A stretch of 63,107 bases of DNA, the filler included, from Salisapilia sapeloensis CBS 127946 (lineage: Eukaryota; Protista; Oomycota): the NCBI GenBank assembly GCA_023334545.1. It is 12 parts of 12 records of this genome, joined end to end, with 100 filler letters (N's around TTAATTAATTAA, not from the genome) between each part and the next. Parts side by side here need not be neighbours in the genome. Positions count along the whole stretch, not along the records: positions 61,002 to 63,107 come from JAADVB010000956.1; 11 more parts are not named here. One strand, 5' to 3'. The translations under genes and the position numbers were made by a program. Positions 1 to 63,107 of the stretch are shown here, in pieces (the first letter of the stretch is position 1; each line of letters begins with the position of its first letter). A model generated the notes under the pieces. That model saw only the letters and a program-made list of their open reading frames with translations, was not told the origin of the DNA and ran no database searches.

Positions 1-1
1 C

Positions 2-1360
2 ATGGACTTTGGTGACGAGACGCTCCATACAGCCTTTACTTCCTCTTCCTTGGCGTGCACAGAGCCGCCGCTCAGCGCTGATACGCCAGCCACCCAGACA
101 AGCGTCGAGACTCACCTGCCTATAACTGGAGGTGTTGGCACACGCGTCTGCTCAGTTGATTCTAAGATAACGAAGCCGAAGTCTCGATCTCGACGGTACC
201 GGAAACGTCCGAAACAGGAGATCGAACAGCTTAAGGCCCAAGTGGCGGTATTAGAGGCGAAACTGAAGAAACTAGAGAAAGAGGGAGAAAGCAGTCGCGA
301 TGAGGCCGTTCGTATTGCTACTACGTACAGTCTTCCACCCTTCAACCTCATGGAGGCAAAGTTGAAAGATGGCACGATGCCAGAAGTACCGACCACTAGC
401 AAATTGTGGGAACGCATCGCATTGTACGAAAAAAAACGTGAGCGTGCGGCGAAAGACGAAAATGCCTTCCTGAGGTCCCGAACGGAAGAGCAGAAGAAGG
501 TTTTGGTTCACCTTCAGGACAGTATGCACGAAGCTTCGCGAGTCGAACGCCAGAGCGAATCTACTTGCGCGCAAGAAGCCTCAAGTGCGGCGACGGTCGA
601 GATGTTGGAAGCTTCCGACGGATTTGAGAGTAGTTCCTCCAGTAGCGACTCGTCCACTCGTGTTCCTTCCAAGAGTCTAATCCGTACATTGGACCAGCTC
701 CACGACCAAGTAGATGACGTTTTGAGCTCTTGTGGCATTCTCCATCAAGATGTAGAAATGCATCGAGGCCCTCTGTGGGGAGACTCGTTACCTCTACTTG
801 TCTCCTCTGACTATCTTGAGCAGATCGAATGCCGTGTATTTCCCTTCCACTTTAATGTTGTCGATCAAATCGCCTGGAAGTGTCTCGGCAGCGCCCCCAT
901 GTATCATCCAAATGGCGTGTATGAGCCTCAGGAGTACACTCCAGAGTACATCCGAGCGACTTTTACAGATCACCTAAGTCTATCTCGCGCAAAAGCCTCG
1001 GGTACGACGACCATGAAGCGTTTTATTGAAGCTGATCGAGTGGTAATCGTTTCTTCCGTTTTCTGTGAGGTGCAAGGCACATATTCAGCTTGTTTCAGTG
1101 GAGACAGTATGATGGTCGTGCGTCCACCTATCGACCCATCTGCATTGCCCACAAGCTCTGTCGATGAAAAGGTCAGTGTACTCCAGTCGTATATGACGCT
1201 CAAGCCAAGCACAGACTTTAGTAACCAGTCAGGCGATATCCCACAGCACTGCTTTCCATTTCTGAAAAAAGCGATGAAAGATATTATGCAGAACATGCTG
1301 GCGTGCATGCAGCTCATAGAAAACTCACTTCTGCGAGACGCCCATCTTTTATCGACATAG
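2..1360 (+). CDS. M96-like oomycete protein, copy A (basic/leucine-zipper-like coil plus START-like C-terminal domain)
   Basis: Uninterrupted 452-aa ORF. Basic-heptad segment RSRRYRKRPKQEIEQLKAQVAVLEAKLKKL, LWERIA motif, and C-terminal PFHFNVVDQIAW...RFIEADRVVIV pattern typical of this oomycete family. Family assigned by recognition. Confidence 0.75.
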   Translation: MDFGDETLHTAFTSSSLACTEPPLSADTPATQTSVETHLPITGGVGTRVCSVDSKITKPKSRSRRYRKRPKQEIEQLKAQVAVLEAKLKKLEKEGESSRDEAVRIATTYSLPPFNLMEAKLKDGTMPEVPTTSKLWERIALYEKKRERAAKDENAFLRSRTEEQKKVLVHLQDSMHEASRVERQSESTCAQEASSAATVEMLEASDGFESSSSSSDSSTRVPSKSLIRTLDQLHDQVDDVLSSCGILHQDVEMHRGPLWGDSLPLLVSSDYLEQIECRVFPFHFNVVDQIAWKCLGSAPMYHPNGVYEPQEYTPEYIRATFTDHLSLSRAKASGTTTMKRFIEADRVVIVSSVFCEVQGTYSACFSGDSMMVVRPPIDPSALPTSSVDEKVSVLQSYMTLKPSTDFSNQSGDIPQHCFPFLKKAMKDIMQNMLACMQLIENSLLRDAHLLST

Positions 1361-1790
1361 TCTATATTTTTGATCATTTCTTAGTTTCAAGTAAGACGTA
1401 ACGCAAGATCCCGCAAACTTTTTCTTTTAGTCTTCAGGTCCATCTATAATTCTTTTTTTGCTTTCTTTTCTTACTTCCGCTCAGATCTGGTTCATTTCAA
1501 TCGACAAGAGTTGCATAGATACTTTTAAATACATGAAATACTTTATTTTAGGACGTATAATCGGTCGTAGGTACATGCTACCGATTGCAGATACGTTTAT
1601 GGAGAGCTCTTGTCATGCTATTGGAATGAGTATGTCATCATGCTCCTTTAAGCTTTATTCTAATGTAGCTATAGGATTATGTCGACCAAGCTGTTGCCTA
1701 GGAAGTATACACTTGAGCATAAAAAGTAGATGTAAGAAGTATAAATGTATCGTGTATTGCGGTACGACTGCAACGCCGGCCAAGTGGGCA

Positions 1791-3310
1791 CTAGACGACG
1801 GTACCAGTTTCGAATTTGACCGCATTTGGCCACGCGTCTACAGTTTCTTCCTTTATCAATCTTTCCAAATGTTCTTCAAAATGACCGATGCGGTTCTTGT
1901 GAGCCGCCAGTACAAAGTCTGTTAATTCGCCGATCCGAAGCTCACTATTTGTTCTCGTCTGATCGTACACTTGCGGCCGCATCGTTGCAAAGAACGATAG
2001 TCGCGTCTTACCAGACGCTGGTCCTTGATCCTTCGAGAAGATTGCCCATCCGACATCCTGCACGTACAATCCAGTCATGGGCGCATCGGAGATTTCTAAC
2101 GGTCGAGTTTCTGCTCTCCAGATGAAAACAACTCGATCAGACTCAATGAATCGCCGAACCGTCCGCTTTCCGACCGAGTGTGCACTTAGTCCAGTTTCAT
2201 CCACTCGAAGACCAAACTTTCGACAATCGATATGCTGATCACGACGATAGATTTGCTGGTAGTAGCAGTCATCTAGGAATCCTTCACGACTTAATACGCG
2301 CCACATGGCACCTGCCGCTTGCTCCCAGTCGAAGGAAATGAGTCGAGAGGCTGTGATTTCAACATGCACGCGACTGACTGGATCGTTCTTTACTTGCATA
2401 TCATAGTACGGTTCTTCATTCGTTAGAGATCCGATACCAGTGGACATCAATCTGCTCTGGAGGTTCCCATAGACTTGACCGATCGTTATCAGTTGATCCT
2501 GGAAGAGAGTGGCATCATCCTCGAGGTACATGTCAGGTAGATTATTAGGTAAAGAGTCATCCGATCGATGTCGTTTGCTTGCGGAAGGGACGTGGAAGAG
2601 CTAATGTACACGTAGAGTTAGTACTTCTATAGGAAAAATAGACAAGTTATTGTACATACATTCTCTTCATCTCGACTAGGTCGCTTTCGAAGGATTTGGG
2701 CGAGACTAGTGGCTAATTTAACCTGGTCATGCAGCATAGATCGCAGTCTCACGTTCTCTTCCTCCGATTTGGTACGTTCTGAATGTTGTCGAATGGCTAA
2801 ATTGCCCCATACTGTGTTTTCCATGGGTTTACGTGGGAGTTCCTGTCCAGAAGTCGTTCCCTCTTTTAACCCTTTCAAGTTCGATTCCAGCTCTTTGACT
2901 TTCTCTCGAAGGTATAGGAGTTCCTGTCGTTGTCGACGTACTCTCTTCTTCTTCGGTGGTGGTTGCTCTTTCGACGGCAATGTCGTTGCATTCGTCTGGA
3001 CAGATGGAGTCACATTGAACGGTGCTAAAGGTGCTGATGGAGCGATTGGGCTGGTAGTCGATGGCGCGATCGAAGGTTTTGTCGAGGACGATGTTTCCAT
3101 GGTTTCCTCTGGCATTTTTCCTAACGGCAACGGTAAAGCTGAAGTGGCTGATACGGATGCTGACGAGAAGGCGTCGGCAATATCTACTGTCGGGTCTGGC
3201 ATCATGGACAGCAGCGAGCTGTCTTCGGAAGCGATAGAGTTCACTTCATCTGAGTCGCACTCGTCGATGAACGAGAGGAGAGCCTCGAGCTGAACGGAAC
3301 TGTCCTCCAT
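1791..3310 (-). CDS. M96-like bZIP-coil/START-like protein, 2 exons: 3310..2660, 2600..1791
   Basis: The 59-nt intron 2659..2601 (GTATGT...TACTAAC...TTAG) joins the two listed ORFs in frame (EEN|LFHVPS). Motifs RVRRQRQELLYLREKVKELE, VWGNLAIRQ and RRFIESDRVVFIW. Confidence 0.8.
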
Positions 3311-5376
3311 TGCCTTCAGAGCACAATCGATTGTGTCTTAAATCGATGGTTTTGGAGGTCGACGCGCATACTCAACGCAAGTCAAAGACACAACCCGTCT
3401 GAACGTAGGCTGGGCGATATAGACTGGGCAGTTCGAATTTGATGAGCTACTTTCTTTGCATTCTTCACCCCTTCCATCCATAAAGTAGGTTCAGAGGTTG
3501 TTCGTGAGCTAGGGGCTTGTTTTGTGAAGTAAGGAGCGTGGTGGTGGTGGTGTATTTTTATATCTGCCATAGAGGAGTTTTGTTAGCAAAGACTCTTCAA
3601 TCCTTTGCGCTTGTTCTTTGCACTTGTTCTTCCAGAGGATGGTAGATTGTTGTCATGTAGATACGCACTCAAGTTTCCGTCGTGCAAATAGATACTACTG
3701 ATCTTTGCTCAAGAGTTGTATTCGATAAAGTAGTAGACAGAAAGATAGTAAGAATGCTACTCTACGGATAGCACAATATCATAGAGACTTTTGCTAGATA
3801 TACTCCGAGTAGACCCTTCATTCATGTCATCACGAGTCTCCTGACGGACTCGCTTGTATTGATTTTTTCTCATGAAAGTTGGTATGATTGTTTTGGTCGA
3901 CTACTTTTACATTGTAATTTGTGATAGCTTTAAAGAGGTTAAATGCAACGGAGTAAAACTCGAACGCAAGTTGGCGATAGGACATGGGTATGTTTGGGCT
4001 CAACTGTTCAAACTCCATGAAGAAATCGAATCGGTTTATCTTTTAGTATTCGAACGAATCGTGTAAACAATTGCGCTAATCGAGAATCAAATCCCAGTGC
4101 GTAAAAGTTTGTTCTAGCTTTTAGCGACATAATCGATGTAGGTTTTAAGATCTTAACTATTTTTTATGTTGCACTGAGACTTTTCAAAGGTACATATAAG
4201 TACATGTTTTTGTTTCTCTGCGTGCGAGATTCGAGTTCACTTTTCTTCTTATCGACAATGCTTTATACATCCAATGTCCTATCCTTTTCTTGGGTGAGCC
4301 AAACGAGCGTCGATATGTGATGTGGTAATGCTCTGCATCCATACCGTAACGTCGCGAATTGAACACATAGGTTTATCAACTCCGTGAAATGCCATTCACG
4401 GCTCCAATATCTACTTGGTTTGGCTCCTTTGATTATTCATGTTCGTTTAGAGAACTGTTGGTGGACTTGAATAAGATGAACAAGTCGAGGCTAATTCTGT
4501 TCTGTGCCTGATGAAAGTCTTGACAACTACAATACACTTAAAAGCATAGGGCGCAAGGTTTGAATCCAAAACTGACCTCATTATTCAACAGCCGCAACAT
4601 TCCCACGCACATTGGCACTTTTCCATTAGATCCGGAAATAATTAAGCTTCATCCAATTACAAGATTGAACGCAAAAAGCTTTAAAATTTTCTAATGTTTA
4701 CATTGGTAATCACGTGTGGTATGCGCTTACGTTTTGATCGTCATCAGACTACGTGTCAAGTGCATTTCATAATGAAAACAAATATGCGCTTCCTCTACAT
4801 GAGACACAAGAGGCAGCGCCAATCTGCTGATTGCATGAACACTATTTATTGATAGAAACCCGAATGGGACTGAGATATCATATGACATCTACAAGGTTTT
4901 TGAGATGATATTGATTGAAACCCCGTGCTCGAAAGCATGAAATACCTCTATGTATAATGTACAAATGGATCGAGCCCTCTGGCATACTTGGATTGCCCCG
5001 TTTGACCGGAACTAGTATTGCTCTACTCTAGGTTTCCATAATCAACTCTACGTTGCGAAGTTCATCACTATAAAACTGAAACCGTGTCTACCTCCGCACA
5101 GACCACGATGCTGTCTCTTGCATACAACTTAATGCAGAAGACGATATAACACGTGATTTATTGCTTCGACTTACCATGAATCTCCTGTACCCATACATTA
5201 ATCCACGGGCTTATCGTAGATTACCAATCTAACGCTTTTAAAAAGATCCAATTTATTTATAAGCAATGAAACCACTACTCTCTTCTTGTCCGTATGATTA
5301 CTTCTTTCCTACACACTTCTACTCAGTCTAGATCGGTAGCGGAAGTACACAAGTTACATTCGATAACTATTCGACA

Positions 5377-6036
5377 ATGACCCTTTCCTTCGTGGATGCC
5401 AGTTCCCTCCCAATGACACCAACTTTGGATCAAGCCATAACGAATTTGGACACGCCAACACAATCTGCAGACGTCCAAGTTCAAGTACAAAAGAATGCAA
5501 CGACGGTCGACAGCGGTGTTGATCATAACGGCATCCCTGTAGGTCACTGGAAAATAGGTATTTACGAGTGCATGCACAACGGCCTTCGTGACGGTAATCC
5601 TAGCACTTATTTAATACTTTGCAAGAGATCTAATTCCTTTTAATCGTTTGTTAAAGTGTTGATGGCATCATGCTGCAGTGGACTGGTCATCGCTCTCATT
5701 GCAGCTCGTGTCGGCCTGATGAACTTTTATGTTGTATTAGCTCTCTTCAGCATTCCATTCAGCCTCTTCATTGCTACCATTGCAACGCAAAACATCGTTT
5801 TCCTGGAAGTTTCGCTTGTTGTAGGCATCATTGTCCTCTTCTCCTGCGTACGTCTCCGCTGGCGAATCCGTCAACTCTTCTCTATACCAGAGTCTCCCTT
5901 CCAGGACTTGTTCTACACTACTTGCTGCGGTTGCTGCTCCATTGCTCAAATGGCGTATCATGTTGATGCATACGAGCCAGGCACATTTGCATACTCACCG
6001 AAGGACACGTTACCAGGATACGAAGTGGAAGTATAA
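5377..6036 (+). CDS. PLAC8-family cysteine-rich membrane protein, 2 exons: 5377..5593, 5657..6036
   Basis: The 63-nt intron 5594..5656 (GTAATC...TTAAAG) restores frame. Motifs GHWKIGIYEC, SCCSGLVIALIAARVG and LRWRIRQLFSIP...CCGCCSIAQMAYHV. Confidence 0.85.
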
Positions 6037-6225
6037 ACGAAAAGTCTATAAGAGGTCATGCTCTATACCATGAGCAACGTAGCAAGGATGATAAGCAGTA
6101 AAGCAAGATTAATACAACGTACATGTATTGAACACATATAAACAGATCAACTCCATAAACGCACGTAGCTGGAGTTAGAGCTCTCAATCGGAGTGACTCG
6201 ACTGTAGTAGCAGCAGAAGAGGGTT

Positions 6226-7581
6226 CTAGTATCCTGTCGAGTGTATAACTCCAAGCATTGTGCTATCAATATAGAGCATGAGATCCTGCAAGGTATACAG
6301 TGATTCACATAGTATATCGCGCATAGGTGGTAAGTTGCTTCGTGTCGTTGAGGATGTGCCTTTCACTCCTTCTACATAAGGTCTCGCTGTTGCTCTGCTT
6401 AGAACAACGGACCTATTACCGCTTGCACCCGACATGCGATCAGCTATGGATGAGTTATCGACTTGCGGACGCACGACTACCCAGGTTTCACCACTGATAC
6501 GCAACGAAGTAGCTCCTTTGATCTCTATCATCGCCCAGGAGACAATGACCGTCCGTGACTTTTCTTGATAGCGCCTGATGTTCACGTGACCACTAACTGG
6601 CACATGATGTGAACGGAGCTTATCTGTAAAAGTTGCATAGATGCATTGGTCATCCCATGTTTGTGGCTGGAAAGTGCCATTGGGATGATGCAGAGGAGCA
6701 CTGCCGAGACACTTCCAGGCGATTTGCTCTGAGATGTTATAATGGAGTGGGAATACTCGACACTCGATCTGCTCAACATAGTCAGAGGATGCGATCAACG
6801 GGAGGGAACCTTTGCACACAGGACCACAATGCATATCCAAATTCTGCTGGAGAATGCCACAAGAACTGAAGACATCGTCCACTTGGTTGTGGAGCTGGTC
6901 CAACATATTGGTGAGACTCTTGGAAGGAACACGAGTGGACGAGTCGCTACTGGAGGAACTACTCTCAAATCCGTCGGAAGTCTCCAGCGTCTCGATCGTC
7001 GTCACACTTGAGGCTTCTTGCGCGCAAGTAGATTCGCTCTGGCGTTCGACTCGCGAAGCTTCGTGCATACTGTCCTGAAGGTGAACCAAAACCTTCTTCT
7101 GCTCTTCCGTACGGGACCTCAGGAAGGCATTTTCGTCTTTCGCCGCACGCTCACGTTTTTTTTCGTACAATGCGATGCGTTCCCACAATTTGCTAGTGGT
7201 CGGTACTTCTGGCATCGTGCCATCTTTCAATTTTGCCTCCATGAGGTTGAAGGGTGGAAGACGGTATTTTGTTGCCATGCGAATAGCTTCGCCTCGATTG
7301 CCATCTCCCTCCTTCAGTTTCTTCAGTTCGTGCTGAAGTGTCGCCACTTGGGTTCTCAGTTCCTCGATCATATGCTTCGGTCGTTTCCGGTTCTTTCGAC
7401 AGCGAGGTTTGTATTGTCTCGGCTTAGGCTTGACTATGCCGGTGCCAACACCTCCAGTTATAGGCAGGTGAGTCTCGACGCTTGTCTGGGTGGCTGGCGT
7501 ATCAGCGCTGAGCGGCGGCTCTGTGCACGCCAAGGAAGAGGAAGTAAAGGCTGTATGGAGCGTCTCGTCACCAAAGTCCAT
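6226..7581 (-). CDS. M96-like oomycete protein, copy B (inverted paralogue of 2..1360)
   Basis: 451-aa ORF. First 47 aa and a central block of about 85 aa are identical to copy A; the C-terminal half is diverged. Confidence 0.75.
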   Translation of the reverse strand: MDFGDETLHTAFTSSSLACTEPPLSADTPATQTSVETHLPITGGVGTGIVKPKPRQYKPRCRKNRKRPKHMIEELRTQVATLQHELKKLKEGDGNRGEAIRMATKYRLPPFNLMEAKLKDGTMPEVPTTSKLWERIALYEKKRERAAKDENAFLRSRTEEQKKVLVHLQDSMHEASRVERQSESTCAQEASSVTTIETLETSDGFESSSSSSDSSTRVPSKSLTNMLDQLHNQVDDVFSSCGILQQNLDMHCGPVCKGSLPLIASSDYVEQIECRVFPLHYNISEQIAWKCLGSAPLHHPNGTFQPQTWDDQCIYATFTDKLRSHHVPVSGHVNIRRYQEKSRTVIVSWAMIEIKGATSLRISGETWVVVRPQVDNSSIADRMSGASGNRSVVLSRATARPYVEGVKGTSSTTRSNLPPMRDILCESLYTLQDLMLYIDSTMLGVIHSTGY

Positions 7582-7582
7582 G

Positions 7583-7682
7583 NNNNNNNNNNNNNNNNNN
7601 NNNNNNNNNNNNNNNNNNNNNNNNNNTTAATTAATTAANNNNNNNNNNNNNNNNNNNNNNNNNNNNNNNNNNNNNNNNNNNN
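7583..7682. other. Assembly spacer (N-run + TTAATTAATTAA + N-run)
   Basis: 100-bp artificial linker with stops in all six frames. Confidence 0.98.
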
Positions 7683-7744
7683 ATAGACTAAGAATATAAA
7701 GCGGTATTTACATCGGCACCACCGACCACTTGCTTTTGCACTCC

Positions 7745-7950
7745 CAGTTTGACAGGAAAGTTATATTAAAGTGTTACGTTAGGTTTCCAATGGTAAGTGG
7801 CAAAACAAAATCGGCTATTCTCACCGAACGCGGAAATTCTCGGTTCGATTTTCATCGACAGGACTACAAAATGCGAATTCCCAGTGTTGCCGAATCAATA
7901 ATCAGCGCAAAAGCGGCCTTAGTATTGTTTGGAAATTGTAAGCTAGCATG
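7745..7950 (-). repeat. Copy of a dispersed decayed element (homologous to 34102..34320)
   Basis: agtttgacaggaaagttatatt(a/g)aagtgttac...atcggctattc...tgccgaatc...cggcct is shared with the 34.1-34.3 kb copy. Minus-strand remnant HWKPNVTL*YNFPVKLG vs HWKPKVTLQYNFPVKLG. Confidence 0.75.
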
Positions 7951-8677
7951 TTTCAGAACGCTTTAGGACGAAGTTTAGAGATCGTAAGTCACTCGACGCC
8001 AATGCACCTCACTTAGTATTTATTGCTTATGAAGAGAAGTAGTGTATGGGAACAACTCTGTCTAGTCCAGACGAATGTCTGGCCAGCGCCGTGTCCATGA
8101 AAGTTCGAAGTTTCCACGATCAAGCAAAATATATCAAGTTTGTCTACTTAGAAGCTAGTGGTGTTCAATTATCTAATTACCGCGCATGCGCGATCACTGG
8201 TTAATTGAGCTGTCGAATATAGAAAAGTGAAACCTCTGTACGCAGCAGTAGCGACGAATAGTAGGACTTATTTGGTTTCAGCGCGGTAGTTGTGTGGGAT
8301 TACGTACATACTTGTAAGCAGGGGGAAATTTAAGATATCATGCGAATGGTCGGCCCAATTCAAGTCCATCATACTCTTCAAGAACTCATGCTATCCAAGT
8401 AGTATTATGCTGACTACTAATGACTTATGGGCTAGTTATTTGAACCAAGTGAAGAAGACGATAAAGCTTTTCAACGCCTTCATATTGACTTGTGCGTTGT
8501 TCGAACAAACATTCGTTTGTTGAAGCTTAATCTCCGCTTTGTGCGACCGATGATGAGCCATTTCAAATATCGCACTCTGATCGAATAGGCAATGCTACGT
8601 TGGATCACTCAATGACGTCTTCAAACCGGTTCTGGTTACTTCATTTTTAAACTCGCCTTCTTCTCGACATCACAAGC

Positions 8678-9598
8678 ATGCCATCATTGTCATCTTTCGT
8701 CGTTCTTTTATCGCTCATATGCTTCGCTTCAATGTGCATTGAAACAAATGCAGACTTTTACAACGAAGATACTGTTTCCACTCCGGTTGACATGAATTTG
8801 TCGATAGCAGAAGAAAATCGTATCTTTGATGGCTATAGTCTCGATGGAAGTAAAGGGGAAATTGAACCGAGAGTAGTATTCGTGCTGGCAATACCAAAAT
8901 CCGGAAAGAAAAGTGCATGCGTTGGATCTCTACTATCTCGAGATGCTGTCGTGACGGCTGCGCATTGCCTCCTGAATAATAAGTTCCCGAAACGTCAAGT
9001 TTCGAAAATCACGGTGACTGTCGATTCAAACTATTGGAATAACTCCGATGGCAAAGGGCAAATCATAGAAGTTGATCAGACATATTTTCACCATTTCTTC
9101 AGCACCTTTTCGTATACCTATGATGTTGCTGTTCTCAGGCTTAAAGAAAATGTGCGAAACCCGGATACTCGTATGTACATGAAGCTTGGCAGTAATCGTC
9201 CAGTTGACTTCGGAATGGATGGCAGAGCCACCACTTTCGGATGGGGAGAATACTACAAGGGGTCGAATATATCGCACACGCTCCGTTACGGTGATCGTTT
9301 GGATATACTTCCACCTGTCCAATGTAAGGATAATTTCAACACTCCGGAAAACTGGTGGACCGGCAGATACAGGTATCGCGACCATCACTATTGTGCGAAA
9401 ACTTCGGACAATAGAAACATTTGCAGCGGGGATAGCGGTGCACCGATGATTTTTCAAGGTGAGCTGGTTGGCATAGCATCCTCAGCACACGGAGTGTGCG
9501 ACTTGGAAGGTTTGTCGTTGTGGACCAAGGTTAGCGCTGTTTGGGATTTTATCAATAGAAAAGCTGGACTCCGTCTGAAAAAGCATAAAGGATACTAA
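8678..9598 (+). CDS. Secreted chymotrypsin/trypsin-fold (S1) serine protease
   Basis: Signal peptide; TAAHC (His), YDVAVL (Asp), GDSGAP (Ser). Intact 306-aa ORF. Confidence 0.93.
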   Translation: MPSLSSFVVLLSLICFASMCIETNADFYNEDTVSTPVDMNLSIAEENRIFDGYSLDGSKGEIEPRVVFVLAIPKSGKKSACVGSLLSRDAVVTAAHCLLNNKFPKRQVSKITVTVDSNYWNNSDGKGQIIEVDQTYFHHFFSTFSYTYDVAVLRLKENVRNPDTRMYMKLGSNRPVDFGMDGRATTFGWGEYYKGSNISHTLRYGDRLDILPPVQCKDNFNTPENWWTGRYRYRDHHYCAKTSDNRNICSGDSGAPMIFQGELVGIASSAHGVCDLEGLSLWTKVSAVWDFINRKAGLRLKKHKGY

Positions 9599-10303
9599 GC
9601 TTCATCCAATATCACGTCAATATTTTCTTTTGCGCCCTACAATGCTATGTCCAAGTTTGCTTATTTAAGACCTTGACTATACATGCACGAATAAACCTTC
9701 AAAGTGGATTAATATGCATTTAAGTCTCTCGGTTTAATAATAAAGCTACTAGCATAGATACAATGTAAAGGGCAAAATATGGCGAGCGGAAGGAACTCCA
9801 TTGAATGGACGCCCACAAGCTGCGTCTGGAATTTAATTACCGTCACCTTCTCCCGTGGTGTTTCCAGTGGGAATTGTCTTTTCATGGGCTCTGTCTGAGT
9901 ATAAATATGGAATCTTTGTGTCGATAAGATGTGAGCGGCCGATCCACAAAGACGTAAGCTGACTAATTCGGCCGACTGGAAGGTACATGGGAGTAGAACA
10001 GTATAGTAATAGCAAAGAATTCACAAATTCGCGATGGAACTAGAAATCCATTTTACATCAATTCTGATAGCTTCGCGTACGAAGTCACGAAGACGATTAG
10101 GCTTTCCACAGTGTATGCACCGGCTTGTGCGTGACCATAATGCATACTCACTCTATATGCTTCAGCCTAATTTACACGATCGATGATGAATCGACCTAAA
10201 AATCTAAACGTGGATATGCCGGTGGTTGTTCCCTCGGATTATCGTCAGCGGCTGCTTGGTGACACTCTGGTTGCTCCACTTCTAAATTTAAAACCTGCCT
10301 CGC

Positions 10304-11240
10304 ATGACAGTCATCCAACTACTGTCATCTCTCGTTGTCTGTCTGTTGATTTTATTGTTTGCCTCAAACTGCTTCGCATCCAGCGTGGAATTTAATGACG
10401 AAGGTATATTTTCCATTCGGGTCGAAATGAATTTCGAGACAGCGGGAGAAGCCGCACTGCCAACGGCAGACCACCCTCGACAAGTGATGAGGTCCACGTT
10501 GTGCATCTACTTGTGAAATTTAAAAATGGCGTTACATTATCCTGTGCTGGATCTCTCCTATCTAAAGGTGCTGTTTTGACTGCTGCACACTGCATCTATG
10601 ATGCAAAACTACCTTCAAATGAGTTGCGGTCGATTAATGTAGCTGTCGATTCGAAATATCGAGAGATCCGCAGAGGTCAAGGAGAAAATATACCTATGCT
10701 AAAACTATTCTGCATCCAGATTTCAATGTGGATACAGGCGAATACGACGTTGCTGTCACCAGACTTAGTAGAAGTGTGGCCGGGTCGAAAGAGCGAAGGT
10801 ACACGCCACTAGGACATACGGAGCCTTACTTGGACAAAACCGGGAAAGCCAAGATCTATGGATGGGAAATGTTTGCGCCTAAGTCACCTGTATCAGACCG
10901 ACTTCTTGTAGCTGATAACATAAGCATTATTAGCATCAGGACATGCAAAATATTAAGCGTCACCACGGTTCTCCCATGAAAGAAGAGACTTAAAATATCA
11001 AACTTAAATCTTTGTGCAAAAGTCGCGGGGAGAAAAAGAGTCATGAAAAAGCAGCAAGCGTGCGAAGGAGACAGCGGTGGACCGGTGATTCGAAATGGAG
11101 AGTTGATTGGTATAGTATCTTGGGTATGGGGTCGCTGCACAGGAAAAAATGTGAAAGTCGTCGTTAAAGTCAGCGCTGTTTGGGGATTTATTAATGAAGC
11201 GGCAGAGCTTGGTCTGGACGGTACTGAAAATGGCAATTAG
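10304..11240 (+). pseudogene. Disrupted tandem S1 serine protease paralogue
   Basis: Signal peptide, TAAHC, YDVAV and GDSGGP fall in different ORF segments. Frameshifts near 10440 and in the A-run at 10701-10704; in-frame TGA at 10977-10979. Confidence 0.82.
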
Positions 11241-12178
11241 TATTCCTACTCTTAAACTTATAATTAAGCAATCACTACTGAGTTGTGACCTCTGCAAGAT
11301 ATCGTGTTTAAGTTGCTCTGTTTATGGTCACGACTAGCCATACCTATCACAATGGCTAACATCAAGACTATCGAGCAATGGCTGCTATCCTCCTTTCCTC
11401 TGTTGCAGTATTAATAGGCAGGGCTCAGGAAGTCTCAACACGATAATAAATACTATTGAAATTTGTAAATGTAAATAACTATTAGTTTTATTAGTATTTA
11501 TATTTTAAAGATAGATATTGACAAAATATCGACAATTTCACAGACCTGCTCGTCAATAGCAACAGCTTCATGCTAAGTTTTTTGCCATGAAGCACAAGCA
11601 TTTACAACAAGATTCAGAAGCTTCTGGATTCGATTAAAGTCCTTCAGATCAAGAGATCTTGTATAAAACCTTTCCAACCCAAGCTTCTTCCGCAGCGATT
11701 GCAATTTTCGACCAGTATTCACATATGGAAGACCTCTTATACTTCCCAATATAAAGAGGATGAACGCAGCTCGATGAACTGGAATTTTGTCTTTTCGACT
11801 TAGTCAGAGCTATCTTAAATGCTACAGAAGGGAACAATCCAAATCGGATACCCATAAGTAAAAGGCATACATCTCAATGGCGGGCAGAACTGCATAGAGA
11901 AGCTTGATGCGTCATTCGAATACAGCGTAATCTGTCTTTCCATTTTGTTTTGCGTTGGCAAAAGAATATTACGTAGACTGCATTGCTATCATTCGCTTCC
12001 AGTGTTTTAAACTAGTAACAGTAAAATGACATATTGTATACAATCAGCCAGTTCTACTTGGATGGGAAGAGTTTGAAGGTTGTAGGGTAGAGACAATATA
12101 AATGGAGTTCATTGTCCGAATAGTGTGTTCCCGTGTCTCTATATCTTCGAGAGGGAGGGTCTAGTTTATCTCGTATCC

Positions 12179-12278
12179 NNNNNNNNNNNNNNNNNNNNNN
12201 NNNNNNNNNNNNNNNNNNNNNNTTAATTAATTAANNNNNNNNNNNNNNNNNNNNNNNNNNNNNNNNNNNNNNNNNNNN
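12179..12278. other. Assembly spacer
   Basis: N-run + TTAATTAATTAA + N-run, 100 bp. Confidence 0.98.
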
Positions 12279-12898
12279 ACATCCTCTCTTTCGAGCCTTG
12301 AACAAACTGCCCATTCTCCAATTTCCCGTAGCGAGCGCAACCGACAACCAGCAATACGCGCTCAACATGCAAGACCTACTGAGATACCGGATCTTCCTGG
12401 AGGTCACTTCTTCGCCAACATGTGCCGGTCAGCCGGAGGAAGCTCGAAGTATGAGATGGCTTGCATTTAACAAAACTAGCAAGGCAACCTGAAGGAGTCG
12501 ACATACAAAGGCAGCTGACAATTGACCTTTCGACCACCGGAATAAGCAGAAGAAGATGCACGGAGCGAAGATATACGAGCGCTACGACTGGACGATCGGA
12601 GATATACATTTAAAAAGAGGACATCGGTGGTATTGTGAGGGATCGACGAGGGCTGAAAGCTATAAGGCGTATGTGCCGCAGATATGCGTAGCCGTCTACA
12701 CTCATATATTGTTGAGCACATTGGGATGCCAGTGCTCTTTCGTTTTCGCTCAGAATAGCCAGTACTTGGTCAATTTAAACGGAAATGACAATACCATTCA
12801 ATCACTTCCTAGGTAGTAATGTTGCTGGTACATAAATGGTCTTTTATTGGTACAGCCACTTTTAAAGCCCACAGCAAGTGGCGACGGATTGAACGCAG

Positions 12899-14861
12899 TT
12901 GACTCGACCGACGGCGATGGCCCTTGCGACCGGTCAGTTCGATGTGAGTGAGCTTAGGAACCAGGTGCGACTGCTCCAGAGTGAAGTCTCTTTAAAGGAA
13001 GGGGCGTTGAAGCATGCAGAGCAAAGTAAAGAGCAGGAGGAGGCGCGGAGGAAGGCTGTCGAGAGCGAGCTGGAGAGTGCACAGGAAGCACTGAGACGAA
13101 TGGAGGAGAATATCGGAGGCAAAGAAGATGCCCTGAGTAAGTTGAAAGAGGAGGTGTATTCCGTGCAGAGACAGAGAAAGGAGGAGGACGAGTCTACCGG
13201 CAGCTACAAACTACTGGCGGAGCAACTGGAAGCCTCGAGAGACCAGATGAGCTACAAGCTAAAGCAAGAATTGCTAAAAATGCAACGCATGGAGACGCAA
13301 ATGCACGACGCGCAGACTGCTTTGGAGAACGCAGAAGCTGAAACAGGGAAATACCAGGAGCAAATTGCAAGCCTCAAGAGTTTGACCAAGACACTAGACC
13401 AGGAAAAGGATGAACTGGAGGAACAATTGGACGAGATGACAGAAAAAGTTTATGCTTTGGAGAATCAAATTCAAGTTCTGAGCGACTCTGCAAACGATGG
13501 CAAGTCCTCAGCAAGTGGTCTGCAGCGACAGGTGGATGAACTGACGGAAGAGCTGAGTGAAACGCAGGAACGTGTAAAGGAAATGGCTGAGAGCTATGCG
13601 GATATGGAACAAGAACTGGAGAGAGAACGGCACGACCGGTGGGTGCAGGAGCAGGAAGCGGCTGCACTTGCGCAGGATTTAGAAAACATGACTATTGAAA
13701 ACCAGGCTTTGAGCGAAGATTGCAACCGGCTGCAGCGAACACAGGAGAGTCAGGTGGAAAGTGAGAGTAGTACGAAGCGGAAGTTGAGAGAGACGCAAAG
13801 GGATCGTGATACTCTTTCCATTGAGCTGGAAGATCTCCGACACACGTACCGTTCTCTTGTCCAAGAGCATGAGGGCATGCAGAAGAAAATGCTGGATCTC
13901 CAGAGCGCTTACGATGGTTTGCAAGAGTCGGAGGATAAAAATGAGGCGAAGATTTCCAAACTTGAGAACGATAAAGCGACGCTGGAAGAGCAACGGCACA
14001 GTCTGGAAGTAGAGTGTGCTTCGTACAGAGAGCAGGTGACCTACTTGTCGGCTCAGCTGGAGAGCCACGACGCGAAACTAAGAGAAGCGGAGGGTAAGCA
14101 GGACAATCTTCAGTCGGAGCTGTCATCCCAGCGACAGATCTCCACCGAGATCTCTGCCCAACGGTATGGCGTCCAAACACAGCATGCTCAGGCTTCTCAG
14201 AAGGTAGTGAGCTTAGAAGCGCAGTTAAGCAGTAGCAAGTATGAAGCCAAGAGAGTGCAAGACCTTTTGGAAGATGAACAGATGCAGCGGAAGAGGTTGG
14301 AAGAGCTCTTGACGGATGTGAGGGAGCAGTTGGCTCGGCAGGAAACCAAGGTTGGTCAGTTGCAGGAGCAGCGAGATGCGTTGGCACAAGAGATTCGCAG
14401 TCGGCGACAGATACAAAACTCTGTCATGGATGTGGAGGAGCTGACCCATTCCCAGGCGGAGAAGGAAGAGACGAGAGAAGACGAAGGTGTTGTGCCGATG
14501 CAAGCGATGGAGACGGCACAGAAGAAATGCCAAGAGCTAGAGGATCGGCTAGCAGAACAGACCGAGACCATCAATGTACGTCTATGTTCAATTTTGAATA
14601 GCTTTACTTGCAGTATGTAGCTTATCCTGGATGCCAATGTAGCGCTTGGAGAGATCTCGAAGCAAGTTTAAGCGCTTTGCTGCAAAGTACGAGCGGGAGA
14701 TCGAGCAAAGGGACCGAGTGATCGAAGGACTGCGCAGTTCCCATGCTTCCTCATCAGTCAAATCCTCGGACGAAAGCCATCAGAACAGAAGATCGACTTC
14801 TTCTCGCTCCGGGCGGAGTCAATCGGAGCGTCACACGAATACGTCTCAAGGGTCTCTCTGA
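12899..14861 (+). CDS. Long coiled-coil protein (possibly CEP135/TSGA10-like); 5' end uncertain; last intron 14576..14642
   Basis: 573-aa E/Q/K/L-rich heptad ORF. GTACGT...ATGTAG splice gives ETIN|RLERSRSKFKRFAAKYEREIEQRD. The family is only a tentative guess. Confidence 0.7.
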
Positions 14862-17343
14862 TATTAGGAGTGGGTTGCGAGTGTTAGATAACTATTAGCA
14901 ATGGAAGTTTTGCTGTACTAGGTCTTCCATCAGTCCATTTCAGTAACTGTAGTATGACGTAGATGCACTGCAGTTTAATGGTAACTTTGTCCGATGTGTA
15001 GTAGTGGCTTTTTATTCAGAGCGATCTGCTCTAAGCTTCTTGGACGCCAATTGATATATGCGTTGAATTGTGTTTATACTTTTAGCTACCACTTCCTTGC
15101 ACCGGCCAGAATTACTACTACACTATCTGCATTCAATAAAGTTACCTAAGAGTGGATGGGATTCGGATCAAGGTGCTAAAGAAAGTCAGCTATAATCGTT
15201 TATCACAGCCTAGCACGATAGTAGATGAAACCCTTGGCATTATTCAAAATGTTTACTTGTCTTCATTTCTCTTGCCTCTAAATCAATTTGTCTTCGTACA
15301 AGACTGTGACAGTGCAATTAGACGGCTTCCAGCGTACAAAAACGCGGGCTAATTTAGTGCTTGGATTCCTCCAAGCACTACTACTCTGGCCAACATGAAC
15401 GCTAGCATATATTGCGTTTCCATAGAGCCGCATTTCTTCAAGGGTAAGATTTAAAAGTCTACCTAAAGCTTATGAAAGCGAGTAAAATAAAGCCACTAAC
15501 ACAGAGCGCCATACTTACCCGAAAACTGACCTTAAAGATACAAGGACCAAGAAGCTTGGGTAGTAAAACCCTCATCCAATAACGCTGGTGTCGCCTATTC
15601 TAAATTACTGTTATTCCTGATGTGTCCCTACATTGTCCATCTCGGACATCTCGAACTGCATTCACAGTAGACAAGAGATTACCACATGCAAATATGAACG
15701 CACCACTAGACTCTTCGGCATCGAGATGAAATGTCCTTCCGTACCTCGAATCGTCAGAGCACCTTCTCTTCCAAACCAACCTGTGCATCAAGTGGAAGCA
15801 CACCAACAAGATTTAGATGCGACCATCTACCAGATTTTTAGTCGACGAGCGTATCGACAGGGTACATTTCCTAATTGATGTCGTGACCGTTCATTATTAT
15901 AAATCAAGCGACGCCATCCTCTACTTCAGTCGGCTCAGCTATCAGTGATTGCCTTGCAAGAAGTGCTCCGGCTAGGTCATACGCCGTATTTACGACAATG
16001 CAAGAGGATAATTGAGGATAAACCTCATCTCCAAAAGTCGAAGAGCGCTTGAAGAACGATTGGAAACTTGGATCGCTCACGTGATCCGACCGACTCATGG
16101 ACACAATACACATGTTTAGACGCGAGCCATGAAGTATGAGTTGACAACACTTTGAACTGCCTCGATAAAATTTAGTTTCTTGCAGAGCGAAGGGCCTTGA
16201 GATTTGTAAGATACCTCATTGCGTTTTAAGTGCAGATCATACAAGGAGTGCTCACGGCTTTGTCGAGCGGAATGATATATCAGCAACTCAATAGAGTAAG
16301 ATAACATCCAGAACATTGTCGAGGAGCTCTGTTCTGGTAATTATCGCAATGAAATTACTTATGGTCTTAAGGGGCATCAAGCACTTTGCGTGAGAGTACT
16401 CTCTCGGTATACTTTATAGAGCAAAAGTTAGATTTAGATGCACTTCATTTCACCAACTACCTTCCTCATTGGCTTGGTGGGTGCCTTCGGCACCTAGCTG
16501 AGCCTGTATCCCCGTGTCATCCTCAAAAGTAGTTCCTGGCTTGACTCGGACGCAGCCTCTCGTGTATCGAGGGTCGAACGATTCCCATCCCGATGGTGTG
16601 GATCATAGTGGTGATACCATGTACACAGTTTCTATCCTTCTCATCCATCCGAGCGATACTATATATTACTTTGTATCAGTCGGATTCATGTCTCCGAAGA
16701 GTACGTGTAAAAGCTTTTGTGAGAAGCAATTGATGTGGACTTTGAAACGGTAGAAGTAGTAGTAACTTCAACAAAGTTTGCATTTACTGGAAACTGTGTA
16801 ATGGACGTTTCCTCTGCTATACCAAGAAATCGACGAGTGAGCACTCTAGCGCAGGGACGTCTCGGACTCTTCCTCTTGCACCATCTAACCAGATAGTTGC
16901 CAATCAAACCGGCTATCGAGGTTGGCAGAACCCCATGGCTACCTGTGACTGCGTCACTCGTAATCTTGGGCTTAAAACCCTGCTGTGTCTCGCATCACAC
17001 TCCGCACAATAAAAGCCATCCATGGTGGTGGCGTACATGACAGTCTTCGAGGTCTCCTATAGCAAGCAATGCAGGCACTGAGTGTTCTTGGACACTTTCG
17101 TTGCTACCGACGTCTTCACCCTGCGCGTGATCCAGATCGCGTGTGCCGTCGTCGTTGTCGCATCGCCTCTTCGAATGTGCAAAATAGCAAAGTTCAAGCC
17201 AAAAAGTGCACCCAGAAGCGAGCCAATCAGCGGATGAGAAGCCAGTCTATTTTGAAACTTGCCCACGCCGAGCTCTTCTTCTTGCCTGCGGAAAGCCGTC
17301 GTATCCCCCTCCTCCCCTTTCTTCGTCGTACCCGCTAGCGCCA

Positions 17344-20340
17344 ATGCCGCAAGGAAGGACGGAGCCTCCTCCGTATTCCTCTTCCAGCTCGCTTCCTCCC
17401 CAAGACGACGCGCGGGCGACAGCCATGCAACCTGTGCCATCTCTACAGACGACGTTCCAGTCAGCGACGCGATGGCTGCAGATTGGCATGTTCGCCGTCT
17501 TCATCGTCGCACTCATCCTAGCGACTGTAAGCGACTATGAAAACTTGTCTCCTGGGCTCATCTGGGGAGCCATCCTCTCCTTGCTCTCCGTCTTCTTCGT
17601 CATCATGTCATATGCTAGTGTCAAAGGCTACCGGCAGCATCCGAACCCACTTGTATTCTGGCGAACGATTGCCGACCTCATCTTCGTGCTGCAGCTCCTA
17701 GCACAGCAATTCGTGCGCTGCCTCTTCTTCGACTGCGTGCCCCTTTGCTCGAACGAAAACTACGTCTGCGGGTGTTCAGTGGACCCCAAGGCCGGTCGCA
17801 CGTGTGATGCCTTTGCAGGACTATTTGAGTTCTCCTTGATTGCAGCAGAGTGCTGGTTTCTATGCATGACAGTCGACCTGCTCGTGTCACTAACCAACCC
17901 ATTCACGGACTTTAAGCGCAACAACCGATTCTTCCACCTCGGCAGTTGGGGTGTCGCGATTTTTATGGCCATCCTGTTGGCCAGTACAGACGACTGGGCA
18001 GGGTATTCGGATCTGCAAGTGTGCTGGACGAACGCGCTACGGGACCTCACACGTGACGATAAAGACTCGTGCGAGTCCAACCAGACTGTGATCAGCAACT
18101 TTGCTGAAGACGAGTACAAAGCAGTTAATGCCAATCTCGTCAGCTGGGTCTTCTTCTACATCTGGATGGGCCTCTTCATCCTCGCAGGCATCGTCGTCTG
18201 GATATGGGCGTGGAGACGTCTTAGCGAAGGTATGCCGGAGACGTATGCCGTGCGAGTACAGTCGATCCATCGGGCTAGGTTCAACGTGCTGGCTGTCACG
18301 ACCTACTGGATCATCGTGGCGATTATATACTTCAACTTTTTAGGACGAGACAAGACCAACCCCGACGCTCCATCGAGCGAGCTGTTAAATTTTGTCATTG
18401 CCGCCAAGGGCTATGTCGACCTCGTTATTTGGTTTGCGCTTAACGAGTTTAAGCTCTCCCACTTTACCAAGTGCTTTTCCAGCGAAAGTGAGAAACAGGC
18501 AGATGTCGACTTGAACCCACAGGTGAACGCTGCGTTGCGCCGAGAGGTGCTCTTCTACACTACGTCCGGCATCATCCAGGCCGTCCAAGCCGCTGAGCGA
18601 CTTCCAGCGTCGCAGCGTGTGCAGCACTTGGCTCTTTTACCCCAATCCAAAAGCGACGCGGTACCGGAGAATCGAGGGCGTGTCGTAGGCGGCTTGACAA
18701 GCACCCAGATCGAATCGAACGAATACCCGGACCCACAAGCTGTCAACAGCAACACCGCAGCTTTTGACAACACGCAGCGAGTGACAAAGGACAGTGGCGA
18801 GCGGACGAAGACTTTCCATGACTATGAGCCCCATGCATTCAAGAAGATTCGAGAGCGCTTTGGCGTTAATAACGATGCGTACCTAAAGTCATTATCTGCA
18901 ACGGCCAAGGAGCGTGTTAGCGAAGGCGCCAGTGGAGCGTTCATGTTTTTCTCGGCCGACGGATCGCTCATCGTCAAGTCCACAAGCAGGGAAGAAGCGT
19001 CTTTCCTGCGCTCGATTGCCAATGAGTACGCTGACTATCTGTGCAACAACCCGACAACCTTAATGACGCGATTCTACGGCTGTCACGGACTGGAGTTGTA
19101 CGGGAAGCAGTTCTCCTTTATCGTGATGGCCAATCTCTTCGACACGGATCAGGTCATCCACTGGCGGTACGACATCAAGGGGTCTTGGGTGAACCGTCAC
19201 GGAGACTTACCCAAGCGAGGGAAAAAGGTGACGTGCAGACACTGTAATCACAAGTACATTTTCCAGGACGCGTCTTCTCCTGAAAACATCAACTGCCCTA
19301 TGCGTCTAGGCGGCCACGAAGCAAACGTCGTGTTGAAAGACTCGGATCTGACCCAAAAGCTTAATCTCGATCGGGACACGGCCATCGACACGTATCGCCA
19401 GTTGTGTGCAGACAGCGATCTACTATGCAGCTTTGGCATCATGGACTACTCGTTGCTTATGGGCATCCACGAGGTCGAGTACGTCGTAGATGAAAATGCG
19501 GAAGAAGATGAATCGGAAGAGCTCAAAAATTCGCGTGTGAAAGGCTCCAAGGAGGCCTCGCCGCCTGGACAAGCCGACCGACCGTCTGCCATTTACGCTC
19601 CGTCCGAACGAACGAACTTGGCCAGATCCAAGGGCCCAGGACCAGGCAACTTAAGGCACCACGCAAGTGTGTCGTCCAATTCGAACCACGCAGCTAGTAG
19701 TAATAAACTGAACAGCTCCACGGGCTTCACGGACACGACGATGCGCAAGCAGTCCAACCGGATGAATCTGTCTGCAAGTACCGGCATGAACATGCGGAAC
19801 GACATTCGGACGACAAGTAGCGTCTCGAGCTCTGGTAGAAGACTGCCTCGCTCTGGTATGCGCATGGCCAACAGTGTGGTCGGACCAGCGTACTACCACG
19901 TCGGCATCATCGACATCCTGCAGACGTGGACCTTCCAGAAACGTCTGGAGCGGTTCGTGAAGATTACGTTTAAGGGAGCAGATGGAGACGGACTGAGCGC
20001 GATTGAGCCGAGGCTGTACAATGCGCGCTTCAAGCGGAAAATGGCCGACATCCTCGGCGTAGACGACCTCGTAGATGACGGATTAGACCAGTTCACGCAG
20101 CAGAATTCACACATGGACGTAGACATGCAAGCAGCTCCGGCAGAGTCCATTCATGTGCAGAGTGTTCGCAGCATCGCGAACAGCGACCAGTTCCGCCACC
20201 TTAGTTCCATGGATGGACACTACGCAGACTATTTGAACGCAGGTGTCGGGATCCGCCAGCGAGGAGCCAGCGCAGTTGAGCAGGGTCAGCGAGCATCCCA
20301 GGCGACAGAAGAGTACGCCGGCATCGACTACCACTTATAG
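17344..20340 (+). CDS. GPCR-PIP5K fusion (7TM domain plus phosphatidylinositol-4-phosphate 5-kinase)
   Basis: N-terminal multi-TM region (IAAECWFLCMTVDLLVSLTNPF). PIPK motifs GASGAFMFFSADG, IVKS, YDIKGS, LKDSD, IMDYSLLMG and GIIDILQTW. ATG at 17344 chosen; the ORF is open from 17206. Confidence 0.92.
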   Translation: MPQGRTEPPPYSSSSSLPPQDDARATAMQPVPSLQTTFQSATRWLQIGMFAVFIVALILATVSDYENLSPGLIWGAILSLLSVFFVIMSYASVKGYRQHPNPLVFWRTIADLIFVLQLLAQQFVRCLFFDCVPLCSNENYVCGCSVDPKAGRTCDAFAGLFEFSLIAAECWFLCMTVDLLVSLTNPFTDFKRNNRFFHLGSWGVAIFMAILLASTDDWAGYSDLQVCWTNALRDLTRDDKDSCESNQTVISNFAEDEYKAVNANLVSWVFFYIWMGLFILAGIVVWIWAWRRLSEGMPETYAVRVQSIHRARFNVLAVTTYWIIVAIIYFNFLGRDKTNPDAPSSELLNFVIAAKGYVDLVIWFALNEFKLSHFTKCFSSESEKQADVDLNPQVNAALRREVLFYTTSGIIQAVQAAERLPASQRVQHLALLPQSKSDAVPENRGRVVGGLTSTQIESNEYPDPQAVNSNTAAFDNTQRVTKDSGERTKTFHDYEPHAFKKIRERFGVNNDAYLKSLSATAKERVSEGASGAFMFFSADGSLIVKSTSREEASFLRSIANEYADYLCNNPTTLMTRFYGCHGLELYGKQFSFIVMANLFDTDQVIHWRYDIKGSWVNRHGDLPKRGKKVTCRHCNHKYIFQDASSPENINCPMRLGGHEANVVLKDSDLTQKLNLDRDTAIDTYRQLCADSDLLCSFGIMDYSLLMGIHEVEYVVDENAEEDESEELKNSRVKGSKEASPPGQADRPSAIYAPSERTNLARSKGPGPGNLRHHASVSSNSNHAASSNKLNSSTGFTDTTMRKQSNRMNLSASTGMNMRNDIRTTSSVSSSGRRLPRSGMRMANSVVGPAYYHVGIIDILQTWTFQKRLERFVKITFKGADGDGLSAIEPRLYNARFKRKMADILGVDDLVDDGLDQFTQQNSHMDVDMQAAPAESIHVQSVRSIANSDQFRHLSSMDGHYADYLNAGVGIRQRGASAVEQGQRASQATEEYAGIDYHL

Positions 20341-21283
20341 GTTCCCCGTTGGAATCCGTTGACACGGGCTTGATCTTTAAAATAACATTGTCACGTTCCA
20401 TCTTTTGTTGATACCAAAATCCGACTTGCGCTTTTCATCGATCACAACGGCCAAAGTTGGCATCAGTGGCGTTCTTCAGCTAATCGATCCAGGATGGCAT
20501 CGATTTGGCCTTATTGTCAGTCGATCTTTAAATTTCAACTTGGTATTTCGGATTCGCAGCGGATGATGAGTTGCAGCGGCGATGCTCATGACTAGCTTGT
20601 TCATGCCAGTATGAACGGGCCAGTTCAATTGTTTTCAAATTGCAAAGAGTCTAATATATCACAGTATTAAGAGTAGCGTAAGCGTGCTCATATTCATGAT
20701 GATACGTTTGCTTTTCAATTGGATTGCTGTCGCTTCTTCGCTTGGTTTGCGCACAAAGATATACTAGAGTTTGACCATACCCTGGCCATGTATTTCACTT
20801 GCGATAAAATCTGAGTGTAAAATTTTATTTACGATACCGACATTGCTCTAAGGCTTATCATTTCCGAGGTCAGACATTGGAGAAAAGGGTACTCGATATC
20901 TTGAGAGGCCGAACTGTTAGAACTGAGAGGACATTTAGAGAGAATAAAGTTTTACTCCCATCCTAGACGTTTGTATGGCAAAGATATACAAGTTTATTAA
21001 AGTACTTGGGGTACTTTAATGTTTTTCGACTTGGCATCGTCAAAGGCCATTCTGATGCTCATTCTCAGGTTACCATCTTGTCGTTTCCAGATTTTTTGGA
21101 AAGACAAGATGAGACGCTTTGTTCCTCCGATGCGATTGTTCCTTTTACATGTGAATATTACTTGTATGGAACAAGAGCTAGCTCGACACTTCCTTACAGC
21201 AGCACTATGTCGCTAGCAACAAACTCAGGCAAGAAACGTACTTGAACATCCATCACTGGAAGGTAGCTTACATTTGCTGGTGT

Positions 21284-24178
21284 CTATAGTTCTCTTCTTG
21301 GCGTGCGCATGGGCGTACGTGCGTTTCCTGCCGCTCGATTCTGTCTTCCAGGAGTCACCATCGTAGTCTTCTGACGCTTTCCTGAACGCCTCCAGCTAGA
21401 TGTTGGCAGAGGCGTTTCTTCTTCCTGGTGTTTGCGCTCCTCCATCTCGTGCTCCATCTTTTGGCTGGTCTGACGTTCTTTTGCTCTCTTCTTGAGTCGC
21501 GTCTGGTACGACTCTTTGATGCTAAAGAACATCGGGCCAAGCTCTGCCAGCCATTCACCTTCGACGGCAGTAGTACACTGCATGTACTGCTTGGACGTGT
21601 AGATGAGCTCGTGGTAGACGACAAAGTCAGGCACGTAGCCCAAGCCGAACAAGGCAGCGCTCGGGTGCAAATGGCATGGCATGCCTGTAAGCATATTAAC
21701 GTACTCGCCAATGCCCTTGATCTGCGCCGAGTTGTAAAAGTAGGCGGAGCAAATGGCCTTACGGACGACGTCCCATTTGCCATTGCAGCTGGACAAGCGC
21801 ACCTTTTGCTGCTTCATCATATCCAGAAGCTGTTCTCGCACCTCCCGAGCTTTCTTCATCCCCTTGGCGTGGATAAAGTGGTCGGTGCACCACGAACTAG
21901 AGTATCCGTTCATCCGCCACTGGTTATACACATTTAAAAGCGTCAGGTGGTCGCTTTCAGGCACAAAAAACTTTTCTCTGGCAGAATCGCTCTCCTCTGC
22001 GCGGTCTTTCGGTCGGAAGAAGACGCTCGGGACACTCAGCATACTGACGACGATCAGCACTTCCTCCGAGCACCCTAGGTCTTCACTGAACAGCAGCATT
22101 TTGGCCAGCGGAGGGTCTAGTGGGAAGACGACCATCTTCCGGCCCATGTCTGTCAGCTCGCCAGTGTTGTCCAAGGCGCCAAGGACCCACAGCTGGTACA
22201 TGGAGTTGGTGATGTTGTCCTGCGGCGGAGGATCCATAAAGTTAAACTCCAGAAGGTTCTTAACACCCAGAGACTTTAAGAGCAGAACGACGTAGCTGAG
22301 GTTGGTGCGCTGGATCTCAGGGATCTGCGCCGCCAGTAGCTCGTTCACGTACTGTCGCTCTGTGTACAGTCGATAGCAGACGCCAGGACCCGTTCGACCG
22401 GCACGTCCAGACCTTTGGTTGGCATTCTGCTGACTAATAGGGGTGATCTGGAGAGCATCCATACCAACCTTTGGGTTGTAGACTTTCACCTTACCATATC
22501 CAGGATCCACGACGTACTTAATACCGTCGACAGTAAGCGACGTCTCGGCGATGTTCGTCGATACGATGCACTTGCGCATGTCAGATGCGTCGAAGATTTT
22601 GGCCTGCAAGTCGGCAGGCAGCTGAGAGTACATGGGCAGCACCAGTAGCGCTGGAGCTCCGTCCACTTTGCCCATGCGTTGAGACAGCGCAAAGCACGTG
22701 GCTTCGATATCTTCTTGACCGGTCATGAAGACCAGAACGTCACCTGGTGGGTGGGACAAGTGGATCTGCATCACTTGCTTCACTGCCGCATCGACATAGT
22801 CTTCTTGGGGAGCCTTGCTAAAGTGCGTGTCGACGTGGAACGTACGTCCTGGGATCGTAAACATGGGCACACCGCCAAAGAAGGAAGCGAACTTGTCTGC
22901 ATCTAGAGTTGCCGATGTCACGATCAGTTTGAAGTCCGATCGGCGCTGGGCCACTTGGCGCAGGATACCGAAGAGAACATCGGTGTTGAGAGCTCGTTCG
23001 TGAGCCTCGTCCATGATGACGGCCGAGTACGAGTCCAGGTCGGACTCTCGGAGAGACTCTCGAAGCAGCACACCCTCTGTCATGTATTTTATCTCCGTCT
23101 TGTCACTTGTCAAGTCTTCAAATCGAATTGCATATCCAACTTCGTCACCAAGAGTCACGTCCATCTCTTCACTCACTCGTTGGGCGACGGACATTGCCGC
23201 CACACGACGAGGCTGCGTACATCCGATCATGCCCATCTTGGCATACCCTTCTTCTCGCAAGTACTGCGTCAATTGGGTTGTCTTACCTGATCCGGTCTCT
23301 CCGACGATGACAACGATCTGATTCTCACGGACGATCGTCAGCAGTTCCTCTCGACACTGGAAGATCGGGAGGAACCGCCGCTGCTGGCGAATAGATCGAG
23401 ACTTGGCAAAGTCACTAACCGCCACGTTCTTCTTCTTCATGTGCGTCGAAAACTGAGACTCGGCCTTGTAATCGACATTCTTGTCCGCCTCCTCCTGCTT
23501 TTGTTTTTCCATGTCGTCCTCCAGCTCCTCCTCCGTCTTCTGTTTCTTGACGCCGATCGCGTCACCCATTCTTGAGCCACCTACTTCCCAAAAGCGCTGA
23601 CGCATGGCTGATTGTTCCTGCTGCTCTCGCACTTGACGAACGAGCTCCGAGCCTTTGCGCGCATTCACAGCCATGTCGCTCGTGGCGTCTTTGACCGTCG
23701 GAACCATCTCCAACTGCGTCGTGAAGCTTACTCGTCCATCTAAAAATGGAGGTTTTGTACTGTGCACGAGGATCTGGACGCGCTGGTCGACTTCATCATC
23801 AAACTCCGTCGCGACCTTGCTTTGAGCCACGACGCCACTCGTCATGAGACGATTCTTCTCCCAAGCCTCCTGGTCATCCCGTAGAGCCGATTGACGAGCT
23901 GACATGCCTCGAAGCTTCGTCTCTCCTTTGGCTTTGGCCGCCGCGATCTGCTGTTCGAGCGCCCGGAACTTGGACTCGTTGCCCATAAACGCATGCGCAG
24001 TGCGCAGAGCCTTTCCGTCTGCATCATCCTCGAGGTAGAACTCTCGGTCGAACTCTTCCTCGACCTCGTCATCGTACTTGTCTTTCGACATCTTCATCCT
24101 GCGGCCAGAGGCTGGAGACTCGGTAGCTGGACGAATTGCCGCCGTTGTCCGAGTATTGACTATGGAGGGTTGTATCAA
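21284..24178 (-). CDS. PRP16: Pre-mRNA splicing DEAH-box helicase PRP16/DHX38; extra 5' exons likely
   Basis: [23 protein letters not shown] and QRSGRAGR motifs, plus Prp16-specific KPPFLDGR and KGSELVR. The listed ORF starts at TTG. Confidence 0.95.
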
Positions 24179-24627
24179 TTATTAGAGGTACGAGCATCGC
24201 TTCACATGGCCGAAATGGAGGTCGACTGGATCGCTACAGTAAGAGCATATATCGATCCTTTCGATCAGATCGGATGCTATGCCTTTAAAAGAGCAAATTG
24301 CTGATGCATTGGCATTCATTTCATTTTCTATGCGGAAGGTTGGTCATGTGCATGCACTGACGATACTCTCGAGAAGAGAAGGATGTTTGTTGTATGCTGC
24401 TTGGGCAAAGGGTGTTTCGATTTTCCAGTCAAAGCATACCGATATGCGTGATAAAGTAGTATTCTCTTTCATCATGATGCCAGTTCCTTATATACGATTG
24501 ATCAGAGATCAGATTGCATGATATTTTGACTTGAAAAATCAAAGGGCATGGATAGAGTTGCAGTAGTACACCAGCATATATTGTGCAGAAGCGATCTTTA
24601 TTATGAATAAATAGAAACAGGGAGCGC

Positions 24628-25269
24628 TTAGATTGCTAGTGCGGATGCCATCAAGTTCGAATGCATCGGCTGCTCGCATTGCTGAAGCATCTTGGCAAGC
24701 TCAAGATGGCCAAAGTAGACCGCGTAGTCTTTTGCTAGTGTGGGGTTTCCTTCATCTCGATTTCGCAATAGCCAATTCACTACCTTGATGTGTCCATTCG
24801 CCGCTGCCACGTCCAACAAAGCCATCGAGCCACCCTCGCTTCGATGCCGATGAAGCCACCGCAAGACGTCTAAGAATCCATTGGCCGCAGCACCGTCCAT
24901 CGCAGCAGAAGTGCATGGAGCACAAAGTTTCTTGTCTAGCCATTGCACCGCAAGTAAATGTCCATTGGCCGCCGTCAAGTCCATGACATCGCAGCTGAGT
25001 GGGATGGCTTTATGATGACGAACGCTCCATTCGATATACGACATGTCGCCTTGCTCGCCAGCAATGCGTCGCCCCCATTCGATTTCATCCTCCGTCATGG
25101 TCGTTTGCTTCTGAATTACGAGATAATGCATGAGATGGAGATAACCGTGGCAGGCAGCAGAATGGATGGTCCAGTTATCCGACGTATCGAGAAACGAGTT
25201 GATGTGCTCCTTCAGTTCACTCGGAAGAGCATCCTGGGAGGAAAGCGCAATGGACACGGATGTGAGCAT
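24628..25269 (-). CDS. Ankyrin-repeat protein (oomycete expanded type)
   Basis: Repeated MDxAAxNGHLxxVxWL units (MDLTAANGHLLAVQWL, MDGAAANGFLDVLRWL, LDVAAANGHIKVVNWL). Confidence 0.88.
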   Translation of the reverse strand: MLTSVSIALSSQDALPSELKEHINSFLDTSDNWTIHSAACHGYLHLMHYLVIQKQTTMTEDEIEWGRRIAGEQGDMSYIEWSVRHHKAIPLSCDVMDLTAANGHLLAVQWLDKKLCAPCTSAAMDGAAANGFLDVLRWLHRHRSEGGSMALLDVAAANGHIKVVNWLLRNRDEGNPTLAKDYAVYFGHLELAKMLQQCEQPMHSNLMASALAI

Positions 25270-25728
25270 ACTTGGTCTTTTTTAAAAATGAGATATGAGG
25301 GAAAAGCGCGGGTAGTGTGCGGCGAGTGACGCAGCACACGAAAGCATTGCTTTATCCACGTATCTCGGAAAATGTATACTTCAAGAAATCACTTGTTCAA
25401 ATCAGGAATTCATCGCCTTCTTTTGAATTTTCAGTGTCGACCAGGAGAGCCCAGTCGCATCTCCGCTTTTACCACTCTCCGTGGATACAAAACTCGCTTA
25501 TAATGTAAAACTGCGACAGTATGCAATACATGTCTACATGAGACTGCAAGTGCCATGAAAATCATAACGCGTATCTTTAGAAACTCAACCAGCGTTGCGG
25601 AATCCCGAGCTCGTTTTTTCAAAAATTTGGACCAAAGTTAACGGATAAGCGAATGTGCATAAAAACGAAGCGATCAACTTCAAGAGCTAACACAATCTTT
25701 TCTGCGTTGCCCACAACAAGTCCGAATC

Positions 25729-25959
25729 ATGCCAAAAAGTCGAGAACTGGCGAACAAGAAGAGCGAAAGCAAGGACCGCCAGTCACGCGGTCCACCAGGC
25801 TCCTCTGACACCAAATGCAAGAAAGCAGGAGCTGGTGCACACAACTGGGGAAAGCCTGAGGACGCAGGAGAAGACTTGACTGCTTTTGACAAAAACGATC
25901 CGAACTATGTTGATCCCAATGAAGATCAAGCCGGCACTGCTGTCGGAGCGCAGCAGTAG
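25729..25959 (+). CDS. 76-aa hydrophilic protein with DRxS...KKxGxGxxNWG...DPNY motif (HABP4/SERBP1-Stf2/PDCD4 N-terminal-like)
   Basis: ATG-initiated ORF: KDRQSRG...KKAGAGAHNWGKPED...DKNDPNYVDP. Confidence 0.7.
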   Translation: MPKSRELANKKSESKDRQSRGPPGSSDTKCKKAGAGAHNWGKPEDAGEDLTAFDKNDPNYVDPNEDQAGTAVGAQQ

Positions 25960-26265
25960 TGTCTGATCCGCCAAGCTTTGCACATTGCATGTCAGCTGCC
26001 GTCGAGTGACACTCGTTTCATCTTTTCATGCGAAGCGTCTTCATAATGCAAGCACAATCAGTATACTGTATTCGTTCTTAGCGCTTTCTTTCGTTCTCAT
26101 GAGCATCTTTTTGGACGTCTGTACCTATATTTAGCACGCTTGAAGCAGGTGCAGATTCTCAAAGGTTGTCGATACAATTGAGCTTTCCGCTATACTTAGC
26201 ATGCTTGTACCATTGTCGTACCTTAATGTACCACTCGCCAGCCTTTGACAACGAGTGGTGAAACG

Positions 26266-27276
26266 ATGGCGAGTACGTCGACTGAGGTGATTCCGAATGG
26301 TATGTGGCGCAGTCCAGAGCGCATTGAGCCCGGATCTCTTGTGATTCTCTTCGAGAGTCACCAGTCGCTCACCTACTGCTACGTGAAACCCGGAGAGATT
26401 TTCCAGAACCGCCACGGAGTCTTCTACCATGACGACATGCTGCACAAACCTTTCGGCAGCAAGGTGTTTTCTCGTCGCAAGAACTTGAGCGGCTACATCA
26501 TCGTATTGGCGCCGACACCAGAGCTCTGGAGCCGTGCGTTGCGTCATCGAACGCAAATCGTTTTCACATTAGATGCGAGTGCTGTCCTCTTTGCTTGCAA
26601 CCTCCGCTCTGGCCATGTCGTAATCGAGGCAGGTACAGGCAGTGCGGCACTCACGACAGCTTTCGCTCGTACTGTTGCACCAAAAGGAAAAGTTTATACT
26701 TTTGAATTCAATGGCACGCGAGCAGAGACCGCAAGGCAAGAAGTGGAGGCGCATGGCATGCAAAGCGTCGTGCAAGTCGAGCACCGAGATGTGTGCGAGA
26801 ATGGGTTCCCAGAAACACTTGCCGGTACTGCAGACACAGTCTTTCTGGACTTGCCGTGTCCTTGGAAAGCAGTCGATTATGCGCACAAGATGCTACGACA
26901 AGGAGGCTACTTTGCGTCCTACAGTCCCTGCATCGAGCAAGTTCAGAAGACGGCCGACGCCCTTCGTCAGGCGAACTTTGAGCGTATGTGTCCTGCTGAT
27001 TTATACGTTTATTGAAAAATAATTTACATCTGCATACTAGTCATCCGGACGATCGAGACGAGGTTGGTGCCGTACAGCTCCCGAGCCATCGACCTGCCAA
27101 TGCCAGACTTTGGCGACGCAGAGCCCAAGGAAGAGGACGTGAAGCCTGCTGTGGACACGAAGAAGAAGTTTTCCAAGCGAAAGCGTACGCCGGAAGGAGA
27201 TACGTTAGTGGCGAAGCGGGACGACGAGATCCGAGGGCACACGGCCTTCCTCACCTTTGCCTCCAAGTTTCAATAA
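26266..27276 (+). CDS. TRM61: tRNA (adenine58-N1)-methyltransferase catalytic subunit, 2 exons: 26266..26983, 27041..27276
   Basis: PTPELWSRALRHRTQIV, EAGTGSAA, FLDLPCPW, SPCIEQV and GHTAFLTFA motifs. The 57-nt intron restores IRTIET. Confidence 0.95.
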
Positions 27277-27322
27277 AAGTCGCATGCATTACTGTAGAAG
27301 GGAAAGAAAGCGAGCACTTGCA

Positions 27323-30145
27323 TTAGCCTACCGATTGTTTCTTCGAGCACTGGCGAGCAAAGTGTCGGACGCTACGACGGAAGCACCACTCGTCCTCTGC
27401 CGTGAACAGGTCGTTTAAAAAACCATTCGCGTCCGAAGCACTAAGCCAGTCGCCGTTACTCGTTGCCTGCTGTAACCACTTGTCCATTTCCGTTCGCAGT
27501 CTCGCGCCATCCATTTGAGCCAGCAGCGCCAGCACGCCTGCGACAGATCCTACGTCAGCGTCGACGCGTCCGCTCGGGAGACTACCCAAGATGGCTCCTG
27601 CCAGTATTTGATGAAGGAGGAACCTGCTGTAGTCTGGGTTTCCGACTATCGATTGAAGGTAGTGGGATAGACCATCCTTTCCTGACATGGACATCTTGAG
27701 TACGCGTTCTAAAAAGCACAGCGCTCCCTTGTTCGCGTCCGAGTGAGGAACTTGCAAGGAGACGACAGCTGCCTGAAGACACTCCTTCATCGTGTCTTCT
27801 TCCTGGAAGACGGACGGAAGAACTTGTAAGCAACGATCGAGCAGGAAGAAGAGTTCCTCCACCACATCCGGGTGCGTCTGAATGCTCTCCACGGATCGGA
27901 ACAGCGGCAAGGTGCTTTTCATCAATGTCTCAACCGTCGAACGCAACGTTTGCTGCTGTTCTTGGTCGTTGGCAAAGGACTTTACCAGCAGACTCGTCAG
28001 ATACAAAAACGAGCTTTTGGGCTCTTGTTGGTAGTACCCGACGATCATCTCCACGACGCTAGGCAGGACAGTCACGACGTACTGACCACACTCACGCAGC
28101 ATCCGCTTGACGAGTCGGCACACCCTTTCGACGAACGCGTCGCTCTTGTAATACAGTTGCATCAAGTCGAGAATGAGCGGCCACATGCGGTTCGTCACCT
28201 GCGCTAGTTGGTCTGGGTTATTTAAAAATTCATACAAGCATAATAGTCGAAGCATCTCCTGCATGGCCATCTCCATTCCCACGACGTCTCCTGTTCCTGA
28301 ACTCTTAACGCTCTCCAGCTTTCGACCGACAGCACTCACGACTTGCTCCACTAGCTGACCCGTCATCTGAGCATCCCCGCTCGACACCACGCCTTTGCAG
28401 CATCCTTCCAGCAATAGCACTTGGTCTTCCACATTCAGCACCTGCTCGCCCTGTGCCTCCAACGTTATGTAAAACTGCACGACGTCATTGCCTAGCAGGC
28501 TCCAGCAGTCCTCCGCCACACTTCGCACTGCCGTCGCTGCTGCCCTCGCAACCTCCCACTTATTTTCCTTTCCCAGATTCTGAATACAGTCATTCAAGAA
28601 GGCTACTTGCAAACGCAGCAGGTCTGGTCGAAGTCGCAACCAGTCTGCGTATCGTGAAACGATCAGACACGCCGTGTACGCTACTGCCGGATGGAACTTC
28701 ATCTGAGGTAGTTGCTGGAAGACGAGCTGCAGCCGTGTCTCTGCCGCTGCAGTCTGTTGTTTCTCCACGATCCTCGCCACGGATCGAATGGCATACAAAC
28801 AAGCTTCCGTTTGTTGCCAGCCGGAACTGTGCTGAAGCCCTGTGACGCTCTGCTCCAACACTTGGTCCACACCCACGAGGTCACTGCAATCTCTTAGAAT
28901 GTCTCCCACTTCCACACGGAATGCCTTGAAGTCTTGCTGTCGATCTTCTGGCATATCTAAGAAGTCTTCCGGGAACGGTAAGATCCGCATGCACGCCGCC
29001 GCGAGCCGCACCAACAACTCTTTCCAATTTCCCACATCATCCTTCCGCACCAATTCATCCAGTAGTTTGAGCCAAAAAGGCAGCGTCACGTCGGCCACCT
29101 CCACCTCTGGATACGTCATGCAGTCGAGCAGTAGCTCTAGCAGAGACTGGCTGAAGACATCGTCGCCCTGTTCGTGCAAAAGTAAGTCCAAGTACGCCTC
29201 ACTCGTCTCGGTGAACACTCGACAGAGACCTTTGCAGACCTCCGTGTCCTGACTTTGACATGCCGACTGGAACTGCTCCTTCAATGGCAAAAGCACTTGC
29301 GGAACGATCCAAAGAAGAAGTTCTTTCCCACCGTCGTTTCCGTACGCACTGCAGCACTTGACCAGTTCCACGACCACTTCATTGCTGCTTTCGAATAACT
29401 CTGCATCTCCTAGGTACTGCGGTAAACTCTGCACAACACGATTTCTCAACAGTCCTCTCACGTCTTCCATTCGAGACTCTTTCACCCATGTCTGCAAAGC
29501 TCTCAGCACCAACTTTTGCCCCTCTTCCTCATGTGTCATGAGCTGCGGAAGAATTTCGTTCAGCACAGCATTTGCCCAGAAATCGACTTCCTGCTGAAGC
29601 TTTCGACGCCGAGTGCGATCTCCAATATCCTGCACTTGTTCTATGACGATGGCCAGTGTCAAGGCAGTAACGCCGGCGGACACAGGAGGCTGCGATTGCT
29701 GTAGTAACTGAATCAAAAAGCCTATCACTGTATTGTCCCCACCTTCTGACTGCATTTGTAGAGGTTGTGAGGTATCGACATGCAAGATCGCTGCTACAAA
29801 AGCCAAAGCGAGCTGCGTTTGGACAGCAGTGGGTTGATGAGACGCATTGGCAAGCCATGACAGCAACTGCTGTGACCAATACACAGCATCTGCATGCTGG
29901 AGATCACCCAAGCGTAACTTTGTCGCCAGCGTTTGCGCCGAGAAGAAGAGTATTGGCGTCGAACTCAGGTCGTTCGTGCCTACTAGTCGCTGGACAATGG
30001 CGGCAGCGACGTGAAAGGCAGAAGAAGAGCGCTGAAACTCGCGAAGGAACGCATCTGCTCCTGCTCGATCGCCAGGAGCGCCATGATAAAGTATTTGCAG
30101 TGCTGCTAGTACGCGCTCTTCGCTTACGTCGGCAGTCCCTTCCAT
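27323..30145 (-). CDS. TNPO3: Importin-beta family karyopherin, transportin-3/Mtr10/importin-13 type
   Basis: ADAFLREFQRS, FFSAQTLATKLR, QTQLALAF, TLPFWLKL, FRVEVGDILRD, WQQTEACLYAIRSVA and HPDVVEELF motifs. About 940 aa. Confidence 0.85.
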   Translation of the reverse strand: MEGTADVSEERVLAALQILYHGAPGDRAGADAFLREFQRSSSAFHVAAAIVQRLVGTNDLSSTPILFFSAQTLATKLRLGDLQHADAVYWSQQLLSWLANASHQPTAVQTQLALAFVAAILHVDTSQPLQMQSEGGDNTVIGFLIQLLQQSQPPVSAGVTALTLAIVIEQVQDIGDRTRRRKLQQEVDFWANAVLNEILPQLMTHEEEGQKLVLRALQTWVKESRMEDVRGLLRNRVVQSLPQYLGDAELFESSNEVVVELVKCCSAYGNDGGKELLLWIVPQVLLPLKEQFQSACQSQDTEVCKGLCRVFTETSEAYLDLLLHEQGDDVFSQSLLELLLDCMTYPEVEVADVTLPFWLKLLDELVRKDDVGNWKELLVRLAAACMRILPFPEDFLDMPEDRQQDFKAFRVEVGDILRDCSDLVGVDQVLEQSVTGLQHSSGWQQTEACLYAIRSVARIVEKQQTAAAETRLQLVFQQLPQMKFHPAVAYTACLIVSRYADWLRLRPDLLRLQVAFLNDCIQNLGKENKWEVARAAATAVRSVAEDCWSLLGNDVVQFYITLEAQGEQVLNVEDQVLLLEGCCKGVVSSGDAQMTGQLVEQVVSAVGRKLESVKSSGTGDVVGMEMAMQEMLRLLCLYEFLNNPDQLAQVTNRMWPLILDLMQLYYKSDAFVERVCRLVKRMLRECGQYVVTVLPSVVEMIVGYYQQEPKSSFLYLTSLLVKSFANDQEQQQTLRSTVETLMKSTLPLFRSVESIQTHPDVVEELFFLLDRCLQVLPSVFQEEDTMKECLQAAVVSLQVPHSDANKGALCFLERVLKMSMSGKDGLSHYLQSIVGNPDYSRFLLHQILAGAILGSLPSGRVDADVGSVAGVLALLAQMDGARLRTEMDKWLQQATSNGDWLSASDANGFLNDLFTAEDEWCFRRSVRHFARQCSKKQSVG

Positions 30146-30563
30146 TTTGTGGTCTGGGTGGTTAAACAAATATGAAATGCACATTCTTTCGCTTTCATAG
30201 TAGTTATCCGTGTGTCATACTTGCTTACTGTATATAGTCTCACCTCCATTAGTGATAAAAAGCAGTGAAGAAAAATTATATTTTAAATTCAGTAGATCCC
30301 AAATGCAATTACAAGTATGCAACGCAATAACAAGCATGAATGGCATATAGATAGGTATATTTCGTATAGCAGTTTGTTAGTATACTGAAAAGTTTTTTGT
30401 GCGCAGGAAACTTGAATCTGATATTTGTATTTATCCGTGCTACATACCTTGGGCAGAGCACAATTTTAAGCAATAACGCTTTAACTAGTTCGCTGAACAG
30501 CGAGTCCATATCAACCCAAATAAGCTGTCAGTACACATATAGTTTATTATAGCGTCTTTAATC

Positions 30564-30663
30564 NNNNNNNNNNNNNNNNNNNNNNNNNNNNNNNNNNNNN
30601 NNNNNNNTTAATTAATTAANNNNNNNNNNNNNNNNNNNNNNNNNNNNNNNNNNNNNNNNNNNN
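30564..30663. other. Assembly spacer
   Basis: N-run + TTAATTAATTAA + N-run. Confidence 0.98.
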
Positions 30664-31873
30664 GTCCGTCCTTCTTGTAGCTGAACTGGACGTCCTGGAA
30701 CTGGATGTCTCCGTTCGTCGGCCACTCGACCGGGGGGTCGATCACCAGCGCCTTCTCACTCCCTTCCGGTTCGATTGAAGCATACTCCAGCACTCGTTCA
30801 GGACTGACCATGCTAATTTCCACCATTGCCCAGTAGTCTATCAGCGCGGCGAGTATCTCATCCACACCAATGGCATACGTAAACGCGACGCCAACGATAC
30901 CAGGAGACAAAATCCCTCGTAAGGAAAATAACCCAGACAAGATCAACACGACAACGCCACATCCAATGAGCTGCATGCGCATTTGATACCACATCCGAAC
31001 ACTCACCTGCGTCACCCAAACACGACTATTCGCATCGAACTTGGTACCAGCATCTTCCACTGTACGCTTGTAAAAGTCAGAGCCAAAGGCTCGAATGACA
31101 GCTGCACCTGCTTCGGCCTGAGCTGCATAGCTGAGCGCTGGCGACACTGTTGTGCGCCACAGTCTCGATATCTCTCGAGATGGAGCCAAGTAGAACTGAG
31201 CTAGCTTCACGTAAATGTAGAGAAGAGGTAGGACAAATAGACCTACGTACTGGACGACAAAGATCGCAGTGATGAGTTGACACACTGCGACGAAAAGCAT
31301 GGCGAGAAAGGAGCTCATGTTGATTGGTACGTTGAAATCCACCTCGGAGATATCGTCCGAGTACCGAGTGAGGATACGGCCGATGGGGTTGCTATCGAAG
31401 AAAGCGAGCGGACCGTGCAGGAGGGCGTCTGTCATGGAGTAGAAAAGAAACTTGGACGCTTTCAGACCCGCGAATGACGCTGTTAGAGTGCGTAGACCGA
31501 CCATGCACGAGGCTGCAAAGCCCAGTAGAGCGTAGACCTGCATGTTGTATAGCGTCTCACCCGATTGATTAGCAGCCAAATTCTCATCTGTCCAGTGGCT
31601 CATCCACAAGTCGCTTCCGATCTTCAATACCTGCCACGACATCAGGATGAAGAGGAGGAAAGTGCACATATAGATGCCACCAACGGCATCAAAATAGCGT
31701 TTGAAGACAGCCTTCGAAACTCGGCCTTCTATTCGCTCCTCTTCTACTGTAAATTGACCGCTCGGAGGACTGCTTTCCACTTCTCCATCCGCTTCCGATC
31801 TCACACTCACCGATGAGCTCGGAGGCGTAGGCGAGAGATAGTGCGAACGACGATGCTCCAGGTCCGAACGAGA
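30664..31873 (-). CDS. ABCC/MRP-type ABC transporter, internal fragment (linker, TMD2, start of NBD2); truncated by gaps at both ends
   Basis: EEERIEGRVSKAVFKRYF, FFDSNPIGRILTRYSDD, MVSPERVLEY and WPTNGDIQFQDVQFSY motifs. Confidence 0.93.
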
Positions 31874-31973
31874 NNNNNNNNNNNNNNNNNNNNNNNNNNN
31901 NNNNNNNNNNNNNNNNNTTAATTAATTAANNNNNNNNNNNNNNNNNNNNNNNNNNNNNNNNNNNNNNNNNNNN
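31874..31973. other. Assembly spacer
   Basis: N-run + TTAATTAATTAA + N-run. Confidence 0.98.
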
Positions 31974-32037
31974 CGATGTCTATTGCCTTTCTGTCTACGC
32001 ATGCGTCCGCTGGTCGGTGGACTATCCGTGATCCAAA

Positions 32038-32870
32038 ATGCGCCGCTCATCTATCCAATGCATGCGACATGCACTATCTATGCTGTGGCCTATATACAGG
32101 TATGACGCGGACTCATCAGTGGACAACATCGACAAGTACTTCGAGTGTAGCATGGACACCGGTCCGGCGGCGTGGCTCACTGCGACGAACAAGCCGAGGC
32201 GGCTTCCGGACTCTATCACTCACTTGCTTCATCTCCACTTGCCGAATCCGTCGATCGACCTATATGAAGCTCTAGCAGAATGGCTGGGCCGGTAGGGTGA
32301 CTTGTGGTTAGCGATGTTAGCACGGATACTAGACATCGTAAGTAACTCGACATCAATATACCTCACATCCAAATCAAATGAAATATCTGAAGCTCTTCCA
32401 GTCGCCTCTGGAGCTCACTCCAAGCTCGGCAAGCTATTCCTGGAAGACAGCAAACTACAGCGACTGCCACCGTCAATTGGACAGTTGAAATGCTCAGCGA
32501 GTAGCGTGAGCCAGAACTGCCTAGTCGAGCTTCCAGACACGATCGGAGATTTGGGAAATCTCACATTGACCTCTGAAAACATGCATCGTCTCTCTGTCTT
32601 CCCAAAGTCTAAATTAAACCTGCCCAGCTACAAGTCTTACATGCCTCTCGAATTCGACTACGTGAAACACCTCGACGGATTGGAGTACTAGAGTATCTAG
32701 TTGACCTCCGGCTGGACTGGAACGACATGCAGGAGCTAGCACCCTCCTTCCGAAATCTCCGTCGACTCAAGTACCGAACGATGGAACGCAATCCACTGAA
32801 GAGGCGACTGGCAGGCTTTGCCTACATTAGTCGCCAACGTATCATTGAGCTCTTACAGCGTATTCTGGCG
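32038..32870 (+). pseudogene. Decayed leucine-rich-repeat gene (LPxxIGxL type)
   Basis: Fragments LGKLFLEDSKLQRLPPSIGQL and QNCLVELPDTIGDLGNL; in another frame RIGVLEYLVDLRLDWNDMQELAPSFRNLRRLKY..ERNPL. Interrupted by stops and frameshifts. Confidence 0.7.
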
Positions 32871-33024
32871 TTTGCGGAATAATAAGTGGCAAAGGCGGAG
32901 GCTGCCGACGGACAGCACTGCTGACTCGTCCGTACATGCTAGCGCATGAAGAAGGTACTGTTAAGCAAATGAAGCAAAGAGATTACAGCTGTGGGCAAGC
33001 GGAAGAGAGATAATAAAATCGATT

Positions 33025-33380
33025 TTACTGGAAGTATTGTGCTCGATCCTCTATGAAGCACTTGGAGATCGGAACCTCAATCGTCTCAAGCGGAATCTGC
33101 AAGTCCATGAGGACATCGTCTAGGTTGTACTCCCAAAGAAATCTCCGCTCTGGTTGACCTGGATACCTGGATTCGGAGGGTTCTGCTTCATGAGTGCATG
33201 CCTGAGCTCTACGACGCACGTGGCGGGGAGTTCCTGCACCTGCTCGACATCGATCCGCTTCTGCGGCTGTATCATTTAGTTGTAGCAGTCTGTCAGGCGA
33301 GACATGATCTGGATGTACTTGATGTAGAGACAAGCGTAGTGCTAAAATGCCTCCACGATGATTGCTTGTGGCGACTGTGA
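33025..33380 (-). pseudogene. DRC11: Pseudogenic N-terminal fragment of dynein regulatory complex subunit 11 (IQCA1/DRC11)
   Basis: EAF*HYACLYIKYIQIMSRLTDCYN*MIQPQKRIDV...VVELRHAL..NPPNP, then after a frameshift WEYNLDDVLMDLQIPLETIEVPISKCFIED. This matches the recalled IQCA1 N-terminus. Stops at 33344-33342 and 33278-33276. Confidence 0.72.
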
Positions 33381-33495
33381 TGTGTGGAGTGAGAGCCTGG
33401 CGTATACTTTTGGTAGTGGTAATGTACCGGTTCAGGGAGGAAGGGTTCTGATCGTCGCTGATGAGCGTATGGTCTTTGATGTGGACGCGCTAATA

Positions 33496-34274
33496 TAGGA
33501 CGTGTTCGCGCTGAATGCCGATTCGGCATGATTGGATTCCACCTTTCGTAAGTTCATTCATGATACTCAAATCGGACAGCTCTGTATTCGTTGATAAGTG
33601 CCGATCGAGAGTAGTTACATGCTATGGAAACCTAACACAACACTTCAATAGATCTTTCTCCCACTATATCGAATGCATAAACGAGTGTTCTGTACTGCCA
33701 ATGGAGATGCGGATTCATATTCCTGGTTTATGTCTGTTATCGCCTTGGATGCAACCAAGAGGAAACGATCTTCGAGAAGACTTTAAGCCGTGCCTGGTGC
33801 TCGAAATGTGCACATTTGAAAAAGCGCGGGAAAGACTCGGAGAGCTCTTCGCTTTACTTGCGCTATTGAGCCCTTCTCTATTATTTCGGAACAGACACAG
33901 TACCGTGTTGGATGGAATAATTGAGCGACATTTTCGACGTGCACTGTATCCATCCCAGTAAAACAGCGAAGAGCTCACCAAGTCTTTCCCGCGATTTTTC
34001 AAATGTGCGCATTTCGAGCACTAGACATGGCTTAAAGTCTTCTCGAAGATCGTTTCCTCCTGGTCGTATCAAAGGCAAACGATCACGTGCTCTGGCATTC
34101 CTAGTTTGACAGGAAAGTTATATTGAAGTGTTACCTTGGGTTTCCAGTGGCAAGTAGCAAAGCAGCATCGGCTATTCAACGAACGACGAGTACCCATTCC
34201 GAGTATCATGGATAGAGTTACAAAAGACGGATCCCCAATCATGCCGAATCGGTATTTGGCGCGCACACGGCCTA
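33496..34274. repeat. Inverted (fold-back) duplication: arms about 33496..33858 and 33957..34274, spacer about 98 bp
   Basis: Inner blocks 33759..33853 and reverse complement of 33965..34059 match at 88/95 nt (counted by eye). Outer arms share ccgattcggcatgattgg, catgatactc and tggaaacc.aa..aacacttcaata. Confidence 0.88.
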
Positions 34275-34647
34275 ATTACTTTACCAGAGTGGAAGTGTAC
34301 CGCTGGTCTAATTCTGAAAATCTGCTCTCAATCACATAGAAGTAGTTTGCAACTGACAAGTTCCACAACTTCACCTTTGGAGAACTATAGGATGTGGTAT
34401 AACTATGCACCAAGATGAATTGATGCCATGAGTACAACTCGGCCAAGTAGCTTTATGGGAACCATCATCAATAGGCAATGCTACCATTATGGATGGAATC
34501 GAAAAAAGCGCCCATCCATACTACATGATGGCCTTGCAAAACCTCAAACGTACTAGTCAATACATGCCGATGGGCTGCTAGAAGCTCAATCGTGTTTGTT
34601 GCTCTTACATGGGTCTTTGACAAATGTCTCTCCACGGCACTTCAGCC

Positions 34648-38571
<3,924 letters not shown>

Positions 38572-38681
38572 TGTCGATAATGCAGTTGCTTCGCCTTGTG
38601 CCTCCATCAAGCGTACGCTCGGGACTGCACGCACACACAAGCAGCTCAAGAGCAATGAATGGAAAGCTAGATTTTGCCATA

Positions 38682-38781
38682 NNNNNNNNNNNNNNNNNNN
38701 NNNNNNNNNNNNNNNNNNNNNNNNNTTAATTAATTAANNNNNNNNNNNNNNNNNNNNNNNNNNNNNNNNNNNNNNNNNNNN
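38682..38781. other. Assembly spacer
   Basis: N-run + TTAATTAATTAA + N-run. Confidence 0.98.
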
Positions 38782-40235
38782 GTGTCTCTCGACAGGCCAT
38801 CTACACCTTCCAGCAATAAGAAAGGTGCTCGAGGAGTCCTTTTGACCGTGGCAGGACTCGCACTGCTCGGAACGCTCTTGCTCGTTGCGCAGGAACCGAC
38901 CACCAACATTCAGGACCAAGTGTCCGTGGGGGAGGTCCAGAACAATGTTGCTCAGGAAGCTATGCACCATGAAAGCAATGTGGTCCAGGAGGAAGGCGAA
39001 GAGGAAGAGTTCTTCTGTGGCATCACCAACCAAGAAACGGGATACATCCAACTGCCAAACAAGCTCGATGACCACTACTTTTACTGGTACGTCGAGTCTC
39101 GGAACGAGCCATCGACCGACCCGTTGGTCCTGTGGCTGACGGGCGGACCGGGCTGCAGCAGTATGATGGCGCTTCTGACTGAAAACGGACCTTGCCGCGT
39201 TCATCCGGACTTGACGACCGAGGTGAACGAGTTCTCTTGGAACAACGAGGCCAACGTCTTGTGGCTGGATCAGCCGACCGGCGTGGGCTACTCGTACGGC
39301 AAAAACAGTGACTATGACCACACGGAAACGGATGTGGGCGAGAACATCTACTGGTTCCTCCAAGAGTTCTTCAAGCTGCATCCAGACCTGGCGGACCGAC
39401 CGTTCTTCATCACTGGAGAAAGCTACGGCGGCAAGTACGTTCCAGCGGCGGCGGGATACATCGCCAAGCAGAACCTCATGCGGCTGCTGGATGACGACAC
39501 GACCTTTATCCATCTGGACGGCATCGCCATCGGCAACGGCATCACGAACCCGCCAGTCCAGTACCTGCACCAGACGGAGATGGCACACAACGCATACAAC
39601 GTCAGTCTGATCTCGGAGGAGCAGTTGGAGGACATGAAACTGGCCGAGCCGGTCTGTCATGAGATGGCGGCAGAGTGCCAGACGGACCACTCGAAGTGTC
39701 CAGAGGCCGCAGAATTCTGCATGAAGGTGCAGGAGCCATACTTTACCTGTGGCCGCAACCCATACGACCTCCGCGAAGAGTGCCACGAAGAAGACCTGAT
39801 AAAATGTTTCGGCTTTGAGCACATTGACGCCTTCCTGAACTCGGACAAGGTGCTCAGGGAGCTTGGAATCGACACGAAGCACTCGCAGGCATGGCGTGAG
39901 TGCGACTACCGAGTGAATGCAGACTTCTCCGGCGACGCACTGATATCCCAGGCGGACAACGTCCTCTTCCTCTTGGACGCTGGTGTCCGCGTGCTCATTT
40001 ACGCCGGAGATGCCGACCTCATGTGCAACTGGGTGGGTAACAAGGCGTGGACGATGGACCTGGACTGGATCGGCAAGCCGTTCTACAACGCTGCAGAGGA
40101 CCGTCCGTTCATGACGAAAGCCGTCGGTAACGCAGGCGAAGTTCGCTCTTTCGCCAACCTCGCCTTCCTCCGCATCTACGACGCTGGGCACATGGTCCCG
40201 ATGAACCAGCCTGCTGTCAGTCTTGAGATGATCAA
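38782..40235 (+). CDS. Serine carboxypeptidase (S10), truncated by gaps at both ends
   Basis: WLTGGPGCSS, WLDQPTGVGYS, GESYGG (Ser), DLMCN (Asp) and AGHMVP (His). N-terminal hydrophobic anchor. Confidence 0.94.
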
Positions 40236-40335
40236 NNNNNNNNNNNNNNNNNNNNNNNNNNNNNNNNNNNNNNNNNNNNTTAATTAATTAANNNNNNNNN
40301 NNNNNNNNNNNNNNNNNNNNNNNNNNNNNNNNNNN
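40236..40335. other. Assembly spacer
   Basis: N-run + TTAATTAATTAA + N-run. Confidence 0.98.
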
Positions 40336-40458
40336 CCTCTACCTACAGGACATGTTCCTCTCTACCTAGAATCGCAGACTAGATGAACACCAACAGGTTA
40401 CCACAAACTCCCGAAGAGTTTTTATTACGATAAACACACTAGCAGACATTCCGCTTTC

Positions 40459-41887
40459 TTACAGCACCACGGACGACGTATGGGGACGCTGGATAGCCAT
40501 GATGGACTCTGCATCGCCAATGGGCGTGCGCTCTCCTCCTTCGGCATCTTCTTCCTCCTCTAGGTTCCTCTTCGATTTGACTTGATGCACGACAATAGCT
40601 CCTACCACGGCAGCCACGACAGCGGCAGCTCCAATCATCCCGGCAATGGCTCCACCTCCAAGAGACGAGTCCGAGGCCTCGCCACTCGTCTTGGTGCTGA
40701 CATCATTTGTCCTCGTGATAGCTCCATTTTCCATGTTGCTCAGAGCATCATCACCGACAGCATAGTCGTCGACACCGACCGTGCCAGCACCTTCAGCACT
40801 CTCTGATGTCGCTTGGGAATCATCCGCATTGCCATCAGCCGATGGAACAACCACATCATTCGTCGTGGCAGGAGTCACTTCCACGCTGTCACTACCTTCC
40901 AATGATAAAGTTTCCACAGAACCACCAGTCGAAGCCGGCGTAGATGCAGGCGTAACGTCCGGAGTAGGAGCGGCATCTGAAGATGCAGACGTTGAGTCAG
41001 CAGTGCCATCTGTAGATGCAGGCGTTGACTCAGGTGTTGACGGAGTAGCATCCGCAGGTGTCAGCGTATCTTCAGGAGCAGAAGCACCGGCATCCGTAGG
41101 TGCAGGCGTCGACTCAGGTGCTGGTGGCATGCCATCCGTAGAGGTAGGCGTCGACTCTGAAGTAGCATCTGCAGGTGCGGGCGTTTTATCAGGCGCAGGA
41201 GTCACGGTCGTCACTGCTGGAGTAGTAGATGCGTCTTTGCTGGCATCTCCTCCAGGGAACTGCGGATCACAATCGATTACATGCGGCGGACTTGTTGTCA
41301 TCGGAGTTTCAGCAGCGGGAGGATCTGTCGCCGGGGCATCGGTTGCTGGGGCATCAGTTGCCGGGGTATCCGTAGCAGGGCTTTCTGGAGCAGGAGAGTC
41401 AGTTGCTGGGGCATCCGTAGCAGGGCTTTCTGGAGCAGGAGAATCGGTCGCTGGGGCATCCGTAGGTGCCTCGGTTGGTGCTTCAGTTGGCGCCGCAGTC
41501 GGAGCCTCCGTGGGTGCATTGGTTGGAGCTTCCGTAGGTGCTTCGGTCGGAGCATCAGTCGGAGCCGGGGTGGCGTCATTTCCAGTACTACCGGCAGGAG
41601 ACTCGAAGTCCGCGCCACCATTTCCACCGCCATTGATTTTGAACTGACTGTTGGTCTCAACACACTTGCCGGCCTGCATAGACACAGTATCTTCGACAGA
41701 GTCACCGTTGACAGACGTCAGCTGAACCTTGACAGAGTTGAGATCACCTTGGGATTCAGCGAGGAAGTAGTAGGCAGAGTCGACCATGGAGCTGCAGGGA
41801 GCATCATTGATCTTCATGTCCTTGACGCCGACAGCAACGTTCGTTGGCTGCACTGCCATGTAGTACGGGTTGGAACCGCTCTTCAGA
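40459..41887 (-). CDS. Type-I membrane protein: expansin-like C-terminal (CBM63-like) domain, Pro/Thr mucin stalk, TM; 5' truncated by gap
   Basis: SGSNPYYMAVQPTNVAVGVKDMKIN...VKVQLTSVNGDSV; (PTEA)n and (PATDS/PAPES)n repeats; TM GGGAIAGMIGAAAVVAAVVGAIVV. Confidence 0.75.
41340..41565 (-). repeat. Intragenic coding tandem repeats (12-nt PTEA units; 15/45-nt PATDS-PAPES-PATDA units)
   Basis: catccgtagcagggctttctggagcaggaga recurs at a 45-nt period around 41367-41466; PT(E/D/N/A)A occurs 9 times. Confidence 0.85.
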
Positions 41888-41987
41888 NNNNNNNNNNNNN
41901 NNNNNNNNNNNNNNNNNNNNNNNNNNNNNNNTTAATTAATTAANNNNNNNNNNNNNNNNNNNNNNNNNNNNNNNNNNNNNNNNNNNN
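41888..41987. other. Assembly spacer
   Basis: N-run + TTAATTAATTAA + N-run. Confidence 0.98.
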
Positions 41988-42073
41988 AGCGCTTCGACTG
42001 AAGCTTCACTGAGTGCGTTCGCCCAGTTGACGTCGCCCAGTGACGATGCGCAGGTCTTGAAGTCCAAGAATAG

Positions 42074-42250
42074 TCCTCGGATAAAAACTCACCCGAACAA
42101 TGCGATAAAGAGGAGGAAAAAGAGTTGGAAATTCTGATTGAAAACGTATGGGGAGGTAGCATTTCAGAACAAGATCTGAACGATAAAGAGCGTGGCCGAC
42201 AGCTTGCGTGGTTGAAGATGGCTGAGCAGCGACTTCGACAGGATGACTAG
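42074..42250 (+). CDS. 3' end of a probable paralogue of the neighbouring FYVE/START gene (remainder lost in gap)
   Basis: Frame reads ...ENVWGGSISEQDLNDKERGRQLAWLKMAEQRLRQDD*, resembling DSKRQNAWVKMTEKRI at the C-terminus of 42742..44593. An in-frame TAG at 42071-42073 means an acceptor site or a lesion. Confidence 0.45.
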   Translation, partial: SSDKNSPEQCDKEEEKELEILIENVWGGSISEQDLNDKERGRQLAWLKMAEQRLRQDD

Positions 42251-42741
42251 ATCACGGTTCGATCTAGTAGAGCAGAAGAATGATACTGAAGTTGAGGTGA
42301 AACTGCGATGAGAGAAGAACGACTAGCAATTTGAATCGACTTGTAGCACATACGAAGCACAAATGAAGCTTTGCTCGGCTATTTACATGTGATAAGAATT
42401 CCATGTCAGCCTGCCAATTTCCCTTTGTTGAACCAAGTTTCCACATGATATCATGCGAGACGATTTAGTATCCCATATCCATCAACATAAAAGGAAGCTG
42501 CCAACACATATTAACAGGGAAACTGGGACTATTTGACCATGCGCAAAGCATTCGGCACCCTTGCAGCAACTCGGAATATGATAGAGGCAAGACAATTCGG
42601 TGGAAGTACTACAGCTTCTTACTGACAGGCAAAATGAAACACTAAATCACACATTAAATTTCTCGTCACGATCTAGTAACAGAAGTTATTTGGACAAGGT
42701 GATGCTTTGGCACCGCTGGACACAGAAAAAGCTTCAAGGAA

Positions 42742-44593
42742 CTAGTTACTGTCGAACTTTTCTTCCTCAAGAGCACTTTGGGCACCAGCAGCAATGCGCT
42801 TCTCCGTCATCTTCACCCAAGCGTTCTGACGCTTGCTATCATCCAACATTGCCCTTTGTTCCGCATCCACAACGTCGGATTGACCTGATCCCGCAATTAT
42901 CCTGTTCCATTCACCGTCGTCCGAAAAGTCCATGCTAGTCGAGCGGTCACTGAAACTCCGACCTCTTACCGATGAGCCAGGAGTGGCAAGGTTCACGAAA
43001 CTACCCATCGGTGTCGATACTACCGAACTCAGCGACATTTTGCCGAGGTCGATCATCTCACCTTCGCACGAGTTGTGATTGCTCGAACTCACTGAGTCTT
43101 CGTCGGTCCAGTGGACACGCGATGTATATACAAGTGTTGTTCCTTCCCTGTTCTCATACCTACCAGCCAGCACCTCTTGTCTCGCAACCCAATACGTGCA
43201 TTCCTGGGTAACTCGGGTCACGCATCGACGACACAGCTTGATCAGCTTTCGCACAGCTTTAAGCCGAGGTACAATGTCGATGCTCCGGCGGTCAACGCCG
43301 CAGTTTGCACACAGAGTGGTACCGCACAATCGACACGAGTACTTCTTCCGCAAAGGACGGAAACGTTTGCTGCATTCGGCACATACCGTCGAGCGACGAG
43401 TGTCCTCCATCACAATTGTGTTGTTGAATTCGTATTCGCGTTGCGACTGTAGTATCCATGTGAGCTTCCGATGGTATGCCAGTTCCGAGGCTGTATGACT
43501 TAGCAAGAGTCCATTCGCAACCACTAGTCATGCCAAGAAATGATAAATAAGCGAGAAGAGGGCTGGATACGAACAGAGGTTACCTTTGGTGGCAACTGAG
43601 TCCATCACATGACCGAAGGCTTCAAAGTACCCCTTGATGTAGACGTCCACCGTGCCGTTCGAGACCTCTCTGAAAAGAGTCGACTGTGATAGTCGAGCCC
43701 GAACGATGCCAGAGATGTTTTGCTGGGAAGGCGCATCTGGTAAGTCCAGACTATGGTACAAGTGATAACCAATGCGCTCATTCTTACCCCTCTTCAAAAT
43801 GCCAGTCGCGGTGATGATGACCAGGTCTCTCGACTTTACGACGTTCCGGATTGCTGCTGGCAGCAGCGGCTCGTTCACCGTCATCTGAAGGGTCAGACTA
43901 CGATAAGGCTGGTCCGGTGTGGGTTTCTCGATCGCAGCTAGAAGCTGTCCATCCACCGTGCGAACTGACGCAAAAGCGGTGGACTGCATCAGCTGTGCCT
44001 CGTCAGGCGCCATGGTTCCGTACATGACATCATCGAGAGTTCCTGGGATCGTTCCTGTCCCCACGAGTAACCGAGGTGCCTGCCACTCCGTTTCGCTACT
44101 GTCGCTAGCCGAGTTACTCCCTGAGCTGCGCGATCTGGCACCGTGCGCAATCTTTTCAGCTGCTGAACTCGTACGCTCTGTGTATATGGTAAGCGCGTCT
44201 CGGGTGCGCACAGGTTTCCAATACTTTGGGTTCAAGGCTCGAGGCATGGAAGAGTCGAACTAGTGTCATAGATAGGATCGTGTCAGTGTACTGCCATATG
44301 GGAAGAAGTATAATCTAGGATGATAGCCTCGAAGATGACTTTGATCTAGTGCTCTTCATGATATATACACTTTTCCTGCATGAGACTACATTGTCACATC
44401 CGACAACTCGACCATGCAAGTAACTGGAGGATAGCTCTGGATATGTGAACAGGAAAGATGTGTAAAGTACCTCATCGTAGTCGACGAGCGTGTCTTGGAC
44501 AAGCCCGAGCGCGATACGCTTGATGTCAACCTTTTGGTCCTCCGTAAGCTCAACCGGGGCGAACGTGTTGGCCTTCCACTGATCCACTGTCAT
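42742..44593 (-). CDS. START-like domain plus FYVE zinc-finger protein; exons 44593..44471, 44259..43584, 43523..42742
   Basis: WKPVRTRDALTIYTER, GTIPGTLDDVMYG and RIGYHLYHSLDLP; FYVE CAECSKRF..RKKYSCRLCGTTLCANC...LCRRC. Introns of 211 and 60 nt keep frame. Confidence 0.85.
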
Positions 44594-45811
44594 CGTGCTC
44601 GCCTCGAGTAGAAGATTGTAGATTGCGCAAATTTGTCACTTTCGTGAATTAAGCCTCCAATCGGAGAGGCTCGGGCGTTGTCTAGTCGAGCGGAGTTGGT
44701 ACAGCGATGAGCTGTGTATAGGACTGCGGCATTTCTTGTTTTCCATCATGAAGGGCTGGCCTAATTAGTAGCAGTGTTCGAGATATCTAGTTCCATACTA
44801 GCCTTACCTAACATCCATTCCTGGAACCGTGATTCTCGGTAGGTATCATTCTCATAGTACTATGCTTACAAGTACACAGGCTACTATCGGTAAAAATCAA
44901 AATGTTCATATGGATGTTGTTCAGTCATTTTACCAGTTGTCATGATAGCTCATTGATCGACAAGATGTGTGTATCGGGGCGAACTTGCGTCAGAAAGCGA
45001 AATTGTTCCCATAATTTGTGCGTGGTCATGACTGCAAGAGTAGCGAGTGTATCTCGTAAGAATAACAGGCAGCGTCCGAGGGAGATGGAGAATATAAGGA
45101 GCATACAGGACAATAACTATGCCAGATAGTCGACAGTGTAAACCTCTTTGGATCTGTCGCAAGCCATCATTCCAAGCAGCGTCTAGCCTGATTCATAAGG
45201 AATCAAACTTACCACAGGTGTGTCGGAAAGCGACTGGACGATTTAGGCTTGACGGATTGTTAAGCGCAGGATTCTACCCATCCATGAGGCCATTTTGAAT
45301 CCAGTTACACAGAGAGATGCCCCACGCGTTCATATCATGAACAAAGAGAAGACTTATAATGAAGGACGGATCATTTGATTGCTTTATAATGAAATAATGG
45401 CAGTTGCGTGCTGAATGTGCTGACTTCTTTCGATTGAGCAACAAACAACCGCTCTACTAGGATTAAAGCCAGCGTGTCAAACTGTTGCGAGCCTAGTGCT
45501 TGCTTAAGCGACAGAACCGCTTCAATACCACTTACTAGCTTACCTGCATTGAACTGTTAAATGGCGACTACGGTCTACTGGGAAGCATGGACTAACTTTG
45601 ACTGAAATCATCCTCTGTTTACTGCTTTAAATATACCTCCTTCGTCGGTGATCCATTTAATTCATAAAGCGCACGCGTTCTTCACAAGGTAGCGTACCTG
45701 CATACATGCATCCTGTCGGCAGATCGCTCAGGTACTCGCATGTGGTAAATTGCTCAGATAAAGGAAATACATAAAGAGGATTTGAATCAAGGAAAACGGA
45801 AATCAACTTGT

Positions 45812-47284
45812 TTACATCGAGTACATCTTGAGTTTAAGGAAGAAGGCAGTCACGATAGCCGCAATAGCGCTGAGAATGCCACCGAGTAGCACTGGAAGCT
45901 TGTATCCCATGGACGTATTCACAATTCCCGTGCCTACAAGGAAATTTATCAGTTGTCCTGCGGCATTGGCAGAGTTCAATGCGCCGACGTAGACTCCGAT
46001 GTTGTCGTCTCCGAAGACGTGGACGATGAGCGGGACCATCAGCGCGAAGATGACGCATTGAGAGATACCACAAATAGCAACCCAGAAGGTAGCTAGACCA
46101 GCGCTTGACGAATATGCGAGCGCAATGAGGCAGGCCTGAGGAATGAGCGAAACCGCGAGGGTCCACTTTGCTCCAAACTTCGAGACACAGAACGGCACAA
46201 CCCACGAGGTAACGTATCCGACAACGTTAAAGATAAGGTCGGCACGACCACCAGCAATCTGGACACCATCATTGTAGTCTTGCTGCGCCTCATTACAGGA
46301 ATCACCGCAGTTATCGGCCCCTTCGGCCTGACCTTCATACACCTCAAGGCCGAAGAACTGCCCCTTGTTACCGTTATACGCCGTGTATCCGTACTGAACG
46401 AGTAGGAAGACGATCCAGTAGACCACAAGTGGACCAGTGAGCGTCTTGACACCGTAGTAAATCTGGTAGAAGGCATGGCCGATTTGCTTCAGAACAGGCT
46501 CCGTCGTCTCAGGCTTCTCCATTGGAGTTTCTTTGGCAAAGATGCAGCAGATACCGACGCAAAGCAGCATCACAACTGCGAGCATACCAAGGAACCAGTG
46601 AATCGTAAGGTAGGCAGATCCAAAGATCTCAATGTAGAGGGCAATAATAATTGAGCCGAGAGTCGACCATCCCTGTCCGAGAGAAGCGCCAAGTGTCTGA
46701 CGGTCTCCGGCAAAGTCAGCGATAATGAGGAAGCTGGGCGTCATGACGACGTTGACGGTGACATCCATCCAAATGTAAAAGATGATGGTAAACATGGCCG
46801 TGTAGGTACGACTGGTCGGGCCCGTTCCGTCACCATAGTCACCGCAAGCAGTACCCATTTCACGTGTGAATCCCATCAATGTCCAGCAGATCGCACTTGT
46901 GATCGCTCCACCGACAAGAAGTGGGCGACGACGGCCGAATGGGTTTGTACTCTTGTCACTGAAGACACCAGTAATGGGGGCGACGATAATACCGGAGAGT
47001 GGCCCGATAAGTTGTGTGGCTTGGACAGCCGAGTTCGGAAGCATGGTACTCAAATACGGTCCGAGGGCAGCCCATTGGGCTCCCCATGCCATTTGGGTAG
47101 CAAGGCGAGGGAGCGATACGGCTAGGAGCAGCCAAAACGATGCACCGTTAGATTGCTTGGCATTGTCGTCTTTGCCAAAATCCTGATCATTGGGAGTTGA
47201 GCTGTGGTTGGGCATTTTCGTGCCTGGAGAGATGAGACCCTCTTCGAGGCCAGGGCCGAGGTTGGCATCGCCACCGGTAGTCAT
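45812..47284 (-). CDS. MFS/GPH sugar transporter (plant SUT / SLC45-like)
   Basis: QMAWGAQW, GPLSGIIVAPITGVFSD, FGRRRPLLVGG, WMDVTVNV and GVYVGALNSANAAGQ; about 12 TM segments. ATG at 47284 (the ORF track starts at a GTG). Confidence 0.9.
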   Translation of the reverse strand: MTTGGDANLGPGLEEGLISPGTKMPNHSSTPNDQDFGKDDNAKQSNGASFWLLLAVSLPRLATQMAWGAQWAALGPYLSTMLPNSAVQATQLIGPLSGIIVAPITGVFSDKSTNPFGRRRPLLVGGAITSAICWTLMGFTREMGTACGDYGDGTGPTSRTYTAMFTIIFYIWMDVTVNVVMTPSFLIIADFAGDRQTLGASLGQGWSTLGSIIIALYIEIFGSAYLTIHWFLGMLAVVMLLCVGICCIFAKETPMEKPETTEPVLKQIGHAFYQIYYGVKTLTGPLVVYWIVFLLVQYGYTAYNGNKGQFFGLEVYEGQAEGADNCGDSCNEAQQDYNDGVQIAGGRADLIFNVVGYVTSWVVPFCVSKFGAKWTLAVSLIPQACLIALAYSSSAGLATFWVAICGISQCVIFALMVPLIVHVFGDDNIGVYVGALNSANAAGQLINFLVGTGIVNTSMGYKLPVLLGGILSAIAAIVTAFFLKLKMYSM

Positions 47285-49372
47285 CGCAAAGGGAAGTTTC
47301 GGGGAGTAGACTTGTGGAGGTCGATGCAAATTGGAGAATGAGAATGGTGAGACCACGCGATTCTATGAGGCAGGCTGGTTGAATGTACCTTTTTGCGTAG
47401 AGACGGACGTGACTAGAGTGTCTACGAGCAGTCAACGTGCAAAGATGGGCGACTAGGTGCTTGTGGTACGACGTGAATGGAACTACAGGTATGTTCGATG
47501 GCTTGCCTTATGCAATGAAACCCGAATTTTAGCTTCTGGACAAAGCGAATAGAGCAATGTAGGCATTCATGAGCTTCCGATGCACGATACAAGAGCGTAT
47601 TGACTGCGGCGTGCGCACATATACACGTTCTCGGAATTATTCCGATAGCTGTTTGTTAGTAACCTAATTCACAAGTAACCACGTCCCGTTTGTTGACAGC
47701 TCTTCCTTACAAAAGTATACGTAAAGCTTGGAATCAGAGATCAAGGAATTATTCGCTATGCCCTCTACTTGATGTATTGCTGATTGTGCAATGGAATAAA
47801 AGAGTTGTTAAGATCTTGTCCATTTACAGGTATTTGCGCTACACCGAAACGAAACGCTGAGGTTGGATCTATATTCCAATTACATCTTCAGTTTCAACTG
47901 CCAAAATGGGAAGCTACCAAGCACCAGGCGATGAAAGGATTCACCCACTAATCTGAGGCAGTTACCATAAAAAGTCCTCCTGGCGTGCGTCCACGATCAA
48001 AGTTGAAGCAATGCACCAGGCGGTCAGCTGCGTAAGGGCTCTATGCAGGCATGCGAGGGAAGTATTGACAAAAGGCATGTACGACAGTACTATGACACAT
48101 CAGAGTGAAGCCAGTAGAGAGAAAACTTCAAGCATGTGGACGCTAGTAGGTACAGGCGAATAGGCGAAGTTGGTAGACAGGGGATGCACGATGCATCGCA
48201 CTGACATGTACAAGCCCATGCTCCCGATCGCACTCGCACAAACGGAAGGCAACAATGGAAATGAAGGCGTGTGTACACAGAGTTAGGCGTCGTGCACCGG
48301 ATTTAAATTCTTCGGAGAGTAGACACGAACGCGTGTGTCACGGCAGAAATTTACGCAGAAGGAGATTTGCATCCAGTACGCATTCATGCACGTTAGTCGA
48401 AAGGTACGTGGAGAAGAATCAGTCGGCAATTGCGCCGTCGTTTACTCTGGTCAGATCCACTTATTAATGTCTCCCTGATGTGTAGCGCTTTCAAGATGTT
48501 CGTAGCAAGCCGTAGCTACCTATTTAGTAGGAGCACACCAATTTGGTAGGGTCATGTCAAGAGTAGCTTTCAGCAAATATGAACGAATAAGCTACTGCTA
48601 TTGCAATTGGTAAAAAACCTTTTCATACCACGATTTATTTATTTTATATTGTTGTTGAAGTGTTTGCGTGCGCCTGCATTTCATTTTCATACATGTTGAA
48701 GTGACTGCAACATGCAACAATCTAAGAACTTCATGTATCCTGCGATGCCTCCTTTCAATCAGCAAATTCTAGAGAAATTTAATGGTTTGCAAAGTTTCCT
48801 ATAAAATAGATGTCCTGGATTTGAGCTGAGCAAAGCATTTCTATAAACGAGTTGAGTGTACCTTTATCATGTTGCTAGCGAGTCTAGCATTGGCACGGGG
48901 GTTATCGACAAGCCCTTTGAGGTCGATGGTAGACACTTCAAATATCAAGGCCTCTAGTGAGACCATAACGATTCCTTCAATAGAAGATAGACTGATACGC
49001 ATACTAATTTAATTCCCGTGAGAGCGATGAAACGGGCCAGGCTAAACTTTGGTGGTCCATGCACAAATGCCCCGCTTGCATTGCAATAACAATCCCAACA
49101 AGTTTATCCCGTACTTTGCTATTGTGTCTTGGTCGCTTTGCTGTTGAGAGCTCGACATGAGGATCCACTGTGTTGATAAGGAGGCATCCGCGTCTACTCG
49201 TTATTCGCTGCATTTGAATTGTGGCAGCAATTCAAGAGTCTACGCCGTAGCGCTTCGCTCCTTGAGTTTGCAAAGCTAAAGAGGATCTCGACATGTCGGT
49301 ACAATTGAATGACCATGGACGAGAGTAGCACAAGCGATGTAGTTCCCGAGGTGGTACGAGTTTGTAGTACTG

Positions 49373-49472
49373 NNNNNNNNNNNNNNNNNNNNNNNNNNNN
49401 NNNNNNNNNNNNNNNNTTAATTAATTAANNNNNNNNNNNNNNNNNNNNNNNNNNNNNNNNNNNNNNNNNNNN
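49373..49472. other. Assembly spacer
   Basis: N-run + TTAATTAATTAA + N-run. Confidence 0.98.
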
Positions 49473-50143
49473 GCAGGCAGCGTGTCCACGGGCCCAAAGT
49501 CGCAGTGGCCTGGGCGGTAGCTCTTCACGTGCGTCGCCATCTGCGCGATCACGCACACTTGGCAACAAAAGCTGCTCCACATGTCAAAGCAGCAGTTGCC
49601 GGGGATTGAGAACCGGTCTCGCGTCTTGGAGCGCAGATGCCACACGAGGATAAAGTACAACATGGACCCGAGAGACGCCAGCGAGTAGAACACTTGCGCC
49701 AGCGCGAGGTTCGACCCGCTCAGCCCGACGTCTTTGGCAGAGTCGTAGCGGTCCCAAAAACTCGCGTTTTCCCACCGACGCAAGACGCCGTCGTCGTAGC
49801 GCTCCGAAGGCTCCATCGTAGTCCCCACTTCGACACTCGAGACGACTGCCCAGCACCCCTGGCTGAAGATCCATAGGCCGAGGAAAACCAGGAGAGACTT
49901 GCCGTAGCTCATGACGCCCAGCCGAGCCGAGATCTGCGCGAGCGAAACGCACGAAAAGCACCAGGCCATGAGGCAGTTTGGAACCAAGTGCACGAAGCAG
50001 CCACAAAAGTCGGCGTCCCACTCGCCCACGACGATGCCGTTCTCGTCCACCTGCGCTCCGTCAGTGGTCGTCGGCGGAATGTAGCCTTCTCCTTTCGCTT
50101 TCTCCACGGCCGGGTCGTCTTCAGGTTTCTCCACGTCAACCAT
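49473..50143 (-). CDS. PLAC8-family protein; last codons lost in gap
   Basis: GEWDADFCGCF, CLMAWCFSCVSLAQISARLG and RDRFSIPGNCCFDMWSSFCCQVCVIAQMATHV. ATG at 50143. Confidence 0.88.
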
Positions 50144-50420
50144 CCTGACACGAGACTTGGGTCGATGGACTTGATGTGGTCGAACTGAGATTTTGGAAGA
50201 AGCGGTCGAATACGTATCATTCGAGGCCGAATGAGCGCATTGTTTCGACTGTGGATCCAATGGACAGCCTCCAAAGAGAACCCATCTTGACGTGGATACG
50301 CGTACCACGAACGTACCGACCGGCCTACCGCCAGCAATCTGATAACGACATGAAGAGCGCAGCGTGTGCATTCGGTTACCTGTCTACAGAAGCGAAAAAA
50401 AGGAGTACATCTACTACATC

Positions 50421-52067
50421 CTAGTGGTCTCGCCACGTCTCCCACTCGACGTTCAGACTCTGCAGCGGCACCAGCTCCCGAAGCACGCTACCATTTTGTC
50501 ATTAGCTTTTCCTACCACACCACTACACATATACTCGACACGTACGGGTGCCAGACCATCTCGTCGTTGACCTGTCGCGCCTTCTGCTGCTTCTCCTCCT
50601 CCGTGTCCTCCGGGTTCTTCTTCCGCTGCTCCTCCGCCTCCTCCGCCGCGGCGCTCGACAGGTTCCGTCGCTTCGGCGCCTGCTTCTCCAGGTCTCTCGC
50701 GTGGGCCTGGCTGTCCGCGATAGCCTTCTTGTGTTGCTCCACCAGCTTCTCGCTCCTCGCTCTCTTCTCCGCCTCCCGCTGCTCCAGTCGCTCGCTGCAT
50801 TTTTCCGCCTCGGCCGACCACTAGCACGTAGTCACGAGCATCAGTCTTTCTGTCGTACGAAGAAATGTCTCTAGAGCTACCTCCTCCGGGTATGCTGCTC
50901 GGTGCTCCATCAGGTCTGCGAGGCCAATATCGATCATGTCGCATTGCTATCGACTGGCATGTGAGCAACCCTATCTACGAAATAATAACGACACGCAGAA
51001 CACACCTCGAGCCTCTGCTCCACCTTGCTCTCGGCCGATTTCTATTCACTCGTATCAGCATCGGCTCGCTTGCACAACGAAGGAAAGACCTACCTCTTCC
51101 TTCATCACGACCTGGATGGCGTCCTTCACCTGCTGCTCTAGAGCGGCCACGTCCGCCAAGTACCTCTGCCTCACCACTTTAGTCCAAAGGAGAAAGTAAC
51201 ACATTCGAAACACAGCAGCTCACGTTCCGGATCTTGACGAGCGTTAGACAGTCGCCCACCCGCTGCTTCATGCTCGCCGGTCCGTCCTGCAGCACGTCCT
51301 CCGTCTTCTGATACCTCTTCGCAGCGTGCTCCAGAACGTACGAGTGGCTCGTCTTCAGCTGCTCCTCCACGAATCCGATCGTCTGTCTGTACCGGTCGAT
51401 CTGCTTCAGAGCGTCGAGGAGAGGGTTGGCCGACGACGAGTTCAAGAGACCCACGCCTCCATCCGACCGCTTCCGCTTCAGTGCGGGAGCGCTGGGGTCG
51501 GATACGCCTGGAAGTGCCAGGGGCAGAGTCGTGTCCTCGTCCTCGTTGGCTTCCTGGTTCCCCGAGCTCTGCTGCCGACCGTCGCTGGCGCGAAGAAAGT
51601 CTGGCAGAGCCTCGCCAGTGCTCTCCCACATCCGAGTAATGTCTGCCGACGGACAGATCTATCCGCAGCTATCAGCACGCCAGCACTATCGATAGAAAAA
51701 GTCAGTATGTCGCTACCTCCTTCTCGTGCCAAACACGAAGCAGTCGCAGCACGCCATCGCGATCCAACGGAGAGTTGCTCACCAGAGCCACGGCCTCCTC
51801 CAAGTGGTCCATGAGCTTCTTCACGAACGCAGGAAGCTCCTCGCTCCCAGCTTCGTCCATCATCGTCTGGATCACGTGGTTGGCGACATAGAGGAAGGCC
51901 AGTCGCTCGCTCTGGAAGTCGCTGGAACGGAGCGAATCCGCCCACAGCTTTACCATCTCTTGCGCCAGGTCATCTTCTCGCCGGTGTCGAAGCAGCACCC
52001 CGCTCGCGGCCTCCACGCGCTCCTGACTGTCGTCCAACTCGTTCAGCTCGAGGCGAAATTCCTCCAT
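50421..52067 (-). CDS. CID (RNA Pol II CTD-interacting domain) protein, RPRD/Rtt103-like; 7 exons: 52067..51717, 51658..51224, 51165..51094, 51041..51006, 50946..50881, 50820..50546, 50487..50421
   Basis: N-terminal LDDSQERVEAAS...RLAFLYVANHVIQ is a CID signature. Six GT-AG introns of 52-60 nt give one open frame ending VWHPVLRELVPLQSLNVEWETWRDH*. Confidence 0.8.
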
Positions 52068-52154
52068 GGCGACTTGTTGTTTTTTGTATGGAGCTTACTA
52101 CAAGGATCTTGAAGAGATGCATGTACATAGACTCTCCGATCAGACACGACGAGC

Positions 52155-54550
52155 ATGAGCACGACGCAGGAGGAGGCAGCTGAGGCGCAGGAGCACCCGC
52201 TGCAGACGCTGCGGACGAGCGCCACCATCTACTTTGGCCTGTTGGCGACTAGCTTTGTCGTCTACGAGTGTGCTCGACGCCGCTTCCACAAGGTCTACGA
52301 TCCGCTCGGACAGAGCTGTCCAGATTTCCATCCGCCGCCTTCCTCGGCCTTCGACCGCCACCGCTTGGACAAGAAGCTCTTTGGATGGATCCCCGTGGCC
52401 TTCCGGATCCCGCAGGATGAAATACTGGACAGGTGCGGACTGGACACCCTCACGTTCGTGCGCTTCCTGCGGCTCGGACAAAAGGTATCTGCGGCCGCCA
52501 TCCTCCTGTCGGCCGTCCTCTTCCCACTGTACGCCACGGCCCCCTCCACCTCGTCCAAAGACAAGGAATCCGACAGCATCCTGACGAAGTTATCCATGTC
52601 GAATCTGAAGAAAGGAGATGATCGGCTCTGGGCGTCGGCCATCGCCGCATGGATCGTCGTCGCCTACGCAATGCATTTACTACGGCAGGAGTACGTCCAG
52701 TACGTGGACACTCGGCATCGGCTCCTAGGCCTGATGGAGCCTGCGCAGTACTCTGTCCTGATATCGGACTTGCCTGTGCATCTGCGAACAAAGGAGACCC
52801 TGACAGCGTACCTGCGTCGGCTCTTCCCGTCCTCTCTCCGGTGCGTCTACGTTGCCATCAACTGCTCCAAGCTGGACAAGCTGCTAAAGCATCGCGAAGG
52901 CGTCCGGAACCACTTGGAGCATGCTCTGGCCGAGTGGGACGTCACTGGGCGTCGGCCTCGGCACGTCAAGGACCGTCTGCGTCCGGACGGAGCAGCCAAG
53001 GCGTTGTGCGACTGCTTGTCGAGAACGGACGAGCACAAGGTGGACACCATCGACACATTCCAAACCGAACTGGACAAGCTCAATGACCAAGTGGAGCGAG
53101 AGACGGCGCTGCTGAAAGAGGCCCAGAGCAGACTTGCGAGTCAGCTGGAAGACAGAGAGGCCGGCGACGAAGCGAGGAGCTGGCGAGACTTTACGACAGA
53201 AGAGGAGCAGAGAGTGCTGCACCCGATCCGACTCATGCGGCGCGCTGCGTTCGTCAGCTTCACGTCGCTCCGTTCGGCCCAGATCGCGCTCCAGACGATC
53301 CAGGCCAAAGAGCCTGCGTGCATGGGGATGATGCCAGCTCCAGCACCCTCGGACGTCGACTGGTCCAACGTCGGGCTACATCAGCGCGTGCGGACGGCCG
53401 GTACGCTCGTGTCGTACGGCGTGACAGGCGCCATCGTGCTCTTCTGGACCATCCCGACGGCATTCGTGGCCTCGCTGTCGACCGTCGAGTCGCTCCGGAA
53501 GGCCCTGCCGTTTCTCGACGGCGCTATCACCAAGTTTCCGGTGCTCCAGCAGGTCTTCCAGCAGCTCGCGCCTCTGATTCTCGTGGCCTTCGGGTCCCTC
53601 GCGCCCATGATCTTCGCCTTCTTGTCGCAAAAGGAAGGCCAGGTGTCCTACACGCAGGTCCACGCCTCACTCTTCGTCAAGCTCTCGTACTTTCAGCTGA
53701 TCCAGACCTTCTTCGTCACCGTCGTCGTCGGCACGGTGCTCGACAGTCTCAAGCAGATCCTGGACCAGCCCAAGACCATCGTGTCGATGCTCGGGAAGAA
53801 CATGCCGCAGCAGAGCACCTTTTTCATGTCCTATGTCATCATCCTCACAGGCCTCAGTCTGTCCCTGGAGCTCCTGCGGGTGGTCCCGCTCGTCTCATCC
53901 GTTCTCTTTCGACTGCTTGCGCCTCGCCACACGAGACGAGAGCGAGAAGCGGCGTGGTGTGGTCTCCGAGATATCACGCAGACGCCGCCGTTCAACCCGA
54001 GCGCGCTGCTGGCCGGGACTTTCCTGGTCTTCCTTGTGAACATGACCTTCGCCTCGATCGCCCCTCTGGTCTGCTACTTTTGCTTTCTCTACTTTTCCAT
54101 CTCTGAGCTCGTCTACAGAAGGCAGATCATGTTCGTCTACCGTCCGACGCGGTACGCCATGGGCGCCTACTGGCCGAAGCTCTTCTTCTTCTCCGTCCTG
54201 GCGATGGTCGTCGCCCAGATTACGCTCGTGGGGCTTCTCTCACTCAAGAAGGCGGTGGCTCCGTTGATCATGATCACCGTCTCCATCGCGGCCACGCTGC
54301 TCTTCCATCGCCTCACGAGCGTCTCGTTCCGCTCCGCCGCCAAGTTTCTGCCGCTGCGAGACTGCGTCGAGTTGGACGAAAAGAGGGACGAGCTGTACAA
54401 GCAAGACCCGGGGGTGTTTGACTTCTTGAACCAAGTGTACCGGCAGCCAGCGCTGACCCAGACGCAGCGTCTGCGACCAGACTACCGCGTCCTCAGCTCG
54501 ACGCTGGAAGAAGGAACCGGACTCGTGTCACTCGAACGAGAAAGCGAAGA
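52155..54550 (+). CDS. OSCA/TMEM63 (CSC1-like) mechanosensitive or osmosensitive channel; 3' end at gap
   Basis: LDRCGLDTLTFVRFLRLG, YSVLISDLP, AFVSFTS, APAPSDVDWSN, FWTIPTAFV, QSTFFMSYVI and VYRRQIMFVY motifs. Confidence 0.93.
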
Positions 54551-54650
54551 NNNNNNNNNNNNNNNNNNNNNNNNNNNNNNNNNNNNNNNNNNNNTTAATT
54601 AATTAANNNNNNNNNNNNNNNNNNNNNNNNNNNNNNNNNNNNNNNNNNNN
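54551..54650. other. Assembly spacer
   Basis: N-run + TTAATTAATTAA + N-run. Confidence 0.98.
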
Positions 54651-54950
54651 GCTAGCATATCTAGGCGCAGTTACAGACTATTTGTATCCACTTGTTTCGA
54701 ATATGACTTTAAGAGTACGTGATGCGACTGGGCTAAGTTTTTAAATGTGGTGTCTATTTGACATGGTTTTATAGTTATTTAGTAGATTAGCAGTGGTATA
54801 AACGAACCACCTCCAAGTGGTGTCTTTTCTGTTTTAAGTTCATTAGAACGCTGTTTATGGCTTCAGAATGCATTTTAAAGCATCTGTGAGCTTAGCCAGA
54901 ATAGTGCATCTATAAAATATTACAAACAATTGTAGTCCGTTTCAATATGT

Positions 54951-57900
54951 TTACCATTTCTTTTCGTACCACGCTGGGACCTTACCTGTGAATCTATAGT
55001 CAAAGGTGAGCTCTTCACCTGCACAGATGTGCCGGTGTGCCCACAAGCCGACCCGGTGCTCCTCCCGTACGCGAATGGTTGGTCGGGAGTCGCAGTTTGG
55101 ATCGGCTGTGCTGTTGTTAACGAACTTGGTTTTGTTCCCTAACCGCAACGCATCTATCGTCTCATCGTCATTTAGATCGAACAAAAACGTTGACCCATCC
55201 CGATCATAGCCTCTGCCACGTCGTTCGGACTCATCTACAGTGACCACGCCTCCACAGTACTCTCCAATCAACTCTCCCACTTGGATGTCATCCACCGCAA
55301 ACGCTCCCCAACCGTGTATGGCTGACGGTTTAATCGCAATATGTTTCTTGAGACCCAACGTCATCGCCACATTGCCACATCTTTGATTACTTCCACCAGC
55401 TGAGGCAGACGTAGCAGAAATAGATTTAGCTTGAGCTGATCGTTTGCTCGAAGAGCTCTGGCGCCAACTCCACTTCACAACAGCTTCAACTGCACCGCAG
55501 CTGTGACAGAGGTCGGGGTCACATTCGCGGGCCGCCGAGAAGCAAGCACACGAACTCGTCCGGCAGTTTCCGCTCGTGCAATCACACCCTTTGAATCTAC
55601 ATAAGATACATCAAACAACCGTTCGTGTCAATATTGTCATCGAGTATCCATCAAATGGTATCCGCATAGACTCAACATACCTGTTCGGGCAATCCCTGGA
55701 GCACGCACATGCACGTCCACATCGATGACGACGAGAGAGACAGCTGCAATGACCTGATGCGCAGACGCCATCGTGGTCGCACGGGGTGTATGCGTGGTCA
55801 TCCGTTCCACCGCCAGCACCCTCGATGTTCTTCACCACAAGACCGTGTCCGCCACCGAGCGCCCGGCGTCCCTTCGATTTACTTCGGGTGCCACCTGCAT
55901 GACTACTACCAGCCATAGCTCTTTTACGGTTGAGGTCCGTTAAGATGCTCGCAACAGCTCGGCATGGGATCGATCCCATCGTAGCTGCTACCAAGCACGG
56001 CTGGGACCCGAAGCATGCCACGAGCTTCTCGCACATGGCTCGCTTCGCGTTCGTAACAGGCACATCCTGAGAGCCACCTCCAGGTCGCCGGAAGCAGTCC
56101 CACCCGCATACTTGGCTGGCTTGCAGCAGGCTCGGGAGCTTGGATTCCACCAGACCCTCATGACGAGCATCCAGAAACTCGGTAGTGTCCATCGTGGACG
56201 ATCTTCGTGCGACGCCACTTCTCTTGGCCAGCCGTTTGCGCAGACCCGAAGATACCGGAGGATACACCACATCTTCCCGGCGCGATGGTAATGGATGCTC
56301 CCCTGGGTGACGTTGACAGGTGTACGTGTGGCACAGGCGGCAAACCATACTACGGGTGTTGTTCACAGCTTCCTCATAACTCCTGCCTTCCTTCTCTTCG
56401 CTCTGCCCCGTCAACTCATTGCAGGTGTCCGAGTTGAAGCGCACGAGCGGAGGCGCCAGTCGCTCCTTGAAAGACAAACGCTTGCCAGTTGCTAGCAGCA
56501 TTTGGACCCGATAGGATGGTGACAGCTCCAAGAGCTTCTCGAGTGCTGATGCCAAGAACAAGTGCTGCTTGCTTTGCCACGATTGGTGCTGCTGGCTTGC
56601 GATCGAGTTCACGGTAGCCAAGGTAGCGCTCCGATCTCGCTCCATTCGTCGGAGGTCGTTGTATCTCAGCTGTGGATCGAGGAATCCCAATTGGTTTTTC
56701 ATGGCTTCGAAGACCACAGGAGAGTCTCCGCACTTGTGGACGATAGCTCCGAGCACGTAGTCCGCCGCTTCTTCGTCATACGCCACGGAGACAGGGTTGA
56801 CAGCAACCTCGTCTCGAGGCGTGAAGCAGTCCCTCTTTTCCTGTCGAAGACCGAGGCTGGCGTCGTCCTCGTCGTACACGCTACGTCGGGTCGTCATGTA
56901 CGTGACGCAGCGGGGTAAAGACTCCACCTTCTTCAGCAGCGTGGTTCTAGATGAAGACACGGCTACTTCTTCTCGTACTGCCTGATGTCCCACTCGTCTC
57001 GTGTGCGAGTACATCATAGGTATGCGGCATTGCCTGTTCCTAGAGGAGGGTCGAGGGAGTGGCATCCGGCGGGTGTCTATCAGTTTAAACACGGAAAAGA
57101 AAAGTGAGAACGAGATTCCTCTGTTGAGTACTCTTTGTATTCGTTAACACCATGTGAATCTGACCAGCGCACGAGCCATGGAAGAGGACGTCCAGGTACA
57201 TCCGTCCACGTCTCGACCACGAAAGAAATCCACCAGATCCCAACGAAAAGAAAGGATACATACCTTGAAGAGCGGTGCGCTGCCTCTCCACCTCCTGCAG
57301 GTACGACCGCACGCGCGACCGAGACTCCTTCAATGCCCACTTCGTGCGGCTCCTCCTGGCCTTCTGGATGACTTCCTGACTACGTTCCGCCGCCTTTGCC
57401 ACCCGGGCTTCCACCTCCTGTCGCTTCTTTTGCTGGTCGCTGTAGCTCAGGAACAGCAGAGACTGCTGCATCTGCCACGTCGACCTACTGGTCTTGGCCG
57501 ACGGGTTGAATTCGTGCCACCGACCGAGCTTCCCGGACTCGTCTGCTTACAGTATAGATGGTTAGTACCTCCTCTGTACTATGCACTATGTCCTTAGATC
57601 TACGGGACTACCGAAAGTGTGGAGTGCCAAGCTGTGCCTCGGATCGAATGGGATGAACTGACTTTCCTTGGCGCTGGAGTGGAACGGAGGCAGAGTCACA
57701 GGTGCAAACGCTCTTTCGGACTTGAACTCTACCTTGGGTCGCACGCTGTCTGCCATCCTGTCGGGGGAAGACGCCACGCGCGCGTTCGATTGCTCCGCCA
57801 CGTTCTTCCTCGGTCTGCCTCTCGGTTTTCGCATCGGCTTGGAAGGATCTCTCTCGTGAGCAAGTCGACTCAGCTCCTCGTTCTCCATTCGGATGCGATC

Positions 57901-58731
57901 CAGCTCCTGCGCCTGCGCCTGCACATCCTCCCACTTGACGGACTGCACGTTGAAGCGCATGCCAGTGTACATCTGCTTTACTCCTCGACTGGGTTTCCTG
58001 CTCACGCCTCGGACCGGCTGTCGAGTCGTAGACGTACTAGACGGGTTAGAGCTCCGAGCAGGCATATCGGTGTGTGTCGTCACCGGTTTTTCCCTCGTAG
58101 ATGTTGGCGCTGTCCGAGCGGAGTCTGTGGACACTTTAATTTTCGAATCAAGCTCAAAGCCTCTCGTTGACTCTGTCTTCGTCTGTCCTATGCATTCTTT
58201 CTCTTTATAATTATGCTTATGCTCTTGCTTCTGTCTCTTGGTCCCGCCATTCAGTGAACTAGAGGCCGACGCACTCCCGCTGGCACTACTTCTATGCTTC
58301 TTGCTAGGCGTCTGCAGCGACAACGACGACATCGGGACGCCAGGAGATGGCGTACGGTTCCTACTCGTCTCGCCTTGGTGCAGCTCCTTCTTATCGTCTG
58401 TCAAGTCCACGATGTCTGAGTAGTCGTCCAGAGCTCTGGCTTTGCTCCGACGCCGTTTCAGAGAGGAGTGCGTCGGCTTCGACCTCGACGCAGCTGCTGG
58501 CTGCTTGGCCGCAGTCTTCTTCGGGCTCTCCTTCTCTTCCTTGCTGGCCGATCTCTTCTCGTTCAAAAGCTTGAGCATAAACTTCTTCGCTCGGTGCTCC
58601 GCTGCAGCGTCCACCACTCGGCTGTAACTAGTCCCACTTCCTTGGCGCTGGTCAGGAGTCATTCCTGAAGACCCACGCGTTCGTTCCTTCTCGTCCTCGC
58701 TGCCACTGCTCAGGATTTCAATGACATCCAT
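54951..58731 (-). CDS. EZH2: Enhancer-of-zeste-like H3K27 histone methyltransferase (CXC + SET); exons about 58731..57612, 57545..57264, 57076..55681, 55596..54951
   Basis: CRLCHTYTCQRH; CXC YTPCDHDG.C...C.C...C...CPNR|FKGCDC..CACFSAARECDPDLC; SET HGWGAF..IGEYCG..SERRG..YD..TFLFDLN..DALRLGNK..ELTFDY. The middle splice sites are less certain. Confidence 0.88.
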
Positions 58732-58995
58732 GCTGGCTGTAGCAACGTATACAGAGTATCAAGTTATGCCTCTAGGCACTTGAGTCCGAGCTTAGCTTCT
58801 CGCGTTCCTAGTCCTAATCCTGACTTTGTGCAAACTTTTACTGCTCCGGATAACGAGGCTATTTTTTTATTTATTGCAAACCTAGCCGACAACTTTCCAC
58901 TTACATGCTATCTCTACGACGCGGGAACTTACACAAGTCGAACAGAGTATCGACGGGATGATCGAAAACGCTATAGCTGTCGATCATTCTGGCTA

Positions 58996-59095
58996 NNNNN
59001 NNNNNNNNNNNNNNNNNNNNNNNNNNNNNNNNNNNNNNNTTAATTAATTAANNNNNNNNNNNNNNNNNNNNNNNNNNNNNNNNNNNNNNNNNNNN
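58996..59095. other. Assembly spacer
   Basis: N-run + TTAATTAATTAA + N-run. Confidence 0.98.
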
Positions 59096-59403
59096 GTCAC
59101 CGATCGACTTCCGTCACTGTCACTCCTTCATGTCAAAAGCAATTGACAGAGCGATGTGCCTGGACCGGGCGTGGTTGTCGGCGTTGCGTAGATGACGAAC
59201 CGGTATTCGAAGTTTGCTTGAAGACGCCGATCGTCATACGGTAAGCGTGGAGAGCAGTCGTTCTAGAGGTGGATGGAAGAAGCTATGCATGGAGAACGGA
59301 ATGTGATAAAGTTGAAGGAAACGTCCAAATTGCGATATTTATTAGCTTAAGGAAACCTACGACTCGCTTGGGCATCATGAGCTAGAAGCGTTCTGCTTCC
59401 TAC

Positions 59404-60654
59404 TCACTCGCTGATACGCACAAGGACCTTGAGAAAACCCTTCTCCTTCTTGCAGATACGAGCGAACGCATCCGGCACGTCGCCCATCGACATGGTGTGC
59501 GTCAAAAGACAGGACGGATCCACCTCGCCGCTGCTGATGGCATCCAGGATCTTCGGCAAATACTGCTGGACACTCGCCTGACCACCGCGAACCGTCAGCT
59601 GCTTCAGCAGGAGCTTGTCCAGAGGAAACTTGTCCACCGGCGCATAGTAGCTCGCCACCACCACCACATGCCCGCACTTGCGCACCAACGTCGTCGCTTC
59701 CATCAACACCTCCGACACCTCCTTCTCCATGCCCACCGCCTTCTCCATCTTCTCAGTCAGAGACAGCTTGTGCGTATGCCCGCACGCGTCGATCACGGCG
59801 TCCACGCCACCCTTCGGAAGCATCTCCTGCAGCTTCGACATCACCTGCTCGCTCGACATGCTCGTGCGGTCCAGCGTGTCCACGCCCAAATCCTTCGCCT
59901 TCGCGAGACGGTCGCTGCGGTAGTCCACGCCCACGACGCGGCCGGCGCCTCGGAGCTTGCACCACTTGGCCGCCATTAGACCCACCGGACCCATGCCCCA
60001 GATCACCACGTTCTGGTCCCACTTGACGTCCGCCAGATGCGCGGCGTGGTACCCCGTCGCGATTGTGTCGGCCGCGAACACCGCCTGCTCCGTCGAAATG
60101 TCGTCGCTCAGCTTGAAACAGTTCACGGTGGCGTGCGGCACACGGACGTACTCGGCGAGGAACCCAGGCGCACTGCCGTGTGCGCTCGAGTGGCCGGCGA
60201 AGGCGCCTGGAGCCCACCCGCCGTACGCATCCATGAACACCTTGGCGTGGTTCGTGTAGTTGCACGCCGCGAACTCCTCTCGCTTACAGTACGAGCAGAT
60301 GCCGCACGCAAACACCGGCGAGATGATCACGCGGTCGCCCACCGCCAGGTTCGACACGCCTCCTCCCACGCTAGCAACAACGCCGACGCCCTCGCTGCCG
60401 AGAATCTGGCCATTCTCCATGTGCGGCACGTCGCCGTTGCTCAGCTGTTCCGCGAATGCTGGGCACATCGATGCTGCTTCCATCTTCACCACGACGTCCG
60501 TGCCGGCCTCCACCGTGGGTTTCTCCACGAAGCACACGGCCACCTTGCACCCACCTTGGTACGTGATCGCCTTCATCTGGCCCTCCGGCGCAGGCTCTTC
60601 CTCCGCCTCGCGCTTGCTGCTGAACACCTTCGTTACCTTGTCCAGAGATGCCAT
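59404..60654 (-). CDS. Zinc-binding MDR dehydrogenase, formaldehyde-dehydrogenase-like (YbdR-type)
   Basis: GDRVIISPVFACGICSYC...C (structural Zn), AEYVRVP, DTIATGYHA, WGMGPVG (Rossmann), GQASVQQYLP..L..I..GEVDP and LKVLV motifs. Confidence 0.9.
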   Translation of the reverse strand: MASLDKVTKVFSSKREAEEEPAPEGQMKAITYQGGCKVAVCFVEKPTVEAGTDVVVKMEAASMCPAFAEQLSNGDVPHMENGQILGSEGVGVVASVGGGVSNLAVGDRVIISPVFACGICSYCKREEFAACNYTNHAKVFMDAYGGWAPGAFAGHSSAHGSAPGFLAEYVRVPHATVNCFKLSDDISTEQAVFAADTIATGYHAAHLADVKWDQNVVIWGMGPVGLMAAKWCKLRGAGRVVGVDYRSDRLAKAKDLGVDTLDRTSMSSEQVMSKLQEMLPKGGVDAVIDACGHTHKLSLTEKMEKAVGMEKEVSEVLMEATTLVRKCGHVVVVASYYAPVDKFPLDKLLLKQLTVRGGQASVQQYLPKILDAISSGEVDPSCLLTHTMSMGDVPDAFARICKKEKGFLKVLVRISE

Positions 60655-60901
60655 GTCTTCTTCTTCTTGTCGAGTAATGAAAATCTCTCGGCTTGGGCTC
60701 TACGACGCTCGTTCCGGACTGAGCCTCCTTCCTCCGAGCACGCCAAAAGAAACGAAAGCTTCCAGAAGTGTGGGAAGCGACGGCAGGAACGATCGACTTC
60801 CTTCACACACTTGAAGCCCGTGGCATCCTGTGTGGATCGTTTCCTCACGTTGAAGTCGGCTCGCCACAAGGTGAAGTATTCCCCAGTACAAGCGACAAGA
60901 A

Positions 60902-61001
60902 NNNNNNNNNNNNNNNNNNNNNNNNNNNNNNNNNNNNNNNNNNNNTTAATTAATTAANNNNNNNNNNNNNNNNNNNNNNNNNNNNNNNNNNNNNNNNNNN
61001 N
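60902..61001. other. Assembly spacer
   Basis: N-run + TTAATTAATTAA + N-run. Confidence 0.98.
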
Positions 61002-62380
61002 CATGTTTGGAACGTTCGCTTCGACCTTGTCCAACTTATTGTTTCGCATATATCTATGTACAATCAAAATTACATCAAAAGCGATATCTATGCTCGTAGT
61101 CGAGAGATACGCACGCTCCCATCAAGTATGGCCAATCACCAACCCATTTTTCCAGTCTGCAGCTTTTTGCGTACCTATTTTATCGTCAGCATACAAGTTT
61201 TGGGCCATATAGAATTAAGTTTTATCACGCACAGGATCTCTAACGCAGGGAAAGTTTCCGCATGTAGTTTGTCAAGAAACTTTATGTCGTTTCCACTCAA
61301 GTCACTGCTCAAGACGGTCAGTCGCATATTTGAGGAGAAAAATCAAATTGATATGTACACTTCCTCTACTTGTGTGCAATTCTTCTCACGCAAACTGTCT
61401 TCCGTGAGCATATTGTCGGACAGGTATCTGCACTCCACATTTAGAACCTACGTGTACGTAAGAGGTTCACATAGTGTGCCTTACAGGTAACGTATTTCCG
61501 TCCCGATGCAATCAAAATCTTCGAGCTCGTTGGAAGAAAGGTTTCTAGACCATGTATAAAGTGTCAGATACATTGACGAGATACCCGTCTCCTTAGACCT
61601 TACAAATGAAAAACGTCGGGTATGCTCGCATCAAATTCGGCGATCCGATTGCGAGATAAATCCCTATATTCAGACAGATGAGAAACTTGGATCGAGAAAT
61701 GGCATTACTTGAAAGCTCACATATTTACGAGGCGTTCATATTTACCCGTAACACTTTCCAATTTGCCATCCTTGCTGTACCTAGTCTGCACATGTTAGAA
61801 AATGGATAGCCGACCAACATCGAAACGACAGTGGTGCCATGGATAATTACAGTTTGTATAGATTGGGAAAGTGACTTCCGTCCAGAGTCTTGAGCAATGT
61901 GTTTTCCATGTATCTATGAAGATCAAGTTTCAGTAACCATTCTTCTCGTCTTGGCGCATAACCACATAATACATACAAGAACTCAACGCTTTGAGACGTC
62001 CCGACTACCTCTTCGAGAGGAGTATTGTTAATTGTTCTGCATGCACACAGTAAGTCGATCGTCAGTGACTGAGTATGTATCTCAAGCTGCTTTACAAAAT
62101 TTTAGCGTGCCGAAATTGGCTTGCGTTGAGCTTTGTGAAGCTGTTTCCGCTCAGGTCACTACACAGTCAGAAGGATGAGTAGTGTGTCTTGCTGCAAACC
62201 TTATTGAGTCACCCACATTTCTTCCATGTCGTATGGAATGTTTATATCCGCGAGTTCTTCAGTAGTAAGGCTAGCTCCACGAAAAGGCTTATACGGCGGA
62301 TCGACATCCTCGGCATATATGCCTGCCAATGTCCAAACGAATAAAAAGCTATATACGAAATCTCGACGTGTCATCTTCAT
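61002..62380 (-). CDS. Secreted or receptor-type leucine-rich-repeat protein, one LRR per exon; exons 62380..62217, 62158..62096, 62036..61977, 61913..61851, 61780..61721, 61663..61604, 61544..61485, 61427..61359, 61304..61233, 61174..61115, 61053..61002 (continues into gap)
   Basis: Absent from the ORF track; built by hand. Signal peptide MKMTRRDFVYSFLFVWTLAGIYA. LRR units include DLSGNSFTKL, DLSRNRIAEF, NLSSNELEDF, YLSDNMLTE, DLSGNDIKFL and YMRNNKLDKV. Ten GT-AG introns of 54-70 nt, all phase 2, give one open frame. Confidence 0.9.
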
Positions 62381-62989
62381 GCAGAATGAAACAACACAGT
62401 GGTTGTTGATGAGAAAGATTGGAAATGCGAAAGACTATGCTTAGAGAATCTATCTTTCAACGCAGAACGAGACATCAAAGGGAACATGAGATTTCGAAGG
62501 GTATGATACACTGGTGTTCTGACTATGACCAAGCTACAACCAATCTACGAACTTCATATTGGACCATCGGTAGTGTTGTATAGTTTGCATCGTAAGTCTC
62601 ACAGGTTCATGAAAAATGTTAGGGGAAGCCAAAAGTTAGAGCTACAAAATCGAATTGACCGCAAAAGTCGAATTTAAGAAGGTTTAAAACTGATGAGAGC
62701 ACAGGTGTATTTATTCATGGTCATTCTGTACTTCTACATCTATAAAGCTGTGTTCTTTGCGTAGATCATCGGGTATAATGCAAGGCACAATAGGCGATGT
62801 GAACAAACATGGATGAATTGTAATCGAAATCAATGTCTATATGTTTGGTGGTTCGGTCTACTCTTACGTCATTGTCCACTTTACATTAATATACACTTAT
62901 GTCGTCCGTTCCTCTGTCATGTCTTGGCGAGGAATCCTGTCGAGCGTATCCTCAGAAGCCTCCAGGTTGAAGTTGTATTCGATTTACTT

Positions 62990-63107
62990 GCAACATTGAG
63001 CTATTCGCCATTTCAATGGGACGGTGTACAGCGCAAGTCGCAAATATCGACCAATTATTTCGTTCACCATTGTACTGTGTCTGCTCCGAAATAAAAGCGA
63101 AGAGCTA
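62990..63107 (+). repeat. Another copy of the dispersed decayed element (matches the reverse complement of about 33865..33980)
   Basis: gagctattcgcc..tgggacgg..tacagcgca.gtcg..aat.tcg..caattatt....gtactgtgtctgctccgaaataa vs gagctcttcgct..tgggatggatacagtgcacgtcgaaaatgtcgctcaattatt...gtactgtgtctgttccgaaataa. Both read NY..H.TVS.PK*. Confidence 0.72.

Follow-up and report, generated by a model that had tools for sequence, protein, structure and literature searches.

Does a contig that opens and closes at the same base of two inverted paralogues record a DNA segment that flips, a pair of genes that exchange sequence, or a peculiarity of its own assembly? The question arises at positions 1–7582, the stretch analysed here, of a window of 63,107 nt in all, filler included. 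These positions are JAADVB010000514.1 of Salisapilia sapeloensis CBS 127946 (GCA_023334545.1). The outer genes of the contig, A and B, face inward and share 63% amino-acid identity over their full length (Table 1). A sequence-only reading had proposed an invertible or gene-converting cassette. We find the locus to be real but ordinary, a case of mosaic gene conversion of inverted paralogues in a clustered oomycete family. Taken whole, the account of an A/B conversion mosaic on a loop contig produced at k = 141 is in our judgment very probably correct.

Table 1. Features of JAADVB010000514.1, with positions counted along the window
Feature	Position	Strand	Remarks
Left terminal exact inverted repeat	1..141	+	1 nt upstream plus codons 1–47 of gene A
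Gene A	2..1360	+	ORF, 452 aa
Internal conversion tract 2 (putative)	330..587	+	pairs with 7262–7005; 258 nt; over long central helix
Internal tract 3	612..678	+	pairs with 6980–6914; 67 nt exact
Gene C	1791..3310	-	distant third family member, about 23% identity to A; exons 3310–2660 and 2600–1791
Gene C intron	2659–2601	-	59 nt, GT..AG; splice read by eye, exons separate in all searches
AT-rich spacer	3311..5376	.	GC 37–40%, single-copy
PLAC8-family gene	5377..6036	+	exons 5377–5593 and 5657–6036; 63-nt GT..AG intron, by eye
Gene B	6226..7581	-	451 aa; inverted paralogue of gene A
Right terminal exact inverted repeat	7442..7582	-	5′ end of gene B

Bases 1–141 are 100% identical to the reverse complement of 7442–7582, as had been claimed, and the first difference between A and B is base 142. 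Perfect identity thus spans no fewer than 141 nt of each arm, and the arms are inverted and 7.3 kb apart. A longer, diverged arm pairs 277–916 with 6676–7315 (87% complementary). Exact runs in the A/B alignment cover 1–141, 330–360 (31 nt), 362–480 (119 nt), 482–587 (106 nt), 612–678 (67 nt), and 866–891 (26 nt). The sequence-only reading had counted one synonymous change in tract 330–587; the tract stands, but its three exact runs are interrupted twice, at 361 and at 481, both times by a synonymous mismatch. Its third near-identical tract, put at about 612–678, was confirmed as exact. A 24-nt patch with clustered differences (588–611) lies between these two tracts.

Synonymous divergence between A and B varied by segment, with dS of 0.03 (aa 1–47), 1.26 (48–109), 0.037 (110–196), 0.15 (197–226), 1.23 (227–305), and 1.6 (306–452). 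The last segment also reached a dN of 0.95, in agreement with the strong C-terminal divergence described earlier. The homogenized portion seen amounts to about 540 of 1356 coding nt. Differing sites were shuffled 20,000 times, and two statistics were scored, the longest identical run and the longest window containing no more than 2 differences. Not one of the 20,000 shuffles reached the observed run or window, whether all arm nucleotides or the third codon positions of the entire gene were used; with third positions restricted to the first ~303 aligned codons, a single shuffle in 20,000 reached the longest run. The mosaic is a strong signature of interlocus gene conversion between old inverted paralogues, and we infer that it arose by conversion and not by some other process. 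The earlier proposal of ongoing or recent conversion is upheld by these shuffles and by the contrast in dS, about 0.03 within the tracts but above 1.2 in their flanks.

In the proposed mechanism, the old inward-facing paralogues would have been partly homogenized lately by non-reciprocal homologous recombination (interlocus gene conversion). Homogenization would have affected two regions, the 5′ terminus (141 nt or more, probably continuing upstream) and roughly 350 nt across the central helix; the zipper segment and the START domain would have kept their divergence. Selection presumably protects these diverged segments. That the family is multi-copy and clustered favors ectopic recombination. 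A homogenized N-terminus and central helix beside a distinct zipper and START domain would fit separate partner or ligand specificities of the two paralogues.

The ends of the contig call for a different explanation. The terminal repeat is exactly 141 nt long. The default k list of MEGAHIT ends at 141, and de Bruijn assemblers break at path branches, leaving common end sequences of length maxK (doi 10.1101/2023.05.30.542503). Recurrence was checked in 16 other whole contigs of the same assembly and in sampled sequence totaling about 165 kb. C822 and C836, two of the 16, likewise end in inverted repeats whose length is exactly 141 nt. The ~165 kb contained three repeated 141-mers, each contig-terminal, and no repeated 142-mer. 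Because 141 is the largest default k of MEGAHIT, recurs on C822 and C836, and is nowhere exceeded in the sample, we read the contig as a de Bruijn loop. A k = 141 graph would collapse both identical 5′ ends into one node, and the path between the node copies would be emitted as a loop contig with the same 141-mer at each end. The internal exact runs of JAADVB010000514.1 (31, 119, 106, and 67 nt) are all below 141, as such a graph requires of an unbroken contig. On C836, DUF2817 paralogues unrelated to A and B repeat the pattern, with their 5′ thirds off the contig; this pair has 52% amino-acid identity and about 50% nucleotide identity past base 169.

The common start and end base is an assembler artifact and not a biological signal. 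The contig opens and closes there because the assembler merges two identical 5′ ends into one node, and the match begins at the c before ATG because the contig was cut exactly 141 bases outside the first difference. The sequence-only reading had the position of this match right at both ends, but the start codon carries no significance in it. Breakage at the same base, which it took as a biological signal, has the length of the assembler's k and recurs on unrelated contigs. More generally, a terminal inverted repeat as long as the assembler's k is a graph artifact, evidence neither of a break point nor of identical promoters, and recurrence of the same exact length at other contig ends offers a cheap screen for such artifacts.

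The 141-mer of these contig ends was absent from every other contig of the assembly. Likewise, no neighboring contig in the assembly carried the terminal 141-mers of C822 and C836. The missing neighbor was probably a short or collapsed shared contig that was filtered out. The claim that identity continues upstream fits such a filtered neighbor, but the break it was drawn from is uninformative, since a 141-mer node terminates a contig with or without further identity. A/B identity probably does extend upstream of the contig edge. The number 141 and its recurrence, rather than any metadata, suggest an assembler of the MEGAHIT type. Two of the sampled contig ends share an overlap of 121 nt instead of 141 nt, so k = 141 does not fully account for the k schedule or post-processing.

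If assembly shaped the ends, it might also have shaped the identical tracts, through near-identical paralogous reads that were collapsed or cross-assigned, in which case the contig would understate the real difference between the copies. The terminal 141-mer is a collapsed node by construction, and multi-k assemblers pop bubbles and prune low-depth variants. However, a common 141-mer node needs that exact word in both copies, and the internal tracts are shorter than k, with copy-specific flanks and with the differences at 361 and 481 retained. Each 141-mer of an internal tract is therefore copy-specific, and both copies were resolved separately. The diverged flanks, moreover, represent two real loci along one continuous path, and we consider this reading very unlikely. 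Selection at the nucleotide level, for example on an overlapping gene or on an RNA element inside the coding sequence, could instead keep the tracts identical, as they map to specific parts of the protein, its disordered N-terminus and its central helix, and antisense ORFs of about 100 aa lie over 112–574. Full conservation of about 90 synonymous sites beside saturated flanks (dS > 1.2) is nevertheless unlike constraint, Rfam gave no match, the antisense ORFs had no support, and the unrelated gene pair of C836 has the same pattern. We give this explanation almost no credence.

Inversion deserves closer weighing. Crossover between the inverted identical tracts would invert the 7.3-kb interior, so that both orientations exist in the population, either as a passive polymorphism of the plastid inverted repeat type or as a regulated switch of the Ogataea/Komagataella mating-type type. 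The geometry set out earlier, in which crossover in a tract inverts the interior and swaps the 3′ halves, is correct, and inversion via homologous recombination is geometrically possible. Perfect inverted repeats of the length and spacing given above are present, the conversion tracts show that A and B recombine, and the graph loop is symmetric, so short-read assembly would be identical for either orientation. Yet efficient crossover would call for longer tracts of identity than those seen, the same terminal structure on unrelated contigs is not particular to this locus, and the contig is unbroken at its internal 119- and 106-nt tracts. Abundant A5′/B3′ chimeras would make branching 141-mers, and judging from this assembler behavior frequent crossovers in those tracts are therefore unlikely. 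The 7.6 kb yielded no ORF or domain of a site-specific recombinase, Pfam detected no mating-type regulator in the contig, and the contig held neither a homeodomain gene nor a sign of silencing context. A flip-flop of either type is thus improbable, and the claim of a programmed flip-flop or shufflon finds no support, with neither a recombinase nor a mating-type gene in the contig and no break at its internal tracts. Among 17 sampled contigs (about 7.5 kb), 3 were loops between perfect inverted repeats; in two of these the arms contain the 5′ ends of paralogous genes, and the genome may be unusually rich in palindrome-like loci. A fuller scenario, in which the perfect repeat reaches both promoters, the 7.3-kb segment flips, orientations and A/B chimeras coexist, and the genome is rich in such loci, is a speculation to which we assign a low probability. 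If true, it would give a genome-wide means to co-regulate and reshuffle young gene pairs.

Interlocus conversion between A and B has its closest likenesses elsewhere. Caenorhabditis carries long near-perfect inverted repeats of convergent or divergent gene pairs that undergo interlocus gene conversion (PMC1803023; PMC3966223). As in those pairs, inverted homologues lie a few kb apart with mosaic tracts and identity beyond the age of the duplication; here, in contrast, the genes are homogenized in part, the flanks are saturated at synonymous sites, and the comparison rests on a single genome without a close relative. In the human Y chromosome palindromes P1–P8, arm-to-arm gene conversion (PMC8600007) maintains the identity of inverted arms around a unique spacer, as it may here, but they span hundreds of kb rather than kb, and the inner arms here are old and diverged. 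Because the perfect stretch leaves the contig on its outer side, the full arm may be longer than the part seen. The contig also resembles the maxK loop contigs of MEGAHIT and metaSPAdes (doi 10.1101/2023.05.30.542503), whose end sequence equals the largest k and recurs across an assembly. The usual maxK overlap is direct and joins adjacent contigs or marks a circular genome, whereas the ends of this one contig are reverse complementary, which indicates a spacer between inverted repeats. Methylotrophic yeast mating-type flip/flop and bacterial shufflons share the layout of inverted repeats flanking a segment whose inversion swaps adjoining gene parts. Unlike the yeast system, this contig has no MAT genes and no centromere or telomere context, a single orientation was seen, and the flanks are off the contig; unlike shufflons, it has no site-specific recombinase, and its repeats are gene bodies, not short sites.

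The proteins of A and B were analyzed by sequence and predicted structure. The reading frame of gene A stays open up to the edge of the contig, so a start at the base-2 ATG is likely but unproven. Gene A has a disordered N-terminus, a basic patch with a zipper-like helix (aa 69–108), a long helix (aa 132–192), and a START-fold domain at about aa 220–451. Its AlphaFold2 model has a mean pLDDT of 74, with residues ~220–451 mostly above 88, and Foldseek and VIA-align matched it to the START domains of CERT, StAR, STARD4, and STARD3. Against solved START domains, VIA-align gave Z of 12–13 with about 190 residues aligned, and the Foldseek probability was 1.0. At the level of fold, the predicted C-terminus of A and B stands as START/Bet v 1-like (helix-grip). 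Membership of the START sequence family was rejected, as no Pfam START or related model matched A, B, or 40 relatives. A bZIP transcription factor was likewise rejected for gene A (19.6 bits against a Pfam gathering cutoff of 27.6); among 42 members there was one weak match to bZIP_1 and one to bZIP_2.

Relatives of A and B were found in oomycetes only, with best matches at 26–31% identity. A and B are the only two close copies, and gene C, at about 23% identity to A, is too distant to serve as an outgroup for them. Matches to the family profile in this genome number 32, read as at least 20 loci, and the family is multi-copy and clustered there. This family, fast-evolving, expanded, and confined to oomycetes, combines a basic, zipper-like coiled coil with a predicted START fold at the C-terminus. 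Plant HD-ZIP III/IV proteins combine a homeodomain, a leucine zipper, and START. The order, with a zipper-type dimerization helix ahead of a START fold for lipid or ligand binding, would be shared with A and B, which lack a homeodomain and any Pfam START or bZIP match above threshold; the likeness is architectural only.

The mating association claimed for the family traces to a UniRef name: P0038 (Pythium oligandrum), a relative of A and B, is called "M96 mating-specific protein family". True M96 of Phytophthora has a signal peptide, a mature length of ~271 aa, an N-terminal third with ~14% His, a remainder with ~50% Gly/Ser/Tyr, and a tandem gene arrangement (PMC5999078). It is a clustered oomycete family whose copies are thought to be homogenized within species (PMC5999078 and its reference 22). 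A and B, at 452 and 451 aa, have an acidic N-terminus (MDFGDE...), 1.3–2.7% His in the N-terminal third, and 20–22% G+S+Y in the remainder. Length, N-terminus, and composition reject them as true M96, from which the published description sets them apart, and the mating claim fails as they lack its defining features. Both families are oomycete, multi-copy, and clustered, with copies that are apparently homogenized, but true M96 is secreted and tandem, whereas A and B look like intracellular coiled-coil/START proteins and are inverted. The M96 name is a propagated label on this family, with no tested function behind it. Since these "M96" proteins are coiled-coil and START-fold, with features unlike true M96, the mating-associated label is unreliable.

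The interior of the contig, claimed to hold a third family gene and a PLAC8 gene, was borne out. Gene C matched the family profile A1 in hhalign with both exons, at E = 3.8e-19 for exon 1 (basic/coiled-coil part) and E = 1.7e-21 for exon 2 (START part). Exon 2 of the PLAC8-family gene matched Pfam PF04749 (42.8 bits, above the gathering cutoff of 34.4; E = 1e-10). The spacer between them had no ORF above 64 aa, Rfam family, or tRNA; it contains one trivial tandem repeat.

The contig at positions 1-7582 (C828, JAADVB010000514.1) is present whole and is one of 1365 contigs in the 22.4-Mb assembly. It carries two inward-facing paralogues, A and B, with 63% protein identity. Analysis of this pair confirmed the patchy inverted identity and supported gene conversion between its members; the readings as an invertible cassette and as a mating locus were unsupported. 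The ATG at base 2 is likely the start of gene A, with the frame open at the contig edge. The interior had been read as holding a third family member and a PLAC8 gene, and profile and Pfam matches bore this out. The coiled-coil and START parts of gene C matched the family profile with E = 3.8e-19 and E = 1.7e-21, respectively. Splicing of gene C and of the PLAC8 gene, including the 59-nt GT..AG intron between the two pieces of gene C, was read by eye, and the exons were searched singly and unjoined. The spacer between these two genes is long for an intergenic region, and the contig is otherwise gene-dense. Scans of the contig returned no Rfam families, no tRNA, and one trivial tandem repeat.

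Features of the contig, of the modelled family protein, and of the A/B codon alignment
Feature	Position	Strand	Details
Gene A	2-1360	+	452 aa
Gene C	3310-1791	-	Two ORF pieces matching the family profile
Spacer	3311-5376		2 kb, AT-rich (37-40% GC), single-copy; no ORF >64 aa
PLAC8 gene	5377-6036		63-nt intron; Pfam E = 1e-10
Gene B	6226-7581	-	451 aa
Exact A/B run	330-360		31 nt
Exact A/B run	362-480		119 nt
Exact A/B run	482-587		106 nt
Exact A/B run	612-678		67 nt
Disordered N-terminus	aa 1-66		AlphaFold2 model
Helix, basic patch and heptad leucines	aa 69-108		AlphaFold2 model
Long helix	aa 132-192		AlphaFold2 model
Ser-rich linker, disordered	after long helix		AlphaFold2 model
Alpha/beta domain, well predicted	aa ~220-451		AlphaFold2 model
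A/B codon segment	aa 1-47		dS 0.03, dN 0
A/B codon segment	aa 48-109		dS 1.26, dN 0.34
A/B codon segment	aa 110-196		dS 0.04, dN 0.01
A/B codon segment	aa 197-226		dS 0.15, dN 0.06
A/B codon segment	aa 227-305		dS 1.23, dN 0.17
A/B codon segment	aa 306-452		dS 1.6, dN 0.95

The terminal inverted identity described from sequence alone is exact, with 7442-7582 forming a perfect reverse complement of 1-141 and the first A/B difference falling at base 142. Inside the arms, 277-916 and 6676-7315 pair at 87%. The tract at 330-587 is near-identical as proposed, with two synonymous mismatches (361 and 481) in place of the one counted earlier. Between the exact runs of 106 and 67 nt lies a 24-nt patch (588-611) of clustered, mostly non-synonymous differences, which reads SAATVEMLEA in A and SVTTIETLET in B.

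Substitution rates were estimated by segment from the A/B codon alignment using the Nei-Gojobori method. The C-termini were as strongly diverged as claimed (aa 306-452), and dN/dS was ~0.27, ~0.14, and ~0.6 for aa 48-109, 227-305, and 306-452, respectively. Identical silent sites beside saturated ones classically indicate that old paralogues have recently undergone non-reciprocal recombination. Constraint at the protein level was rejected as the cause, as it would not yield this pattern. The sequence-only reading had called for a gene-conversion test on the pairwise alignment, and the differing sites were permuted 20,000 times, with the longest identical run and the longest window with ≤2 differences as statistics. 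No shuffle matched either statistic for all arm nucleotides or for third codon positions over the whole gene, and one of 20,000 matched the longest run for third codon positions in the arm alone. The dS mosaic and the shuffling test thus support the proposed gene conversion between old inverted paralogues. Two other origins were rejected. A transposon bounded by long terminal inverted repeats does not fit, because the arms consist of diverged gene bodies from a cellular family and the sequence between them is single-copy. A fold-back or amplification chimera was rejected on the difference of at least 13% between the arms, which makes them two loci.

The break at the same base on both sides had been taken as a biological signal. 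It proved to be an assembly artefact, since the same 141-nt length ends other contigs. De Bruijn assemblers stop at branching paths, leaving shared ends of maxK length, and 141 closes the default k list of MEGAHIT (COBRA preprint, doi 10.1101/2023.05.30.542503). Terminal inverted repeats of exactly 141 nt were found in 2 of 16 other whole contigs fetched, C822 (L008; 7776 nt; 1-141 and 7636-7776) and C836 (L021; 7285 nt; 1-141 and 7145-7285). Across the ~165 kb sampled, exactly three 141-mers were repeated, all of them contig-terminal pairs, and no 142-mer was repeated. This recurrence at k = 141 identifies the contig as a graph loop that leaves and re-enters the same side of a shared node. 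Every exact run inside it is shorter than 141 nt, which is the condition for a k = 141 graph to pass without branching. With the first difference at base 142, the contig was cut exactly 141 bases outside that difference, and the position of the cut one base before the ATG is a coincidence. The loop-contig frequency of 3/17 comes from a small, mostly size-biased sample (15 contigs of 7.3-7.8 kb and two of ~1.9 kb).

The other two loops differ in content. C836 carries inward-facing DUF2817 paralogues (52% protein identity) that match perfectly in the terminal 141 nt and are ~50% identical in nucleotides beyond; the Pfam match starts at profile position 92, placing the 5' thirds of both genes outside the contig, in the collapsed part. 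On C822, the repeat extends only into the final 23 nt of a Myb-domain gene. The tails of C825 (L011) and C832 (L017) show a reverse-complement overlap of exactly 121 nt, not 141, which could stem from a previous k step or from post-processing. C820 (L006) opens with a dispersed ~320-nt repeat (1-320); the assembly contains >30 copies that are 89-95% identical, and many of them sit at contig ends. The repeat is likely to be a short mobile element (SINE, MITE, or LTR-like) responsible for breaks in the assembly.

The break alone is uninformative on upstream identity, as the contig would stop at a shared node in both cases. Were the two upstream flanks distinct and unique, ordinary contigs ending in the shared word would normally be expected. 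The terminal 141-mer was absent from all other contigs of the assembly, as were the end words of C822 and C836. This would be explained by the filtering of a shared neighbor that was short or had double coverage, and A/B identity likely continues upstream of the contig edge. A metagenome scan with a 30-nt contig-end word gave no matches.

The geometry for inversion is as the sequence-only reading described. Crossing-over within a tract would flip the stretch between the tracts and generate A5'/B3' and B5'/A3' genes, and since the graph loop is symmetric, an inversion via the terminal or an upstream repeat would be compatible with the contig. However, neither a recombinase nor a mating-type regulator was found, and the terminal structure is common to unrelated contigs and does not single out this locus. 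The contig also runs unbroken through its 119- and 106-nt tracts, where plentiful chimeras would make branching 141-mers, a weak indication that depends on assembler behavior. Orientation polymorphism of any kind is unlikely here, and a programmed switch is very improbable.

The closest known counterpart of the pair is the interlocus gene conversion described for inverted repeats of Caenorhabditis, in which gene pairs also lie in inverted orientation (PMC1803023, PMC3966223). Arm-to-arm conversion in Y-chromosome palindromes (PMC8600007) is similar but on a larger scale.

A and B are two inverted loci on one molecule and form a mosaic of identical and saturated segments, and the contig edge is set by the assembler. 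Double-strand-break repair with the inverted paralogue as the template would have copied short patches from one gene to the other, in a single event or several. The difference cluster splitting two identical runs suggests separate events or patchy mismatch repair. The tracts cover 1-141 and 329-679, against diverged stretches at 143-328 and 680-1357. The homogenized parts correspond to the disordered N-terminus and central helix, and the diverged parts to the zipper helix and START domain. The diverged basic, zipper-like helix and START domain are under purifying selection. Their divergence would fit selection for distinct partner or ligand specificities, as well as chance, and specificity-determining parts may have been preserved from homogenization.

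The fold was modelled with AlphaFold2 from a 42-sequence alignment (A, B, and 40 relatives; mean pLDDT 74). The modelled C-terminal domain superposed on the START domains of CERT, STARD3/4, and StAR (Foldseek probability 1.0; VIA-align Z 12-13 over ~190 residues). No Pfam family scored above threshold for A, B, or the 40 relatives, and sub-threshold GrpE and bZIP matches were treated as coiled-coil noise, the only kind of match that a profile search of PDB sequences returned. The bZIP similarity appeared only in single members among the 42, so the segment is termed zipper-like only.

A language-model search placed protein A in clusters that were 100% Oomycota. HMMER found 68 distant relatives (closest, 31% identity), including proteins of Lagenidium, Globisporangium, Nothophytophthora, and Pythium oligandrum. 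The word-indexed protein search gave no match with gene A and two proteins only with the family profile. The P. oligandrum relative (P0038) bears the UniRef name 'M96 mating-specific protein f...', so the family is indeed annotated as mating-associated; a mating role did not follow. True M96 of Phytophthora infestans is secreted and ~271 aa when mature, with ~14% His in its N-terminal third and ~50% Gly/Ser/Tyr elsewhere (PMC5999078). Set against this published description, A (452 aa) and B (451 aa) start with MDFGDE; His makes up 1.3-2.7% of their N-terminal third, and G+S+Y 20-22% of the remainder. The UniRef name on this coiled-coil/START family looks like annotation drift and is no evidence of a mating role.

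The 32 family-profile matches in the genome were taken to represent at least 20 loci, frequently in clusters. C458 (26779-37116) has a tandem array of four members on its minus strand, and others lie on C1000, C347, C804, C783, and C527. In some copies there are in-frame stops, which may mark pseudogenes or introns. P0001 of Lagenidium giganteum (2113 aa, flagged low quality) shows similarity in seven stretches, suggesting that its gene model fuses members of a tandem array.

Follow-up and report, generated by a model that had tools for sequence, protein, structure and literature searches.

A probable spliced gene for a secreted or surface leucine-rich repeat protein with one repeat per exon in Salisapilia sapeloensis

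Genes with one leucine-rich repeat per exon

Brown algae, plants and vertebrates are already known to possess genes in which each exon encodes one leucine-rich repeat (LRR). In brown algae, the type I LRR exons of the ROCO genes have a length of 72 nt and are in phase 2, and shuffling of exons as well as alternative splicing were reported for them (PMC3341825; PMC11378527). In the ROCO loci, relic LRR exons occur within long introns and also on the strand opposite to the gene, and recombined paralogues as well as recombined near-identical exons are seen (PMC3341825). The type II LRR exons of Ectocarpus encode the motif xLxxNxLxxxxxGxxxxxxxLxxL and were identified in seven LRR-kinases and in a further eight loci (Zambounis et al., 2012, PMC3341825). 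These type II loci revealed no sign of shuffling (PMC3341825). In vertebrates, the LRR exons of the rat LH receptor were interpreted as duplications of a prototype exon encoding a single LRR, and gonadotrophin-receptor introns are without exception in phase 2 (PMC11378527). For human NLRs a strict exon-per-repeat modularity with the same boundary in each repeat was described, and this was regarded as precondition for exon-skipping isoforms (Hoss et al., 2019, PMC6642158).

If the organism studied here belongs to the oomycetes, the LRR receptor kinases of this group are the closest genes described so far (PMC3268121). About 25 of these are encoded per Phytophthora or Saprolegnia genome (PMC3268121; PMC8254037). 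The described enzymes contain 1–6 LRRs with a mean of 3, a count that was obtained by domain predictors and that may be too low (PMC8254037). Introns and exons are mentioned in neither of the two reports (PMC3268121; PMC8254037).

The locus described here is located at positions 61002–63107 of the window, i.e., of the whole stretch of analyzed DNA with a length of 63,107 nt, filler included, to which all positions refer. The piece has a G+C content of 42% and contains no N. As judged from its sequence, it probably carries a genuine spliced gene whose product is an LRR protein that is secreted or exposed at the surface. The gene would be an ordinary nuclear one on the minus strand, of which the piece holds the 5′ part.

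Gene structure and encoded protein

A scripted rebuild of the gene model starting from the ATG at position 62380 on the minus strand resulted in 11 exons with GT-AG boundaries, which together form a frame of 261 codons (783 nt) without a stop codon. The ATG is the first one in frame following an in-frame stop codon located 18 codons upstream. Within the region 62381–62400 a TCATTCT motif is found 5 nt upstream of the ATG on the minus strand; it resembles the oomycete initiator element (YCATTYY).

Exon 1 (62217–62380, 164 nt) encodes a basic n-region, a hydrophobic core of 15–16 residues and about 30 further residues, and it ends in phase 2. Each of the following exons encodes one repeat, as seen from the rebuilt model together with a repeat matrix: exon 2 (62096–62158, 63 nt) encodes LRR 1, exon 3 (61977–62036, 60 nt) LRR 2, exon 4 (61851–61913, 63 nt) LRR 3, exon 5 (61721–61780, 60 nt) LRR 4 with the most degenerate motif of all, exon 6 (61604–61663, 60 nt) LRR 5, exon 7 (61485–61544, 60 nt) LRR 6, exon 8 (61359–61427, 69 nt) LRR 7, exon 9 (61233–61304, 72 nt) LRR 8 and exon 10 (61115–61174, 60 nt) the degenerate LRR 9. 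The script thereby reproduced all nine lengths that the first-pass annotation had given for exons 2–10. Of exon 11 (61002–61053), encoding LRR 10, only the first 52 nt are present as the end of the contig at 61002 cuts the gene within this exon; the C-terminus is lost, as had been stated before.

The ten introns, distributed over the span 61054–62216 on the minus strand, have lengths of 58, 59, 63, 70, 57, 59, 57, 54, 58 and 61 nt from intron 1 to intron 10. All ten carry GT..AG termini, all ten are in phase 2, and each of them splits the codon for the fourth conserved leucine (L4) of the motif LxxLxLxxNxL, in agreement with the earlier description of phase 2 introns of 54–70 nt interrupting the same hydrophobic codon. 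Donors are GTRNGT-like, acceptors are YAG, and CTRAY branch points are found. Short introns with such donors, YAG acceptors and acceptor-near CTRAY motifs fit oomycetes, and they also fit fungi and other protists. If intron 10 is left unspliced, the frame stops 14 codons further on. Intron 3 (61914–61976, 63 nt) is stop-free in frame and its retention would add 21 residues between LRR 2 and LRR 3; a stop-free stretch of 84 aa (62101–61850) covers it. It is unique in combining a length that is a multiple of three with the absence of a stop codon, as introns 5, 7 and 8, which are also multiples of three, each contain an in-frame stop.

Translation of the frame results in a signal-peptide-like N-terminus followed by an LRR array, so that this part of the first-pass annotation could be rebuilt as well. 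Residues 1–7 are basic and the hydropathy peak at residues 8–22 is the sole strongly hydrophobic stretch in the 261 aa; hydropathy revealed no transmembrane-like segment after residue 30. This N-terminus fits a signal peptide or a signal anchor, a call made from hydropathy alone. From residue 55 onward ten consecutive repeats of 20–24 residues follow, one per exon, with the column pattern L / x / L,I,M / S / x / N,T / x / L,I,F / x / x / hydrophobic, and all ten show the properties that define LRRs, i.e., tandem repeats of 20–30 residues with LxxLxLxxN/CxL. The repeats are highly divergent, as claimed before; a mean identity of 23% was obtained for their first 12 residues. The 261 aa also include three cysteines and four NxS/T sequons. 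An extracellular LRR domain would be the natural reading of such a frame.

Upon splicing as modelled, the product would enter the secretory pathway by means of its N-terminal signal peptide or signal anchor and its short LRRs (20–24 residues), at least ten in number and with four N-glycosylation sequons, may build a solenoid outside the cell. It could be secreted as an LRR protein, or it could be an ectodomain that belongs to a receptor-like protein or to a receptor kinase, depending on the C-terminus, which is located past the end of the contig at 61002. The one-repeat-per-exon layout is most readily interpreted as the trace of an old tandem duplication of a unit of ~120 nt composed of exon and intron, the copies of which would since have diverged until no similarity was left at the DNA level. 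Both the origin by duplication and the extracellular location we infer from the layout and from the predicted protein.

As all nine complete internal exons are symmetric with phase 2 on both sides, any one of them could be omitted without loss of the frame. The number of 512 theoretical skip patterns that had been derived from this is arithmetically correct. It holds for any run of symmetric exons, though, and nothing found here shows a use of these patterns. Most likely, the exons are spliced constitutively; constitutive receptor genes with such an architecture are documented elsewhere (PMC3341825; PMC11378527).

Gene prediction based on the length of open reading frames (ORFs) would perform poorly at this locus. 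The longest minus-strand ORF within the gene has 59 aa and consists of exon 1 and read-through, so that no ORF of 60 aa or more exists on the gene strand, as had been noted. The longest ORF of the piece is instead a plus-strand ORF of 144 aa (61056–61490), which is antisense to exons 8–11, and an ORF-based caller would report this one in place of the real gene. The view that ORF-based annotation misses the gene thus holds for a track of ORFs of 60 aa. It should not extend to spliced eukaryotic gene finders, which should be capable of modelling the gene because all of its splice signals are canonical. If the gene model is right, LRR receptors may be undercounted when fragmentary protist assemblies are surveyed, since annotation by ORF length misses genes of this kind.

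Tests against chance and searches for relatives

An exon chain of this type could be an artefact of choosing GT and AG dinucleotides around stop codons. In a permissive search with exons and introns of 45–90 nt in any phase, stop-free chains of 10–12 exons arose in most dinucleotide shuffles and a chain of 11 exons was found on the real plus strand, so that a stop-free chain by itself proves nothing. However, if exons are demanded to be multiples of three with one constant phase, the real minus strand contains a chain of nine exons and the real plus strand a chain of two, while chains of 2–3 exons were the commonest and a chain of seven was the longest among 200 shuffles. Adding a loose LRR motif to this symmetric chain resulted in five exons for the real sequence versus a maximum of two in the 200 shuffles. 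Furthermore, if each exon peptide was scored with a leave-one-out matrix built from the other nine repeats, it outranked in ten of ten cases all 2,395 other windows of 12 residues from the six-frame translation of the piece.

The extended splice signals point in the same direction. The donor position +3 is a purine in ten of ten introns (p = 0.002), the donor position +5 is a G in seven of ten (p = 0.005) and the acceptor position −3 is a pyrimidine in ten of ten (p = 2e-5). A CTRAY motif is located 8–25 nt before the 3′ end in six of ten introns compared with an expectation of 7% (p = 2e-5). The positions +3, +5 and −3 and the CTRAY motif played no part in the original choice of sites, and they fit real spliceosomal introns. 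Chance does not account for the symmetric chain or the repeat motif, nor for the extended splice consensus or the CTRAY branch points; an origin of the pattern by chance, to which we assign a negligible probability, is refuted for practical purposes. The spliced gene model is very probably correct as drawn, and from these signals we infer transcription of the gene and splicing in the modelled form. A search for sequencing runs listed three DNA runs and no RNA run.

Relatives were sought with exon 1, with the single exons and with a single-repeat profile. A phmmer search with exon 1 (54 aa) against 1.84 billion representative proteins revealed no credible relative; the five matches that were obtained (E 2e-5 to 5e-4) were rejected as spurious, being all internal stretches of unrelated repeat proteins. 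A scan of metagenome contigs with exon 1 also revealed no relative. The Atlas look-alikes of exon 1 comprised only N-terminal fragments of the signal-peptide type with scores of at most 0.85 and represent a weak lead. In an exact look-up in the contig collection neither the 59-aa ORF of exon 1 nor the antisense ORF of 144 aa was present, and the contigs of two other organisms of the same study contained nothing that is at least 80% alike.

With the single-repeat profile, all seven matched chains in the PDB were LRR proteins, although the matches were weak (E 0.045 to 0.52). In Pfam, one of the nine single exons (20–24 aa) matched LRR_4 at E = 0.15 and the other eight matched nothing; single exons are too short to reach significance in Pfam, and this near silence was expected. 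Pfam also showed no match for five other ORFs or stop-free stretches, among them the plus-strand ORFs of 144 aa and 93 aa. The latter (62813–63094) overlaps the high-copy repeat described below. A gene on the plus strand is unsupported.

Contig ends, copy number and exon diversification

The region upstream of the gene on the minus strand (62381–62899) is of single-contig depth and contains no recognizable gene or RNA. The only match to Rfam is a snoRNA match at chance level (20.6 bits versus a gathering score of 80). Positions 62900–63107, outside of the gene, constitute the end of a high-copy dispersed repeat as judged from contig depth: here, the summed depth of the contigs rises from ~101 up to 5,588, short contigs are numerous and variant letters amount to dozens. 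Long contigs, 19.9 and 44.9 kb in length, also carry copies of the repeat, which explains the break of the contig on this side.

Among the Logan contigs of the run that is the probable source, one of 1,933 nt with a depth of 101 carries the gene and ends exactly at 61002. The assembly graph forks at 61002–61031, where two further contigs overlap the last 30 nt and extend past them, one of 10,413 nt (depth 40) and one of 654 nt (depth 83); this fork explains the assembly break at 61002. The depth of the gene contig is 2.5–3 times that of the neighboring long contigs (33–40); depths of 33 and 40 were obtained for further long contigs containing the repeat at 62900–63107. The fork depths suggest that the first ten repeats are shared by at least two versions, which differ further downstream. 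About three genome equivalents appear to have these repeats in common, with a split of ~1:2 inside or just after exon 11. The fork could be caused by polyploid haplotypes, a recent duplicate, a transposon insertion or differing downstream LRR exons.

Truncation, the adjoining repeat and the 2.5–3-fold depth together imply that the gene could be one of several copies, not all of which need to be intact. It might even be a pseudogene or a truncated duplicate, in which case a fragment of an LRR gene, present in several copies, was carried along with repeats and no longer produces protein. The bounding of the contig by a high-copy repeat on one side and by a graph fork on the other, the increased depth and the lack of relatives of exon 1 among the 1.84 billion representative proteins would all agree with this. 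However, 261 codons are still open across 11 exons, and 20 of 20 splice sites are canonical and accompanied by the extended consensus and by branch points, whereas in a decaying copy some of these signals would be expected to be lost. We therefore regard a pseudogene as unlikely and favor an ordinary gene, most likely spliced constitutively, that encodes a secreted or surface LRR protein.

The first-pass annotation had gone further and proposed a diversifying recognition system, in which diversity would be generated by combinatorial exon skipping and/or by ongoing shuffling between copies or alleles. In favor of it, each of the nine complete internal exons is symmetric and could be removed in frame, related architectures are shuffled or alternatively spliced in brown-algal ROCO genes (PMC3341825; PMC11378527) and in human NLRs (PMC6642158), and the graph forks inside exon 11 with continuations of depth 40 and 83 compared with 101 for the shared part. 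No backing for the proposal was found, however. Among the exons there is no DNA repeat apart from a single match of 19 nt with 84% identity between exon 11 and the start of exon 4, and neither TRF nor a repeat finder detected a periodic DNA repeat of ~120 nt. As the exons lack similarity at the DNA level, no recent duplication or exchange took place inside the visible array. The introns with their 54–70 nt leave no room for spare exons, and a search with the repeat matrix on both strands revealed no relic or spare LRR exon in introns, in the upstream region or on the opposite strand. Across 61002–62900 no variant letters were seen in the contigs of the source run. In addition, the exons end at the same position as the type II exons of Ectocarpus, in which shuffling was not found, and the fork may equally well go back to haplotype divergence, polyploidy or a transposon insertion. 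A system generating diversity in this way is thus quite improbable.

A more specific form of this proposal would be a hitherto undescribed family of surface or secreted LRR proteins, the copies or alleles of which have a common 5′ block and differing downstream LRR exons, and in which symmetric micro-exons are skipped or exchanged to vary the binding surface. The fork depths and the lack of relatives of exon 1 are compatible with such a family and do not require it, and we consider its existence improbable. If it were true, the ROCO exon-shuffling receptors would have a counterpart in stramenopiles other than brown algae. The locus would gain importance only if transcripts or population data showed a combinatorial use of exons.

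Comparison with known systems

The gene, which probably encodes a secreted or surface LRR protein and is most likely spliced constitutively, resembles several of the described systems and differs from each of them. With the type II exons of Ectocarpus, as published, it shares the coding of one LRR per exon, the exon boundary after L4 of LxxLxLxxNxL and the absence of shuffled or relic exons. In contrast to the type II repeats, which have 24 residues encoded by 72 nt, seven of the nine complete LRR exons have 60–63 nt and the repeats vary between 20 and 24 residues; just one of the nine complete exons (72 nt) has the length that characterizes type II. Moreover, the glycine in the middle of the type II repeat is not conserved here.

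The type I exons of the brown-algal ROCO genes are similar with regard to one LRR per exon, phase 2 introns throughout and exons that can be removed in frame. They differ in the offset of the boundary, as type I exons end after NxLx, and the relic or inverted exons and the recombined near-identical exons of the ROCO loci are absent here. ROCO proteins are cytosolic GTPases with ROC-COR domains located behind the LRRs, whereas the protein predicted here has a signal-peptide-like start, which argues against it being a cytosolic ROCO protein.

The vertebrate glycoprotein-hormone receptors (LH, FSH and TSH receptors) are comparable with regard to the prototype exon for one LRR proposed for the rat LH receptor, the phase 2 introns of the gonadotrophin receptors and an extracellular ectodomain, the latter being putative for the protein analyzed here. 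In these receptors the LRR ectodomain continues into a domain with seven transmembrane helices. They belong to a different lineage, and the likeness described here is one of architecture. Human NLRs likewise possess one repeat per exon with a constant position of the boundary; in contrast to the repeats found here, theirs are of RI-type with 28–29 residues, they are part of cytosolic proteins, and alternative splicing was shown experimentally.

With the oomycete LRR receptor kinases, whose LRR ectodomain is followed by a TM helix and a Ser/Thr kinase domain, the predicted protein has in common the putative extracellular LRR domain and the motif LxxLxLxxNxI/L. It differs by its at least ten LRRs compared with 1–6, a number that is maybe undercounted, in the kinases. 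If the gene model is right, the locus represents a clean example of exon-per-repeat coding of LRRs in a genome with very short introns, and its repeats, with 20–21 residues, would be unusually short and arranged in an array of at least ten as compared with the 1–6 of the oomycete LRR receptor kinases.
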